IMG/VR virus record: IMGVR_UViG_3300011531_000036 | Span: 1 to 3,170 of that record | Length of the DNA stretch: 3,170 nt | Source of the DNA: a virus | Lineage: Duplodnaviria > Heunggongvirae > Uroviricota > Caudoviricetes | Strand: one strand, 5' to 3' | In this document: positions 1-3,170 of the stretch, piece by piece | How the letters are laid out: each line of letters starts with the position of its first letter | Position numbering within the stretch: position 1 is the first letter of the stretch | The notes under the pieces: model-generated | Told to the model about the DNA's origin: nothing | The model's database searches: none | What the model saw: the letters and a program-made list of their open reading frames with translations, nothing else | Program-made: the position numbers and the translations under genes

Positions 1-192
1 TCAGGAGCATTTCTGATTAACGCCACCGTTAAGAATCCACCCTTCAACAGCTTCACGAAGGTATGATTTGGGGTGGGTTCTGACTGGCTTCGGAAATCCG
101 TGCCGTTTGGTATAGTTCCAGATTGTCTGACGTGATGAAACACCGAGCTTGTTCATCACTTCTTTCTCAGGAATCAGGCTGGTATCGGTCAT
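1..192 (-). CDS. AlpA/Xis-family small helix-turn-helix DNA-binding protein, probable prophage excisionase or regulator (63 aa)
   Basis: Complete ORF: ATG at 192-190, TGA at 3-1. GGAG (plus-strand ctcc at 200-203) lies 7 nt upstream of the ATG. The segment LIPEKEVMNKLGVSSRQTIWNYTKRHGFPKPVRT...W has the AlpA/Xis pattern: a short helix-turn-helix with the 'TIW/TIY ... FPKP' signature and a conserved Trp near the C-terminus. Its position at the distal end of a leftward operon fits xis. Family call is from recollection, not a search. Confidence 0.7.
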   Translation of the reverse strand: MTDTSLIPEKEVMNKLGVSSRQTIWNYTKRHGFPKPVRTHPKSYLREAVEGWILNGGVNQKCS

Positions 193-206
193 CTTAATTC
201 TCCAGG

Positions 207-230
207 CAAAAATAAACCGCCATATAGCGG
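207..230 (-). terminator. Weak hairpin plus U-tract immediately upstream of the AlpA/Xis-like gene (candidate intrinsic terminator or attenuator)
   Basis: Plus-strand ccgc (217-220) pairs with gcgg (227-230). On the minus-strand RNA this gives CCGCU-AUAU-GGCGG (4 GC pairs plus one U-G), followed by UUUAUUUUUG (216-207). The stem is short, so stability is marginal. Alternative reading: the loop sequence TATATG could be a -10 element for the downstream gene. Confidence 0.3.
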
Positions 231-353
231 CTCTATCAGATATGAACAGGCCTCATCGAGTGTGAGGCTGGTTAGTCATTGCGTAGCTCGCTGATTATTC
301 TGTAAGTCTCTGGTGCTTTGCTATCTCACGCAGTGCCTGATAGTCAATCTTGT

Positions 354-593
354 TCACTGGTTGCCTCCTTTGCGGATCTGCGCTGCGATGCACGAAAAAA
401 AAGACTCCCGCGTATGACTGTTAAGAGCTGGCGCGAACGCTGCGTTAAGAACGGCAGCATCACAGCCGTCATCGATATAGAGCGCAATTTTTTTCTCCAG
501 GCGCGCTTTGGCTTCCTGCAACTGCATACCCCGGCACGCACGCGGGATATAATCAGCAATTTGAGCGATAGCTTTTTCGTTCTGTTTAAACAT
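354..593 (-). CDS. Hypothetical small phage protein (79 aa)
   Basis: ATG at 593-591 with GAGGT 5 nt upstream (minus strand). The start overlaps the stop of the upstream 67-aa ORF in an ATGTTTAA arrangement (shared nt 586-593). Balanced amino-acid composition. No family recognised. Confidence 0.55.
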   Translation of the reverse strand: MFKQNEKAIAQIADYIPRACRGMQLQEAKARLEKKIALYIDDGCDAAVLNAAFAPALNSHTRESFFSCIAAQIRKGGNQ

Positions 594-789
594 GCTTCAC
601 CTCGATAGGCTTGATGGTGTCTAACAGCAGTCGGCGGCGCGTATTTTCTGCAAAGTGGCGGCGTCCAGTTTCTTTGTGGTAAAACTCGTTTTTGCCGACG
701 ACCCACATCCGTTCTGTTTGGTGCAATTTTTTTACCTGCGGTCCATCTTTGGTGATCACGGTACCGGTATGGGTTTTTACGATTGTCAT
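586..789 (-). CDS. Hypothetical small phage protein (67 aa)
   Basis: ATG at 789-787 with GAGG about 7 nt upstream. The ATG overlaps the TGA of the upstream PAPS-reductase-like ORF as ATGA (786-789). No family recognised. Confidence 0.55.
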   Translation of the reverse strand: MTIVKTHTGTVITKDGPQVKKLHQTERMWVVGKNEFYHKETGRRHFAENTRRRLLLDTIKPIEVKHV

Positions 790-1664
790 GCCACTACCTC
801 TTCGAATTTCAACTCCAATTGGTCACCCCAGATTTCACATGATTCGGAACACGAACCAGTATCAAACCGCTTGGCCAGCACCATCGCCTGATACAAACTT
901 CTGTAGTCGCTGTCGGCATACATTCTGGCAATCCTGTCAAGCGTCAGGTGACCACGGTACATAACGTCTTTACCTGTTCTGCGATGACCATCCCGGACGT
1001 GTTTGCCTGTAACCAGTTCATTAAAAACCCGCATCAGACCAGGTTCGTCTTTACATGCGATCCCCAGCTTTTGCGTTGACTTTTTGATGCAGAAAACACA
1101 GTTCCCGAGGTGCTCCGGGATTTGCAAATCAAAAGGTTGTTTACGCCACCACCGGATAACATCCGACTTATCAAAATCTGACAGCTCGGCAAGATACCGG
1201 ACGCCCGGTTTCGGTTTCAGCCTACGGTGTTCGTCCGCACGAATACCCAGCCATGTGATGTAATTCCCTCGCCCAAAATGGTCATCGCAATATTTCGTGA
1301 AAGGGGTGAGTTTTAGCCTGTCAGTACAGAATGCGCCGCCGATGTATGGCGTACCGTACTTTTTAACCATGTCCATAAACGGTTTAAGCACCGGCATTCG
1401 CGTCTGAATATCCTTTGGTTCCCATTCCGTATAACCATTTGGCTGCCCAAGCTCTGGATTTATATCGACCTGCAACACAGTTAGCGGTATGCCCCAGAAC
1501 TTCACAACCTCCCGAATAAAGCGGTATGTCAGCGGATGTTCGCAACCGGTATCCATAAAGATGTAGCAGACGTTATTGCCAGCCTTTCTTTGTTCTTCCA
1601 TCAGGTGAACAAGATATGCAGATGTTCTCCCGCCAGAAAAACTAACTACATGAGTTATGCACAT
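786..1664 (-). CDS. Phosphoadenosine-phosphosulfate (PAPS) reductase family / PP-loop ATP-pyrophosphatase-fold protein, phage-associated (292 aa)
   Basis: ORF of 292 aa. N-terminal VVSFSGGRTSAY resembles the PP-loop SGGxDS motif. The segment FMDTGCEHPLTYRFIREV aligns by eye with the conserved CysH block ILTDTGYLFPETYRFIDEL. There is a CxxC (NCVFCIKK) and a C-terminal Cys cluster (GSCSESCEIW). The ATG at 1664-1662 lies 4 nt upstream of the upstream gene's stop codon (TAA 1657-1655; ORFs share nt 1655-1664), so the weak SD is compensated by coupling. Confidence 0.85.
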   Translation of the reverse strand: MCITHVVSFSGGRTSAYLVHLMEEQRKAGNNVCYIFMDTGCEHPLTYRFIREVVKFWGIPLTVLQVDINPELGQPNGYTEWEPKDIQTRMPVLKPFMDMVKKYGTPYIGGAFCTDRLKLTPFTKYCDDHFGRGNYITWLGIRADEHRRLKPKPGVRYLAELSDFDKSDVIRWWRKQPFDLQIPEHLGNCVFCIKKSTQKLGIACKDEPGLMRVFNELVTGKHVRDGHRRTGKDVMYRGHLTLDRIARMYADSDYRSLYQAMVLAKRFDTGSCSESCEIWGDQLELKFEEVVA

Positions 1665-2191
1665 TTGCGTAATTCCGATAACTCGTTGAAGCGTTCCATA
1701 AACATCCCGTAGGCATGGCCCGGTGCCAGTGGAATCACTTTGAACATCTCTGTTGCCGGGATACCTTCCAATACAGGCCAGAAAGAGCCATCATCAAGTC
1801 CGAGATCGCGGCGTTCGGTTGCCAGCATGATGAGATCGGCATATTTCACTGGCGTGCTCATAACAGGAGGTAACCCGTATTTCTCACGGATTACGGCGTC
1901 TATTTTTTCTTCCATCCGTTTATAGTCAGGAAGAAGTCGTTTCAGTGGTGCGGGGATGTCATGGCAATACGCTTCTGTTGCATCATGCATTAACGCTTCA
2001 AAAGCAAATTCCTGCGGCACCAGCTGGCTGCAAAGCACCGCATGCTGGGCGACACTGTAGAAGTGTGAAAGATGTCCTGCAAAGCGACAGATATTTGAAA
2101 GGGAAACCGCGATATCGTTAATAACGATGTCGTCTTTATTTATCTTGTCATAATAAAAATGCTTCCCGGAAAAAGTTTTAATAAATGACAT
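1655..2191 (-). CDS. yfdR: HD-domain phosphohydrolase, YfbR/YfdR-family 5'-deoxynucleotidase (178 aa from the ATG at 2191)
   Basis: HD motifs are visible: RFAGH, then ALMHDATEAYCHDIPAPLK, matching the YfbR-type block ALxHDAxEAxxGDxPxPxK. The preferred start is the ATG at 2191-2189 with GGAG 6 nt upstream; the ORF track's 187-aa version starts at an in-frame GTG at 2218 with no obvious SD. The 178-aa length and prophage context match my recollection of E. coli CPS-53 YfdR; the symbol is assigned from memory, not a search. Confidence 0.85.
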   Translation of the reverse strand: MSFIKTFSGKHFYYDKINKDDIVINDIAVSLSNICRFAGHLSHFYSVAQHAVLCSQLVPQEFAFEALMHDATEAYCHDIPAPLKRLLPDYKRMEEKIDAVIREKYGLPPVMSTPVKYADLIMLATERRDLGLDDGSFWPVLEGIPATEMFKVIPLAPGHAYGMFMERFNELSELRKCA

Positions 2192-2315
2192 TTTGTTCTC
2201 CACGTATATGCGCTGCACCGCGCTGAATTCGGGTAAAAGGAAGCCCTCACCGTCCGGCGATTATTGAGTCAATTACATTTCCATAAATGCCCCCGTAGGG
2301 GCGGTTAGTTTCTCC

Positions 2316-2404
2316 ACAAAACAGAGAAGAACACCTGCGGTGGCAGCCGCCCGGATGGATTGGGTTATGAGCCCGTCGTCCGGTGATGCTCTTCTCTGTT
2401 TTGT
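2316..2404. repeat. Perfect 15-bp inverted repeat (acaaaacagagaaga at 2316-2330, tcttctctgttttgt at 2390-2404) enclosing a 59-nt GC-rich insert that can form two further hairpins
   Basis: Verified base by base. Inner helices: gcgg/ccgc at 2337-2340/2347-2350, and ccggatg/cgtccgg at 2351-2357/2377-2383 with a nested ggg/ccc at 2362-2364/2372-2374. Overall a three-way-junction-like fold of 89 nt. Lies in a region without credible coding potential. Confidence 0.8.
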
Positions 2405-2449
2405 AAAAAGGACGGTACCAGCCGGAAGCAAGGGTACAAGCTGGTACCG
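2403..2449 (-). terminator. Candidate rho-independent terminator on the minus strand (10-bp GC-rich stem plus U-tract)
   Basis: Perfect inverted repeat cggtaccagc (2413-2422) and gctggtaccg (2440-2449) with a 17-nt loop. On the minus-strand RNA the stem is followed after 3 nt by UUUUU (complement of 2409-2405). The loop is larger than typical, so it may instead be a structured RNA element or protein-binding palindrome. Confidence 0.4.
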
Positions 2450-2480
2450 CCAAGACTACACACAGCATAAAGTTGTGGTG

Positions 2481-2500
2481 CCGGGTGCCTCCCGGTGCCT
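2481..2500. repeat. Tandem decamer ccgggtgcct / cccggtgcct
   Basis: Two adjacent 10-nt units differing at one position. The second unit overlaps a 6-bp stem, gcctgg (2497-2502) pairing with ccaggc (2516-2521). Confidence 0.7.
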
Positions 2501-2590
2501 GGCGAAGGTTGCACACCAGGCGGGTGGGTATCCACAGAAGGTCGACTGTCAGCCTCAACCTTAACCCGCGTGCGCTGAGCCGCATTCACC

Positions 2591-2720
2591 ACAACGCTAA
2601 GGATTCTCTCTGGTTGAAAATACTTAGCTGTTATGTGCCTGCTTTTAGCCACATCAGGCGAGGTGGACCTAGTTATTCCCCAACAACAAGGATTCGGTTA
2701 ATCTGGTTATCCCCAACAAC
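2591..2720. promoter_or_regulatory. Degenerate direct repeats upstream of the 144-aa ORF (candidate operator/iteron-like sites)
   Basis: gttattccccaacaac (2672-2687) and gttatccccaacaac (2706-2720) are near-identical, 34 bp apart; the second ends 15 bp before the ATG at 2736. A looser module, acaac..aaggattc..ctgg, recurs at 2591-2613 and 2682-2705. No convincing sigma-70 -35/-10 pair could be placed by eye. Confidence 0.45.
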
Positions 2721-2735
2721 GTAAAAGGAAAAGAA

Positions 2736-3170
2736 ATGTCCGGTAATATCTATACGCTGTACAAATCCCACTGTGAAAATGTTGGAAAGTATCGGGGCAT
2801 TGAAATCAGTGGGGTAGTGTCATCAGTCGAAATAAGCAAAGTTGAATCAAGGGCAACATTACTTACTCTTTTGGACCTTGTTTTACATGAGCACCGGAAG
2901 AAATTCGGCACTCCCTATAATCAGTTGAATGGGAAAAAGGCTCTGGTTCACCTTATTCTGATGAAGCATCACTGGATGCCAAAACAGATTAATGAGATGA
3001 AATTTGATGAACTTCTTCTTTCAATTCAGGATGAACTCACACTTGATAAAATAAGCGTAACCGCCCAGAAATTTTTAGATTATCGAGACTGGAGATCACA
3101 AATTCATCACTTTGATGATTTTGACGAAAATGAATGGGATCCTAATTTGTCTGCACAATATCTAAAGTAA
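2736..3170 (+). CDS. Hypothetical orphan protein (144 aa), AT-rich moron-like gene with an acidic C-terminus
   Basis: Complete ORF: ATG 2736 to TAA 3168-3170, with AGGA 6 nt upstream (2726-2729). No competing ORF on either strand. About 38% GC by hand count (2741-3170), against about 58% in the adjacent non-coding region. C-terminal third is rich in D/E (HHFDDFDENEWDPNLS). No family recognised. Confidence 0.75.
   Translation: MSGNIYTLYKSHCENVGKYRGIEISGVVSSVEISKVESRATLLTLLDLVLHEHRKKFGTPYNQLNGKKALVHLILMKHHWMPKQINEMKFDELLLSIQDELTLDKISVTAQKFLDYRDWRSQIHHFDDFDENEWDPNLSAQYLK

Follow-up and report, generated by a model that had tools for sequence, protein, structure and literature searches.

yfdR and a lambda ninC homologue as neighbouring accessory genes in the early-left operon of a lambdoid E. 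coli prophage

Introduction

The NinC protein of phage lambda (Orf290, lambdap64) is non-essential and its function is unknown (PMC10695390, PMC3224144). No mechanistic study of NinC was found in our literature search, and lambda ninC is by now a 40-year-old orphan gene.

Only one member of the NinC family, p0018 of the Vibrio phages 44E38.1 and 41E34.2, comes with genetic evidence of a role. When p0018 and p0019, which form a two-gene insert, were transferred together, escape from restriction by Dnd, a bacterial DNA-sulfur defence, was obtained (Piel et al., bioRxiv 10.1101/2021.05.05.442762; Nat Microbiol 2022), a result that is cited as anti-Dnd in PMC13551039. Since p0018 is a PAPS-Dam fusion and p0019 was transferred along with it, the escape may depend on more than the PAPS domain.

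The second gene that concerns us here, yfdR, has been studied in E. coli K-12, where YfdR was found to bind DnaA and to have a weak affinity for nucleotides, and where the replication-inhibition phenotype required yfdQ plus yfdS or yfdT (PMC4776307). We describe below a prophage locus in which a yfdR gene and a gene of the NinC family overlap, and we weigh whether the two act together.

Results

Gene layout of the window

The window, by which we mean the whole 3,170-nt stretch of DNA analysed, comes from a lambdoid E. coli prophage and represents the accessory end of its early-left (int-proximal) operon (Table 1); in the matching prophage, int adjoins the AlpA/Xis-like gene. The initial annotation had reported overlapping ORFs for an HD-domain protein and a PAPS-reductase-like protein. 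The ORF check bears out this pair and its coordinates, and places both ORFs on the minus strand; the strand had not been given. The yfdR-type gene starts with the ATG at 2191, preceded by a GGAG 5 nt upstream, with a GTG at 2218 as the alternative start. The leader found further upstream scores 43.4 bits against its Rfam model (GA 47, E 2e-7) and is structured, with an MFE of -170.5 kcal/mol and a z of -7.0.

Table 1. Position of the genes, the junction, the leader and the protein motifs in the window
Feature	Position	Strand	Evidence or remark
yfdR-type HD-domain phosphohydrolase gene, 178 aa	1655..2191	-	ORF, phrog_318, RefSeq yfdR identity, motif
HD dyad (H69-D70)	1982-1987		
NinC-family PP-loop (PAPS-reductase-fold) protein gene, 292 aa	786..1664	-	
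PP-loop SFSGGRTS	1620-1643		
DTG	1545-1553		
Cys113	1326-1328		
GIRADE	1230-1247		
GNCVFC	1089-1106		
CSESC	837-851		
10-nt overlap junction yfdR/NinC-like	1655..1664	-	downstream start codon inside the conserved yfdR 3' end, AAATGTGCATAA
small ORF, 67 aa, phrog_1226, unknown function	586..789	-	4-nt ATGA overlap with the NinC-like gene
small ORF, 79 aa, phrog_1344, unknown function	354..593	-	8-nt overlap with the 67-aa ORF
AlpA/Xis-like HTH gene, early-left operon end	1..192	-	phrog_66 excisionase 1.9e-8; weak Pfam AlpA match
structured non-coding leader upstream of yfdR, same strand (context, outside the claimed pair)	2245..2640	-	Rfam STnc100

Between the ATG of the NinC-like gene (1664-1662) and the yfdR stop codon TAA (1657-1655), which comes after it, there are 4 nt, and 10 nt are common to both ORFs. 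The two small ORFs downstream overlap as well (by 4 nt and 8 nt), so tight coupling runs through the operon and is not peculiar to the yfdR/NinC-like pair. The same two ORFs come after the NinC-like gene in an Stx2 phage and in a plasmid prophage, both of which are devoid of yfdR. NinC and the two small ORFs were also considered as a true conserved module of their own, and this was rejected, as no distant locus has the arrangement and, of 11 closely related viral loci, just 4 do.

The two proteins

Both family assignments of the initial annotation, HD for the first protein and PAPS-reductase-like for the second, were right. The 292-aa protein carries a single Pfam domain, PF01507 PAPS_reduct (36.9 bits, cut-off 22.5), matches phrog_424 'PAPS reductase' at 7.6e-93 over residues 5-291 and has a confident PP-loop fold. 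It is the orthologue of phage lambda NinC, with which it aligns without gaps over the full 290 aa (78% identical, 91% similar) and has all the conserved motifs in common; this orthology had been missed. The first three to four codons differ between lambda ninC and the window gene because they are taken from the local junction. Chain C of PDB entry 21fy, 'PptA', is related as well, weakly but with profile significance (E 6e-6), and shares the PP-loop and an NCVxC motif with the NinC-like protein; our literature search found no paper on this entry.

Conservation of the PP-loop and of the cysteines, on which the initial annotation had made its reading depend, is observed in an alignment of 47 NinC-family sequences, down to 29% identity, where S10/G12/S15, DTGxEH, C113, GIRxDE, GNC189xxC192 and C272xxxC276 are invariant or at least 90% conserved. 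Every motif of the family is found in the window protein, including the SGGxxS PP-loop and the five conserved cysteines. With these residues conserved, the domain is not degenerate, and to judge from the alignment the NinC family looks catalytically intact.

Is this protein a PAPS reductase? PHROGs labels it 'phosphoadenosine phosphosulfate reductase' in the class 'auxiliary metabolic gene', which would make it a CysH enzyme boosting the assimilatory sulfate reduction of the host during infection. The PF01507 match, and the presence of CysH and APS reductase among the top structural matches, agree with this. However, the NCBIfam CysH equivalog NF002537 reaches 20.3 bits where the cut-off is 154 bits, and the sequence match to CysH/APS reductase spans only about the first 70 residues. 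CysH has lost the true PP-loop, having SSSFG where the NinC-like protein has the canonical SGGxxS ATP-pyrophosphatase loop, and its tail carries ECGLH, whereas the NinC-like tail reads TGSCSESCE and has no ECGLH motif. Members of the NinC family are, moreover, fused to DNA methyltransferases. We therefore hold a CysH role to be hardly conceivable. PHROGs, RefSeq and many virome studies are almost certainly mistaken when they call the NinC family 'PAPS reductase / cysH auxiliary metabolic gene', because the ATP-pyrophosphatase PP-loop is kept, the score falls far short of the CysH model's cut-off and the family is linked to DNA methyltransferases and to Dnd escape.

The HD protein matches phrog_318 'dNMP phosphatase' at 2.4e-109, and its gene is about 96% identical in nucleotides to the gene named yfdR by RefSeq in 2948 E. 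coli genomes. Its Pfam scores lie just under the cut-offs (YfbR-like, 23.5 vs 25.9; HD_3, 16.6 vs 22.5). The NCBIfam YfbR equivalog gives 19 vs a cut-off of 122, and the protein is therefore not a YfbR orthologue. It matches PDB 2gz4, the Atu1052 HD protein, at 1.8e-13, and the HD metal-binding motif H...HD...D is intact (H50, H69-D70 and D119), its residues aligning with Atu1052.

Distribution of the yfdR/ninC junction

The initial annotation had taken the overlap as the sign of one functional unit acting on nucleotides or nucleic acid. This reading fails on distribution: the pair is confined to one E. coli prophage lineage, outside of which co-occurrence breaks down, and each gene is common without the other. 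Indeed, among 75 NinC-family loci of IMG/VR (41 lineages at 70% identity), a YfdR-like HD gene adjoins NinC in only 8, in a neighbour survey by tblastn and Pfam that may miss very divergent HD proteins and uses crude ORF calling; in all 8, NinC is at least 93% identical to that of the window. When 57 de-duplicated upstream neighbours were scanned with Pfam, an HD family turned up in the window's own lineage only, the remaining neighbours being replication initiators, DnaB, NinB, and Dam or MT-A70 methyltransferases. The same ninC-like gene, at 92-95% nucleotide identity, is found with different upstream genes in Stx2a phages and in a 99-kb plasmid prophage.

Of the complete E. coli genomes, 2948 have yfdR, 423 have this ninC allele and 283 have the junction between them. 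The ATG embedded in the yfdR 3' end was found in 79 of 79 near-identical yfdR loci, where the next gene is YfdS/DUF551 (60 loci), NinC-like (16) or Ea22-like (3). These three gene types confirm another proposal of the initial annotation, that the position after yfdR is a variable cargo slot, and the K-12 CPS-53 order to which it had referred in this connection, with yfdS and yfdT after yfdR, is right as well. When the window is aligned with a K-12-type yfdR-yfdS junction, homology stops at the yfdR stop codon. Since the embedded ATG is kept in all of these loci with three different downstream genes, the overlap is a generic module junction.

A joint function could take the form of a two-enzyme module, in which the HD enzyme would supply or clear a (deoxy)nucleotide intermediate that the PP-loop enzyme adenylates or thiolates, the outcome being nucleotide-pool manipulation or DNA modification. 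The 10-nt translational coupling, the occurrence of the junction in about two thirds of the close ninC allele copies and the fact that nucleotides or nucleic acids are the targets of both families speak for such a module. But the coupling ATG belongs to yfdR and serves three unrelated downstream genes, and NinC-like lies downstream in only about 10% of the E. coli genomes that carry yfdR. No HD gene is adjacent in some 40 other NinC lineages, including lambda, Stx2 phages and plasmid prophages, and lambda NinC is coupled in the same manner, but to NinB. The distribution has thus already largely refuted the module, which we regard as very improbable. A lineage-specific functional interaction between YfdR and NinC may exist within E. 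coli, as far as genomics alone can tell, because ninC follows yfdR in 283 of the 423 genomes that have this allele.

Links to DNA methyltransferases and to Dnd escape

Fusions of NinC-family proteins to Dam (PF05869) exist with either domain first, fusions to D12 (PF02086) exist as well, and in 4 loci a separate Dam or MT-A70 gene stands directly upstream of the NinC-family gene. Through these repeated fusions and adjacencies, DNA adenine methyltransferases are the strongest link of the NinC family across lineages. In a prophage related to that of the window, a separate PF05869 methyltransferase gene is found about 5 kb from the NinC-like gene.

The NinC-like protein is 55% identical over 283 aa, the whole of the NinC-type domain, to the PAPS domain of p0018 (E 3e-107), and lambda NinC is 50-55% identical to this domain. 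No homologue of p0019 was found in the window or in a related 27-kb prophage stretch. p0019 was also examined as a possible HD protein and counterpart of YfdR, and rejected: it is a DUF6475 protein and has no similarity to YfdR.

Among the defence-system profiles of PADLOC, the best match of the NinC-like protein is SspD (1.8e-15, 55 bits), restricted to residues 5-148 (profile 2-121 of 277); BrxP and DndC match weakly, the DndC profiles reaching 15-16 bits. This closeness to SspD bears on the nature of the substrate. It can be imagined that NinC-type enzymes act on RNA rather than DNA and thiolate or otherwise modify host or phage tRNA, as TtcA, TtuA, NcsA and TilS do, in order to tune translation or evade anticodon nucleases. 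Besides the SspD match, two observations argue against an RNA target: DNA adenine methyltransferases from three families are repeatedly fused to the NinC type or encoded next to it, and its typical neighbourhood consists of replication and recombination genes. The sole genetic evidence, furthermore, concerns Dnd, a DNA-based system. We consider an RNA substrate unlikely.

Discussion

The yfdR gene and the NinC homologue are ordinary, already catalogued prophage genes, and their pairing is a chance mosaic juxtaposition. The whole of the data is probably best explained by two independent accessory genes, of which the lambda ninC homologue encodes a stand-alone PP-loop enzyme for which we infer a counter-defence role.

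Gene-boundary mosaic recombination, which is usual in lambdoid phages, would have set yfdR and the ninC homologue side by side, and the two are therefore not a dedicated two-gene machine. The out-of-frame ATG in the conserved yfdR 3' end acts as a ready-made coupled start for any cargo gene placed downstream. YfdR itself is presumably an HD-domain phosphohydrolase, its K-12 orthologue being a DnaA-binding protein with a weak dNMP phosphatase activity. NinC would need no help from YfdR, and the transcript may be the sole thing that the two have in common.

What, then, would NinC do? To judge by its motifs and relatives, the most likely role of the NinC-like protein is that of a PP-loop enzyme which works alone and either serves the phage in counter-defence or modifies nucleic acids. 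With its PAPS-reductase fold and conserved cysteines it would be an ATP pyrophosphatase, and NinC-type proteins may use ATP to adenylate a nucleic-acid substrate, most likely phage DNA. A transfer of sulfur is probable, and could proceed through a cysteine persulfide or an Fe-S site. By such an activity the phage could counter restriction of the phosphorothioate-linked (Dnd-type) or a related kind. The DNA-modification or protection role suggested by the initial annotation is hence plausible for the PAPS-like gene alone, given the fusion or adjacency to Dam and the likeness to p0018; as the task of a joint two-gene module it did not stand.

To our knowledge, lambda DNA has not been reported to bear phosphorothioates, and NinC chemistry may accordingly be something else. 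This point, and the lack of DndD/DndE or SspB/SspC partner genes, which would supply a P-loop ATPase and a DNA-binding or nicking component, in the window and in the related 27-kb prophage stretch, would fit a non-catalytic decoy or inhibitor, which would bind Dnd/Ssp components or sequester the sulfur relay (IscS) and modify no nucleic acid. The strict invariance, down to the most distant members aligned, of the PP-loop serines and glycines, of GIRxDE and of the five cysteines argues for an enzymatic activity, and a decoy seems to us quite improbable.

The stand-alone enzyme can be placed in a broader scheme, which we put forward tentatively, as possible rather than probable. The NinC family, lambda ninC included, would consist of stand-alone nucleic-acid-modifying enzymes dependent on ATP and on cysteines or Fe-S, which would work with adenine methyltransferases (fused, adjacent, or the Dam of the host); by marking self DNA, or by mimicking it, they would overcome phosphorothioate-sensing (Dnd-type) or related restriction. 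If true, a new type of counter-defence by DNA modification, requiring a single gene, would be widely spread among temperate phages of enterobacteria and Vibrio. It is still more speculative that the co-translated YfdR dNMP phosphatase supports the chemistry of NinC in this E. coli lineage. With 78% identity to the window protein, and 50-55% to the p0018 domain that has genetic evidence, lambda NinC lends itself to a direct test of function in E. coli, for which Dnd+ strains already exist.

Comparison with known systems

Compared with the CPS-53 prophage of K-12, the window has a YfdR of equal length, about 96% identical in nucleotides and with the same embedded downstream start codon. The order in CPS-53 is yfdP-yfdQ-yfdR-yfdS-yfdT, whereas the window lacks yfdP, yfdQ, yfdS and yfdT.

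DndC, SspD and BrxP share with the NinC-like protein the PAPS-reductase fold and the SGGxxS ATP-pyrophosphatase loop, and the conserved cysteines of the NinC family are compatible with an Fe-S or persulfide chemistry. Only the N-terminal half of the NinC-like protein matches them, however, and the C-terminal half, with GNCxxC...CSESCE, is peculiar to the NinC family. The three defence proteins are encoded in host defence islands, in contrast to the phage-encoded NinC-like protein, which also lacks the BrxC partner gene of BrxP systems.

Lambda NinC belongs to phrog_424, like the window protein, and the start codon of its gene is likewise coupled to the gene upstream, by an ATGA overlap with ninB. 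The settings differ: lambda ninC has ninB and ninD on either side of it in the nin region, which is part of the early-right operon, and has no HD neighbour, whereas the window gene lies in the int-proximal accessory region of the early-left operon, after yfdR and near xis and int, and not in the nin region (replication genes to Q). Location in the nin region is a positional trait and is not needed for NinC homology; Stx2 phages and the plasmid prophage also have their NinC-like gene in an early-left-type context.

The p0018 protein of the Vibrio phages shares with the window protein the PP-loop, FCTDR, GIRADE, GNCVFCIKK and CSESCE. Both are encoded by accessory genes of a phage early region that are coupled translationally to their upstream neighbour, but p0018 is a PAPS-Dam fusion with a C-terminal PF05869 Dam domain, whereas the window protein stands alone.

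Gene organization of the window

The initial annotation described two overlapping ORFs, an HD-domain gene and a PAPS-reductase-like gene whose start codon lies 4 nt upstream of the stop of the first. The ORF listing and the raw sequence confirm this observation, including the coordinates and the 10-nt overlap. From the HD gene to the 79-aa ORF, the overlaps along the minus-strand run are 10, 4 and 8 nt in order. The HD gene and the ECs1072-family gene lie about 540 nt apart, and the sequence between them is non-coding and strongly structured.

Features of the window and of the leader upstream of yfdR
Feature	Coordinates	Strand	Remarks
AlpA/Xis-like HTH gene	192..1	minus	ORF listing
Small ORF, phrog_1344	593..354	minus	79 aa
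Small ORF, phrog_1226	789..586	minus	67 aa
PAPS-reductase-fold gene (NinC-like)	1664..786	minus	292 aa; ORF listing
HD-domain gene (yfdR)	2191..1655	minus	178 aa; GGAG ahead of ATG; ORF listing, raw sequence
yfdP/yfdQ insertion point	about 2192-2245		compared with L002 (a related locus) 9996-11248
Structured non-coding leader	2245-2640	minus	396 nt, directly upstream of yfdR, same strand
GC hairpin in leader	2288-2303		
Rfam STnc100 match	2402-2625		43.4 bits, E 2e-7; slightly below gathering score 47
ECs1072-family gene	2736..3170	plus	NCBIfam 1.7e-46; phrog_5286

An IMG/VR prophage contig (L008) is 100% identical to the window, and the E. coli XDL prophage matches its full length at 96.8% identity. 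In XDL it forms the int-proximal end of the leftward early operon; the prophage is lambdoid or P27-like and has integrated near sbcB. The gene for the ECs1072-family phage-associated protein (GC 37.7%, against about 47% in neighbouring genes) and the early-left operon are divergently transcribed; its position is one that morons or exclusion genes often take in lambdoid phages. Irrespective of yfdR, Stx2 phage VT2phi_272 and plasmid pE2865-1 also have the phrog_1226 and phrog_1344 ORFs after the NinC-like gene; several otherwise near-identical loci lack them.

Identity of the two proteins

On sequence grounds, the PAPS-like protein is lambda NinC: direct comparison gave 78% identity and 91% similarity over 290 aa, gap-free. 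It passes Pfam PAPS_reduct (36.9 bits) and matches phrog_424 (7.6e-93). Megablast against phage genomes retrieved Stx2 phages in which the gene is annotated 'NinC'. The lambda gene belongs to the rightward nin region, where ninB and ninD flank it and no HD gene is close by. Published work describes NinC as non-essential and 'poorly understood' (PMC10695390, PMC3224144).

The HD protein scores slightly below the Pfam cut-offs; it matches phrog_318 (2.4e-109) and the HD-domain structure 2gz4 (1.8e-13), and keeps H50...H69-D70...D119. Its gene is about 96% identical in DNA to RefSeq yfdR, present in 2948 of 5426 complete E. coli genomes. Both family assignments hold. Both genes are already catalogued, the exact protein sequences being public on 11 contigs (YfdR) and 337 contigs (NinC).

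The K-12 orthologue of YfdR is described as an HD phosphohydrolase whose affinity for nucleotides is far below that of YfbR; it is reported to bind DnaA domain I, and to inhibit initiation only if over-supplied along with YfdQ and YfdS or YfdT (PMC4776307). As yfdP, yfdQ, yfdS and yfdT are all absent from the window, the known K-12 gene set is not intact here. Between the leader and yfdR, most of the related prophages, those of E. coli EH2252 and of O26/O103 strains among them, have an insertion of yfdP and yfdQ. The window and XDL are without it, so the window has no YfdQ, the partner that the published replication-inhibition phenotype requires. We found no link from YfdR chemistry to NinC.

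The leader itself folds with an energy of -170.5 kcal/mol (z -7.0) and includes a hairpin of about 25 bp. In other genomes RefSeq labels the corresponding sequence a pseudogene, 'frameshifted hypothetical protein'; this is probably an RNA element that has been mis-annotated.

A module junction

The proposal that the two genes form a coupled two-enzyme cassette was not borne out by four independent tests. First, Stx2a phages (92% nucleotide identity) and a 99-kb plasmid prophage (94.6%) carry the same NinC-like gene behind unrelated upstream neighbours; when four contexts are aligned, homology begins only at about codon 4 of this gene.

Second, 80 loci were taken from 570 viral stretches that encode relatives; the 75 that could be analysed group into 41 lineages at an identity of 70%. 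NinC has an adjacent YfdR-like gene in only eight of the 75, all with NinC at least 93% identical. Among 57 de-duplicated upstream neighbours scanned with Pfam, an HD family appeared only for the window's own lineage; others included replication initiators (7), DnaB (3), NinB (3), Dam (3) and MT-A70 (1). The recurrent neighbour clusters (DnaB, CI-like repressors, O/DnaD-like initiators, NinB, Q, NinG, RusA, DUF968, YqaJ and SNF2 helicases) are those of an ordinary lambdoid replication and recombination region. Outside the E. coli lineage, a single NinC locus of this survey, IMGVR_UViG_2902081170_000005, has any YfdR-like gene in its flank, encoding a 54% identical HD protein 4.5 kb away on the opposite strand, neither adjacent nor coupled.

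Third, 80 near-identical yfdR loci were taken. All 79 analysable ones have an out-of-frame ATG 10 nt ahead of the yfdR stop, and the gene starting there is YfdS/DUF551-like in 60, NinC-like in 16 and Ea22-like in 3. The window junction and the K-12-type yfdR-yfdS junction are identical through AAATG(T/C)GCAT(A/G)A and diverge completely right after the stop codon. In K-12, yfdS and yfdT do follow yfdR, as the initial annotation states, and the idea of a variable cargo slot stands.

Fourth, among complete E. coli genomes, 423 carry the window's ninC allele and 283 the yfdR-ninC junction: NinC lies downstream in about 10% of yfdR-carrying genomes, and about one third of NinC copies come without yfdR. 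Taken together, these tests identify the overlap as a module junction, a generic docking site for cargo. Lambda NinC is coupled to its upstream gene in the same manner, there to NinB through an ATGA overlap.

Of the 589 matches that this ninC allele has in E. coli, 74 lie on plasmids of about 90-100 kb, presumably phage-plasmids. In the one plasmid context examined (pE2865-1, NZ_AP018809.1 77765-88605), Ea22-like, DUF551, PNKP-type HAD phosphatase and metallophosphoesterase genes lie near it. The gene thus circulates between integrated and plasmid prophages.

Possible function of the NinC-type protein

When 47 members of the family with identities as low as 29% are aligned, the invariant residues are S10, G12 and S15 (SGGxxS PP-loop), G40/E42/T46 (DTGxEH), C113, K118, G140/R142/D144/E145/R148 (GIRxDE..R), G187-N188-C189, K195, C272 and C276; C192 is at least 90% conserved. 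The PP-loop and cysteines being conserved, the domain is not degenerate. The AlphaFold model is confident (pLDDT 87.7, pTM 0.86), apart from a poorly ordered C-terminal end, where pLDDT drops near CSESC and stays under 50 from residue 277 on. We take this end to resemble the flexible catalytic-cysteine segment of CysH and APS reductase. A CysH identity was rejected: the protein scores 20 bits with the equivalog model, whose cut-off is 154, SFSGGRTS stands where CysH has SSSFG, and the ECGLH tail is missing.

Fold searches matched at superfamily level only, over about 160 residues. The best defence-system profile was SspD (1.8e-15, N-terminal half only), with BrxP and DndC weak. PDB 21fy chain C ('PptA', 270 aa) is a profile-significant NinC-family relative (E 6.4e-6) that shares the PP-loop region, its NNCVGC motif aligning to GNCVFC; a literature search found no paper on it.

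The most informative comparative signal for the family is its link to DNA adenine methyltransferases. Among the ten longest representatives, five carry a Pfam Dam (PF05869) domain, at the N-terminus (two) or the C-terminus (three), and one has a D12-class PF02086 domain. ORFs of about 480-600 aa occur in 10 of the 75 NinC loci, and all seven viral ORFs of roughly this size tested are NinC-Dam fusions. In four more loci a separate Dam or MT-A70 gene lies immediately upstream of NinC, and the XDL prophage has its own PF05869 methyltransferase about 5 kb away. No Dnd- or Ssp-type ATPase or DNA-binding partner is present, and lambda DNA is not known to carry phosphorothioates.

One such fusion, p0018 (P0117) of Vibrio phage 44E38.1/41E34.2, shares 55% identity with the window protein along the whole of the NinC-type domain. 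Moved into a sensitive phage together with its neighbour p0019, it gave escape from host Dnd (Piel et al., bioRxiv 10.1101/2021.05.05.442762). The result is cited in a 2026 paper as a case of a phage PAPS reductase that promotes evasion of Dnd; the paper also notes a clustering of PAPS reductases in anti-defence hotspots (PMC13551039). That experiment, however, moved two genes, and p0019, a DUF6475 protein, has no homologue in the window or in the related XDL stretch. The most likely function of the NinC-type protein, at a little short of an even chance for this specific role, would be that of a stand-alone PP-loop enzyme acting on nucleic acid in counter-defence, most likely against Dnd-type restriction. 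Its rivals are modification of tRNA, a role as a decoy and true CysH activity.

In conclusion, the interpretation in the initial annotation is supported in part: its family assignments, the intactness of the motifs, the variable nature of the cargo slot and a possible part for the PAPS-like gene in DNA protection stand, and the coupled two-enzyme cassette is not supported. Besides the NinC identification and the recognition of the overlap as a module junction, our analysis provides an argument that 'PAPS reductase AMG' misnames the family, and an anti-Dnd hypothesis for lambda NinC that is concrete and can be tested.

Follow-up and report, generated by a model that had tools for sequence, protein, structure and literature searches.

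The window, by which we mean the whole 3,170-nt stretch of viral DNA analysed here (positions 1 to 3,170 of IMG/VR record IMGVR_UViG_3300011531_000036), is the left arm of a lambdoid prophage of the e14/SfII/SfV/ST64B type. The first gene downstream of the leader described below is yfdR, which encodes an HD-domain 5'-deoxynucleotidase on the minus strand (1655–2191), and the right end of the window holds an ECs1072-family phage-associated gene on the plus strand (2736–3170; NCBIfam NF033230, E 1.7e-46; phrog_5286). Between the two lies a non-coding gap (2192–2735) which, judging from the ORF list and from the gene context in E. coli XDL, e14, ST64B and mEp460, corresponds on its minus strand to the leader of the leftward early operon. 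The preliminary description had let the gap begin at 2219, taking a GTG at 2218 as the start of yfdR; the gene starts at ATG 2191, preceded by GGAG at 2202–2199, and the gap is therefore 2192–2735.

A GC content of about 58% had been given for the gap, and this is true only locally (2401–2600): the value is 52.6% over 2219–2735 and 56.2% over 2288–2666. The low value reported for the neighbouring 144-aa ECs1072-family gene is correct (37.7%). From this difference it had been proposed that the two were acquired separately, which is right in principle but in the opposite sense, the low-GC gene being an inserted moron that lies antisense in the leader. It had also been proposed that the RNA may be the conserved element, and this is borne out by relatives in which the leader is kept while other genes, or nothing, occupy the position of the ECs1072-family gene. 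The leader element is always in the sense orientation to the left operon, between the cI-like repressor and the first early-left genes, and takes the same position in phages of E. coli, Shigella, Salmonella, Cronobacter, Klebsiella and other genera. The segment is matched in 3213 of the 5426 complete E. coli genomes, and the order core A, predicted terminator T1, domain B (see below) was seen in 10 of the 23 matches of a species-level genome scan.

All of the repeats listed for the gap are present: an inverted repeat of 25 nt (2316–2340/2380–2404; 84% complementary, with a perfect 15-bp core), a perfect 10-bp inverted repeat (2413–2422/2440–2449), a tandem decamer (2481–2500) and direct repeats (2677–2687/2710–2720). 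To these we can add a third perfect inverted repeat of 9 bp (2472–2480/2587–2595). When 2219–2735 was shuffled 300 times with dinucleotides preserved, no shuffle contained a perfect arm of at least 15 bp, and two arms of at least 10 bp appeared in 0.3% of them. The minus strand of 2270–2640 folds at -162.5 kcal/mol, compared with -123.5 +/- 5.8 for shuffles (z -6.8), while the plus strand folds at -147.4 kcal/mol (z -4.0); the structures of the gap belong to the minus strand. Considering that this strand is sense to the HD-gene operon, the gap is better read as a transcribed leader than as a divergent promoter region.

The gap is homologous to the "ymfH" ORF of K-12 e14, which RefSeq annotates as "protein YmfH", and PGAP gives a frameshifted hypothetical protein for the segment in XDL and GDSC2239PM. 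Together with the 112-aa ORF that is open in the window, this could suggest a decayed protein gene, a frameshifted ymfH remnant in which the hairpins are incidental. The preliminary description had named such a finding (intact protein genes at homologous loci, with a frameshifted remnant here) as one that would speak against an RNA; the YmfH and PGAP entries seem to supply it, but on inspection they do not, because the open frame varies by subtype and one subtype has none. The gap contains overlapping ORFs of 112, 95, 83, 74 and 52 aa, with five of the six frames open simultaneously, and the longest sense-strand frame is frame 2 in the window, 1 in e14 and 0 in ST64B, while in the phiES15 type no frame reaches 50 aa and the indels between subtypes are not multiples of three. 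Moreover, scans of the four largest internal ORFs against Pfam and NCBIfam gave no match, and the substitutions keep base pairs, with covariation in both core A and domain B. The earlier statement that there is no credible ORF stands, as no frame is conserved among relatives, and a decayed ymfH, already largely refuted, strikes us as scarcely credible. In that light ymfH, a K-12 "y-gene", and the frameshifted "hypothetical proteins" of RefSeq in XDL and GDSC2239PM are probably mis-called RNA.

The five-helix core and the predicted terminator

Read on its minus strand, the gap is made up of a series of RNA modules, in the order M0, P0, core A, linker, T1 and domain B. One or more structured RNAs, such as an sRNA or a leader, had been suggested for it, with an Rfam search and a search for compensatory base changes as the means of checking, and both gave support to the suggestion. 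The Rfam search returned STnc100 (RF02076) on the minus strand at 2625–2402, with 43.4 bits and an E-value of 2.1e-7 over the full model (1–206). This score lies below the gathering score of 47 bits, as do those of the relatives in GDSC2239PM (42.2), ST64B (35.1) and P1 (33.4), so that the subfamily as a whole fails to reach it. The remaining Rfam matches, among them STnc310, DicF, ftsZ-DE and ar7, fell far short of their own thresholds and were taken as chance.

Core A (2472–2595, minus strand) was delimited from the RF02076 match, the consensus structure, pair counts and a reciprocal model search. It begins with P1 (GUUGUGGUG/CACCACAAC), followed by AAU, P2, a variable P3, P4 and an invariant P5 hairpin, CCGGGAGGCACCCGG (2495–2481), which abuts the 3' strand of P1, as in the core architecture of STnc100. 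P5 together with the 3' strand of P4 explains the tandem decamer. Within the subfamily, 99% of the cells of the core pair and five pairs change on both sides. A model built from the subfamily (R1) matched, full-length and with E <=4e-8, every one of the 33 canonical STnc100 cores tested; in the R1-based family alignment, covariation was seen in 18 of the 27 pairs and pairing in 95.6% of cells, as against 39–48% with slid partners. The covariation statistics of core A, like those of domain B below, rest on sequences ascertained by pattern.

Core A has in common with STnc100 (also EcOnc27 or sRNA103 of EHEC) and with PasD the five-helix core itself, GGUGAAU after P1, the P5 sequence, a 3' linker with a predicted intrinsic terminator, residence in lambdoid prophages of enterobacteria and reciprocal covariance-model matches. 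Core A is a divergent member of the STnc100/PasD class. PasD and STnc100 have been reported to be related (bioRxiv 10.64898/2026.05.13.724894), EcOnc27 is Hfq-bound (PMC4104026) and located 3' of stx2B (PMC12711010), and STnc100_4 was confirmed by Northern blot (PMC5331693). At the same time, the window core differs from canonical STnc100 in several respects: P2 is GCGGCUCAGCGCACGC rather than CCCCCUGUGCGGAGGGG, there is no private sigma-70 promoter, domain B follows, and the site is the early-left (pL) leader rather than a moron site downstream of Q/pR' and stx. Also unlike STnc100, it is annotated in databases as a protein (YmfH) or a pseudogene. STnc100 is among the most abundant sRNA families and is still without known function; to it is here added a promoter-less subfamily, found in the leader of the pL operon and in the ban operon of P1.

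The core is followed by a conserved single-stranded linker, UUUAUGCUGUGUGUAGUCUU (2452–2471, minus strand), which is kept in the window, ST64B, phiES15 and Kp4866 while the adjoining helices change. The linker is a candidate seed or Hfq-binding stretch. Among the translation-initiation regions of 28 XDL-locus genes the best pairing with the linker was -22.6 kcal/mol, a value that 36% of shuffled linkers equalled or bettered.

Next comes T1 (2405–2451, minus strand), which has the anatomy of an intrinsic terminator: a 12-bp G+C-rich stem (GGCGGUACCAGC/GCUGGUACCGUC, with 8 G-C among the 12 bp), a 17-nt loop and CUUUUU, a run of only five U's. A simple terminator scan did not list it, but that scan accepts only loops of 3–8 nt. 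T1 aligns to positions ~175–206 of the RF02076 model, which are its terminator, and different hairpin-plus-U-run terminators stand in its place in ST64B and phiES15. Its efficiency as a terminator and any control of read-through are matters of inference.

A Y-shaped RNA beyond T1

Domain B (2315–2405, minus strand) is a Y-shaped RNA with a 21-bp outer stem, an arm 1 (2383–2351) and an arm 2 (2350–2337), and the 5' strand of its outer stem starts inside the U-tract of T1. Its pairing holds in 94.4% of cells, as against 35–49% when slid, and nine of its pairs covary, which none of 500 shuffles reached; the model built on it (R2) gives the minus strand 101 bits and the plus strand 38. No Rfam family matches domain B, and a search of the window for tRNA and tmRNA (ARAGORN; Rfam RF00005) found none. 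The type II relatives of B that adjoin real tRNAs are likewise not called by tRNA finders. In the literature we found no paper on an sRNA at ymfH, on the left-arm subfamily or on a phage mimic of the initiator-tRNA anticodon, and domain B is apparently undescribed.

Domain B is found across many Enterobacterales genera, in three kinds of place. In many Enterobacterales prophages it is fused to the terminator that comes first in the early-left operon, the ban operon of phage P1 holds several copies, and in phage tRNA arrays downstream of Q it is the closing unit. The P1 ban operon contains in a row a dicF-like region, tRNAs, B-like elements and an STnc100-class core. The tip of arm 1, CGGGCUCAUAACCC (2362–2375, minus strand), consists of three G-C pairs closing a CUCAUAA loop and matches letter for letter the anticodon stem-loop that initiator tRNA-fMet has in E. 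coli (the tRNA-Met 77-mer used as reference was confirmed in 5426 of 5426 E. coli genomes). It has what an anticodon stem-loop has, namely a 7-nt loop with U33, a purine at 37 and a G-C-rich stem, in this case with CAU on three G-C pairs, which are the mark of the initiator tRNA. The tip reads GGG-NUCAUAN-(C/U)CC in 61 of 63 B elements.

One possibility, which we put forward tentatively and consider less likely than not, is that B represents an undescribed class of phage RNAs, a D-arm-less tRNA-like molecular mimic presenting the anticodon stem-loop of initiator tRNA-fMet. As such a mimic it could be a decoy for anticodon nucleases aimed at the initiator tRNA, for example enteric VapC/MvpT toxins, or else it could bind MetRS, IF3 or the P site of the 30S subunit. 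The neighbouring STnc100-class core, the loops of which are just as invariant, could in the same way be an RNA that binds a protein or the ribosome and not a base-pairing sRNA. Alternatively, B is a relic of a phage tRNA gene caught in the leader, of use at most as a long hairpin that is processed by RNase III or stabilises the mRNA, and the anticodon-loop identity has no function. The kinship with tRNA arrays fits such an origin, as the relatives of B that end them have an acceptor-like stem and RCCA, while in the window a 21-bp duplex replaces that stem, there is no CCA end, D arm or T-loop, and neither ARAGORN nor the Rfam tRNA model recognises it. A relic would decay, however, and arm 1 has stayed the same in those 61 copies, which come from many genera and from three genomic contexts; covariation is seen in the outer stem and in arm 2, the latter also varying in length, and the single clearly decayed copy is that of the defective K-12 prophage e14. 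That B is only a relic seems quite unlikely to us.

Whichever its role, domain B is a widespread RNA, backed by covariation and missing from Rfam, that is kin to units of phage tRNA arrays and reproduces the anticodon arm of the initiator tRNA. Should it prove to be a mimic, B would represent a novel type of phage counter-measure or an RNA directed at translation.

The sequence invariance of GGUGAAU, of P5 and of arm 1 of B exceeds what a base-pairing sRNA needs, which hints at another mode of action.

Proposed transcription of the leader

A promoter scan of 2100–2850 on both strands found no promoter-like site. The promoter pL (TTGACA-17-ATAATG, with repressor-operator repeats) is on the same strand as the leader and outside the window, ~400 nt past its right end and immediately behind the cI-like gene and the cI terminator. 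Canonical STnc100 copies, on the other hand, have a sigma-70 promoter (TTGACA/TTGAAA-17-TAAAT) ending ~7 nt before P1. A private sigma-70 promoter was also sought for the RNA in the window, where the scan gave none and CTGATG-N16-CATAAC, a poor candidate, was all that visual inspection brought up. The TGGC...GC spacing in variant 1 of M0 resembles a sigma-54 site, but variant 2 has one base too many for it, and it was set aside. Without a promoter of its own, which canonical members do have, the subfamily may not qualify as an sRNA gene in their sense. A boxA-like GCTCTTTAACAA follows pL in E. coli XDL and is absent from e14, and the small ORFs that separate pL from the leader, searched for an antiterminator resembling N, gave only HTH_17, ClpX zinc-finger or unknown PHROGs. 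In K-12, the "YmfT iModulon" groups ymfH with intE, xisE and ymfJ (PMC12133099).

Our interpretation is that the gap is probably transcribed as the non-coding leader of the leftward early (pL-type) operon of the prophage, in which a stop at T1 gives an STnc100-class RNA and read-through transcripts carry B. A transcript started at pL would cross a 68-aa ORF, run antisense through the inserted ECs1072 gene and enter the leader, where the RNA would fold first as a hairpin and the five-helix STnc100/PasD-class core, followed by the linker and T1. Most likely, pL transcripts would stop at T1 and leave an RNA of roughly 200 nt or more with an STnc100-type sRNA end, which, by analogy with EcOnc27 and PasD, would bind Hfq and act in trans. 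The stop would limit transcription into yfdR, the PAPS-reductase gene, xis and int unless there is read-through, as at lambda tL1. Read-through transcripts would additionally form domain B, which is probably cut out as a separate RNA, RNase III being the obvious candidate enzyme.

Such an arrangement has parallels in known systems, each of them partial. At lambda tL1, too, an intrinsic terminator stands early in the leftward operon and read-through is needed for xis and int, and at lambda tI/sib the sequence past the terminator forms a long duplex only in read-through transcripts. There is no sequence relationship to either, however, and no N-like protein was found among the ORFs between pL and the leader; unlike in sib, the duplex encloses a conserved Y-shaped RNA, not a plain hairpin, and lies upstream of int, not downstream. 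DicF of the Qin prophage, like the dicF-like region of P1, is a small RNA matured without its own promoter from a repressor-controlled phage operon transcript, but its Rfam score in the window is at chance level (19 bits; gathering score 48) and its structure and size differ. If our interpretation is correct, the STnc100-class RNA is thereby linked to terminator read-through and the lytic switch, a tractable setting in which to study the role of the invariant core.

The same layout of promoter, structured conserved domain, intrinsic terminator and genes could also be that of a cis-acting regulatory leader (an attenuator sensor, a riboswitch-like element or a processive-antitermination RNA), in which the fold of the core or a factor bound to it decides whether polymerase stops at T1, and the short terminated RNA is a by-product. 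In P1 and SJ46 the same core is found without a terminator ~35 nt upstream of the tciA start codon, like a 5'-UTR element, and some canonical copies, likewise PasD, lie upstream of co-oriented genes, for example a sialate esterase. The helices covary around junctions and loops of unchanging sequence, a pattern known from RNAs that bind a ligand or a protein. Yet we see no conserved alternative (antiterminator) pairing with T1, the sequences of which are wholly different among subtypes, and the downstream genes are mutually unrelated (yfdP/Q/R, kil-gam, tciA, esterase), which argues against a metabolite riboswitch. Of the antitermination RNAs, HK022 put is likewise a structured RNA in the leader of phage early operons containing terminators, but it consists of two adjacent stem-loops as against the closed five-helix junction or the Y here; models R1 and R2, run without filters on HK022 21,000–32,600 (the whole interval, rather than the coordinates of put), reached at best 14.1 and 15.6 bits, one of these matches falling inside IS903, so that there is no similarity to the putL/putR region. 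Canonical members, moreover, accumulate as Hfq-bound RNAs with RIL-seq partners. A flanking-gene census of canonical STnc100 with a naive ORF caller was too noisy to tell cis from trans. We consider a purely cis-acting core unlikely, and favour the pL leader with an STnc100-class RNA ending at T1.

The edges of the leader

Directly 5' of the core, the MFE fold contains a hairpin, P0 (GCUAAG...CUUAGC; 2596–2628, minus strand), the place of which is taken by a different hairpin in ST64B. Upstream of it lies M0 (2629–2666, minus strand), a conserved boundary block of 38 nt, CCACCTCGCCTGATGTGGCTAAAAGCAGGCACATAACA, which is 92–97% identical in Cronobacter phiES15 and Klebsiella Kp4866-6 while its flanks diverge. 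Further out, two direct repeats GTTAT(T)CCCCAACAAC (2674–2720, plus strand), 33 nt apart, stand in front of the ECs1072-family gene.

A cluster of protein-binding sites had been offered as an alternative to RNA, and the repeats could accordingly be DNA-level sites of a divergent promoter/operator serving yfdR on the left and the ECs1072-family gene on the right. The direct repeats are suitably placed for this in front of the plus-strand gene, in EDL933 the block 2629–2720 precedes a different plus-strand gene, and M0 contains CCAC-N10-GTGG. Against it, neither strand has a promoter-like site, and the real pL is elsewhere, with operators that match the cI-cro region. Most of the region (2288–2628), moreover, shows RNA-type covariation, G-U pairs and strand asymmetry. 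As an operator for the repressor, M0 was rejected: CCAC-N10-GTGG occurs once per locus, M0 is kept among phages with different repressors, and the real operators (TGTACC...GGTACA) are elsewhere. A divergent operator thus appears very improbable for the gap as a whole and could still hold for the ~100-bp part 2629–2735 only, where the GTTAT(T)CCCCAACAAC repeats may be DNA-level sites of the inserted ECs1072-family gene.

At the other edge, a conserved GGAGAAAC (2315–2308) is followed by H3, a small G+C-rich hairpin, GCCCCUACGGGGGC (2288–2303, minus strand), the stem of which was listed by the scan. Other hairpins, GACCUUGCAGGGUC and GGCGGUGGCAGCCGCC, are found at its place in relatives. Relatives also have the block 2302–2270 between yfdQ and yfdR.

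A non-coding segment of the early-left operon

On the minus strand, the window carries an AlpA/Xis-type HTH gene (1-192), two small ORFs, a PAPS-reductase-family gene (786-1664) and the HD-domain gene yfdR (1655-2191), and on the plus strand the 144-aa ECs1072-family gene (2736-3170). A mechanical ORF list had started yfdR at GTG 2218, but its start is ATG 2191, preceded by GGAG, and the gap between the two genes therefore spans 2192-2735. A prophage adjoining sbcB in E. coli XDL is 96.8% identical across the full window, and its gene order is int, xis-like HTH, two small genes, PAPS reductase, yfdR, a 'frameshifted hypothetical protein', the ECs1072-family gene (opposite strand), a 68-aa ORF, the cI-like repressor ymfK and the cro-like ymfT. 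The gap segment is also found in Shigella phages SfII, SfIV and SfV, in mEp460 and in Salmonella ST64B, with more distant copies in Cronobacter and Klebsiella phages; it is matched in 3213 of 5426 complete E. coli genomes, and its K-12 counterpart is the e14 'ymfH' ORF (89% identity). Wherever it was examined, the segment has the same orientation as the leftward early operon, with the repressor gene on one side and the first early-left genes on the other. Many relatives have yfdP and yfdQ between the segment and yfdR; the window lacks both, and its block 2302-2270 is the yfdQ-yfdR spacer of those relatives. A mini-ORF, ATG GAA ATG TAA (2273-2284, minus strand), sits at the position of the yfdP start in relatives. 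On the other side of the immunity region, C4 antisense RNA (80 bits) and isrK (60-64 bits) are adjacent in ST64B (L004 409-597) and in an Stx2c phage (L007 414-602).

The preliminary description saw no credible ORF in the gap, and comparison between subtypes bears this out: on the sense strand, the longest ORF falls in frame 2 in the window, in frame 1 in e14 and in frame 0 in ST64B, none of at least 50 aa is open in the phiES15 type, and Pfam and NCBIfam scans of the four largest ORFs gave no match. A decayed gene, of which this region would be a frameshifted remnant, is rejected on these grounds, and also because indels separating the subtypes are not multiples of three and the gap is open in five of six frames simultaneously. 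The 'frameshifted' flags given by PGAP are how a non-coding region appears to a protein-based annotator.

All repeats listed at the outset are present, and a perfect 15-bp inverted repeat arose in none of 300 dinucleotide-preserving shuffles. The minus strand of 2270-2640 folds at -162.5 kcal/mol (z -6.8) and the plus strand at -147.4 kcal/mol (z -4.0). The proposed GC contrast stands on the side of the 144-aa gene (37.7%, described as about 38%), but the figure of about 58% for the non-coding region does not, being 52.6% over 2219-2735 and 56.2% over 2288-2666.

An STnc100-class core

The suggestion of a structured RNA found support in Rfam, where the single meaningful match was STnc100 (RF02076), on the minus strand at 2625-2402 and over model positions 1-206, with 43.4 bits against a gathering score of 47 (E 2e-7). 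We gathered the window's subfamily from viral contigs by a conserved 26-mer, and canonical STnc100 by its own motif. The consensus of 21 distinct subfamily cores (core A) has five helices, P1 to P5, in which P1 (strands GUUGUGGUG/CACCACAAC) is followed by AAU, P3 encloses variable hairpins and P5 is CCGGGAGGCACCCGG; the 'tandem decamer' noted earlier is the P4 3' strand plus the P5 hairpin. Within the subfamily alignment, pairing holds in 99% of cells, and both partners have changed in five pairs. A covariance model made from the subfamily only (R1) recovers 33 canonical STnc100 cores at full length, with E 4e-8 or lower. When these are aligned through R1, the compensatory changes that the preliminary description proposed to look for appear in 18 of 27 pairs, and 95.6% of cells are paired versus 39-48% when pairing partners are shifted, the relevant comparison because the alignment is fitted to R1. 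The e14 'ymfH' copy (L002 3525-3804) is degenerate, with one base missing from the P5 hairpin and another changed; it has no Rfam match at E 0.01 or lower, and R1 nevertheless scores it at 115 bits.

Canonical STnc100 has a sigma-70 promoter (TTGACA or TTGAAA, 17 nt, TAAAT) ending ~7 nt before P1 and a terminator ~35 nt past the core, whereas the window's subfamily has a P0 hairpin and a 38-nt block, M0, upstream of P1 and no promoter-like site. Canonical copies occupy the moron site downstream of Q/pR' and stx2B (PMC4104026, PMC12711010); one, EcOnc27, is Hfq-bound (PMC4104026), another, STnc100_4, was seen on a Northern blot (PMC5331693), and PasD is reported to be related (bioRxiv 10.64898/2026.05.13.724894). 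One viral contig holds five canonical cores in ~1 kb (L138 2325-3352), and several more hold two ~470 nt apart. STnc100 itself is already known; what appears to be new is the sub-threshold, promoter-less early-left-leader subfamily annotated as protein.

The predicted terminator T1 and the Y-shaped domain B

A conserved single-stranded linker, UUUAUGCUGUGUGUAGUCUU, joins core A to T1 (2451-2405, minus strand), a 12-bp G+C-rich hairpin followed by CUUUUU. ST64B and phiES15 have wholly different hairpin-plus-U-run terminators at this position and, judging from sequence, replacement by unrelated terminators is the pattern that would be expected of a terminator retained for function.

Domain B (2405-2315, minus strand) is a tRNA-like three-way junction. 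Its 21-bp outer stem, the 15-bp inverted repeat of the preliminary description, starts inside the T1 U-tract; arm 1 is CCGGA-CGAC-GGG-CUCAUAA-CCC-AAUCCA-UCCGG and arm 2 a variable hairpin. Motif scans yielded 92 distinct viral copies and 23 matches in a one-genome-per-species collection, the latter covering, by record titles, one Chryseobacterium record and 14 Enterobacterales genera, among them Escherichia, Shigella, Citrobacter, Enterobacter, Klebsiella, Kosakonia, Leclercia, Mixta and Erwinia. Among 19 diverse copies, 94.4% of cells pair (35-49% with shifted partners) and nine pairs covary, and none of 500 shuffles matched the values for percentage paired, both-side-changed pairs or cells, or covariation score. 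Arm 2 ranges from 14 to ~45 nt in these copies and arm 1 is invariant. With a model of domain B (R2), the window's minus strand reaches 101 bits against 38 for its plus strand, and the Rfam search returned no family matching it.

An STnc100-class core lies just upstream of domain B in 10 of the 23 species-collection matches, and we therefore regard A-T1-B as a recurrent unit. In other phages, T1-B follows a different P1-framed domain. In the Stx2c phage (L007 ~2870-2990) and Salmonella phage F1055 (L009), the domain ahead of T1-B is of a third type, framed by the same P1 stem (GUUGUGGU...CCACAAC), AAU and a P2 hairpin but without the P5 hairpin, and R1 fails to detect it. No description of the subfamily, the A-T1-B unit or domain B was found in Rfam or the searched literature, and the unit and the domain, too, appear to be new.

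At its tip, arm 1 reads CGGGCUCAUAACCC, exactly as the anticodon stem-loop of the E. coli initiator tRNA does; the tRNA-fMet sequence used was confirmed as annotated tRNA-Met, with four copies per typical E. coli genome (median). The tip GGG-NUCAUAN-(C/U)CC is present in 61 of 63 domain B elements, many of which were retrieved by a motif including it, phage-P1-type copies and e14 being retrieved otherwise; the e14 copy, which is defective, clearly departs from it (loop UUAAUAA, arm 2 broken). On the boldest reading, to which we give a low probability, domain B would be a mimic of the initiator-tRNA anticodon arm, as decoy or ligand. Initiator tRNA is a target of VapC-type toxins, which cut it in the anticodon region.

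R2 also finds relatives in two other settings. In phage tRNA arrays downstream of the antiterminator Q they make up the final unit, with an acceptor-like stem of 6 bp and RCCA at the end, a form that tRNA finders including ARAGORN do not call as tRNA. In Klebsiella-type phages (L006 1503-1582, L280 297-363, L262, L284, L290, L317 and L277), a short form is placed after the 3' CCA of tRNA-Arg or tRNA-Thr, then GAUAAU. The phage P1 ban operon (L005, NC_005856 68577-71608) has three such relatives and one STnc100-class core (486-570, 1150-1249, 1427-1510 and 1504-1623), alongside an annotated dicF-like region and tRNAs; one relative abuts the core, which lies ~35 nt upstream of tciA, and two are antisense beneath the annotated plp and upl CDSs. 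That domain B is a functionless tRNA relic is contradicted by an arm 1 that stays invariant while the stems covary.

Transcription and possible roles of the leader

A promoter scan of 2100-2850 found no promoter-like site. The actual promoter lies outside the window, and we infer that the minus-strand RNA is made from pL. Immediately past the cI-like gene's terminator, XDL and e14 share TTGACAatgtacctttgagatacATAATG, a pL-type promoter (TTGACA-17-ATAATG) bearing TGTACC...GGTACA-type operator-like repeats that resemble those between cI and cro. In XDL (L001 ~12330-12600, minus strand), it lies ~400 nt past the window's right end and is followed, ahead of the 68-aa ORF, by a hairpin and GCTCTTTAACAA, which matches the rrn boxA consensus; e14 is without a boxA-like sequence. 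What is shown for the leader is its anatomy and strand, its homology, its structures and where its promoter lies. An origin at pL is consistent with the K-12 'YmfT iModulon', which groups ymfH, intE, xisE and ymfJ (PMC12133099).

In the mechanism that we consider most likely, transcripts from pL would traverse the 68-aa ORF and then, in antisense, the ECs1072 insert before forming P0 and core A, and a fraction would stop at T1, giving an RNA whose 3' half is like that of an STnc100-type sRNA (a structured core, then a U-rich linker and the terminator). Transcription from pL meets T1 before it reaches yfdR, PAPS reductase, xis and int, much as it meets tL1 ahead of xis and int in lambda, and stopping there would confine yfdR...xis-int expression to read-through conditions. 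Read-through transcripts would fold domain B, whose long duplex could plausibly be cut by RNase III, a parallel to lambda sib. Termination efficiency, processing, Hfq binding and action in trans are suggested by analogy with family members. It is also possible, but in our view less likely, that the leader acts in cis as an attenuator or antitermination RNA: the core upstream of tciA in P1 and the invariant loops favour such a role, but there is no conserved antiterminator pairing, the downstream genes are mutually unrelated, and the HK022 put region is without similarity.

The cluster of protein-binding sites offered earlier as another explanation may apply to 2629-2735, where direct repeats GTTAT(T)CCCCAACAAC at 2674-2687 and 2707-2720 (plus strand), 33 nt apart, precede the ECs1072-family gene, and where the block 2629-2720 is found again in EDL933 (L337), there in front of a different plus-strand gene that adjoins a truncated exonuclease gene; such sites leave the structured core unexplained. 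M0 (2629-2666, minus strand) keeps 92-97% identity as far away as Cronobacter and Klebsiella phages. It is near-identical across phages of different genera having different repressors, and occurs in two variants with coordinated changes. A sigma-54-type promoter in M0 was considered and rejected, the TGGC...GC spacing of variant 1 relative to the Rfam model start being one base longer in variant 2. Salmonella phage 118970_sal3 has an insert between M0 and the core (L012 ~2390-2440) containing GGTTCGATTCCAG, which resembles a tRNA T-arm, another tRNA-like fragment within the same leader.

Follow-up and report, generated by a model that had tools for sequence, protein, structure and literature searches.

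A conserved three-way-junction element of lambdoid prophages carries a copy of the initiator-tRNA anticodon arm and may be a phage-made tRNA mimic

What is the function, if any, of a long inverted repeat in a phage sequence that does not look like a terminator? The question is raised by positions 2316 to 2404 of the window, that is, the whole 3,170-nt stretch of IMG/VR record IMGVR_UViG_3300011531_000036 (Caudoviricetes) that was analysed. A preliminary description, made from the letters alone, had reported here a 15/15 perfect repeat with a 59-nt spacer, had judged it unlikely by chance in 3 kb, and had seen in the insert two hairpins suggestive of a three-way junction; each of these observations was borne out. 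On the plus strand, positions 2316-2330 (ACAAAACAGAGAAGA) are the exact reverse complement of 2390-2404, with 59 nt between them, which makes this the longest perfect inverted repeat in the window at spacers of up to 100 nt, and a perfect repeat of 15 bp was reached by one in 1000 dinucleotide-preserving shuffles of the window. With mismatches the repeat grows to 25 nt at 84%, and on the minus strand, with G-U pairs allowed, it becomes an uninterrupted 20-bp helix. The predicted folds are of nearly equal energy on the plus strand (-45.4 kcal/mol, z -6.1) and on the minus strand (-45.5 kcal/mol, z -7.3), none of 200 shuffles being as stable in either case, and two hairpins form inside the repeat on both strands. 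An intrinsic terminator was rejected on the same grounds as in the preliminary description, as the outer stem is A/U-rich and no U-tract follows it on the plus strand, nor does one follow on the minus strand, the sequence 3' of the stem being AAAAAGG on the former and GGAGAAAC on the latter; the role of terminator falls to the adjoining hairpin (2410-2451).

Read on the minus strand, the inverted repeat is P1, the closing helix of a conserved three-way-junction structure, and the whole element (2316-2404), in the form termed class A, runs P1 - A - P2 with a tRNA-like tip - P3 - A - P1', as delimited by folds, a covariance model and covariation. The covariance model, R1, matches the window on the minus strand at 2329-2391 (85.1 bits, E 4e-20). 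The 5' arm of P1, ACAAAACAGAGAAGAGCAUC (2385-2404), and its 3' partner, GGUGUUCUUCUCUGUUUUGU (2316-2335), form 20 pairs, with 95.5% of cells paired and 6 pairs changed on both sides; the U-G and G-U wobbles among them are possible on the minus strand only. The lower stem of P2 joins CCGGACG (2377-2383) to CAUCCGG (2351-2357) in 7 pairs, shows compensatory changes of G-C to U-A and of A-U to G-C between the two subfamilies described below, and contains one conserved position that is either C.A or U-A. P2 is capped by the near-invariant 19-nt tip ACGGGCUCAUAACCCAAUC (2358-2376), in which a GGG/CCC stem holds the 7-nt loop CUCAUAA, with its CAU at 2369-2367. P3, the hairpin GCGG CUGCCA CCGC (2337-2350), keeps its pairing while its sequence and its length (14-39 nt) vary, and 2 of its 4 pairs show double changes.

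The flanks are conserved as well. Upstream lies a region resembling the sRNAs STnc100 and DicF (2402-2625), which matches the full-length Rfam model RF02076 at 43.4 bits (E 2e-7), below the gathering score of 47. The STnc100 alignment ends in the intrinsic terminator of that sRNA (2405-2451; stem 2440-2451/2410-2422, U-tract 2405-2409), a hairpin that also gives a weak DicF match and is kept in class A loci. Immediately 3' of the element, class A copies carry the conserved GGAGAAAC (2308-2315), and beyond it an alignment of 20 diverged loci reveals a small co-varying hairpin (2289-2302; GCCCCUACGGGGGC / GGCGGUGGCAGCCGCC / GACCUUGCAGGGUC). The spacing is tight on both sides: of 131 class A copies, 128 have P1 starting directly behind the U-tract of the terminator, and 130 have the GGAGA of GGAGAAAC no more than 14 nt downstream of the element. 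Two translational readings of this flank were rejected: the Shine-Dalgarno sequence of the next gene, as in LLS that gene has its own GAGGG, and a leader peptide encoded by the GUG/AUG-GAG-AAA frame after P1, as frames, lengths and peptides are unconserved and one variant has ACG.

Homologous copies allow the structure to be tested by covariation, and the two arms of the repeat do co-vary, as do both inner hairpins. Across 76 distinct copies, 93.9% of pair cells hold standard pairs, as against 40-52% when the partners are slid, and both partners have changed in 10 of the 34 pairs, in 133 cells compared with 40 +/- 5 in shuffles; in a model-made alignment of both subfamilies the corresponding values are 93.8% paired against 28-48%, with double changes in 7 of 16 pairs. 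All helices are thus supported by pairing and by compensatory changes. Of the interpretations offered in the preliminary description, a discrete RNA domain therefore gains support, whereas a cruciform, recombination or packaging site agrees poorly with a nested, non-palindromic structure whose indels are limited to one hairpin. The msd-like hairpin of a retron, already doubted there for want of a visible reverse-transcriptase gene, was likewise abandoned: no reverse transcriptase is found among the proteins of the window, which are Xis/AlpA-like, PAPS-reductase-domain, YfbR-like HD and ECs1072-family proteins.

Conservation is uneven along the element. Most copies were gathered through patterns or BLAST seeds within the tip, so that its apparent overall invariance is inflated. 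When sampling is instead anchored on yfdP, the gene next door, the tip shows 15 invariant columns out of 19, with changes limited to loop positions 37/38 plus two more, as against 13 variable columns out of 20 in the 5' arm of P1, which suggests selection on the tip. Indels of 1-25 nt occur in P3 only and break every reading frame. In three loci (L317, L323 and L326) the 20-bp P1 is retained while P2 is shorter and the loop differs, and in a fourth (L314) P1 surrounds an unrelated interior; since P1 persists around altered or foreign interiors, it may be a functional unit of its own. The e14 copy, in a defective prophage of K-12, shows decay of the loop (GGGUUAAUAACCC); its score is 51.8 bits, compared with 85.

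A minus-strand RNA that is part of the prophage early-left operon is best supported, although not proven. The element lies between the terminator of the DicF/STnc100-like sRNA and the early genes, and shares its orientation with that terminator and with the flanking genes of the operon; copies of subfamily B are likewise oriented with the tRNAs of their arrays. Base-pair statistics favour the minus strand weakly (132 G-U cells against 71 A.C cells; 93.9% of cells paired against 91.3% on the plus strand), and a strand call by G-U pairs alone was set aside for that reason, so that the call rests mainly on context. The gene downstream differs by copy (yfdP, rdgC-like, yfdR or holin).

The element is common. 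It is present in 2490 of 5426 complete E. coli genomes (46%), at 1-5 copies per genome with a median of 1, and occurs in the phages SfII/SfIV/SfV, mEp460 and ST64B, in Stx2c phages, and in phages of Klebsiella, Citrobacter and Pantoea, the hosts of these lambdoid phages and prophages comprising about 23 species of Enterobacteriaceae and Erwiniaceae (Enterobacterales). Matches beyond the Enterobacterales in the genome scan have neither P1 nor P2 and lie in unrelated surroundings, and are therefore taken as chance matches. A search of 100 loci (972 kb) returned 100 matches, and the entire LLS genome returned one. Each copy has the same prophage context and a constant orientation between the same flanking modules; a multi-copy intergenic repeat family, which the preliminary description had held against its own reading, is accordingly not what is seen, and a dispersed repeat or MITE of the REP or ERIC kind was rejected because there is one copy per phage in a fixed context. 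As to absence, an apparent empty site in a partial BLAST class (H17) proved to be an IS21 insertion, with no precise absence, while one locus (L309) has a true deletion of the whole block. Existing annotation leaves copies unmarked or places them beneath spurious ORFs such as ymfH; a 'ymfH' has been published as a trigger of the retron-Sen2 toxin.

The tip matches positions 25-41 of E. coli initiator tRNA at 16 of 17 nucleotides, with an exact run of 14 nt and with the stems in register, and shares with the anticodon arm of tRNA-fMet the 7-nt loop CUCAUAA, U33, the CAU and three consecutive G-C pairs. The likeness has limits: an internal loop takes the place of pairs 27-43 and 28-42, the D arm, T loop and cloverleaf are missing, and loop positions 37/38 may be AA, UA or UC, with U at 37 in Salmonella and Klebsiella variants and in the common UC variant, a pyrimidine at this position being a departure from real tRNAs. 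A tRNA gene was ruled out, as ARAGORN reports no tRNA in the window or in either subfamily, in standard, relaxed or mitochondrial modes, and the Rfam tRNA model (RF00005) has no match at E <= 1 in the window or at E <= 10 in subfamily B. In class A, moreover, P3 ranges so widely in length that a strict tRNA shape is not kept.

A second line of evidence comes from subfamily B, in which the same P2-P3 core, without GGAGAAAC, is placed at the end of phage tRNA arrays, in late operons, following Q and the tRNA genes; the Klebsiella phages GZ7 and Chronis are of this type. There, 14 of 15 copies begin 6 nt past a gene for tRNA-Arg, -Asn, -Thr or -Phe, and neighbouring tRNAs of the arrays are likewise 5-6 nt apart. 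Their closing stem is acceptor-like: it has 6-7 bp, opens with a G-C pair, is preceded by U at -1 and is followed by [A/G]CCA in 15 of 15 copies, despite diverging sequence beyond, compared with 0 of 131 in class A; the form in the window differs from a tRNA acceptor end in having the 20-bp P1 and then GGAGAAAC, with no CCA. Subfamily B thus looks like a substrate of RNase P and the tRNA-processing enzymes. The preliminary description had passed over the likely sense of the minus strand, the initiator-tRNA-like tip and this sister form in tRNA arrays.

Taken together, these observations allow a model to be proposed. Because the tip copies the anticodon arm of initiator tRNA, the element may be a tRNA mimic made by the phage, and we infer, at a probability of about 0.5, a tRNA-derived mimic that would be excised from phage transcripts and exert its effect via a factor recognising the initiator anticodon arm. 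In class A, the 20-bp P1 duplex would let RNase III free the module from read-through transcript; P1 has the duplex of about 20 bp expected of an RNase III site, conserved in length and pairing with one central mismatch tolerated in many copies, and would be a candidate for cleavage. The excised small RNA, of about 65-90 nt, would then work in trans by showing an anticodon arm of initiator type to whichever factor ordinarily reads such an arm. Among possible targets, a tRNA-cleaving toxin or immune nuclease may be the most plausible, and the RNA would then be a decoy or a counter-defence; MetRS, the 30S P site/IF3 or another part of the initiation machinery would be less likely. The link to tRNA-cleaving nucleases is circumstantial. 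A decoy role would suit the context, as both insertion points are hot spots for accessory genes. Depletion of fMet(CAU) and further tRNAs by Old of phage P2, as well as rescue of infection by phage tRNAs, has been reported (bioRxiv 10.64898/2026.07.10.737580), and candidate nucleases for a decoy would include VapC-type toxins as well as Old-family and similar abortive-infection tRNases. The fully specified version of the model, a dedicated mimic of the initiator anticodon arm that is released from early or late transcripts by RNase III or by tRNA-processing enzymes and decoys or inhibits initiator-tRNA nucleases, is unlikely when taken as a whole.

An alternate scenario would confine the element to a role in cis, as a processing or stability cassette. 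P1 would then either serve as a site for RNase III or form a 5' structure dividing the upstream sRNA from the early mRNA downstream and setting the stability or translation of the latter, and the interior would be a passenger lacking any function of its own. Such a cassette would account for a P1 that is long, conserved and co-varying throughout and that can enclose another interior or a shortened one, and the coupling of the element to the U-tract (128/131) and to GGAGAAAC (130/131) suggests a role in cis and speaks against the mimic. The layout also resembles that of DicF, whose longer forms come from RNase III processing, and a homologous leader block adjoins dicF; in Qin, the STnc100-like block follows dicF although the three-way junction is absent beside it. 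However, this scenario leaves unexplained why the tip should be the most conserved part and why the core should recur in tRNA arrays with a short P1, a purine-CCA end and no GGAGAAAC, and the gene downstream varies between copies. On balance, it is considered somewhat unlikely.

It has also been proposed, by the authors of the LLS genome, that put-like antitermination operates in this phage (PMC12315714), and the element could in principle be an antiterminator RNA that binds RNA polymerase, allows terminators to be read through and substitutes for N. Phages of this group have no N homologue, the early-left leader of LLS contains two intrinsic terminators, and put, an open V of two stem-loops (PMC9378689), shares with the element two adjacent hairpins within a structured cis-encoded RNA in the early operons of N-less lambdoid phages. 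However, in LLS the element comes after the two terminators of the pL leader, not before them; it is a closed three-way junction with a long helix; it is single, no second, putR-like copy being found in the LLS genome or in the 972 kb of loci; and its sister subfamily sits in late operons. Model R1 found nothing in the immunity region of HK022, its best hit on the stretch from int to replication being 11 bits (E 0.64), AT-rich and on the wrong strand. As neither model similarity nor architecture nor position agrees, HK022 put was rejected as a relative, and an antiterminator of this kind is very improbable. Put itself works by way of the beta' zinc-binding domain of the polymerase.

Readings that place the function on the other strand or in the DNA, whether as a plus-strand antisense RNA, as a cruciform or a protein-binding site for recombination or packaging, or as a YmfH-like coding gene, draw on the equal folding energy of the two strands, on the conserved C.A of P2, which would be G-U on a plus strand that still pairs at 91.3%, and on the ORFs that RefSeq annotates across the region. 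Against them, no promoter-like site was found near the element on either strand, the hairpins are nested with non-palindromic conserved loops, and the purine-CCA and the orientation in tRNA arrays make sense on the minus strand only; as for a gene, the frame-breaking indels of P3 apply, the ORF is flagged as frameshifted in an identical genome, and it belongs to no Pfam family. Such readings are extremely doubtful. Hardly to be credited, finally, is a functionless fossil or selfish element, either a captured tRNA gene fragment or a MITE-like repeat spread by mosaic recombination, for while the tip does match a host tRNA stretch, the module boundaries are mosaic joints, L309 lacks the block and e14 has a decayed copy, the compensatory changes in three helices, the differential conservation of the tip across genera, the single copy per phage in constant orientation and context, the lack of any dispersal seen outside prophages and the restriction of decay to a defective prophage all speak against it.

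If the preferred reading of a tRNA-derived mimic is correct, a structured RNA has so far gone unannotated that nearly half of the sequenced E. coli genomes contain, as do such classic phages as SfV, ST64B, mEp460 and the Stx2c phages, with a decayed copy in e14 of K-12. The tRNA-array slot and the copied initiator arm would tie the element to the survival of phages under tRNA-cleaving immunity, and a decoy RNA would be a tactic distinct from the known supply of resistant replacement tRNAs. On a more modest view, what emerges is a transferable RNA module, together with a conserved cassette of RNase III type, within the poorly understood early leader that N-less lambdoid phages carry; annotators also gain grounds to drop a family of false genes, the ymfH-like ORFs.

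With respect to known RNA families, the element is apparently undescribed and lies outside curated Rfam. Among the 4227 models of the Rfam 15 library, which include C4, DicF, STnc100, YrlA, tmRNA, int-alpA, STAXI and EFASI, none overlaps 2316-2404 at E <= 1 in the window, none matches the element at gathering scores in 18 homologous loci and none matches subfamily B at E <= 10; a literature search for the core sequence string, together with the supplement on Pas sRNAs, likewise returned no match. Closest by neighbourhood are DicF, STnc100 and PasD, prophage-borne RNAs of lambdoid phages (bioRxiv 10.64898/2026.05.13.724894), as the element stands directly 3' of the terminator of a DicF/STnc100-like sRNA. 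All three are sRNAs of the Hfq type, finishing with an intrinsic terminator, whereas the element has neither a terminator of its own nor an obvious single-stranded seed and is a separate, separable module; PasA-D would further be set apart by their description as terminator-ended RNAs of the late region. Other parallels come from small structured phage RNAs. These share a transcript with tRNAs or leader RNA, and it is by way of an acceptor-like stem, ending in a CCA-like sequence, that tRNA-processing enzymes free them. Such are species 1 and 2 of the T4 tRNA cluster, small stable RNAs of unknown function, and the C4 (P1/P7) and CI (P4) RNAs, which are matured by RNase P and pair in antisense within their own operon. 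The element has no sequence or model similarity to any of these, and the Rfam C4 model does not match it although a true C4 is found elsewhere in ST64B. Finally, YrlA Y RNAs, the tRNA-like domain of tmRNA and mascRNA are non-tRNAs that copy the acceptor/T-arm half of tRNA and, as partial copies, are recognised by tRNA-binding proteins or processing enzymes; the element, which their Rfam models do not match, differs in copying the anticodon arm, to which subfamily B adds an acceptor-like end.

The 15-bp inverted repeat is real, and the finding is more specific than the preliminary description supposed. Window positions 2316-2330 (ACAAAACAGAGAAGA, plus strand) form the exact reverse complement of 2390-2404 across an intervening 59 nt, the longest perfect inverted repeat in the window at a spacer of up to 100 nt, and a repeat of at least 15 bp within that spacer arose in 1 of 1000 dinucleotide-preserving shuffles. 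The 89-nt element (2316-2404) folds on both strands into two hairpins enclosed by a closing helix, with folding energies of -45.4 kcal/mol (z -6.1) on the plus strand and -45.5 kcal/mol (z -7.3) on the minus strand, where the closing helix, P1, reaches 20 bp without interruption, lengthened by two G-U pairs. The claim of a 15/15 repeat enclosing two hairpins is thus borne out by exact complementarity, by the shuffles and by the folds of both strands. The structure tested among homologues has the 20-bp P1, the 7-bp P2, whose apical GGG/CCC stem carries a loop of 7 nt, and a P3 of at least 4 bp, with one unpaired A between P1 and P2 and another after P3. In an alignment of 76 distinct element sequences (A1), standard pairs fill 93.9% of 2296 pair cells; sliding the 3' partners by 1-3 columns lowers this to 40-52%. 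Two-sided changes occur in 10 of 34 pairs, amounting to 133 cells where column shuffles give 40 +/- 5, with covariation drawn from every helix except the invariant GGG/CCC. In the alignment produced by a covariance model (R1), built on 30 sequences from both subfamilies described below (A2), 93.8% of cells pair (28-48% when slid) and 7 of 16 pairs show double changes. Covariation of the repeat arms, proposed earlier as a check, is therefore seen in both alignments, and these data establish a three-way junction that is conserved, co-varies and is portable, occurring in two transcript contexts. The choice of strand follows mainly from context, the wobble preference being modest: 132 G-U cells against 71 A.C cells in A1, with 93.9% pairing on the minus strand and 91.3% on the plus, and one conserved C.A position in P2 that becomes a G-U pair if read on the plus strand. 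The orientation of the element always agrees with that of the surrounding operon and the preceding terminator and, in the tRNA-array subfamily, with the array and the R-CCA that follows. We put at roughly 85% the probability of a conserved, structured minus-strand RNA.

The window is the early-left arm of a lambdoid prophage, and the minus strand is taken as the pL direction from a CI-type repressor and cro farther right in the same genome. A 517-nt non-coding stretch matches E. coli LR-06 at 100% identity and has near relatives in Shigella phages SfII/SfIV/SfV, mEp460, cdtI, Stx2c phages and others. On the minus strand lie genes for a YfdR-type HD 5'-deoxynucleotidase (2191..1655), a PAPS-reductase-domain (PP-loop) protein (1664..786), two small ORFs between 789 and 354, and an AlpA/Xis-like excisionase (192..1); an ECs1072-family gene occupies 2736-3170 on the plus strand. 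The 786-1664 product, of 292 aa with an N-terminal PP-loop/PAPS-reductase domain and an SFSGGRTS motif, is frequent in Stx phages. The window lacks yfdP and yfdQ (DUF2303), which stand between element and yfdR in SfIV, ST64B and LLS (window 2191-2290 compared with L003 3535-5000), and a tiny remnant ORF, ATGGAAATGTAA, is present at this junction. No reverse transcriptase gene adjoins the element, and none of the window proteins is one. Upstream on the minus strand, 2625..2402 gives a full-length but subthreshold Rfam match to STnc100 (43.4 bits, gathering score 47, E 2e-7), with a weak DicF match over the 3' hairpin of this STnc100-like RNA. Its conserved single-stranded GCUGUGUGUAGUCUU (2452-2466, plus coordinates) precedes an intrinsic terminator (stem 2451-2440/2422-2410, U-tract 2409-2405), which the element's first base, 2404, directly abuts; GGAGAAAC (2315-2308) and a small hairpin (2302-2289) follow. 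An alignment of 20 diverged loci gives a constant order of single-stranded segment, terminator, element, GGAGAAAC, co-varying hairpin, Shine-Dalgarno sequence and gene, the hairpin loop often being UUGCAG or UGGCAG, a loop also found in P3 of some variants. The gene itself varies between phages (yfdP, rdgC-like or yfdR). In LLS, two intrinsic terminators, the element and yfdP come in that order after a predicted pL (TTGACC-17-TAGATT), and since this yfdP has its own Shine-Dalgarno sequence, that role is ruled out there for GGAGAAAC. No sigma-70-like promoter was found in window 2100-2850, and the surroundings of the element gave no promoter-like site on either strand, which also entered into the choice of strand. 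A small hairpin at 2639-2662 (minus-strand CGCCUGAUGUGGCUAAAAGCAGGC) is kept in many related loci, its LLS counterpart (L247 about 32225-32250) lying ~25 nt past the predicted pL and before the two leader terminators, and is a candidate early-leader signal of N-less phages. Two operator-like copies of GTTGTTGGGGA(T/A)AAC (minus-strand reading; window ~2678-2730) lie between the ECs1072-family gene and the leader, spaced by 30-40 nt. In the Qin prophage of K-12, an STnc100-like block follows the dicF terminator (L248 840-990), and the element is absent from that region. In E. coli 2014EL-1346-6, ISEc62 (IS21-family) is inserted exactly at the boundary of the sRNA terminator and the element's position (L249 434-2400), and in the early-right region of ST64B (L007 5720-5908) isrK and C4 antisense RNA genes are adjacent, both above Rfam gathering scores. 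The gap at 2219-2735 is annotated by RefSeq as a frameshifted hypothetical gene in the identical genome and as ymfH in e14 of K-12. This YmfH-like ORF (window 2247-2585, minus; L002 3978-4289) overlies the sRNA end, terminator and element, and is most likely spurious, as 1-25-nt indels among homologues disrupt all of its reading frames and it has no Pfam family. The e14 'ymfH' clone, among the triggers of the retron-Sen2 RcaT toxin in a high-throughput screen, includes the decayed e14 element copy and the adjacent sRNA end, and its effect could be that of an RNA.

The same P2-P3 core occurs in two architectures, class A (n=131, window included) and class B (n=15, in Klebsiella/Raoultella-type phages). 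P1 measures 20 bp in class A and 6-7 bp in class B (GGCCUG/CAGGCC). Class A copies have a T-tract at most 12 nt upstream (128/131) and GGAGA within 14 nt downstream (130/131), whereas in 14 of 15 class B copies a tRNA gene (Arg-UCU, Asn-GUU, Thr-UGU or Phe-GAA) ends 6 nt before, a gap that agrees with the 5-6 nt between array tRNAs. [A/G]CCA follows all 15 class B copies, despite divergent sequence beyond, and none of the 131 class A copies. The class B stem is preceded by U and opens with a G-C pair. A U before the stem, a G-C first pair, an acceptor-like stem, R-CCA and array spacing are features of RNase P and tRNA-processing substrates, and the class B element in effect occupies the array's last tRNA slot. 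The best-conserved part of the element is the 19-nt tip of P2, ACGGGCUCAUAACCCAAUC. Its best local alignment with initiator tRNA (CGACGGGCUCAUAACCC against CGUCGGGCUCAUAACCC) is identical at 16 of 17 positions, with a 14-nt exact run, and spans tRNA positions 25-41 in register, stem on stem and loop on loop; elongator Met, Ile2 and phage tRNA-Met match over just 7-9 nt. The E. coli initiator sequence used was verified at 100% identity in 5426/5426 genomes, at a median of four places each, annotated tRNA-Met. Three G-C pairs and a CUCAUAA loop characterize the anticodon arm of the initiator; pairs 27-43 and 28-42 of the tRNA are replaced by an internal loop in the element. As tip invariance is inflated in the main collection, where most copies were gathered with seeds inside the tip, a less biased sample of 80 loci was anchored on the neighbouring yfdP gene. 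The element is present in 76 of these, and among 46 distinct sequences 15 of 19 tip columns are invariant, against 13 of 20 variable columns in the P1 5' arm; tip variation falls mostly at loop positions 37/38 (AA, UA or UC). Three loci (L317, L323, L326; about 1040-1155) keep the 20-bp P1 with a shortened P2 and loop GGGAACUAACCC, L314 (about 1030-1150) has the 20-bp P1 around an unrelated interior, and L309 (about 1100-1200) lacks a single block made up of the sRNA end, terminator and element. In e14 of K-12 the loop has decayed, and R1 scores this copy at 51.8 bits, against 85.

Taken as a whole, these comparisons suggest that the element is probably a tRNA-derived mimic. One core in two frames, together with a class A frame sometimes found around other interiors, is consistent with an arrangement of cargo and cassette. 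Such an RNA module would have to be cut out of a larger transcript, by RNase P and 3' tRNA-processing enzymes drawn to the acceptor-like stem and R-CCA in tRNA arrays, and by RNase III drawn to the 20-bp duplex in the early-left leader. That the element acts in trans after excision has, in our judgement, an even chance. Because the near-invariant part of the cargo is an initiator-type anticodon arm, its partner would be expected to be a reader of that arm, candidates being tRNA-cleaving toxins or abortive-infection nucleases, MetRS, and the 30S P site with IF3. A nuclease is favoured because both insertion points are accessory-gene hot spots and because class B arrays carry tRNAs (e.g. Thr-UGU) of a type reported to counter tRNases. 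VapC of Shigella and Salmonella cuts initiator tRNA in the anticodon loop. VapC-generated tRNA fragments have been mentioned (PMC9879122), and P2 Old is reported to deplete Thr(UGU), fMet(CAU) and other tRNAs, with phage tRNAs rescuing infection (2026 preprint, bioRxiv 10.64898/2026.07.10.737580). A decoy for tRNA-targeting nucleases is nevertheless a conjecture, and an unlikely one. Alternatively, the element may be a cis-acting RNase III processing or stability cassette for early mRNA, with the tip as passenger. Class A is closely coupled to an upstream U-tract and, in 130 of 131 copies, to a downstream GGAGAAAC, and P1 persists around altered interiors, as such a cassette would have it. However, it leaves both the conservation of the tip and the class B form unexplained, and is rather unlikely. 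A true tRNA is rejected, as ARAGORN (standard, relaxed and mitochondrial modes) and the Rfam tRNA model make no call, and the element has no D arm or T loop, a class A P3 of 14-39 nt and, in some variants, a pyrimidine at position 37.

A BLAST search of phage genomes with the 89 nt gave full-length copies, 81-85% identical, in one Klebsiella phage and in Salmonella phages ST64B, 118970_sal3 and F1055, and the core alone matches Citrobacter, Pantoea and Klebsiella phages; in several of the latter it lies directly 3' of tRNA genes, on their strand, in the interval separating Q from the lysis genes. A further 119 viral contigs came from pattern scans, which in a one-genome-per-species collection also turned up copies in about 23 Enterobacteriaceae and Erwiniaceae species; matches outside Enterobacterales are due to chance, none having the flanking helices. 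The 89-mer occurs in 2490 of 5426 complete E. coli genomes (1-5 copies, median 1), unannotated or as hypothetical protein. A dispersed repeat, the multi-copy intergenic family raised in the preliminary description, is ruled out by this median, by constant surroundings and by exactly one R1 match per locus in 100 loci (972 kb). An intrinsic terminator is likewise rejected, in keeping with the earlier exclusion of the outer stem as one on the plus strand.

No known Rfam family matches the element, and its core sequence string had no match in the literature searched. Recent prophage sRNA work (PasA-D, STnc100) concerns neighbouring Hfq-type sRNAs other than the element. The authors of the LLS genome noted that it lacks N and guessed at put-like antitermination (PMC12315714). 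The put RNA of HK022 is an open two-stem V just past the promoter and before the terminators, one copy per early operon (PMC9378689), whereas the element is a closed junction beyond the leader terminators, in single copy; with architecture and position different and no R1 similarity in HK022, identity with put is rejected. By sequence comparison, then, the element appears to be a very common phage RNA motif, not catalogued before, that mimics tRNA in part, and may be classed among the tRNA-like or processed phage RNAs.

Follow-up and report, generated by a model that had tools for sequence, protein, structure and literature searches.

The window, by which we mean the whole 3,170-nucleotide stretch of DNA that was analysed, carries on its minus strand a set of leftward genes that is preceded by three hairpins and, further upstream, by a structured RNA region. 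The features are as follows.

1-192, minus strand: AlpA/Xis-like gene
354-593, minus strand: gene for a 79-aa protein
586-789, minus strand: gene for a 67-aa protein
786-1664, minus strand: PAPS-reductase-like gene, following yfdR
1655-2191, minus strand: yfdR (HD-domain 5'-deoxynucleotidase), the first gene after the three hairpins
2247-2585, minus strand: 112-aa ORF crossing the RNA core, the predicted terminator and the second hairpin; counterpart of K-12 'ymfH'
2288-2303, minus strand: third hairpin, small and GC-rich (GCCCC-UAC-GGGGGC), with AUUUAU next; the scan scored it on the plus strand
2316-2404, minus strand: second, long hairpin with 25-nt arms, beginning directly past the U-tract; its 3' arm ends in UGUUUUGU
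2405-2409, minus strand: U-tract UUUUU, one nucleotide past the stem; predicted RNA 3' end at 2405
2411-2451, minus strand: predicted terminator hairpin, with a 13-bp stem made of a perfect 10-bp core and a G.U-containing extension, and a loop of 15-17 nt
2452-2471, minus strand: single-stranded linker UUUAUGCUGUGUGUAGUCUU, joining the core to the predicted terminator
2472-2595, minus strand: STnc100-type structured core, placed by the RF02076 match, covariation in P1, the pseudoknot and the alignment
2587-2595 with 2472-2480, minus strand: P1 of the core, followed by GGUGAAU
2481-2495, minus strand: P5 of the core (CCGGG-AGGCA-CCCGG)
2497-2521, minus strand: P4 of the core
2556-2562 (AAGGUUG) with the P4 loop 2505-2511 (CAACCUU), minus strand: predicted pseudoknot
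about 2568-2583, minus strand: P2 of the core
2596-2628, minus strand: P0 hairpin, GCUAAG...CUUAGC, abutting the core on its 5' side
2635-2659, minus strand: upstream hairpin, GCCUG...CAGGC followed by AC; likely 5' processing boundary

First, the palindrome at 2411-2451 was examined. A repeat search of the window found two arms of 10 nt, at 2413-2422 and 2440-2449, which were 100% complementary and separated by 17 nt; in the minus-strand RNA they are read as UUGGCGGUACCAGC, the loop and GCUGGUACCGUC, followed by C-UUUUU-ACAAAAC. With RNAfold the stem grew to 13 pairs, including two G.U pairs (2451 to 2439 with 2423 to 2411), around a 15-nt loop. The minimum free energy of the hairpin was -23 kcal/mol, compared with -11.65 ± 2.38 kcal/mol for dinucleotide shuffles (z -4.77), and only 1 of 200 shuffles folded as well. 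A perfect inverted repeat of at least 10 bp with a loop of 3-20 nt occurred in 4.7% of 2000 dinucleotide-preserving shuffles of the window, and a repeat of this class flanked by a T/A tract in only 0.55%. The strong palindrome and minus-strand U-tract described in the first-pass annotation are therefore real. Two properties of an intrinsic terminator were present, namely a stable GC-rich hairpin and a U-rich tract right 3' of the stem (C-UUUUU-AC, with only five U's), and the loop of 15-17 nt lay outside the 3-8 nt that is typical. The consensus terminator scan missed the hairpin because it admits only loops of 3-8 nt. The palindrome has no T-tract after it on the plus strand, which makes the predicted terminator directional, acting on the minus strand. 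Since the loop is far longer than in typical intrinsic terminators and is followed by only five U's, the efficiency of termination may be modest.

The sequence upstream of the hairpin was compared with Rfam. A cmscan search gave a match to STnc100 (RF02076) on the minus strand at 2625-2402, covering the full model (positions 1-206), with 43.4 bits and an E value of 2.1e-7. This score is below the gathering score of 47 bits, and annotation pipelines therefore do not call the window RNA. The alignment placed the 5' end of the RNA at 2625, and model positions of about 175-206, which form the 3' terminator stem-loop with its U-tail, were aligned to 2449-2402. The closing helix with GGUGAAU, the P2 hairpin with its UNNGC loop, P4 and the CCGGG-AGGCA-CCCGG hairpin, invariant as CACCGGGAGGCACCCGGCACC, were all found in the model alignment, and the window RNA shares a prophage location with the family. 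Closing helix P1 showed covariation across 131 STnc100-family sequences; here, as for the pseudoknot and the second hairpin, covariation was counted by anchored scripts, which are less rigorous than an Infernal alignment. The first-pass annotation did not mention this large conserved structured RNA.

There were also differences from the model. P2 reads GCGGC...GCGC.CGC in the window and CCCCC...GG.GGG in the model; the window form is a compensatory variant common to copies in other Enterobacterales genera. The terminator loop has 15-17 nt in the window versus about 5 nt in the model, and the window copy lies in an early-left operon by the immunity region, whereas previously described copies map near Q, stx or lpxR in the late region. 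STnc100 includes EcOnc27/sRNA103, located downstream of stx2B, and PasD has been reported as related. Members of the family are Hfq-associated (PMC12711010; 10.64898/2026.05.13.724894).

Outside the core, other complementary sequences take the place of the P0 stem in phages P1, phiES15 and ST64B. The upstream hairpin is kept in e14, SfIV and phiES15, and the conserved block ends at 2666. On the 3' side of the core, the linker segment UGCUGUGUGUAGUCUU was nearly invariant over three different terminator types. The region 2670-2280 as a whole folded at -173.6 kcal/mol, compared with -132.5 ± 5.2 kcal/mol for shuffles (z -8). The hairpin is most likely the 3' stem-loop of a minus-strand non-coding RNA of about 220 nt, spanning about 2625-2405.

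The 3' part of this RNA was compared with the small RNA DicF. The DicF covariance model (RF00039) scored 28.5 bits (E 2.8e-4) on the e14 homologue and 19.4 bits on the window, both below its gathering score of 48. In local alignments with the DicF terminator, the window scored 27, compared with 13.7 ± 2.3 for shuffles (reached by 2 of 5000), and e14 scored 37, compared with 13.9 ± 2.3 (reached by 0 of 5000). Judged by sequence, the terminator arm and the DicF terminator (UUGGCGGUAyCAG...CCGyCCUUUUUA) are homologous, the likeness covering both the 5' arm and the 3' end (UUGGCGGUAUCAGUUUU...CCGCCCUUUUUA versus UUGGCGGUACCAGCUU...CCGUCCUUUUUA). Each of the two RNAs is encoded in an early operon under repressor control in a lambdoid prophage, with kil- or xis-type genes downstream, and each adjoins an STnc100-type core, which in Qin is located between dicF and dicB. 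DicF is reportedly produced via RNase E cleavage and termination. Evidence of upstream cleavage was found in the K-12 homologue of the window RNA, and the predicted 3' fragment of the window RNA, at about 62-63 nt, is similar in size to DicF (53 nt). However, the order of the modules is reversed, the core preceding the DicF-like part in the window and DicF preceding the core in Qin, and the single-stranded 5' parts, which hold the candidate seed, are not alike. Because the linker differs from the 5' part of DicF, DicF targets such as ftsZ cannot be assumed. The linker is a candidate seed of the DicF-like 3' fragment, with a predicted processing site near 2468; a local search for linker targets within the prophage returned only the linker itself.

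Published transcript ends were available for E. coli K-12, whose e14 element is about 90% identical to the window across the block 2299-2666. In the Term-seq data of Adams et al. 2021 (Supplementary file 1), a 3' end at 1201195 was supported by 34,193 reads and called in one of three growth conditions (third sheet; M63 glucose by caption order) (PMC7815308). Mapping of the published coordinates onto the sequence placed this end on the last U of the homologous CCCUUUUU, in agreement with the first-pass proposal that the hairpin terminates leftward transcription. The earlier worry that a 17-nt loop would make the hairpin too weak was not borne out, since the e14 hairpin has an 18-nt loop and yet carries the mapped 3' end. 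It is from this homologue, whose loop differs, that we infer termination by the window's own copy. Two further 3' ends were found in e14. One, at 1201257 (...CACCACAACUUUA), is located just past the core and corresponds to window position 2468. The other, at 1201423 (...GACAGGCAC), lies past the upstream hairpin at window position 2635 and was supported by 109,000-285,000 reads in all three conditions; this strong end at the upstream hairpin points to 5' processing of a longer transcript.

The e14 RNA also behaved like an Hfq sRNA in RIL-seq. In the re-analysis of Hfq RIL-seq data by Bar et al. 2021 (Table S1), 'ymfH' had an sRNA score of 0.113, the cut-off for candidates being 0.1, with 81 chimeric fragments, 3 partners, an SIC score of 0.667 and a U-tract length of 6 (PMC8175672). 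The SIC score of 0.667 means that 'ymfH' was always second in the chimera, and by sRNA score it ranked beside dicF (0.103); in a second condition it scored 0.094 with 117 fragments (PMC8175672). The Hfq CLASH supplements contained no 'ymfH' entry. The STnc100-like 3' stem-loop, the e14 Term-seq end and the RIL-seq behaviour uphold the other proposal of the first-pass annotation, that a small RNA on the minus strand has its 3' end in the hairpin, and the two proposals, cassette terminator and sRNA 3' end, are not exclusive.

A promoter for this RNA was then sought. The consensus scan found no sigma-70-like minus-strand promoter in 2450-2735; the sole minus-strand match, TTGGCA-16-CAGAAT at 2982-2955, lies in antisense of an ECs1072-family ORF. 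The Cappable-seq supplements gave no coordinates in the ymfH region, and no reliable ymfH promoter was found in Reg-Seq. The pair CTGATG...CATAAC upstream of the RNA was considered as a weak -35/-10 and rejected, as it is conserved across relatives as GCAC-N-AACAG after a hairpin; in P1-like phages this block follows a tRNA 3' end. The suggestion that a small RNA is initiated somewhere in 2450-2735 was thus not supported, given that the conserved upstream sequence is not promoter-like and that the K-12 end at 1201423 points to processing. Since no promoter was found, an independent sRNA gene would be hypothetical.

Next, the module was followed into relatives. It heads the early-left operon in e14 of K-12, in SfIV, SfV and SfII, in ST64B and in phiES15, where the block 2299-2666 precedes differing cargo: yfdP-yfdQ-yfdR in SfIV and in L003, xisE-intE in e14, sb37 in ST64B and kil in phiES15. 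Matches to the STnc100 model below threshold were also obtained in SfIV, phiES15, ST64B, P1 and e14. ST64B and phiES15 keep the conserved core and linker and then diverge: the hairpin of ST64B is longer and of another sequence (-33 kcal/mol), and that of phiES15 is a canonical one, GCCCGC-UUUC-GGGCGGGC. In both a T-tract follows at the same place, so that hairpin and T-tract are kept in spite of unrelated stem sequences. The recently described sRNA svsR of an SfV-like prophage (PMC12803456) is a different element, located at the cI 3' end. Downstream of the U-tract, the second hairpin is kept in e14, SfIV, ST64B and mEp460, with three compensatory pairs among 25 variants; it could serve as a back-up terminator, or in processing or stability. 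The third hairpin lies at the junction 2299-2302, where BLAST of the window against SfIV and L003 showed that yfdP-yfdQ, present in SfIV-type phages, are absent. The predicted terminator is in line with and upstream of yfdR, the PAPS-reductase-like gene and xis, which makes it also a boundary or attenuator and agrees with the boundary inside the leftward operon that had been proposed from the window alone.

These data make it highly probable that the palindrome is the Rho-independent terminator of a minus-strand non-coding RNA gene that heads the early-left operon (xis/int side) in a lambdoid prophage of the e14/SfV/SfIV type. Directly established for this reading are the hairpin statistics, the homology, the conservation of hairpin and T-tract, and the 3' ends and Hfq chimeras in the K-12 homologue. 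Leftward transcription would come in from beyond 2666, its likely source being a pL-type promoter by the repressor gene, outside the window. The transcript would fold into the upstream hairpin (2659-2637), the P0 hairpin and the pseudoknotted STnc100-type core (2595-2472), followed by the conserved single-stranded linker and the DicF-type hairpin with its U-tract, and RNA polymerase would free part of the transcripts at about 2405. The released RNA would probably be cut past the upstream hairpin to give a species of about 220-230 nt, and a second cut near 2468 would yield a stable core and a fragment of about 63 nt consisting of linker, terminator hairpin and U-tail. This fragment would be built like DicF and other Hfq-dependent sRNAs and might act in trans. 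Polymerases that read through, in whatever proportion, would meet the long hairpin (2404-2316) and the third, small hairpin, and then transcribe yfdR, the PAPS-reductase-like gene, the two small genes and xis. As the terminator would both end the sRNA and precede the accessory cassette, it would have two roles, formation of the sRNA 3' end and attenuation.

The conservation and complexity of the core (P1, P2, P4, P5 and the pseudoknot, with many covarying duplexes) are also consistent with a cis-acting leader, in which the hairpin is the expression platform and the core senses a signal, such as a metabolite, a protein, a tRNA or a modification of RNA polymerase, and gates the early-left genes (accessory cassette, xis/int, kil/dicB). 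The core was always co-oriented with the next gene and upstream of it, in one of two configurations typical of riboswitch platforms: either the terminator came next (the window, ST64B, phiES15 and many genomic copies), or the RBS and start codon followed at about 20-40 nt (P1 tciA, Qin dicB and others). Structured leaders of the Listeria SreA/Rli51 type, derived from 5' leaders or riboswitches and serving also as trans-acting sRNAs, likewise have a terminator upstream of an operon and accumulate as discrete RNAs. However, the downstream genes were functionally heterogeneous (YfdP, an LpxR-like OMP, TerB-like, Xis, Kil and small membrane proteins). The conserved 20-nt linker parts the core from the terminator, and no conserved antiterminator pairing was found; neither the coherent gene function nor the exclusive terminator/antiterminator pairing of a riboswitch was therefore seen, and the window RNA differs from the Listeria leaders in having no identified ligand. 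Core and terminator are separable, mEp460 having the terminator and no recognisable core, and P1 the core and no terminator. In addition, the RNA accumulates and forms Hfq chimeras like a trans-acting sRNA. We therefore regard a cis-acting leader as improbable. A composite form of this idea, in which the hairpin is the output module of a cis-acting control RNA whose core gates transcription or translation of the early-left 'decision' genes (xis/int, kil, dicB, accessory cassette) on a cellular signal or host factor, and the terminated product is recycled as a DicF-like Hfq sRNA, is likewise given little probability. The STnc100-type domain of this composite is also found between dicF and dicB in Qin, ahead of kil (phiES15) and of tciA (P1), and within the tRNA arrays that P1-like phage-plasmids carry.

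A plain terminator of the tL type inside a pL operon, meant for override by antitermination after induction and preceded by functionless RNA, was also weighed. Like lambda tL1, the hairpin is an intrinsic terminator candidate in an early operon transcribed leftward, with the immunity region on one side and the recombination/excision (xis-side) genes on the other. In e14, xisE/intE were strongly induced upon DNA damage and the left-arm genes rose about 36-fold (PMC11228462), which indicates that the block is leaky or overcome. In the close relatives L001 and SfIV, a strong promoter resembling pL (TTGACA and CATAAT, spaced by 16-17 nt) lies upstream and is overlapped by GTAC operators, and an exact rrn-type boxA, GCTCTTTAACAA, was found in the pL leader of these two only, outside the window. 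However, the loci of e14, ST64B, phiES15 and mEp460, which bear the same RNA module, lack this boxA, and rrn-type boxA complexes mainly suppress Rho-dependent, not intrinsic, termination. No N-like antiterminator family was found among the neighbouring proteins, and neither an N homologue nor a lambda-type boxB was detected. Override by antitermination, as the first-pass annotation had suggested, is thus left with the boxA of the closest relatives as its sole hint. A bare terminator would also leave unexplained the conservation and covariation of the 220 nt upstream and the Hfq RIL-seq behaviour, and the window terminator ends a conserved structured RNA. We consider this reading very improbable.

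The remaining two readings have a negligible probability. That the palindrome acts as DNA, as an operator-like protein-binding site or a recombination or mosaic-junction site, was suggested by the palindromic GGTACC within its arms, by CTTGTACC within the loop, which equals one half-site of the operators that the repressor has in L001 between ymfK and ymfT, and by several phages that match only across the terminator segment (window 2395-2453); however, the half-sites are spaced by 13 nt versus 5 nt in the operators, e14 lacks the loop half-site though its repressor protein is identical, the unrelated hairpins of ST64B and phiES15 still keep the T-tract, and the K-12 transcript ends on the U-tract. 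An operator role of the GGTACC arms and loop was rejected on this spacing and lack of conservation. That the palindrome is incidental coding sequence of the 112-aa ymfH-like ORF fits the span of the ORF and its annotation, ymfH in K-12, 'hypothetical protein' by PGAP in most genomes and in nearly all the sampled full-length matches, but the ORF, followed from its conserved ATG, was interrupted in 40 of the 96 unique variants, after 7-109 codons, its counterpart in L001 and L003 was flagged by PGAP as 'hypothetical protein (frameshifted)', it fell into no Pfam or PHROG family, and the indels in ST64B, phiES15 and P1 keep the RNA helices and not the frame. The 112-aa ORF is not a gene.

The preferred reading, a terminated non-coding RNA at the head of the early-left operon, bears on a large number of genomes. 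The 246-nt element matched 2,777 of 5,426 complete E. coli genomes, with at least 80% coverage in 1,848. The element currently listed as a hypothetical protein or ymfH is most likely an RNA gene, and ymfH and its relatives therefore deserve re-examination. If the composite control RNA were true, the STnc100 family would amount to a class of phage RNAs, regulatory or tRNA-like, that is widespread and has gone unrecognised, and its members would not be ordinary base-pairing sRNAs. The window RNA, which joins the known small RNAs STnc100 and DicF as an unannotated prophage relative, places an Hfq-type sRNA and a terminator right before the genes for excision and accessory functions in a prophage type that is very common, which would offer a testable control point for the leakage of prophage genes in lysogens. 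The recurrence of a DicF-type terminator and an STnc100-type core as neighbours, in e14-type phages and in Qin, may help to explain the origin and function of both RNAs.

The window is the xis-side part of the early-left region of a lambdoid prophage of the e14/SfV/SfIV type. Its top full-length match was E. coli XDL (96.8% identity), in which a LexA-like repressor gene (ymfK), a cro-like gene and replication genes lie to the right. The genes of the window are as follows.

1-192, minus strand: AlpA/Xis-like gene
Between the AlpA/Xis-like and PAPS-reductase-like genes, minus strand: two small phage genes
786-1664, minus strand: PAPS-reductase-like gene
1655-2191, minus strand: yfdR, HD-domain 5'-deoxynucleotidase
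2219-2735: stretch without a credible gene
2736-3170, plus strand: ECs1072-family ORF

Two genes that SfIV and many prophages of E. coli carry, yfdP and yfdQ (together about 1.3 kb in SfIV, mEp460 and L003, a relative with both genes), were missing from the window. The junction was at 2299-2302, within a small GC hairpin (2288-2303), and its flanks shared a 4-nt overlap; only 3 of 5,426 genomes had this arrangement over at least 80% of the window. The sequence TCCCCAACAAC (extended TTATyCCCCAACAAC) occurred twice without a mismatch, at 2677-2687 and 2710-2720, 33 bp apart, in the divergent region that immediately precedes the start of the ECs1072-family ORF (2736), and a copy with one mismatch lay near the small leftward gene in XDL (L001). 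These copies may be a regulator-binding site. Matches to C4 antisense RNA and isrK above the Rfam gathering scores were present in ST64B (L006 1409-1597) and mEp460 (L008 1324-1512), where the antirepressor region lies rightward of the immunity genes and contains these matches.

The first-pass annotation had described a strong palindrome with a U-tract on the minus strand, and both were confirmed. A repeat search of the window gave a perfect 10-bp inverted repeat (2413-2422 and 2440-2449) with arms 17 nt apart, which on the minus strand reads UUGGCGGUACCAGC-loop-GCUGGUACCGUC, then C-UUUUU-ACAAAAC. RNAfold extended the stem to 13 pairs (2451..2439 with 2423..2411), including two G.U pairs, and the fold energy was -23 kcal/mol in comparison with -11.65 +/- 2.38 in shuffles (z -4.77). 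Any perfect inverted repeat of at least 10 bp with a loop of 3-20 nt occurred in 4.7% of 2000 dinucleotide-preserving window shuffles, and one adjoining a T/A tract in only 0.55%. On the plus strand no T-tract followed the palindrome, and the terminator signal is therefore directional. The palindrome was not called in a consensus terminator scan of the window, because the scan permits loops of 3-8 nt only. The hairpin loop (2431-2438, minus strand) holds CTTGTACC, identical to a half-site of the repressor operators in the ymfK/ymfT interval of XDL (L001 12271 and 12284); it was rejected as an operator, since the half-site spacing does not fit and the motif is missing from e14.

The palindrome was also part of a larger structured RNA. 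Rfam cmscan gave a full-length match to the sRNA family STnc100 (RF02076) on the minus strand (2625..2402; E 2.1e-7), with a score of 43.4 bits that lies below the gathering score of 47, and aligned the palindrome with the terminal stem-loop and U-tail of the model. The parts of the RNA, all on the minus strand, are as follows.

2659-2637 (foot about 2635): upstream hairpin, then AC-AUAACAG
2628-2596: P0 hairpin, its stem swapped for other complementary sequences in P1, phiES15 and ST64B
2595-2587 with 2480-2472: closing helix of the core
Directly after the 5' strand of the closing helix: GGUGAAU
Within the core: P2 hairpin of 3 bp, a bulge and 2 bp with a UNNGC loop
2521-2497: P4 hairpin
2495-2481: near-invariant CCGGG-AGGCA-CCCGG hairpin
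2471-2452: single-stranded linker UUUAUGCUGUGUGUAGUCUU
2451-2405: the terminator-like hairpin and U-tract
2404-2316: second hairpin, each arm 25 nt, for which 25 variants gave three compensatory pairs
2303-2288: third hairpin, small and GC

The whole stretch 2670..2280 folded at -173.6 kcal/mol, in comparison with -132.5 +/- 5.2 for shuffles (z -8). Among 131 family sequences, pair 5 of the closing helix was U-A in 88, C-G in 31 and A-U in 2, and pair 6 was G-C in 103 and A-U in 14. Read off the sequences, P2 had two mutually compensatory forms, CCCCC.../...GG.GGG and GCGGC.../...GC.CGC. A pseudoknot was found between the P4 loop (2505-2511) and the strand directly 3' of P2 (2556-2562), with the duplex AAGGUUG/CAACCUU in the window, AAGGCUGG/UCAGCCUU in phiES15 and, by eye in the cross-phage alignment A1, UGGUUAU/AUAACCA in P1. 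The family had 74 distinct duplexes of at least 5 bp at this place, many of them covarying, with a mean of 5.9 bp in comparison with 4.5 bp for permuted partners. This pseudoknot is absent from the Rfam consensus structure line, and no mention of it was found in the STnc100-family papers examined. The second hairpin (2316-2404), which is very stable, has A/U-rich ends and starts at the nucleotide that directly follows the U-tract, was kept with compensatory changes in e14, SfIV, ST64B and mEp460; it may act as a second terminator, as an RNase III site or as a stabiliser.

The block 2299-2666 was kept at about 90% identity in the e14 prophage of K-12, where it is annotated ymfH directly upstream of xisE-intE, and it was also kept upstream of yfdP in SfIV/SfV/SfII. 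Between its genes sb38 (cI-like) and sb37 (yfdP-like), ST64B retained the core, linker and second hairpin, and phiES15 retained the upstream hairpin, core and linker upstream of kil. After the conserved core and near-invariant linker, three unrelated hairpins were found, each with a T-tract at the same place: the window type, the longer, branched ST64B type (GUCGGCGUC...GACGCCGAC, -33 kcal/mol), and the canonical phiES15 type (GCCCGC-UUUC-GGGCGGGC). The window-type stem GGUACCAG/CUGGUACC was nearly invariant among 24 variants, and the comparative argument for a terminator is therefore replacement between types, not covariation within a type. The core lacks a terminator in P1-like phages and in many genomic copies, where it lies about 20-40 nt from a ribosome-binding site and start codon. 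In mEp460 (L008 3900-4060), the terminator and second hairpin are those of the window, and the sequence upstream of them is another one with only a vestigial core-like 3' end (CCGG...CCGGUCACCACAAC), so modules have been exchanged at the linker.

The 3' ends of the K-12 homologue have been mapped by Term-seq (Adams et al., 2021; PMC7815308, Supplementary file 1), with three minus-strand ends within the e14 element: 1201195 (34,193 reads; third sheet, M63 glucose by caption order), 1201257 (29,484 reads, LB at OD 0.4), and, in each of the three conditions, 1201423 (109,099-285,136 reads), which is the strongest 3' end of the region in K-12. Mapped onto the sequence, 1201195 is the last U of ...CUGGUACCGCCCUUUUU, equivalent to window position 2405. 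An end there is the signature of intrinsic termination. For the K-12 homologue, the hairpin of which has a loop of 18 nt, it meets the refutation test set in the first-pass annotation. End 1201257 (...CACCACAACUUUA; window about 2468) lies four nt beyond the core closing helix, and 1201423 (...GACAGGCAC; window 2635) falls at the base of the upstream hairpin. In a re-analysis of the Hfq RIL-seq data of Melamed 2016 (Bar et al., 2021; PMC8175672, Table S1), 'ymfH' had an sRNA score of 0.113 against a candidate cut-off of 0.1, with 81 chimeric fragments, three partners and a U-tract length of 6, and ranked beside dicF (0.103); in a second condition the score was 0.094 with 117 fragments. With three partners, its SIC score of 0.667 means that ymfH was always the second RNA in the chimera. 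No ymfH entry was found in Hfq CLASH tables.

The linker and hairpin also resembled the sRNA DicF (RF00039). The DicF covariance model gave 19.4 bits (E 0.59) for the window and 28.5 bits (E 2.8e-4) for the e14 copy. When DicF was locally aligned with the 3' module, the score was 27 for the window and 37 for e14, in comparison with 13.7-13.9 +/- 2.3 for shuffles, and these scores were reached by 2 of 5000 and 0 of 5000 shuffles, respectively; the common segments were UUGGCGGUAyCAG and CCGyCCUUUUUA. In Qin, an unannotated STnc100-type core (NC_000913.3 about 1649446-1649586, L249 1947-2087; 34.1 bits, E 1.1e-5) filled the interval from the dicF terminator to dicB and ended about 22 nt ahead of the dicB start codon. 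P2 of this core is of the GCGGC type, as in the window, and its P1 and P5 show compensatory changes. Published Term-seq data place a 3' end at 1649584, just past the closing helix of the core, which parallels e14 1201257. In prophage early operons, a DicF-type module and an STnc100-type core thus recur side by side, with either one first. Faubladier and colleagues reportedly found in 1990 that DicF is made via RNase E cleavage and Rho-independent termination. The K-12 3' ends suggest that production of the present RNA follows this logic of cleavage and termination, and the likely products would be an RNA of about 220-230 nt, a stable core, and a linker and terminator fragment of about 62-63 nt.

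The element with the structured RNA has been annotated as protein-coding. K-12 ymfH (NC_000913.3 1201069-1201380) and the 'hypothetical protein' calls over the element in E. coli overlap the conserved structured RNA. Of 5,426 complete E. coli genomes, 2,777 contained a match to the 246-nt element, and in 1,848 of these the coverage was at least 80%. Where sampled hits matched over the full length, nearly all had a 'hypothetical protein' call over the element. The 112-aa ORF of the window (2247-2585, minus strand), counted from its conserved ATG, was interrupted after 7-109 codons in 40 of 96 unique variants, was flagged as frameshifted by PGAP in two genomes, and matched none of the Pfam and PHROG families searched. 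Since the reading frame is not conserved, the protein annotation is probably wrong. A metabolite-specific riboswitch is argued against by the heterogeneous genes downstream of the core, which encode YfdP, an LpxR-like outer-membrane protein, TerB-like TciA, Xis, Kil and small membrane proteins.

A consensus scan found no sigma-70-like promoter in 2600-2735, the conserved sequence upstream of the RNA was not promoter-like, and Reg-Seq did not find a reliable ymfH promoter. In XDL, the closest relative, a strong leftward promoter (TTGACA, 16-17 nt spacer, CATAAT) overlapped by GTAC-type operators lies directly past the terminator of the repressor gene. A boxA and this pL-like promoter region are to the right of the window on the minus strand (L001 11392-11403 and 11500-11545; about 9042-9053 in SfIV, L002). 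The pL-like leader has a hairpin and then GCTCTTTAACAA, which is identical to the rrn boxA core; it occurred once in 19 kb, where chance expectation was 0.09 even with one mismatch allowed, and was also present in SfIV, again in the leader of a strong pL-like promoter. The boxA was absent from the e14, ST64B, phiES15 and mEp460 loci, and Pfam and PHROG searches of neighbouring proteins gave no N-like protein. Complexes of the rrn type chiefly target Rho-dependent terminators. Antitermination at the hairpin, which the first-pass annotation had raised, is possible. DNA damage induces ymfH, xisE and intE of e14, with a mean of 36-fold across 17 e14 genes (PMC11228462); the block is therefore leaky or overcome after induction.

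When one genome per species was scanned for the invariant 20-mer of the family, copies were returned from many Enterobacterales genera, including Kosakonia, Enterobacter, Klebsiella, Raoultella, Pantoea, Erwinia, Citrobacter, Trabulsiella and Superficieibacter. Tandem arrays with a spacing of 220-270 nt were formed by some of the copies. Two or three tandem cores on the same strand, 220-560 nt apart, were present in L167 (Superficieibacter electus), L166, L184, L208 (Citrobacter braakii) and L162 (Enterobacter quasiroggenkampii), most with their own terminator where inspected (L162, L166, L167 and L184). For 60 of 123 copies, a crude finder that visibly missed several placed a terminator no more than 150 nt from the core. 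In P1-like contigs, the core lay inside phage tRNA arrays. It was between tRNA-Thr and tRNA-Ser in L087 (4263-4809), with tRNA-Ser starting a few nt past the closing helix, and started about 80 nt past tRNA-Thr in L047 (2964-3315). These positions suggest that the core is co-processed with tRNAs or has a tRNA-like role. The motif GCAC-N-AACAG after the upstream hairpin was kept in P1, phiES15 and ST64B, and in P1-like phages it comes after the 3' ends of tRNAs.

The best explanation of the hairpin is an intrinsic terminator that makes the 3' end of an unannotated, DicF-related prophage RNA of the STnc100 family and also attenuates transcription running leftward into the yfdR-to-xis cassette. 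The case for terminator function is built on structure, comparative replacement and K-12 3'-end mapping, and that for sRNA function on homology and K-12 RIL-seq statistics; we infer the processing scheme, the source of transcription and the degree of read-through. STnc100/EcOnc27 and the related PasD have been treated in published work as Hfq-binding prophage sRNAs of unknown function, and no link to e14, ymfH, DicF or Qin was found in the papers examined. The chief value of the finding is that it corrects a widespread, probably wrong protein annotation and ties STnc100 to DicF.

Follow-up and report, generated by a model that had tools for sequence, protein, structure and literature searches.

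Direct repeats before a 144-amino-acid gene of a lambdoid prophage as probable boxes of a sieB-type promoter/antisense cassette

Two near-identical direct repeats lie just upstream of a gene for a 144-amino-acid protein in a window of 3,170 nucleotides (the whole stretch of DNA that was analysed), which represents the early-left end of a lambdoid prophage (SfIV / e14 / KplE1 type). This raises the question of what such repeats are for. A preliminary description of the locus called them iteron-like and proposed that they are operators bound by a dimeric regulator or, as a fallback, that they belong to an upstream RNA element. The reading favored here, with a probability of about 0.7, is that they are the two conserved boxes of a portable promoter/antisense cassette, of the type found before sieB in lambda and P22, which in this prophage drives another gene.

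Repeat 1 (GTTATTCCCCAACAAC) occupies positions 2672–2687 of the plus strand, over the -35/spacer region of the predicted promoter, and repeat 2 (GTTATCCCCAACAAC) occupies positions 2706–2720. Both contain the exact 11-nucleotide core TCCCCAACAAC (2677–2687 and 2710–2720), and the start-to-start spacing is 34 nt for the 16/15-mer units and 33 nt for the exact 11-mer. Allowing one gap extends the repeat to CT(A/G)GTTA(T)TCCCCAACAAC, with identity at 18 of 19 positions. When up to one mismatch is permitted, TCCCCAACAAC is found on both strands of the window only at these two sites; shuffled sequences yield on average 0.08 matches, and two matches were seen in none of 200 shuffles. Within 2591–2735 the pair is the best ungapped direct repeat, with a score of 22 as compared with 13.0 ± 1.9 for dinucleotide shuffles, only 1 of 500 of which reached it. 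The repeats noticed in the preliminary description are therefore real and far beyond chance, and they do sit directly 5' of the ribosome-binding site, the Shine-Dalgarno (SD) sequence AAGGAA being located at 2725–2730 and the ATG at 2736.

An SD-like AAGGAT also follows repeat 1 (2688–2693, plus strand; read from the sequence, with the same layout in the alignment of the class A loci described below), which shows that the repeated unit consists of a C-rich box together with AAGGA. The looser repeated module reported earlier is likewise real but marginal: TTCACCACAACGCTAAGGATTC at 2585–2606 of the plus strand, compared with TTCCCCAACAACAAGGATTC at 2675–2695, scores 19, a value met by 4 of 500 shuffles. 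This third copy lies within the 5' part of a minus-strand STnc100-like RNA, is confined to loci that have the left flank of the window and is missing under other left flanks. The name “iteron-like” is a misnomer for two copies, plus a marginal third 89 nt away, that are not at an origin. Iterons comprise at least three regularly spaced copies of ~17–22 bp at an origin or initiator gene, while the locus of the window belongs to the early-left operon, well away from the genes for replication.

The 144-amino-acid protein (2736–3170, plus strand) is named in RefSeq as an ‘ECs1072 family phage-associated protein’ and falls into phrog_5286, the annotation of which gives no function; it has no Pfam or PADLOC match. 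The protein is 100% conserved in 80 IMG/VR contigs. Conservation of the repeats at loci retaining the gene had been put forward as a check, and of the IMG/VR loci where an exact position could be assigned to the 20 bases that open the gene, 59 of 59 keep both repeats, with a single-base change in one copy in 3 of the 59. The supposition that the repeats are part of the control region of this gene holds. The gene of the Sakai strain that gave the family its name (now ECs_5703) is located elsewhere in its prophage and is not BLAST-similar to the protein of the window, and microarray data on ‘ECs1072’ expression were discarded as evidence for these two reasons.

A prophage of E. coli XDL (L001) matches the window from end to end at 96.8%. 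The minus strand of the window encodes an AlpA-like excisionase, two small ORFs, a PAPS-reductase-family gene and yfdR. In XDL, the minus strand 3' of the repressor gene carries a terminator and then a good promoter, TTGACA-N18-TAATGT (PL), with TGTACC-type operators on both sides, which are seen again between the repressor gene and cro. PL is followed by a leader with a canonical boxA (GCTCTTTAACAA) and by a YdfC-like ORF of 68 amino acids. The 144-amino-acid gene is a reverse-oriented insert in this PL operon, and the slot that it occupies lies between the N/ydfC-side and the ral/early-left genes, opposite to PL, as does sieB in lambda and P22. Given the position and direction of PL in XDL, leftward transcription would run antisense through the 144-amino-acid gene and then through the repeats.

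Past the repeats in the direction of PL lies a structured region with a sub-threshold match to the Rfam family STnc100 on the minus strand (2402–2625; 43.4 bits against a cut-off of 47, E 2e-7). The fallback of an upstream RNA element comes close: on the minus strand the repeats are part of what corresponds to the sas antisense RNA of P22, although this counterpart is separate from the STnc100-like RNA and only borders on it.

Several features of the neighboring stretch may be recorded here. The STnc100-like stretch ends in a DicF-like terminator hairpin (2413–2449) followed by a U run. It is annotated by RefSeq as a ‘frameshifted hypothetical protein’ in XDL, and gp34 of SfIV fuses it to yfdP; the 112-amino-acid ORF on the minus strand at 2247–2585 is probably not a gene. 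In comparison with SfIV and most E. coli relatives, ~1.3 kb containing yfdQ and yfdP is missing at 2299–2302, where the junction has a 4-bp overlap and is situated inside a GC-rich hairpin (2288–2303). In L014-type phages, DicF is found ~210 nt downstream, in the PL direction, of the 30-nt core discussed below (L014 1671–1722). Qin of K-12 (L128 2883–3110) has the same structured region and dicF without the core, and the dicF-dicB spacer of K-12 resembles the 5' part of STnc100 (GUGGUGAAUGCGGCUGAGCGCACGCGG ... CACCUGGAGGCACCAGGCAC).

Homology to the region of the sieB promoter in lambda and P22 extends over positions 2637–2735 of the window. The sieB promoter and the sas antisense RNA of P22 were reportedly described by Ranade and Poteete in 1993, in the Journal of Bacteriology (175:4712) and in Genes and Development (7:1498); in the former the sieB start is said to have been mapped by RNase protection and the promoter to have been killed by a -10 mutation. 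The GenBank record of P22 annotates the sieB promoter as TGTACCCCTACAGCGAGAAATCGGATAAACT and the ‘sieB RNA start site’ as the A that opens the second ACCCCTACAG (the A of TTC-A-CCCC), so that box 1 overlaps the -35/spacer region and the mRNA begins with box 2. Repeat 1 of the window aligns with the ACCCCTACAG that is inside the annotated P22 promoter.

The correspondence extends to the whole layout. The core, the boxes, the -10 and their spacing are in register between the window and both phages; in lambda the same layout stands 5' of sieB, with the core 51–87 nt upstream of that gene, and in P22 the core is just before the annotated sieB promoter. An alignment of the window, P22, lambda, a Hafnia phage and two other loci has a mean column identity of 72%, and all six sequences agree throughout the core, in the CCCC of both boxes and in the TAA of the -10. 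The sieB regions of P22 and lambda share with the window the early-left position and orientation, the homologous 30-nt core and the order of hairpin, box 1, -10, box 2 at the mRNA start, and SD. They differ in that their box is ACCCCTACAG as opposed to CCCCAACAAC in the window, the -10 of which is weaker, and in that they drive sieB while the window drives a protein that is not SieB.

The sigma-70 promoter predicted by this homology has its -10 region between the repeats on the plus strand (GTTAAT at 2697–2702 or TAATCT at 2699–2704), aligned with TATAAT, GATAAT and TAAACT of homologues and with the annotated -10 of P22 sieB. The transcription start is predicted at 2709–2711 of the plus strand, from the P22 alignment and the spacing from the -10, which predicts a leader of ~27 nt that would open with box 2 (the first ~10 nt) and end with the SD and ATG. 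The -35 is poor (TTATTC/TATTCC), the -10 matches at 3–4 of 6 positions, and a generic promoter scan called no promoter at 2697–2704 in the repeat region. No conserved -10 or -35 is present on the plus strand within or left of the core, by which a plus-strand promoter in that location was ruled out.

We infer the start site, the promoter activity and the antisense RNA of the window element from homology to the phage systems. Judged by its sequence, the element is the lambda/P22 sieB promoter and sas homologue placed before a gene other than sieB. The cassette is shared and the gene is not, as the 144-amino-acid product shows no similarity to P22 SieB (BLASTP E 9.4).

Two near-identical sites bracketing a -10 are a classical operator layout, and a weak -35 is found in activator-dependent promoters. 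Both features fit the proposal that a protein, whether an activator that offsets the poor -35 or a repressor, recognizes the DNA of the two boxes as a pair, with box 1 near -30 and box 2 near +5; so does the identity of the boxes, which is held more tightly than hairpin pairing, as if one factor read both. The proposal is nevertheless unlikely. The boxes exist in at least seven versions and 24 distinct pairs, so that no single host factor fits and each phage would need a cognate protein, and one box version occurs with different repressors and different cargo. The spacing varies from 32 to 36 bp, and box 1 shows compensation of the RNA type, with G-U pairs on the minus strand. No further copies are present in the 19-kb stretch of the XDL prophage that was searched, where the preliminary description would have placed a regulon of the same repressor; only this pair is exact, and two matches with one mismatch are about the number expected by chance.

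Candidate repressors of the phage itself fare no better. The cI-cro and PL operator regions of the XDL prophage use TGTACC-type sites and are without the repeat motif, which rules out cI operators. The same boxes stand beside a LexA-family repressor in XDL (L001) and beside an XRE-family repressor in L003, and ACCCCTACAG is common to lambda and P22. These two phages are heteroimmune, so that the box version does not track the repressor. To our knowledge, no protein regulator of the sieB promoter has been reported in lambda or P22. What the repeats have in common with repressor operators of the lambda OL/OR type and with iterons is that they are short and close to a promoter. Unlike either, they are direct, lack dyad symmetry, number two and have variable spacing; unlike the lambda operators, they are not found at other promoters and are independent of the immunity type. 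The repeats are without any feature expected of operators, and their assignment to a dimeric repressor is left unsupported by the missing regulon, the independence of the repressor, the variable spacing and the hairpin-type compensation.

The favored reading, a portable sieB-type cassette, can be followed through its distribution. At its left is a near-invariant 30-nt core, GCCTGCTTTTAGCCACATCAGGCGAGGTGG (2637–2666), which on the minus strand would form the 3' domain of the sas-type antisense RNA. The consensus of the core across matches is GCCTGCTTTTANCCACNTCAGGCG(A/C)GGTGG, and possible stems on the minus strand are CCAC/GTGG and GCCTG/CAGGC. A pattern scan located the core in at least 119 IMG/VR viral contigs, and it is present in 163 phage records, lambda and P22 among them. 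A looser scan found it in Providencia, Proteus, Xenorhabdus, Photorhabdus, Pantoea and other genomes, in which most matches of the pattern to genome contigs are due to chance and ~16 enterobacterial matches are usable. Each locus has a single core, and there are no arrays. A DnaA box (TTATCCACA) in some core variants was set aside as a coincidence, the core position that varies and the single core per locus being unfit for such a role; the Chi-like GGTGG and the lambda attB-like GCCTGCTTTT were also considered coincidences, in view of the single core per locus and the lack of arrays.

The cassette precedes at least 15 unrelated genes in more than 100 viral contigs and in several enterobacterial genomes. 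The segment 2628–2720 by itself matches sequences upstream of plus-strand genes in a Hafnia phage (sieB), an E. coli phage (a gene for 189 amino acids) and Klebsiella phages. Type III toxin-antitoxin RNA repeats were ruled out, since the same repeats precede unrelated proteins. Mosaic breakpoints are sharp at 2666, the right edge of the core, and at 2720, the end of repeat 2: the BLAST homology of many E. coli prophages (H4–H22) to the window stops exactly at 2720 and is followed by a different plus-strand gene (171 amino acids in H4/L003), and that of H2 (L004) and H3 stops at 2666. From these comparisons the two cassette edges appear to behave as recombination junctions for the exchange of cargo.

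Three arrangements are seen. Class A, to which the window belongs, has the order of core, hairpin, box 1, a TAnnnT hexamer, box 2, SD and ATG of a variable gene; about 50 distinct modules share this layout, with a box spacing of 32–36 nt, mostly 33–34 nt. In class B, the core is followed by a single hairpin, in which the SD of the cargo gene is the 3' arm. Class C has no cargo gene, and the core comes directly after the PL leader. The presence of the core after the PL leader without cargo indicates that it serves the PL transcript in a way that does not depend on cargo.

Class B loci include L014, L057, L020, L089, L083, L169, L189 and L226. In the 45 nt that follow the core they have GGTATCC and then a perfect hairpin of 6–10 bp, with the SD as its 3' arm; the stems vary by locus with complementarity kept (ATCCTTAAAA/TTTTAAGGAT, TCCTTCTT/AAGAAGGA). 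No separate -10 is visible in class B cassettes, and their hairpins show no strand bias. In class C loci (L069, L026, L087, L019), a conserved PL leader of ~75 nt, AACAGGCAGGACGCCCACGAAGTAGCCGCC..GGATGATTCG, precedes the core, and it is also found in L001 at ~11400–11560. In L087 and L019, ~200 nt of GC-rich, apparently structured RNA with no Rfam family lie between leader and core. On the minus strand, 15–45 nt left of the core, there is often a strong intrinsic terminator, e.g. GGTCGCTAAGGCGGCC-TTTTTT; loci of this kind are L005, L011, L016, L018, L122, L068 and the ‘ATTGCTTTG’ family. The core of lambda is found between N and ral, the interval to which the tL1 terminator was historically assigned.

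The antisense part of the cassette is best defined in P22. The sas RNA has a sequence of 127 nt (P22A-sas in Table 2 of a 2026 small-RNA study, PMC13397905), which contains the core, and it is described in reviews as an antisense RNA that switches sieB translation (PMC7067206, PMC12197685). Read as its reverse complement, it corresponds exactly to ATG..box 2..-10..box 1..core and 15 nt more. In the P22 record, esc starts 24 codons into sieB. The sas switch of P22 depends on this internal in-frame start, and the antisense RNA at the 144-amino-acid gene may act otherwise than by a sieB-to-esc switch. The same stretch that is covered by antisense RNA in P22 is represented in the window, by homology, at 2620–2740 of the minus strand as a putative sas equivalent whose expression is presumed. 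It is read in the order anti-start codon, anti-SD, anti-repeat 2, anti -10, hairpin SL1 and core.

SL1 (2668–2691) is CCTAGTTATT-CCCC-AACAACAAGG on the plus strand and CCUUGUUGUU-GGGG-AAUAACUAGG in the minus-strand RNA. Its 5' arm comes directly after the core, and box 1, that is, repeat 1, provides the CCCC loop and the 3' arm. At many of its paired positions, C-A on the plus strand becomes G-U on the minus strand, and the hairpin is kept by compensatory and G-U changes, preferentially in the minus-strand RNA. In 35 distinct homologues, with composition controlled by dinucleotide shuffles, the minus-strand fold has a mean z of -2.09 (20 of 35 at p<=0.05), as compared with -0.73 for the plus-strand fold (9 of 35). 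The SL1 of the window itself is weak (-7.2 kcal/mol, z -0.93), and its whole 124-nt sas-equivalent RNA, with z +1.05, is not more stable than shuffles; the fold of P22 sas has z -1.94. RNAalifold applied to the class A alignment recovered only the GCCTG/CAGGC core stem. The hairpin was missed because its arms shift in the alignment, and the sequences were therefore folded one by one.

No convincing minus-strand promoter for an independent small RNA was recognized. A sigma-54 promoter within the 30-nt core on that strand (GG-N10-GC) was rejected, its spacing being broken by a 1-nt insertion in variants that include P22 and lambda. Two other candidates were also discarded: a preQ1-like riboswitch, the resemblance to which has no Rfam match, and a plus-strand boxA/boxB nut site (UGCUUUUAA plus hairpin), which is in the wrong orientation for PL, the PL leader of L001 having its canonical boxA elsewhere.

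The boxes occur in versions that include CCCCAACAAC, CCCCTACAG, CCCCTACAA, CCACAGTCAA, CCCAATGCA, CCCCCACAA and CCCCAGCAA, and the two boxes of a locus change together. Among the 24 distinct box pairs, identity is 8.88/10 within a locus and 6.33/10 between loci, a within-locus value reached in 0 of 20000 permutations, which ignore relatedness. At positions 5–10, departures from the majority base are mostly common to both copies. The inter-box segment is homologous across all versions, which implies a single origin of the architecture, followed by several parallel changes of the boxes. The version is independent of cargo, with at least seven different N-termini following CCCCAACAAC, and, from the comparisons of L001 with L003 and of lambda with P22, of the immunity repressor. 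An isolated exact ACCCCTACAG in SfIV (L002 918–927, minus strand), downstream of gtrIV near an IS remnant, is probably due to chance.

The explanation preferred here for the identity of the boxes is that the anti-repeat 1 exposed in the hairpin would need to recognize the same leader sequence, repeat 2, as does the buried, directly antisense copy. The hairpin next to the core would then display an accessible second anti-leader copy that nucleates pairing with the 5' end of the mRNA. In predicted ensembles of sas-like RNAs, the GGGG is unpaired with a value of 0.71 in anti-box 1 and 0.22 in anti-box 2, from which the former is predicted to be mostly exposed and the latter mostly paired, and the idea fits these values. 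It is weakened by two considerations: an RNA that is directly antisense will pair with any leader sequence, so that antisense control alone needs no box identity, and the covarying positions belong for the most part to the stem of the hairpin and not to its loop. The explanation is accordingly offered as a tentative one, more doubtful than probable.

It has also to be asked whether the identity of the boxes is a relic, a unit of ~34 nt consisting of a C-rich box and an SD having been duplicated once, after which copy 1 decayed to a promoter and the two were kept alike by conversion or recombination. The SD-like AAGGA that follows box 1 within the repeated unit would agree with such an origin, as would the existence of the single-box cassette of class B, with its SD in the 3' arm of the hairpin, and the position of the mosaic breakpoints exactly at the cassette edges. 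The homology of the inter-box segment everywhere makes the duplication old, yet the boxes changed in parallel often, and parallel change without selection is unlikely. Gene conversion between 10-nt repeats 34 nt apart is inefficient. A relic is thus decidedly improbable.

Since the boxes are C/A-rich and placed just 5' of AAGGA motifs, an action in the mRNA or at the ribosome can be envisaged as well. Box 2, as a C/A-rich element of the leader, would enhance translation or would be a C-tract that masks the SD in part, and box 1 would matter only in longer read-through transcripts, through decoy pairing with the upstream anti-SD arm. In the single-box variants a hairpin does sequester the SD, with clear compensatory changes in its stem. 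The start at box 2 in P22 leaves box 1 outside the mRNA, however; no promoter is recognized upstream of the core on the plus strand, and the hairpin of box 1 is better supported on the minus strand. This is a very improbable account of the pair.

The sieB-type promoter/antisense cassette remains the preferred reading, and the following mode of action is proposed for it. The plus strand would provide a constitutive, rather weak sigma-70 promoter with repeat 1 over the -35/spacer region, the -10 (2697–2704) between the repeats and the start at ~2709–2711, in which case repeat 2 forms the 5' end of the ~27-nt leader. In the lysogen, whichever gene fills the sieB slot would be expressed independently of the repressor. 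On the minus strand, from ~2740 to 2620, a sas-type antisense RNA would be made when PL is active, at infection or induction, and would cover the leader and translation start of the slot gene. Switching off would then proceed via the antisense RNA and not via a protein on the repeats. The analysis itself shows the homology, the architecture, the covariation of the boxes and the strand bias of the hairpin, while the start site, the promoter and the existence of sas are known from the annotation of P22 and the literature. We infer that the window copy is transcribed in both directions.

The cassette may be compared with the morons of lambdoid phages, which Juhala et al. in 2000 are said to have defined as units of a promoter and a gene, with or without a terminator, expressed from the prophage. 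Both have an accessory gene that is expressed, or in the window would be expressed, in the lysogen from its own promoter against the flow of the phage operon and is exchanged between phages. Unlike that of a moron, the promoter of the window is not private to its gene but belongs to a conserved backbone cassette with junctions at 2666 and 2720, behind which the cargo is swapped, and the cassette is predicted to carry a built-in antisense partner.

Lambdoid phages possess other cis-antisense RNAs, OOP/cII in lambda and sar/ant in P22 (PMC12197685). These short, structured RNAs are placed over the translation start of the target, as the putative RNA of the window would be, and give control of timing without a protein. 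Unlike them, the putative RNA of the window spans the promoter of its target and carries a second anti-leader copy, and it would come from the major early-left transcript without a recognizable promoter of its own.

Within the searchable literature, the generality of the cassette, its sharp recombination junctions and the parallel evolution of its boxes may be new; a search of the literature by sequence gave one match, which is unrelated. A broader and distinctly speculative proposal is that a universal portable cassette of sense promoter plus antisense silencer, built from the 30-nt core, a hairpin and two co-evolving boxes, exists in lambdoid phages, with swappable accessory or defence cargo that is expressed from the prophage, automatic silencing or re-programming by early-left transcription at induction or superinfection, and a duplicated box whose exposed hairpin copy in the antisense RNA captures the 5' end of the mRNA. 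If this is true, the duplicated box would act in recognition while being out of register with the antisense overlap, which is undescribed for cis-antisense RNAs.

The homology to the sieB region offers an explanation for the probable expression of the 144-amino-acid gene and of many other genes in the slot, which a shared sieB-type promoter would keep active in the lysogen, and it makes an antisense RNA, rather than a repressor, their likely off-switch. The 30-nt core is a simple sequence handle by which the sieB slot and its cargo can be found in enterobacterial prophages, and exclusion or defence genes are likely to be concentrated in this slot. That the boxes evolve in parallel, even in lambda and P22, poses a concrete and cheaply testable question in a model system that is 30 years old.

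What the first reader, a model, noticed from the sequence alone, without database searches (positions are those of the whole stretch)
2736..3170. AT-rich, divergently transcribed orphan gene (144 aa) with acidic tail: candidate moron (defence, anti-defence or regulatory)
The gene is oriented against the surrounding leftward operon, has about 20 percentage points lower GC than its neighbours, and has its own strong SD. These are hallmarks of a horizontally acquired moron. I recognise no family. The protein has a basic/hydrophobic N-terminal half and a strongly acidic C-terminal third. Prophage morons at this position often encode superinfection-exclusion, abortive-infection or anti-restriction functions. 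With the structured RNA region upstream it could form a two-part RNA-protein system, but that is speculative.
Basis: partly seen in the sequence, partly recalled or inferred. Interest (0 to 1): 0.6.

Follow-up and report, generated by a model that had tools for sequence, protein, structure and literature searches.

The report
Prophage accessory gene paired with YdfC-like gene
The 144-aa ORF is a real prophage accessory gene of a catalogued family with unknown function (ECs1072 family), always embedded antisense in a phage lytic operon and nearly always tail-to-tail with a small YdfC-like early gene, so it is an interesting but fairly ordinary "moron" and not an orphan.

Summary
The ORF (2736-3170, +, 144 aa) is real. 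It is under purifying selection (dN/dS 0.23) and folds confidently (pLDDT 93). It is AT-rich, but 10-15 GC points below its neighbours, not 20.

Context supports the moron reading:
- 411 of 5426 complete E. coli genomes carry most of the queried stretch with the gene. The flanking backbone is in about 2900, with other cargo in the same slot.
- In all 22 loci examined the gene lies antisense to a lytic operon (pL, pR, Q-holin, P2-like early, phage-plasmid).
- It has its own terminator.

New here: in 13 of 15 locus types a small YdfC-like gene on the lytic strand converges on it and overlaps its 3' end. That family also occurs alone.

The upstream structured RNA is real but lies on the opposite strand. 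It is an STnc100/DicF-like backbone sRNA, not a dedicated partner.

Best guess (about 0.35): a lysogen-expressed exclusion-type effector that is neutralised or silenced when the lytic promoter fires.

The parts
2736..3170 (+). CDS of the ECs1072-family protein (144 aa), soluble and all-alpha
   Evidence: The ORF is listed. It scores 157.8 bits on NF033230 and E 1.5e-90 on phrog_5286. dN/dS is 0.23. The AF2 model has pLDDT 93.2 and pTM 0.87.
2725..2729 (+). Shine-Dalgarno AAGGA, 6 nt before the ATG
   Evidence: Read directly from the sequence. It lies inside the second copy of the leader repeat (D4/D6).
2637..2720 (+). Conserved leader / expression platform. It holds the inverted repeat GCCTG(2637-2641)/CAGGC(2655-2659), the direct repeats TCCCCAACAAC at 2677-2687 and 2710-2720, and ACAAGGA at 2686-2692.
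   Evidence: It aligns across loci whose proteins are only 25-35% identical. The same leader precedes a different 173-aa cargo in E. coli S43. No consensus sigma-70 promoter was found. The + strand is not unusually structured.
3142..3170 (-). Last 29 nt (including the stop codon) of the convergent YdfC-like partner gene. The rest lies beyond the window end (68 aa; L001 15943-16149).
   Evidence: The coordinate offset comes from L001 and the translation. The motif EPKIVAPGYTDEEIYEWM recurs in 13 of 15 locus types. The protein is 40% identical to annotated ydfC genes.
3052..3067 (-). Terminator-like hairpin on the lytic-operon strand, inside the ORF and about 80 nt downstream of the partner's stop
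   Evidence: Pattern scans only. This is consensus-level evidence.
2402..2625 (-). Context, not part of the module: an STnc100/PasD-like sRNA with a DicF-like terminator, belonging to the phage backbone
   Evidence: Rfam RF02076 gives 43.4 bits (GA 47), E 2e-7, and a weak DicF hit at 2410-2464. The minus-strand fold has z -6.8. The same DNA is present without the ORF in thousands of E. coli genomes and is 'ymfH' in e14.

Best explanation
The ORF is an autonomous accessory ('moron') transcription unit of the ECs1072 family. It is inserted antisense into the repressor-controlled early-left operon of an SfIV/e14/CPS-53-type lambdoid prophage, between a YdfC-like first gene and a DicF/STnc100-like sRNA.

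Shown:
- It encodes a conserved, soluble, all-alpha protein with no known fold relative.
- Its transcript would run antisense through the whole YdfC-like gene to an intrinsic terminator just past that gene's start.
- The YdfC-like gene lies directly downstream of a candidate pL that carries CI-operator-like repeats.

Inferred:
- In the lysogen, pL is repressed and the ECs1072 protein is made.
- It acts as a non-enzymatic binder that interferes with superinfecting or developing phage (an exclusion or abortive-infection-type effector).
- When the lytic promoter fires, convergent transcription silences the gene. The early YdfC-like protein neutralises the effector, giving the phage self-immunity.
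- The direction of the pairing (effector = ECs1072, neutraliser = YdfC-like) is inferred only from the one-way co-occurrence. ECs1072 genes almost never occur without a YdfC-like gene, whereas YdfC-like genes often occur alone, as orphan immunity genes do.
For: - Family membership. The family holds 74 clusters, nearly all 143-157 aa.
- Coding and fold.
- Presence/absence and slot variability: 411 of 5426 genomes carry at least 80% of the 2200-3170 query, which includes the gene, whereas the backbone is in about 2900. The alternative cargos are ymfI/ymfJ, a 173-aa protein, or nothing on the + strand.
- The gene is always antisense, in these contexts:
  - pL side.
  - pR side.
  - Q-holin.
  - P2-like early operon.
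  - Phage-plasmid.
- The convergent, overlapping YdfC-like partner is present in 13 of 15 locus types. In a six-frame scan of 534,000 residues the motif hit essentially only those ORFs.
- The partner family occurs alone. Phage 118970_sal3 keeps a 95-nt remnant of the ECs1072-like 3' end next to its partner gene, which indicates loss of the effector.
- Own terminator at L001 16208-16227; candidate pL at 16343-16315; CTTAGTT operator-like repeats flank the cI gene. There are + strand terminators in 9 of 14 loci.
- SieB sits in tandem on the same strand in Yersinia.
- In e14, the gene at the partner position (ymfJ) is strongly induced late in the SOS response, while the + strand gene (ymfI) is much less so (PMC11002266).
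- ECs1072 transcript changes were detected in an uninduced Sakai culture (PMC2241611).
Against: - No consensus sigma-70 promoter was found upstream, so expression in the lysogen is not shown.
- Two locus types (L015, L025) lack a recognisable partner.
- YdfC-family genes are widespread early genes with an unknown role of their own. The pairing could therefore reflect an insertion hot spot.
- The physical interaction between the two proteins was not tested.
Confidence: 0.35

Rival explanations
1. Lysogen safeguard with the opposite polarity. The YdfC-like early protein is a host-takeover or toxic factor, like its operon neighbours DicB and DicF in Qin. The ECs1072 protein, together with its antisense 3' UTR, is the antidote that protects the lysogen from leaky pL, pR or pR' expression.
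For: - The convergent overlap puts the ECs1072 mRNA antisense to the whole partner CDS and its SD.
- The partner is the first or an early gene after lytic promoters in all contexts.
- The ydfABC-dicF-dicB operon encodes toxic products (PMC5069750).
Against: - Many phages carry YdfC-like genes without any ECs1072 gene.
- One phage lost the ECs1072 gene but kept the partner. That is the decay pattern expected for an orphan immunity gene, not for an unprotected toxin.
- Nothing known shows that YdfC is toxic.
Confidence: 0.2
2. A stand-alone exclusion, abortive-infection or anti-restriction moron. The neighbouring YdfC-like gene would be only a preferred insertion point or the carrier of its terminator.
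For: - Moron hallmarks.
- The same slot and strand as SieB.
- The slot holds unrelated cargo in sister prophages.
Against: - The pair recurs in at least five unrelated operon contexts, including a P2-like phage and a phage-plasmid. That is hard to explain by a single hot spot.
- There is no match to any known defence family.
Confidence: 0.2
3. Mainly a cis- or antisense-regulatory unit. Transcription from the ORF's promoter collides with pL transcription and dampens it, stabilising lysogeny. The protein itself would be secondary or a lysis-lysogeny regulator.
For: - The gene always sits face to face with a lytic promoter, within about 0.3-1 kb.
- A conserved leader with an inverted repeat, GCCTG-N13-CAGGC, could be an operator.
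Against: - Strong purifying selection and a conserved, confident fold across 74 clusters show that the protein matters.
- No helix-turn-helix or other DNA-binding fold was detected.
Confidence: 0.12
4. A two-part RNA-protein system formed with the upstream structured RNA.
For: A divergent STnc100-type RNA lies about 100 nt upstream in the window, in SfIV and in Klebsiella phage KPP5665-2.
Against: - The RNA DNA occurs without the gene in about 2500 more E. coli genomes, and in e14 as 'ymfH'.
- No STnc100 hit was found in ST64B or in six loci from four other genera (Yersinia, Pectobacterium, Proteus, Pantoea).
- The RNA is on the lytic-operon strand, like dicF after ydfC.
Confidence: 0.04

Closest known systems
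NCBIfam NF033230 'ECs1072 family phage-associated protein' / PHROG 5286
   Same: It is a full-length member: 157.8 bits against a cut-off of 70, and E 1.5e-90. It has the same size, and the namesake also has a prophage location antisense to an early operon.
   Different: Nothing differs. The family simply has no assigned function. The current Sakai annotation replaces ECs1072 with ECs_5703.
P22/lambda/Rac SieB (with Esc) superinfection exclusion
   Same: It sits in the same slot and on the same strand between the early-left operon and the repressor, and lies in tandem with SieB in a Yersinia prophage. The proposed logic of a lysogen-expressed effector plus an early-expressed self-antidote is the same. 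The SieB/Esc part of this comparison comes from my own knowledge, not from a tool.
   Different: There is no sequence match to PF14163 and no membrane segments. The candidate antidote is a separate convergent gene, not an internal in-frame product.
Prophage defence systems with cognate self-immunity (for example BstA/aba of Salmonella BTP1; from my own knowledge)
   Same: A defence gene next to the immunity region, with a built-in way to spare the phage's own lytic growth.
   Different: There is no homology (PADLOC negative). The protein is much smaller. The proposed self-immunity would work through a protein plus convergent transcription, not a DNA element. None of this is tested.
Qin dicBF operon (ydfA-ydfB-ydfC-dicF-dicB)
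   Same: The backbone layout matches: a YdfC-like gene followed by a long untranslated stretch holding an sRNA with a DicF-like terminator.
   Different: Here the 'untranslated' stretch carries the ECs1072 gene on the other strand. The sRNA body is STnc100/PasD-like rather than DicF.
e14 ymfI/ymfJ pair of E. coli K-12
   Same: It occupies the same slot in a homologous backbone, with the same convergent, overlapping two-gene geometry.
   Different: Neither protein is homologous to its counterpart here.

Membership tests
NCBIfam NF033230 (ECs1072 family phage-associated protein) | Whole-protein HMM score at or above the curated cut-off (70 bits), with full-length coverage | tested here: met
   157.8 bits, E 1.7e-46; residues 4-144 match profile positions 2-142 of 142.
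PHROG 5286 | Significant full-length HMM match | tested here: met
   E 1.5e-90, residues 1-144 of 144. The PHROG category is 'unknown function'.
Moron (extra gene in a temperate phage genome) | Present in some genomes and absent from close relatives, between the same conserved neighbours | tested here: met
   411 genomes carry at least 80% of the 2200-3170 query, which includes the gene, whereas about 2900 genomes have the flanking backbone. Alternative or no cargo is found in L020-L023.
Moron (extra gene in a temperate phage genome) | Base composition distinct from the surrounding phage DNA | tested here: met
   GC is 37.7% for the ORF, against 47.7% (operon) and 52.6% (spacer). GC3 is 37%, against 48-52% in the neighbouring genes.
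Moron (extra gene in a temperate phage genome) | Own terminator | tested here: met
   AAGCGTCCTGTAGGGCGCTTTTTT lies 237 nt after the stop codon in L001, outside the window. There are + strand terminators in 9 of 14 loci.
Moron (extra gene in a temperate phage genome) | Own promoter | tested here: inconclusive
   No consensus sigma-70 site was found on the + strand upstream. A conserved leader exists.
Moron (extra gene in a temperate phage genome) | Expressed from the repressed prophage | not testable with these tools
   The only hint is that ECs1072 appears in a microarray list from uninduced Sakai cultures (PMC2241611).
SieB superinfection exclusion (PF14163) | Pfam HMM match and a membrane-protein architecture | tested here: not met
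   No Pfam hit for the protein or for 47 relatives. The maximum 19-residue hydropathy is 0.84, so there is no TM segment.
Known anti-phage defence proteins (PADLOC-DB 2.0) | HMM match to any defence-system component | tested here: not met
   0 families at E <= 1.
Type II toxin-antitoxin pair | Two small co-directional, co-transcribed genes whose products bind each other, one of them toxic | tested here: not met
   The gene order is convergent with 3' overlap, not an operon. Toxicity and binding cannot be tested here.
Rfam RF02076 STnc100 (the upstream RNA) | Covariance-model score at or above the gathering threshold (47 bits) | tested here: inconclusive
   43.4 bits, E 2e-7, full model length, on the minus strand. 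Klebsiella phage KPP5665-2 scores 108 bits.
YdfC family (the convergent partner) | Sequence similarity over the full length to annotated ydfC genes, including the N-terminal motif | tested here: met
   tblastn gives 39-41% identity over 97% of the query, E 2e-9, to ydfC of Qin-like and PPompW phages. The motif DPVIIAPDYTDDELYEWM matches EPKIVAPGYTDEEIYEWM. No curated HMM exists.

The most novel reading that the evidence does not exclude
ECs1072-like and YdfC-like proteins form a previously undescribed two-gene prophage module. The two genes converge and overlap at their 3' ends. One is a lysogen-expressed effector with a new all-alpha fold. The other is an early lytic-operon protein that neutralises it, and convergent transcription acts as the on/off switch. 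If so, the many stand-alone YdfC-like early genes of lambdoid phages, including ydfC of Qin, would be counter-exclusion genes.
Probability: 0.2. Interest if true: 0.65.

Novelty: new member of a known kind. Interest (0 to 1): 0.42.

Why it matters
About 8% of complete E. coli genomes carry this gene, as do prophages of Shigella, Salmonella, Klebsiella, Yersinia, Pectobacterium, Proteus, Pantoea and Arsenophonus, and nobody knows what it does.

The conserved tail-to-tail pairing with a YdfC-like early gene gives a concrete, cheap experiment: express one gene, the other, or both, then plate phages. The outcome could assign functions to two 'y-ome'/PHROG-unknown families at once. It could also explain why ydfC-type genes sit at the head of so many lytic operons.

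The analysis also shows that several reference phage genomes (ST64B, KPP5665-2, Sakai Sp4) miss one of the two genes. It further shows that the 'ymfH' / frameshifted pseudo-CDS annotation covers an sRNA.

Tried and rejected
- Pfam on the protein and on 47 relatives found nothing consistent.
- PADLOC found nothing.
- PDB sequence search with two profiles gave 0 hits at E <= 10.
- Foldseek against BFVD gave a best E of 1.4.
- The afdb50 library was unavailable.
- The search for related loci with the family alignment failed because no stretch was conserved enough. Contexts were gathered by exact-protein look-ups instead.
- The RNA-protein system was rejected.
- A structured + strand leader was rejected for the window (z +1.5).
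- An upstream leader peptide was considered and dropped because there is no ATG, GTG or TTG start.
- Homology of e14 YmfI/YmfJ to the pair was rejected by inspecting the translations.
- Literature searches for ECs1072, ydfC, ymfI/ymfJ and the SfIV orfs found no functional study.

Full report
**1. What is in the window**

The window is a piece of an E. coli/Shigella lambdoid prophage of the SfIV/e14/CPS-53 type. On the minus strand it carries these genes:
- an AlpA/Xis-like gene (1-192);
- two small PHROG-unknown genes (354-593 and 586-789);
- a PAPS-reductase-like gene (786-1664);
- a YfdR-like HD 5'-deoxynucleotidase (1655-2218).

A 517-nt non-coding stretch follows (2219-2735). After it comes the only sizeable + strand gene, 2736-3170, encoding 144 aa.

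The right half of the window (about 1655-3170) is 97% identical to phages SfIV, Kati and vB_EcoS-569R4 in two aligned pieces, because those phages carry yfdP/yfdQ between yfdR and the sRNA region. The left part is mosaic.

In a complete genome (E. coli LR-06, locus L001) the ORF is followed by:
- a convergent 68-aa gene that overlaps its last 29 nt;
- then the LexA-like CI repressor (-);
- then Cro (+).

**2. Checking the observation**

The following points hold:
- The ORF, its strand and its length are as stated.
- The SD is AAGGA at 2725-2729, 6 nt before the ATG.
- Net charge by thirds is 0 / +4 / -6, the pI is 6.4, and there is no membrane segment.

The GC claim is overstated. The ORF is 37.7% GC. 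The leftward genes are 47.7% and the spacer is 52.6%, so the deficit is 10-15 points rather than about 20.

The ORF is a real gene:
- Against the E. albertii orthologue (72% aa identity), dN/dS is 0.23 in frame, against 0.58 and 2.7 in the other frames.
- A profile search of 1.84 billion cluster representatives finds 74 clusters at E <= 0.001, nearly all 143-157 aa.
- AlphaFold2 with a 53-sequence alignment gives pLDDT 93.2 and pTM 0.87 for an all-helical protein.

**3. Not an orphan, but of unknown function**

The protein is a full-length member of NCBIfam NF033230 'ECs1072 family phage-associated protein' (157.8 bits, cut-off 70). It also belongs to phrog_5286, category 'unknown function'.

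Members come from Escherichia, Shigella, Salmonella, Klebsiella, Yersinia, Pectobacterium, Proteus, Morganella, Pantoea, Arsenophonus and metagenomes.

The nearly invariant residues are L50, R54, L64, G66, A69, H72 and W134, the last in an EW(D/N)P motif.

Every homology route to a function failed:
- Pfam on the protein and on 47 relatives.
- PADLOC.
- PDB sequence profiles.
- BFVD.

The fold therefore has no recognisable relative among solved structures. The only literature mention of ECs1072 is a line in a microarray table from uninduced O157 Sakai cultures (PMC2241611).

**4. Evidence that it is a moron-type accessory gene**

(a) Presence/absence.
- 411 of 5426 complete E. coli genomes carry at least 80% of the stretch 2200-3170. 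About 2900 carry the adjacent backbone, window about 2299-2666.
- In sister prophages the slot between that backbone and the CI gene holds other cargo. K-12 e14 has the non-homologous convergent pair ymfI/ymfJ. E. coli S43 has a 173-aa + strand protein behind the same leader. Other strains have only a 91-aa minus-strand gene.

(b) Composition: see section 2.

(c) Own terminator.
- On the + strand of L001, AAGCGTCCTGTAGGGCGCTTTTTT lies at 16208-16227, which is 237 nt past the stop codon.
- A simple scan finds + strand terminators 20-275 nt after the stop in 9 of 14 loci.

(d) Orientation. In all 22 loci examined (15 distinct types) the gene is antisense to the surrounding lytic operon. The contexts are:
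- between the early-left operon and CI in E. coli, E. albertii, Yersinia, Pectobacterium, Proteus and metagenomic phages;
- inside the early-right operon between cro/cII and the replication genes, in Sakai Sp4 (the family namesake), metagenomic phages and a Klebsiella plasmid-borne prophage remnant;
- between antiterminator Q and holin, in ST64B and Klebsiella phage KPP5665-2, where the ORF is unannotated;
- inside the early operon of a P2-like Pantoea prophage;
- in an Arsenophonus phage-plasmid.

(e) In one Yersinia prophage it sits in tandem with a SieB-family gene on the same strand.

The missing hallmark is a promoter. No consensus sigma-70 site lies upstream.

**5. The recurrent partner**

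In 13 of 15 locus types, a small ORF on the lytic-operon strand converges on the ECs1072-like gene and overlaps its 3' end by 29 to more than 300 nt.

These ORFs range from 68 to 190 aa. They share an N-terminal motif, [EQK]P-x-[ILFV]-[YFV]-x-x-G-x(4-6)-L-x-x-W-[LM], followed by a predicted coiled coil.

A six-frame scan of all loci (534,000 residues) found the motif essentially only in those ORFs; the few other matches contain stop codons or are unrelated. Several of these ORFs are unannotated: Sakai Sp4 L024 19117-19677, Pectobacterium L008 5266-5628, and Arsenophonus L030.

The E. coli partner is phrog_1744. It is 39-41% identical over 97% of its length to genes annotated ydfC in Qin-like and PPompW phages, and those genes carry the same motif.

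The association runs one way:
- YdfC-like genes occur without an ECs1072 gene, as in PPompW, SKA5 and 118970_sal3.
- In 118970_sal3, a 95-nt remnant of the ECs1072-like 3' end persists next to the partner. The gene was therefore lost and the partner kept.
- Two locus types (L015, L025) have the ECs1072 gene without a recognisable partner.

**6. Transcriptional geometry (from L001)**

- A candidate pL (TTGCCA-17-TAGATT) lies at 16343-16315 on the minus strand.
- Five of the six CTTAGTT copies in the 31-kb locus cluster on either side of the CI gene, at 16327-16382 and 17055-17110. These look like oL and oR.
- The YdfC-like gene (16149 down to 15943) would therefore be the first gene of the repressor-controlled leftward operon.
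- That transcript then reads antisense through the ECs1072 gene and into the sRNA region.
- Conversely, the ECs1072 transcript reads antisense through the whole partner CDS and its SD before terminating.
- In e14, which shares this backbone, the gene at the partner position (ymfJ) rises about 4.8 log2 late in the SOS response. The + strand gene ymfI changes much less (PMC11002266).

The geometry is read from the sequence. That it works as a mutual off-switch is my inference.

**7. The upstream RNA**

The spacer is strongly structured on the minus strand (-162.5 kcal/mol, z -6.8). Its elements are:
- an STnc100-like body at 2625-2470 (Rfam 43.4 bits against GA 47, E 2e-7);
- a DicF-like terminator hairpin (2449-2413) followed by a U run;
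- a second hairpin with 25-nt arms (2404-2316);
- a small hairpin (2306-2289).

RefSeq annotates this stretch as a frameshifted pseudo-CDS, and in K-12 e14 it is 'ymfH'. A recent preprint links STnc100 with the PasD sRNAs and notes that it marks phage DNA (10.64898/2026.05.13.724894).

The layout of a YdfC-like gene followed by a long untranslated stretch with an sRNA mirrors ydfABC-dicF-dicB of Qin (PMC5069750).

This RNA is backbone, not a partner of the ORF:
- Its DNA occurs in about 2500 more genomes than the gene does.
- Rfam finds no STnc100 in ST64B.
- Rfam also finds none in six loci from Yersinia, Pectobacterium, Proteus and Pantoea.
- Only Klebsiella phage KPP5665-2 repeats the divergent arrangement (108 bits).

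**8. The leader**

A leader of about 85 nt (2637-2720) is conserved across loci whose proteins share only 25-35% identity. It contains:
- the inverted repeat GCCTG-N13-CAGGC;
- the direct repeats TCCCCAACAAC at 2677-2687 and 2710-2720;
- two A(C/A)AAGGA motifs, one of which is the SD.

The same leader precedes a different cargo in strain S43. It is about 97% identical between E. coli and E. albertii, whereas the coding region is only 78% identical. It therefore looks like a fixed expression platform with exchangeable cargo.

The + strand of the leader is not unusually structured (z +1.5). The GGA motifs resemble CsrA sites; that is my own reading and is untested.

**9. Mechanism**

Shown:
- It is a conserved soluble protein gene of a catalogued family.
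- It behaves as a moron.
- It is embedded antisense in lytic operons.
- It has its own terminator.
- It overlaps convergently with a YdfC-like early gene.

Inferred, as my best model at about 0.35:
- The protein is made in the lysogen and acts as a binder-type exclusion or abortive-infection effector.
- When the lytic promoter fires, convergent transcription silences it and the YdfC-like protein neutralises it.
- The one-way co-occurrence and the sal3 remnant fit the toxin/immunity rule that effectors do not occur without their antidote, whereas orphan antidotes are common.

Rivals:
- The opposite polarity, in which ECs1072 protects the lysogen from a leaky, harmful YdfC-like protein (0.2).
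- A stand-alone exclusion moron, with the pairing due to an insertion hot spot (0.2).
- A mainly transcriptional-interference or regulatory role (0.12).
- The RNA-protein system (0.04).

**10. Novelty and score**

The gene family is already catalogued, and prophage morons are a well-known kind, so this is a new member of a known kind.

I could not find the following in the literature searched:
- the conserved convergent pairing with YdfC-like genes;
- the consistent antisense embedding across five operon contexts;
- the absence of any known fold relative.

These features make a cheap functional test possible, but nothing here would greatly surprise a phage biologist. Interest is 0.42.

Noticed in passing
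window 2289-2625 (- strand): This is a highly structured minus-strand RNA region (z -6.8). It comprises an STnc100/PasD-like body, a DicF-like terminator hairpin (2449-2413), a second hairpin with 25-nt arms (2404-2316) and a small hairpin (2306-2289). RefSeq calls it a frameshifted hypothetical CDS, and in K-12 e14 the same DNA is annotated as the protein gene ymfH. It is probably the dicF-equivalent sRNA of SfIV/e14-type phages.
   Followed up: partly
L003 3281-3715 (ST64B); L004 4208-4681 (KPP5665-2); L031 about 2989-3430; L024 19117-19677 (Sakai Sp4); L008 5266-5628; L030 about 3230-3460: Reference phage and prophage annotations miss one member of the pair. The ECs1072-like ORFs are unannotated in ST64B, KPP5665-2 and a K. 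variicola plasmid. The YdfC-like partner ORFs are unannotated in Sakai Sp4, a Pectobacterium prophage and an Arsenophonus phage-plasmid.
   Followed up: yes
window 2637-2720; L021 2501-2940: The leader upstream of the ORF is conserved across genera. It contains the inverted repeat GCCTG-N13-CAGGC, the direct repeats TCCCCAACAAC x2, and two ACAAGGA-type GGA motifs resembling CsrA sites. It also precedes an unrelated 173-aa cargo gene in E. coli S43. It is about 97% identical between E. coli and E. albertii, whereas the ORF is only 78% identical. This suggests a fixed expression platform with swappable cargo.
   Followed up: partly
L020 5498-6085 (E. coli K-12 e14, ymfI/ymfJ): The same slot in e14 holds a non-homologous pair with the same convergent, overlapping geometry. 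Published SOS data show that ymfJ is strongly induced and ymfI much less so (PMC11002266).
   Followed up: partly
L001 16315-16382 and 17055-17110: Five of the six CTTAGTT copies in a 31-kb locus flank the CI gene. They are likely oL and oR operators, and the left-hand set overlaps a candidate pL (TTGCCA-17-TAGATT).
   Followed up: partly
window 786-1664 (- strand): The PAPS-reductase-like gene in the early-left operon (phrog_424) also hits the PADLOC SspD model at E 1.8e-15 and DndC more weakly. It sits next to a YfdR-like HD 5'-deoxynucleotidase.
   Followed up: no
L028 2758-2853 (Salmonella phage 118970_sal3): A 95-nt remnant of the 3' end of an ECs1072-like gene persists downstream of the YdfC-like (sb50-like) gene. 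The accessory gene was therefore deleted while its partner was kept.
   Followed up: yes
window 2233-2242 and 2721-2730: There is an exact 10-nt direct repeat, GTAAAAGGAA. One copy lies just past the 5' end (start codon) of yfdR (1655-2218, - strand), at the left edge of the spacer. The other is the SD region of the ORF, so the pair brackets the whole 517-nt spacer. Its significance is unknown and it may be chance.
   Followed up: no
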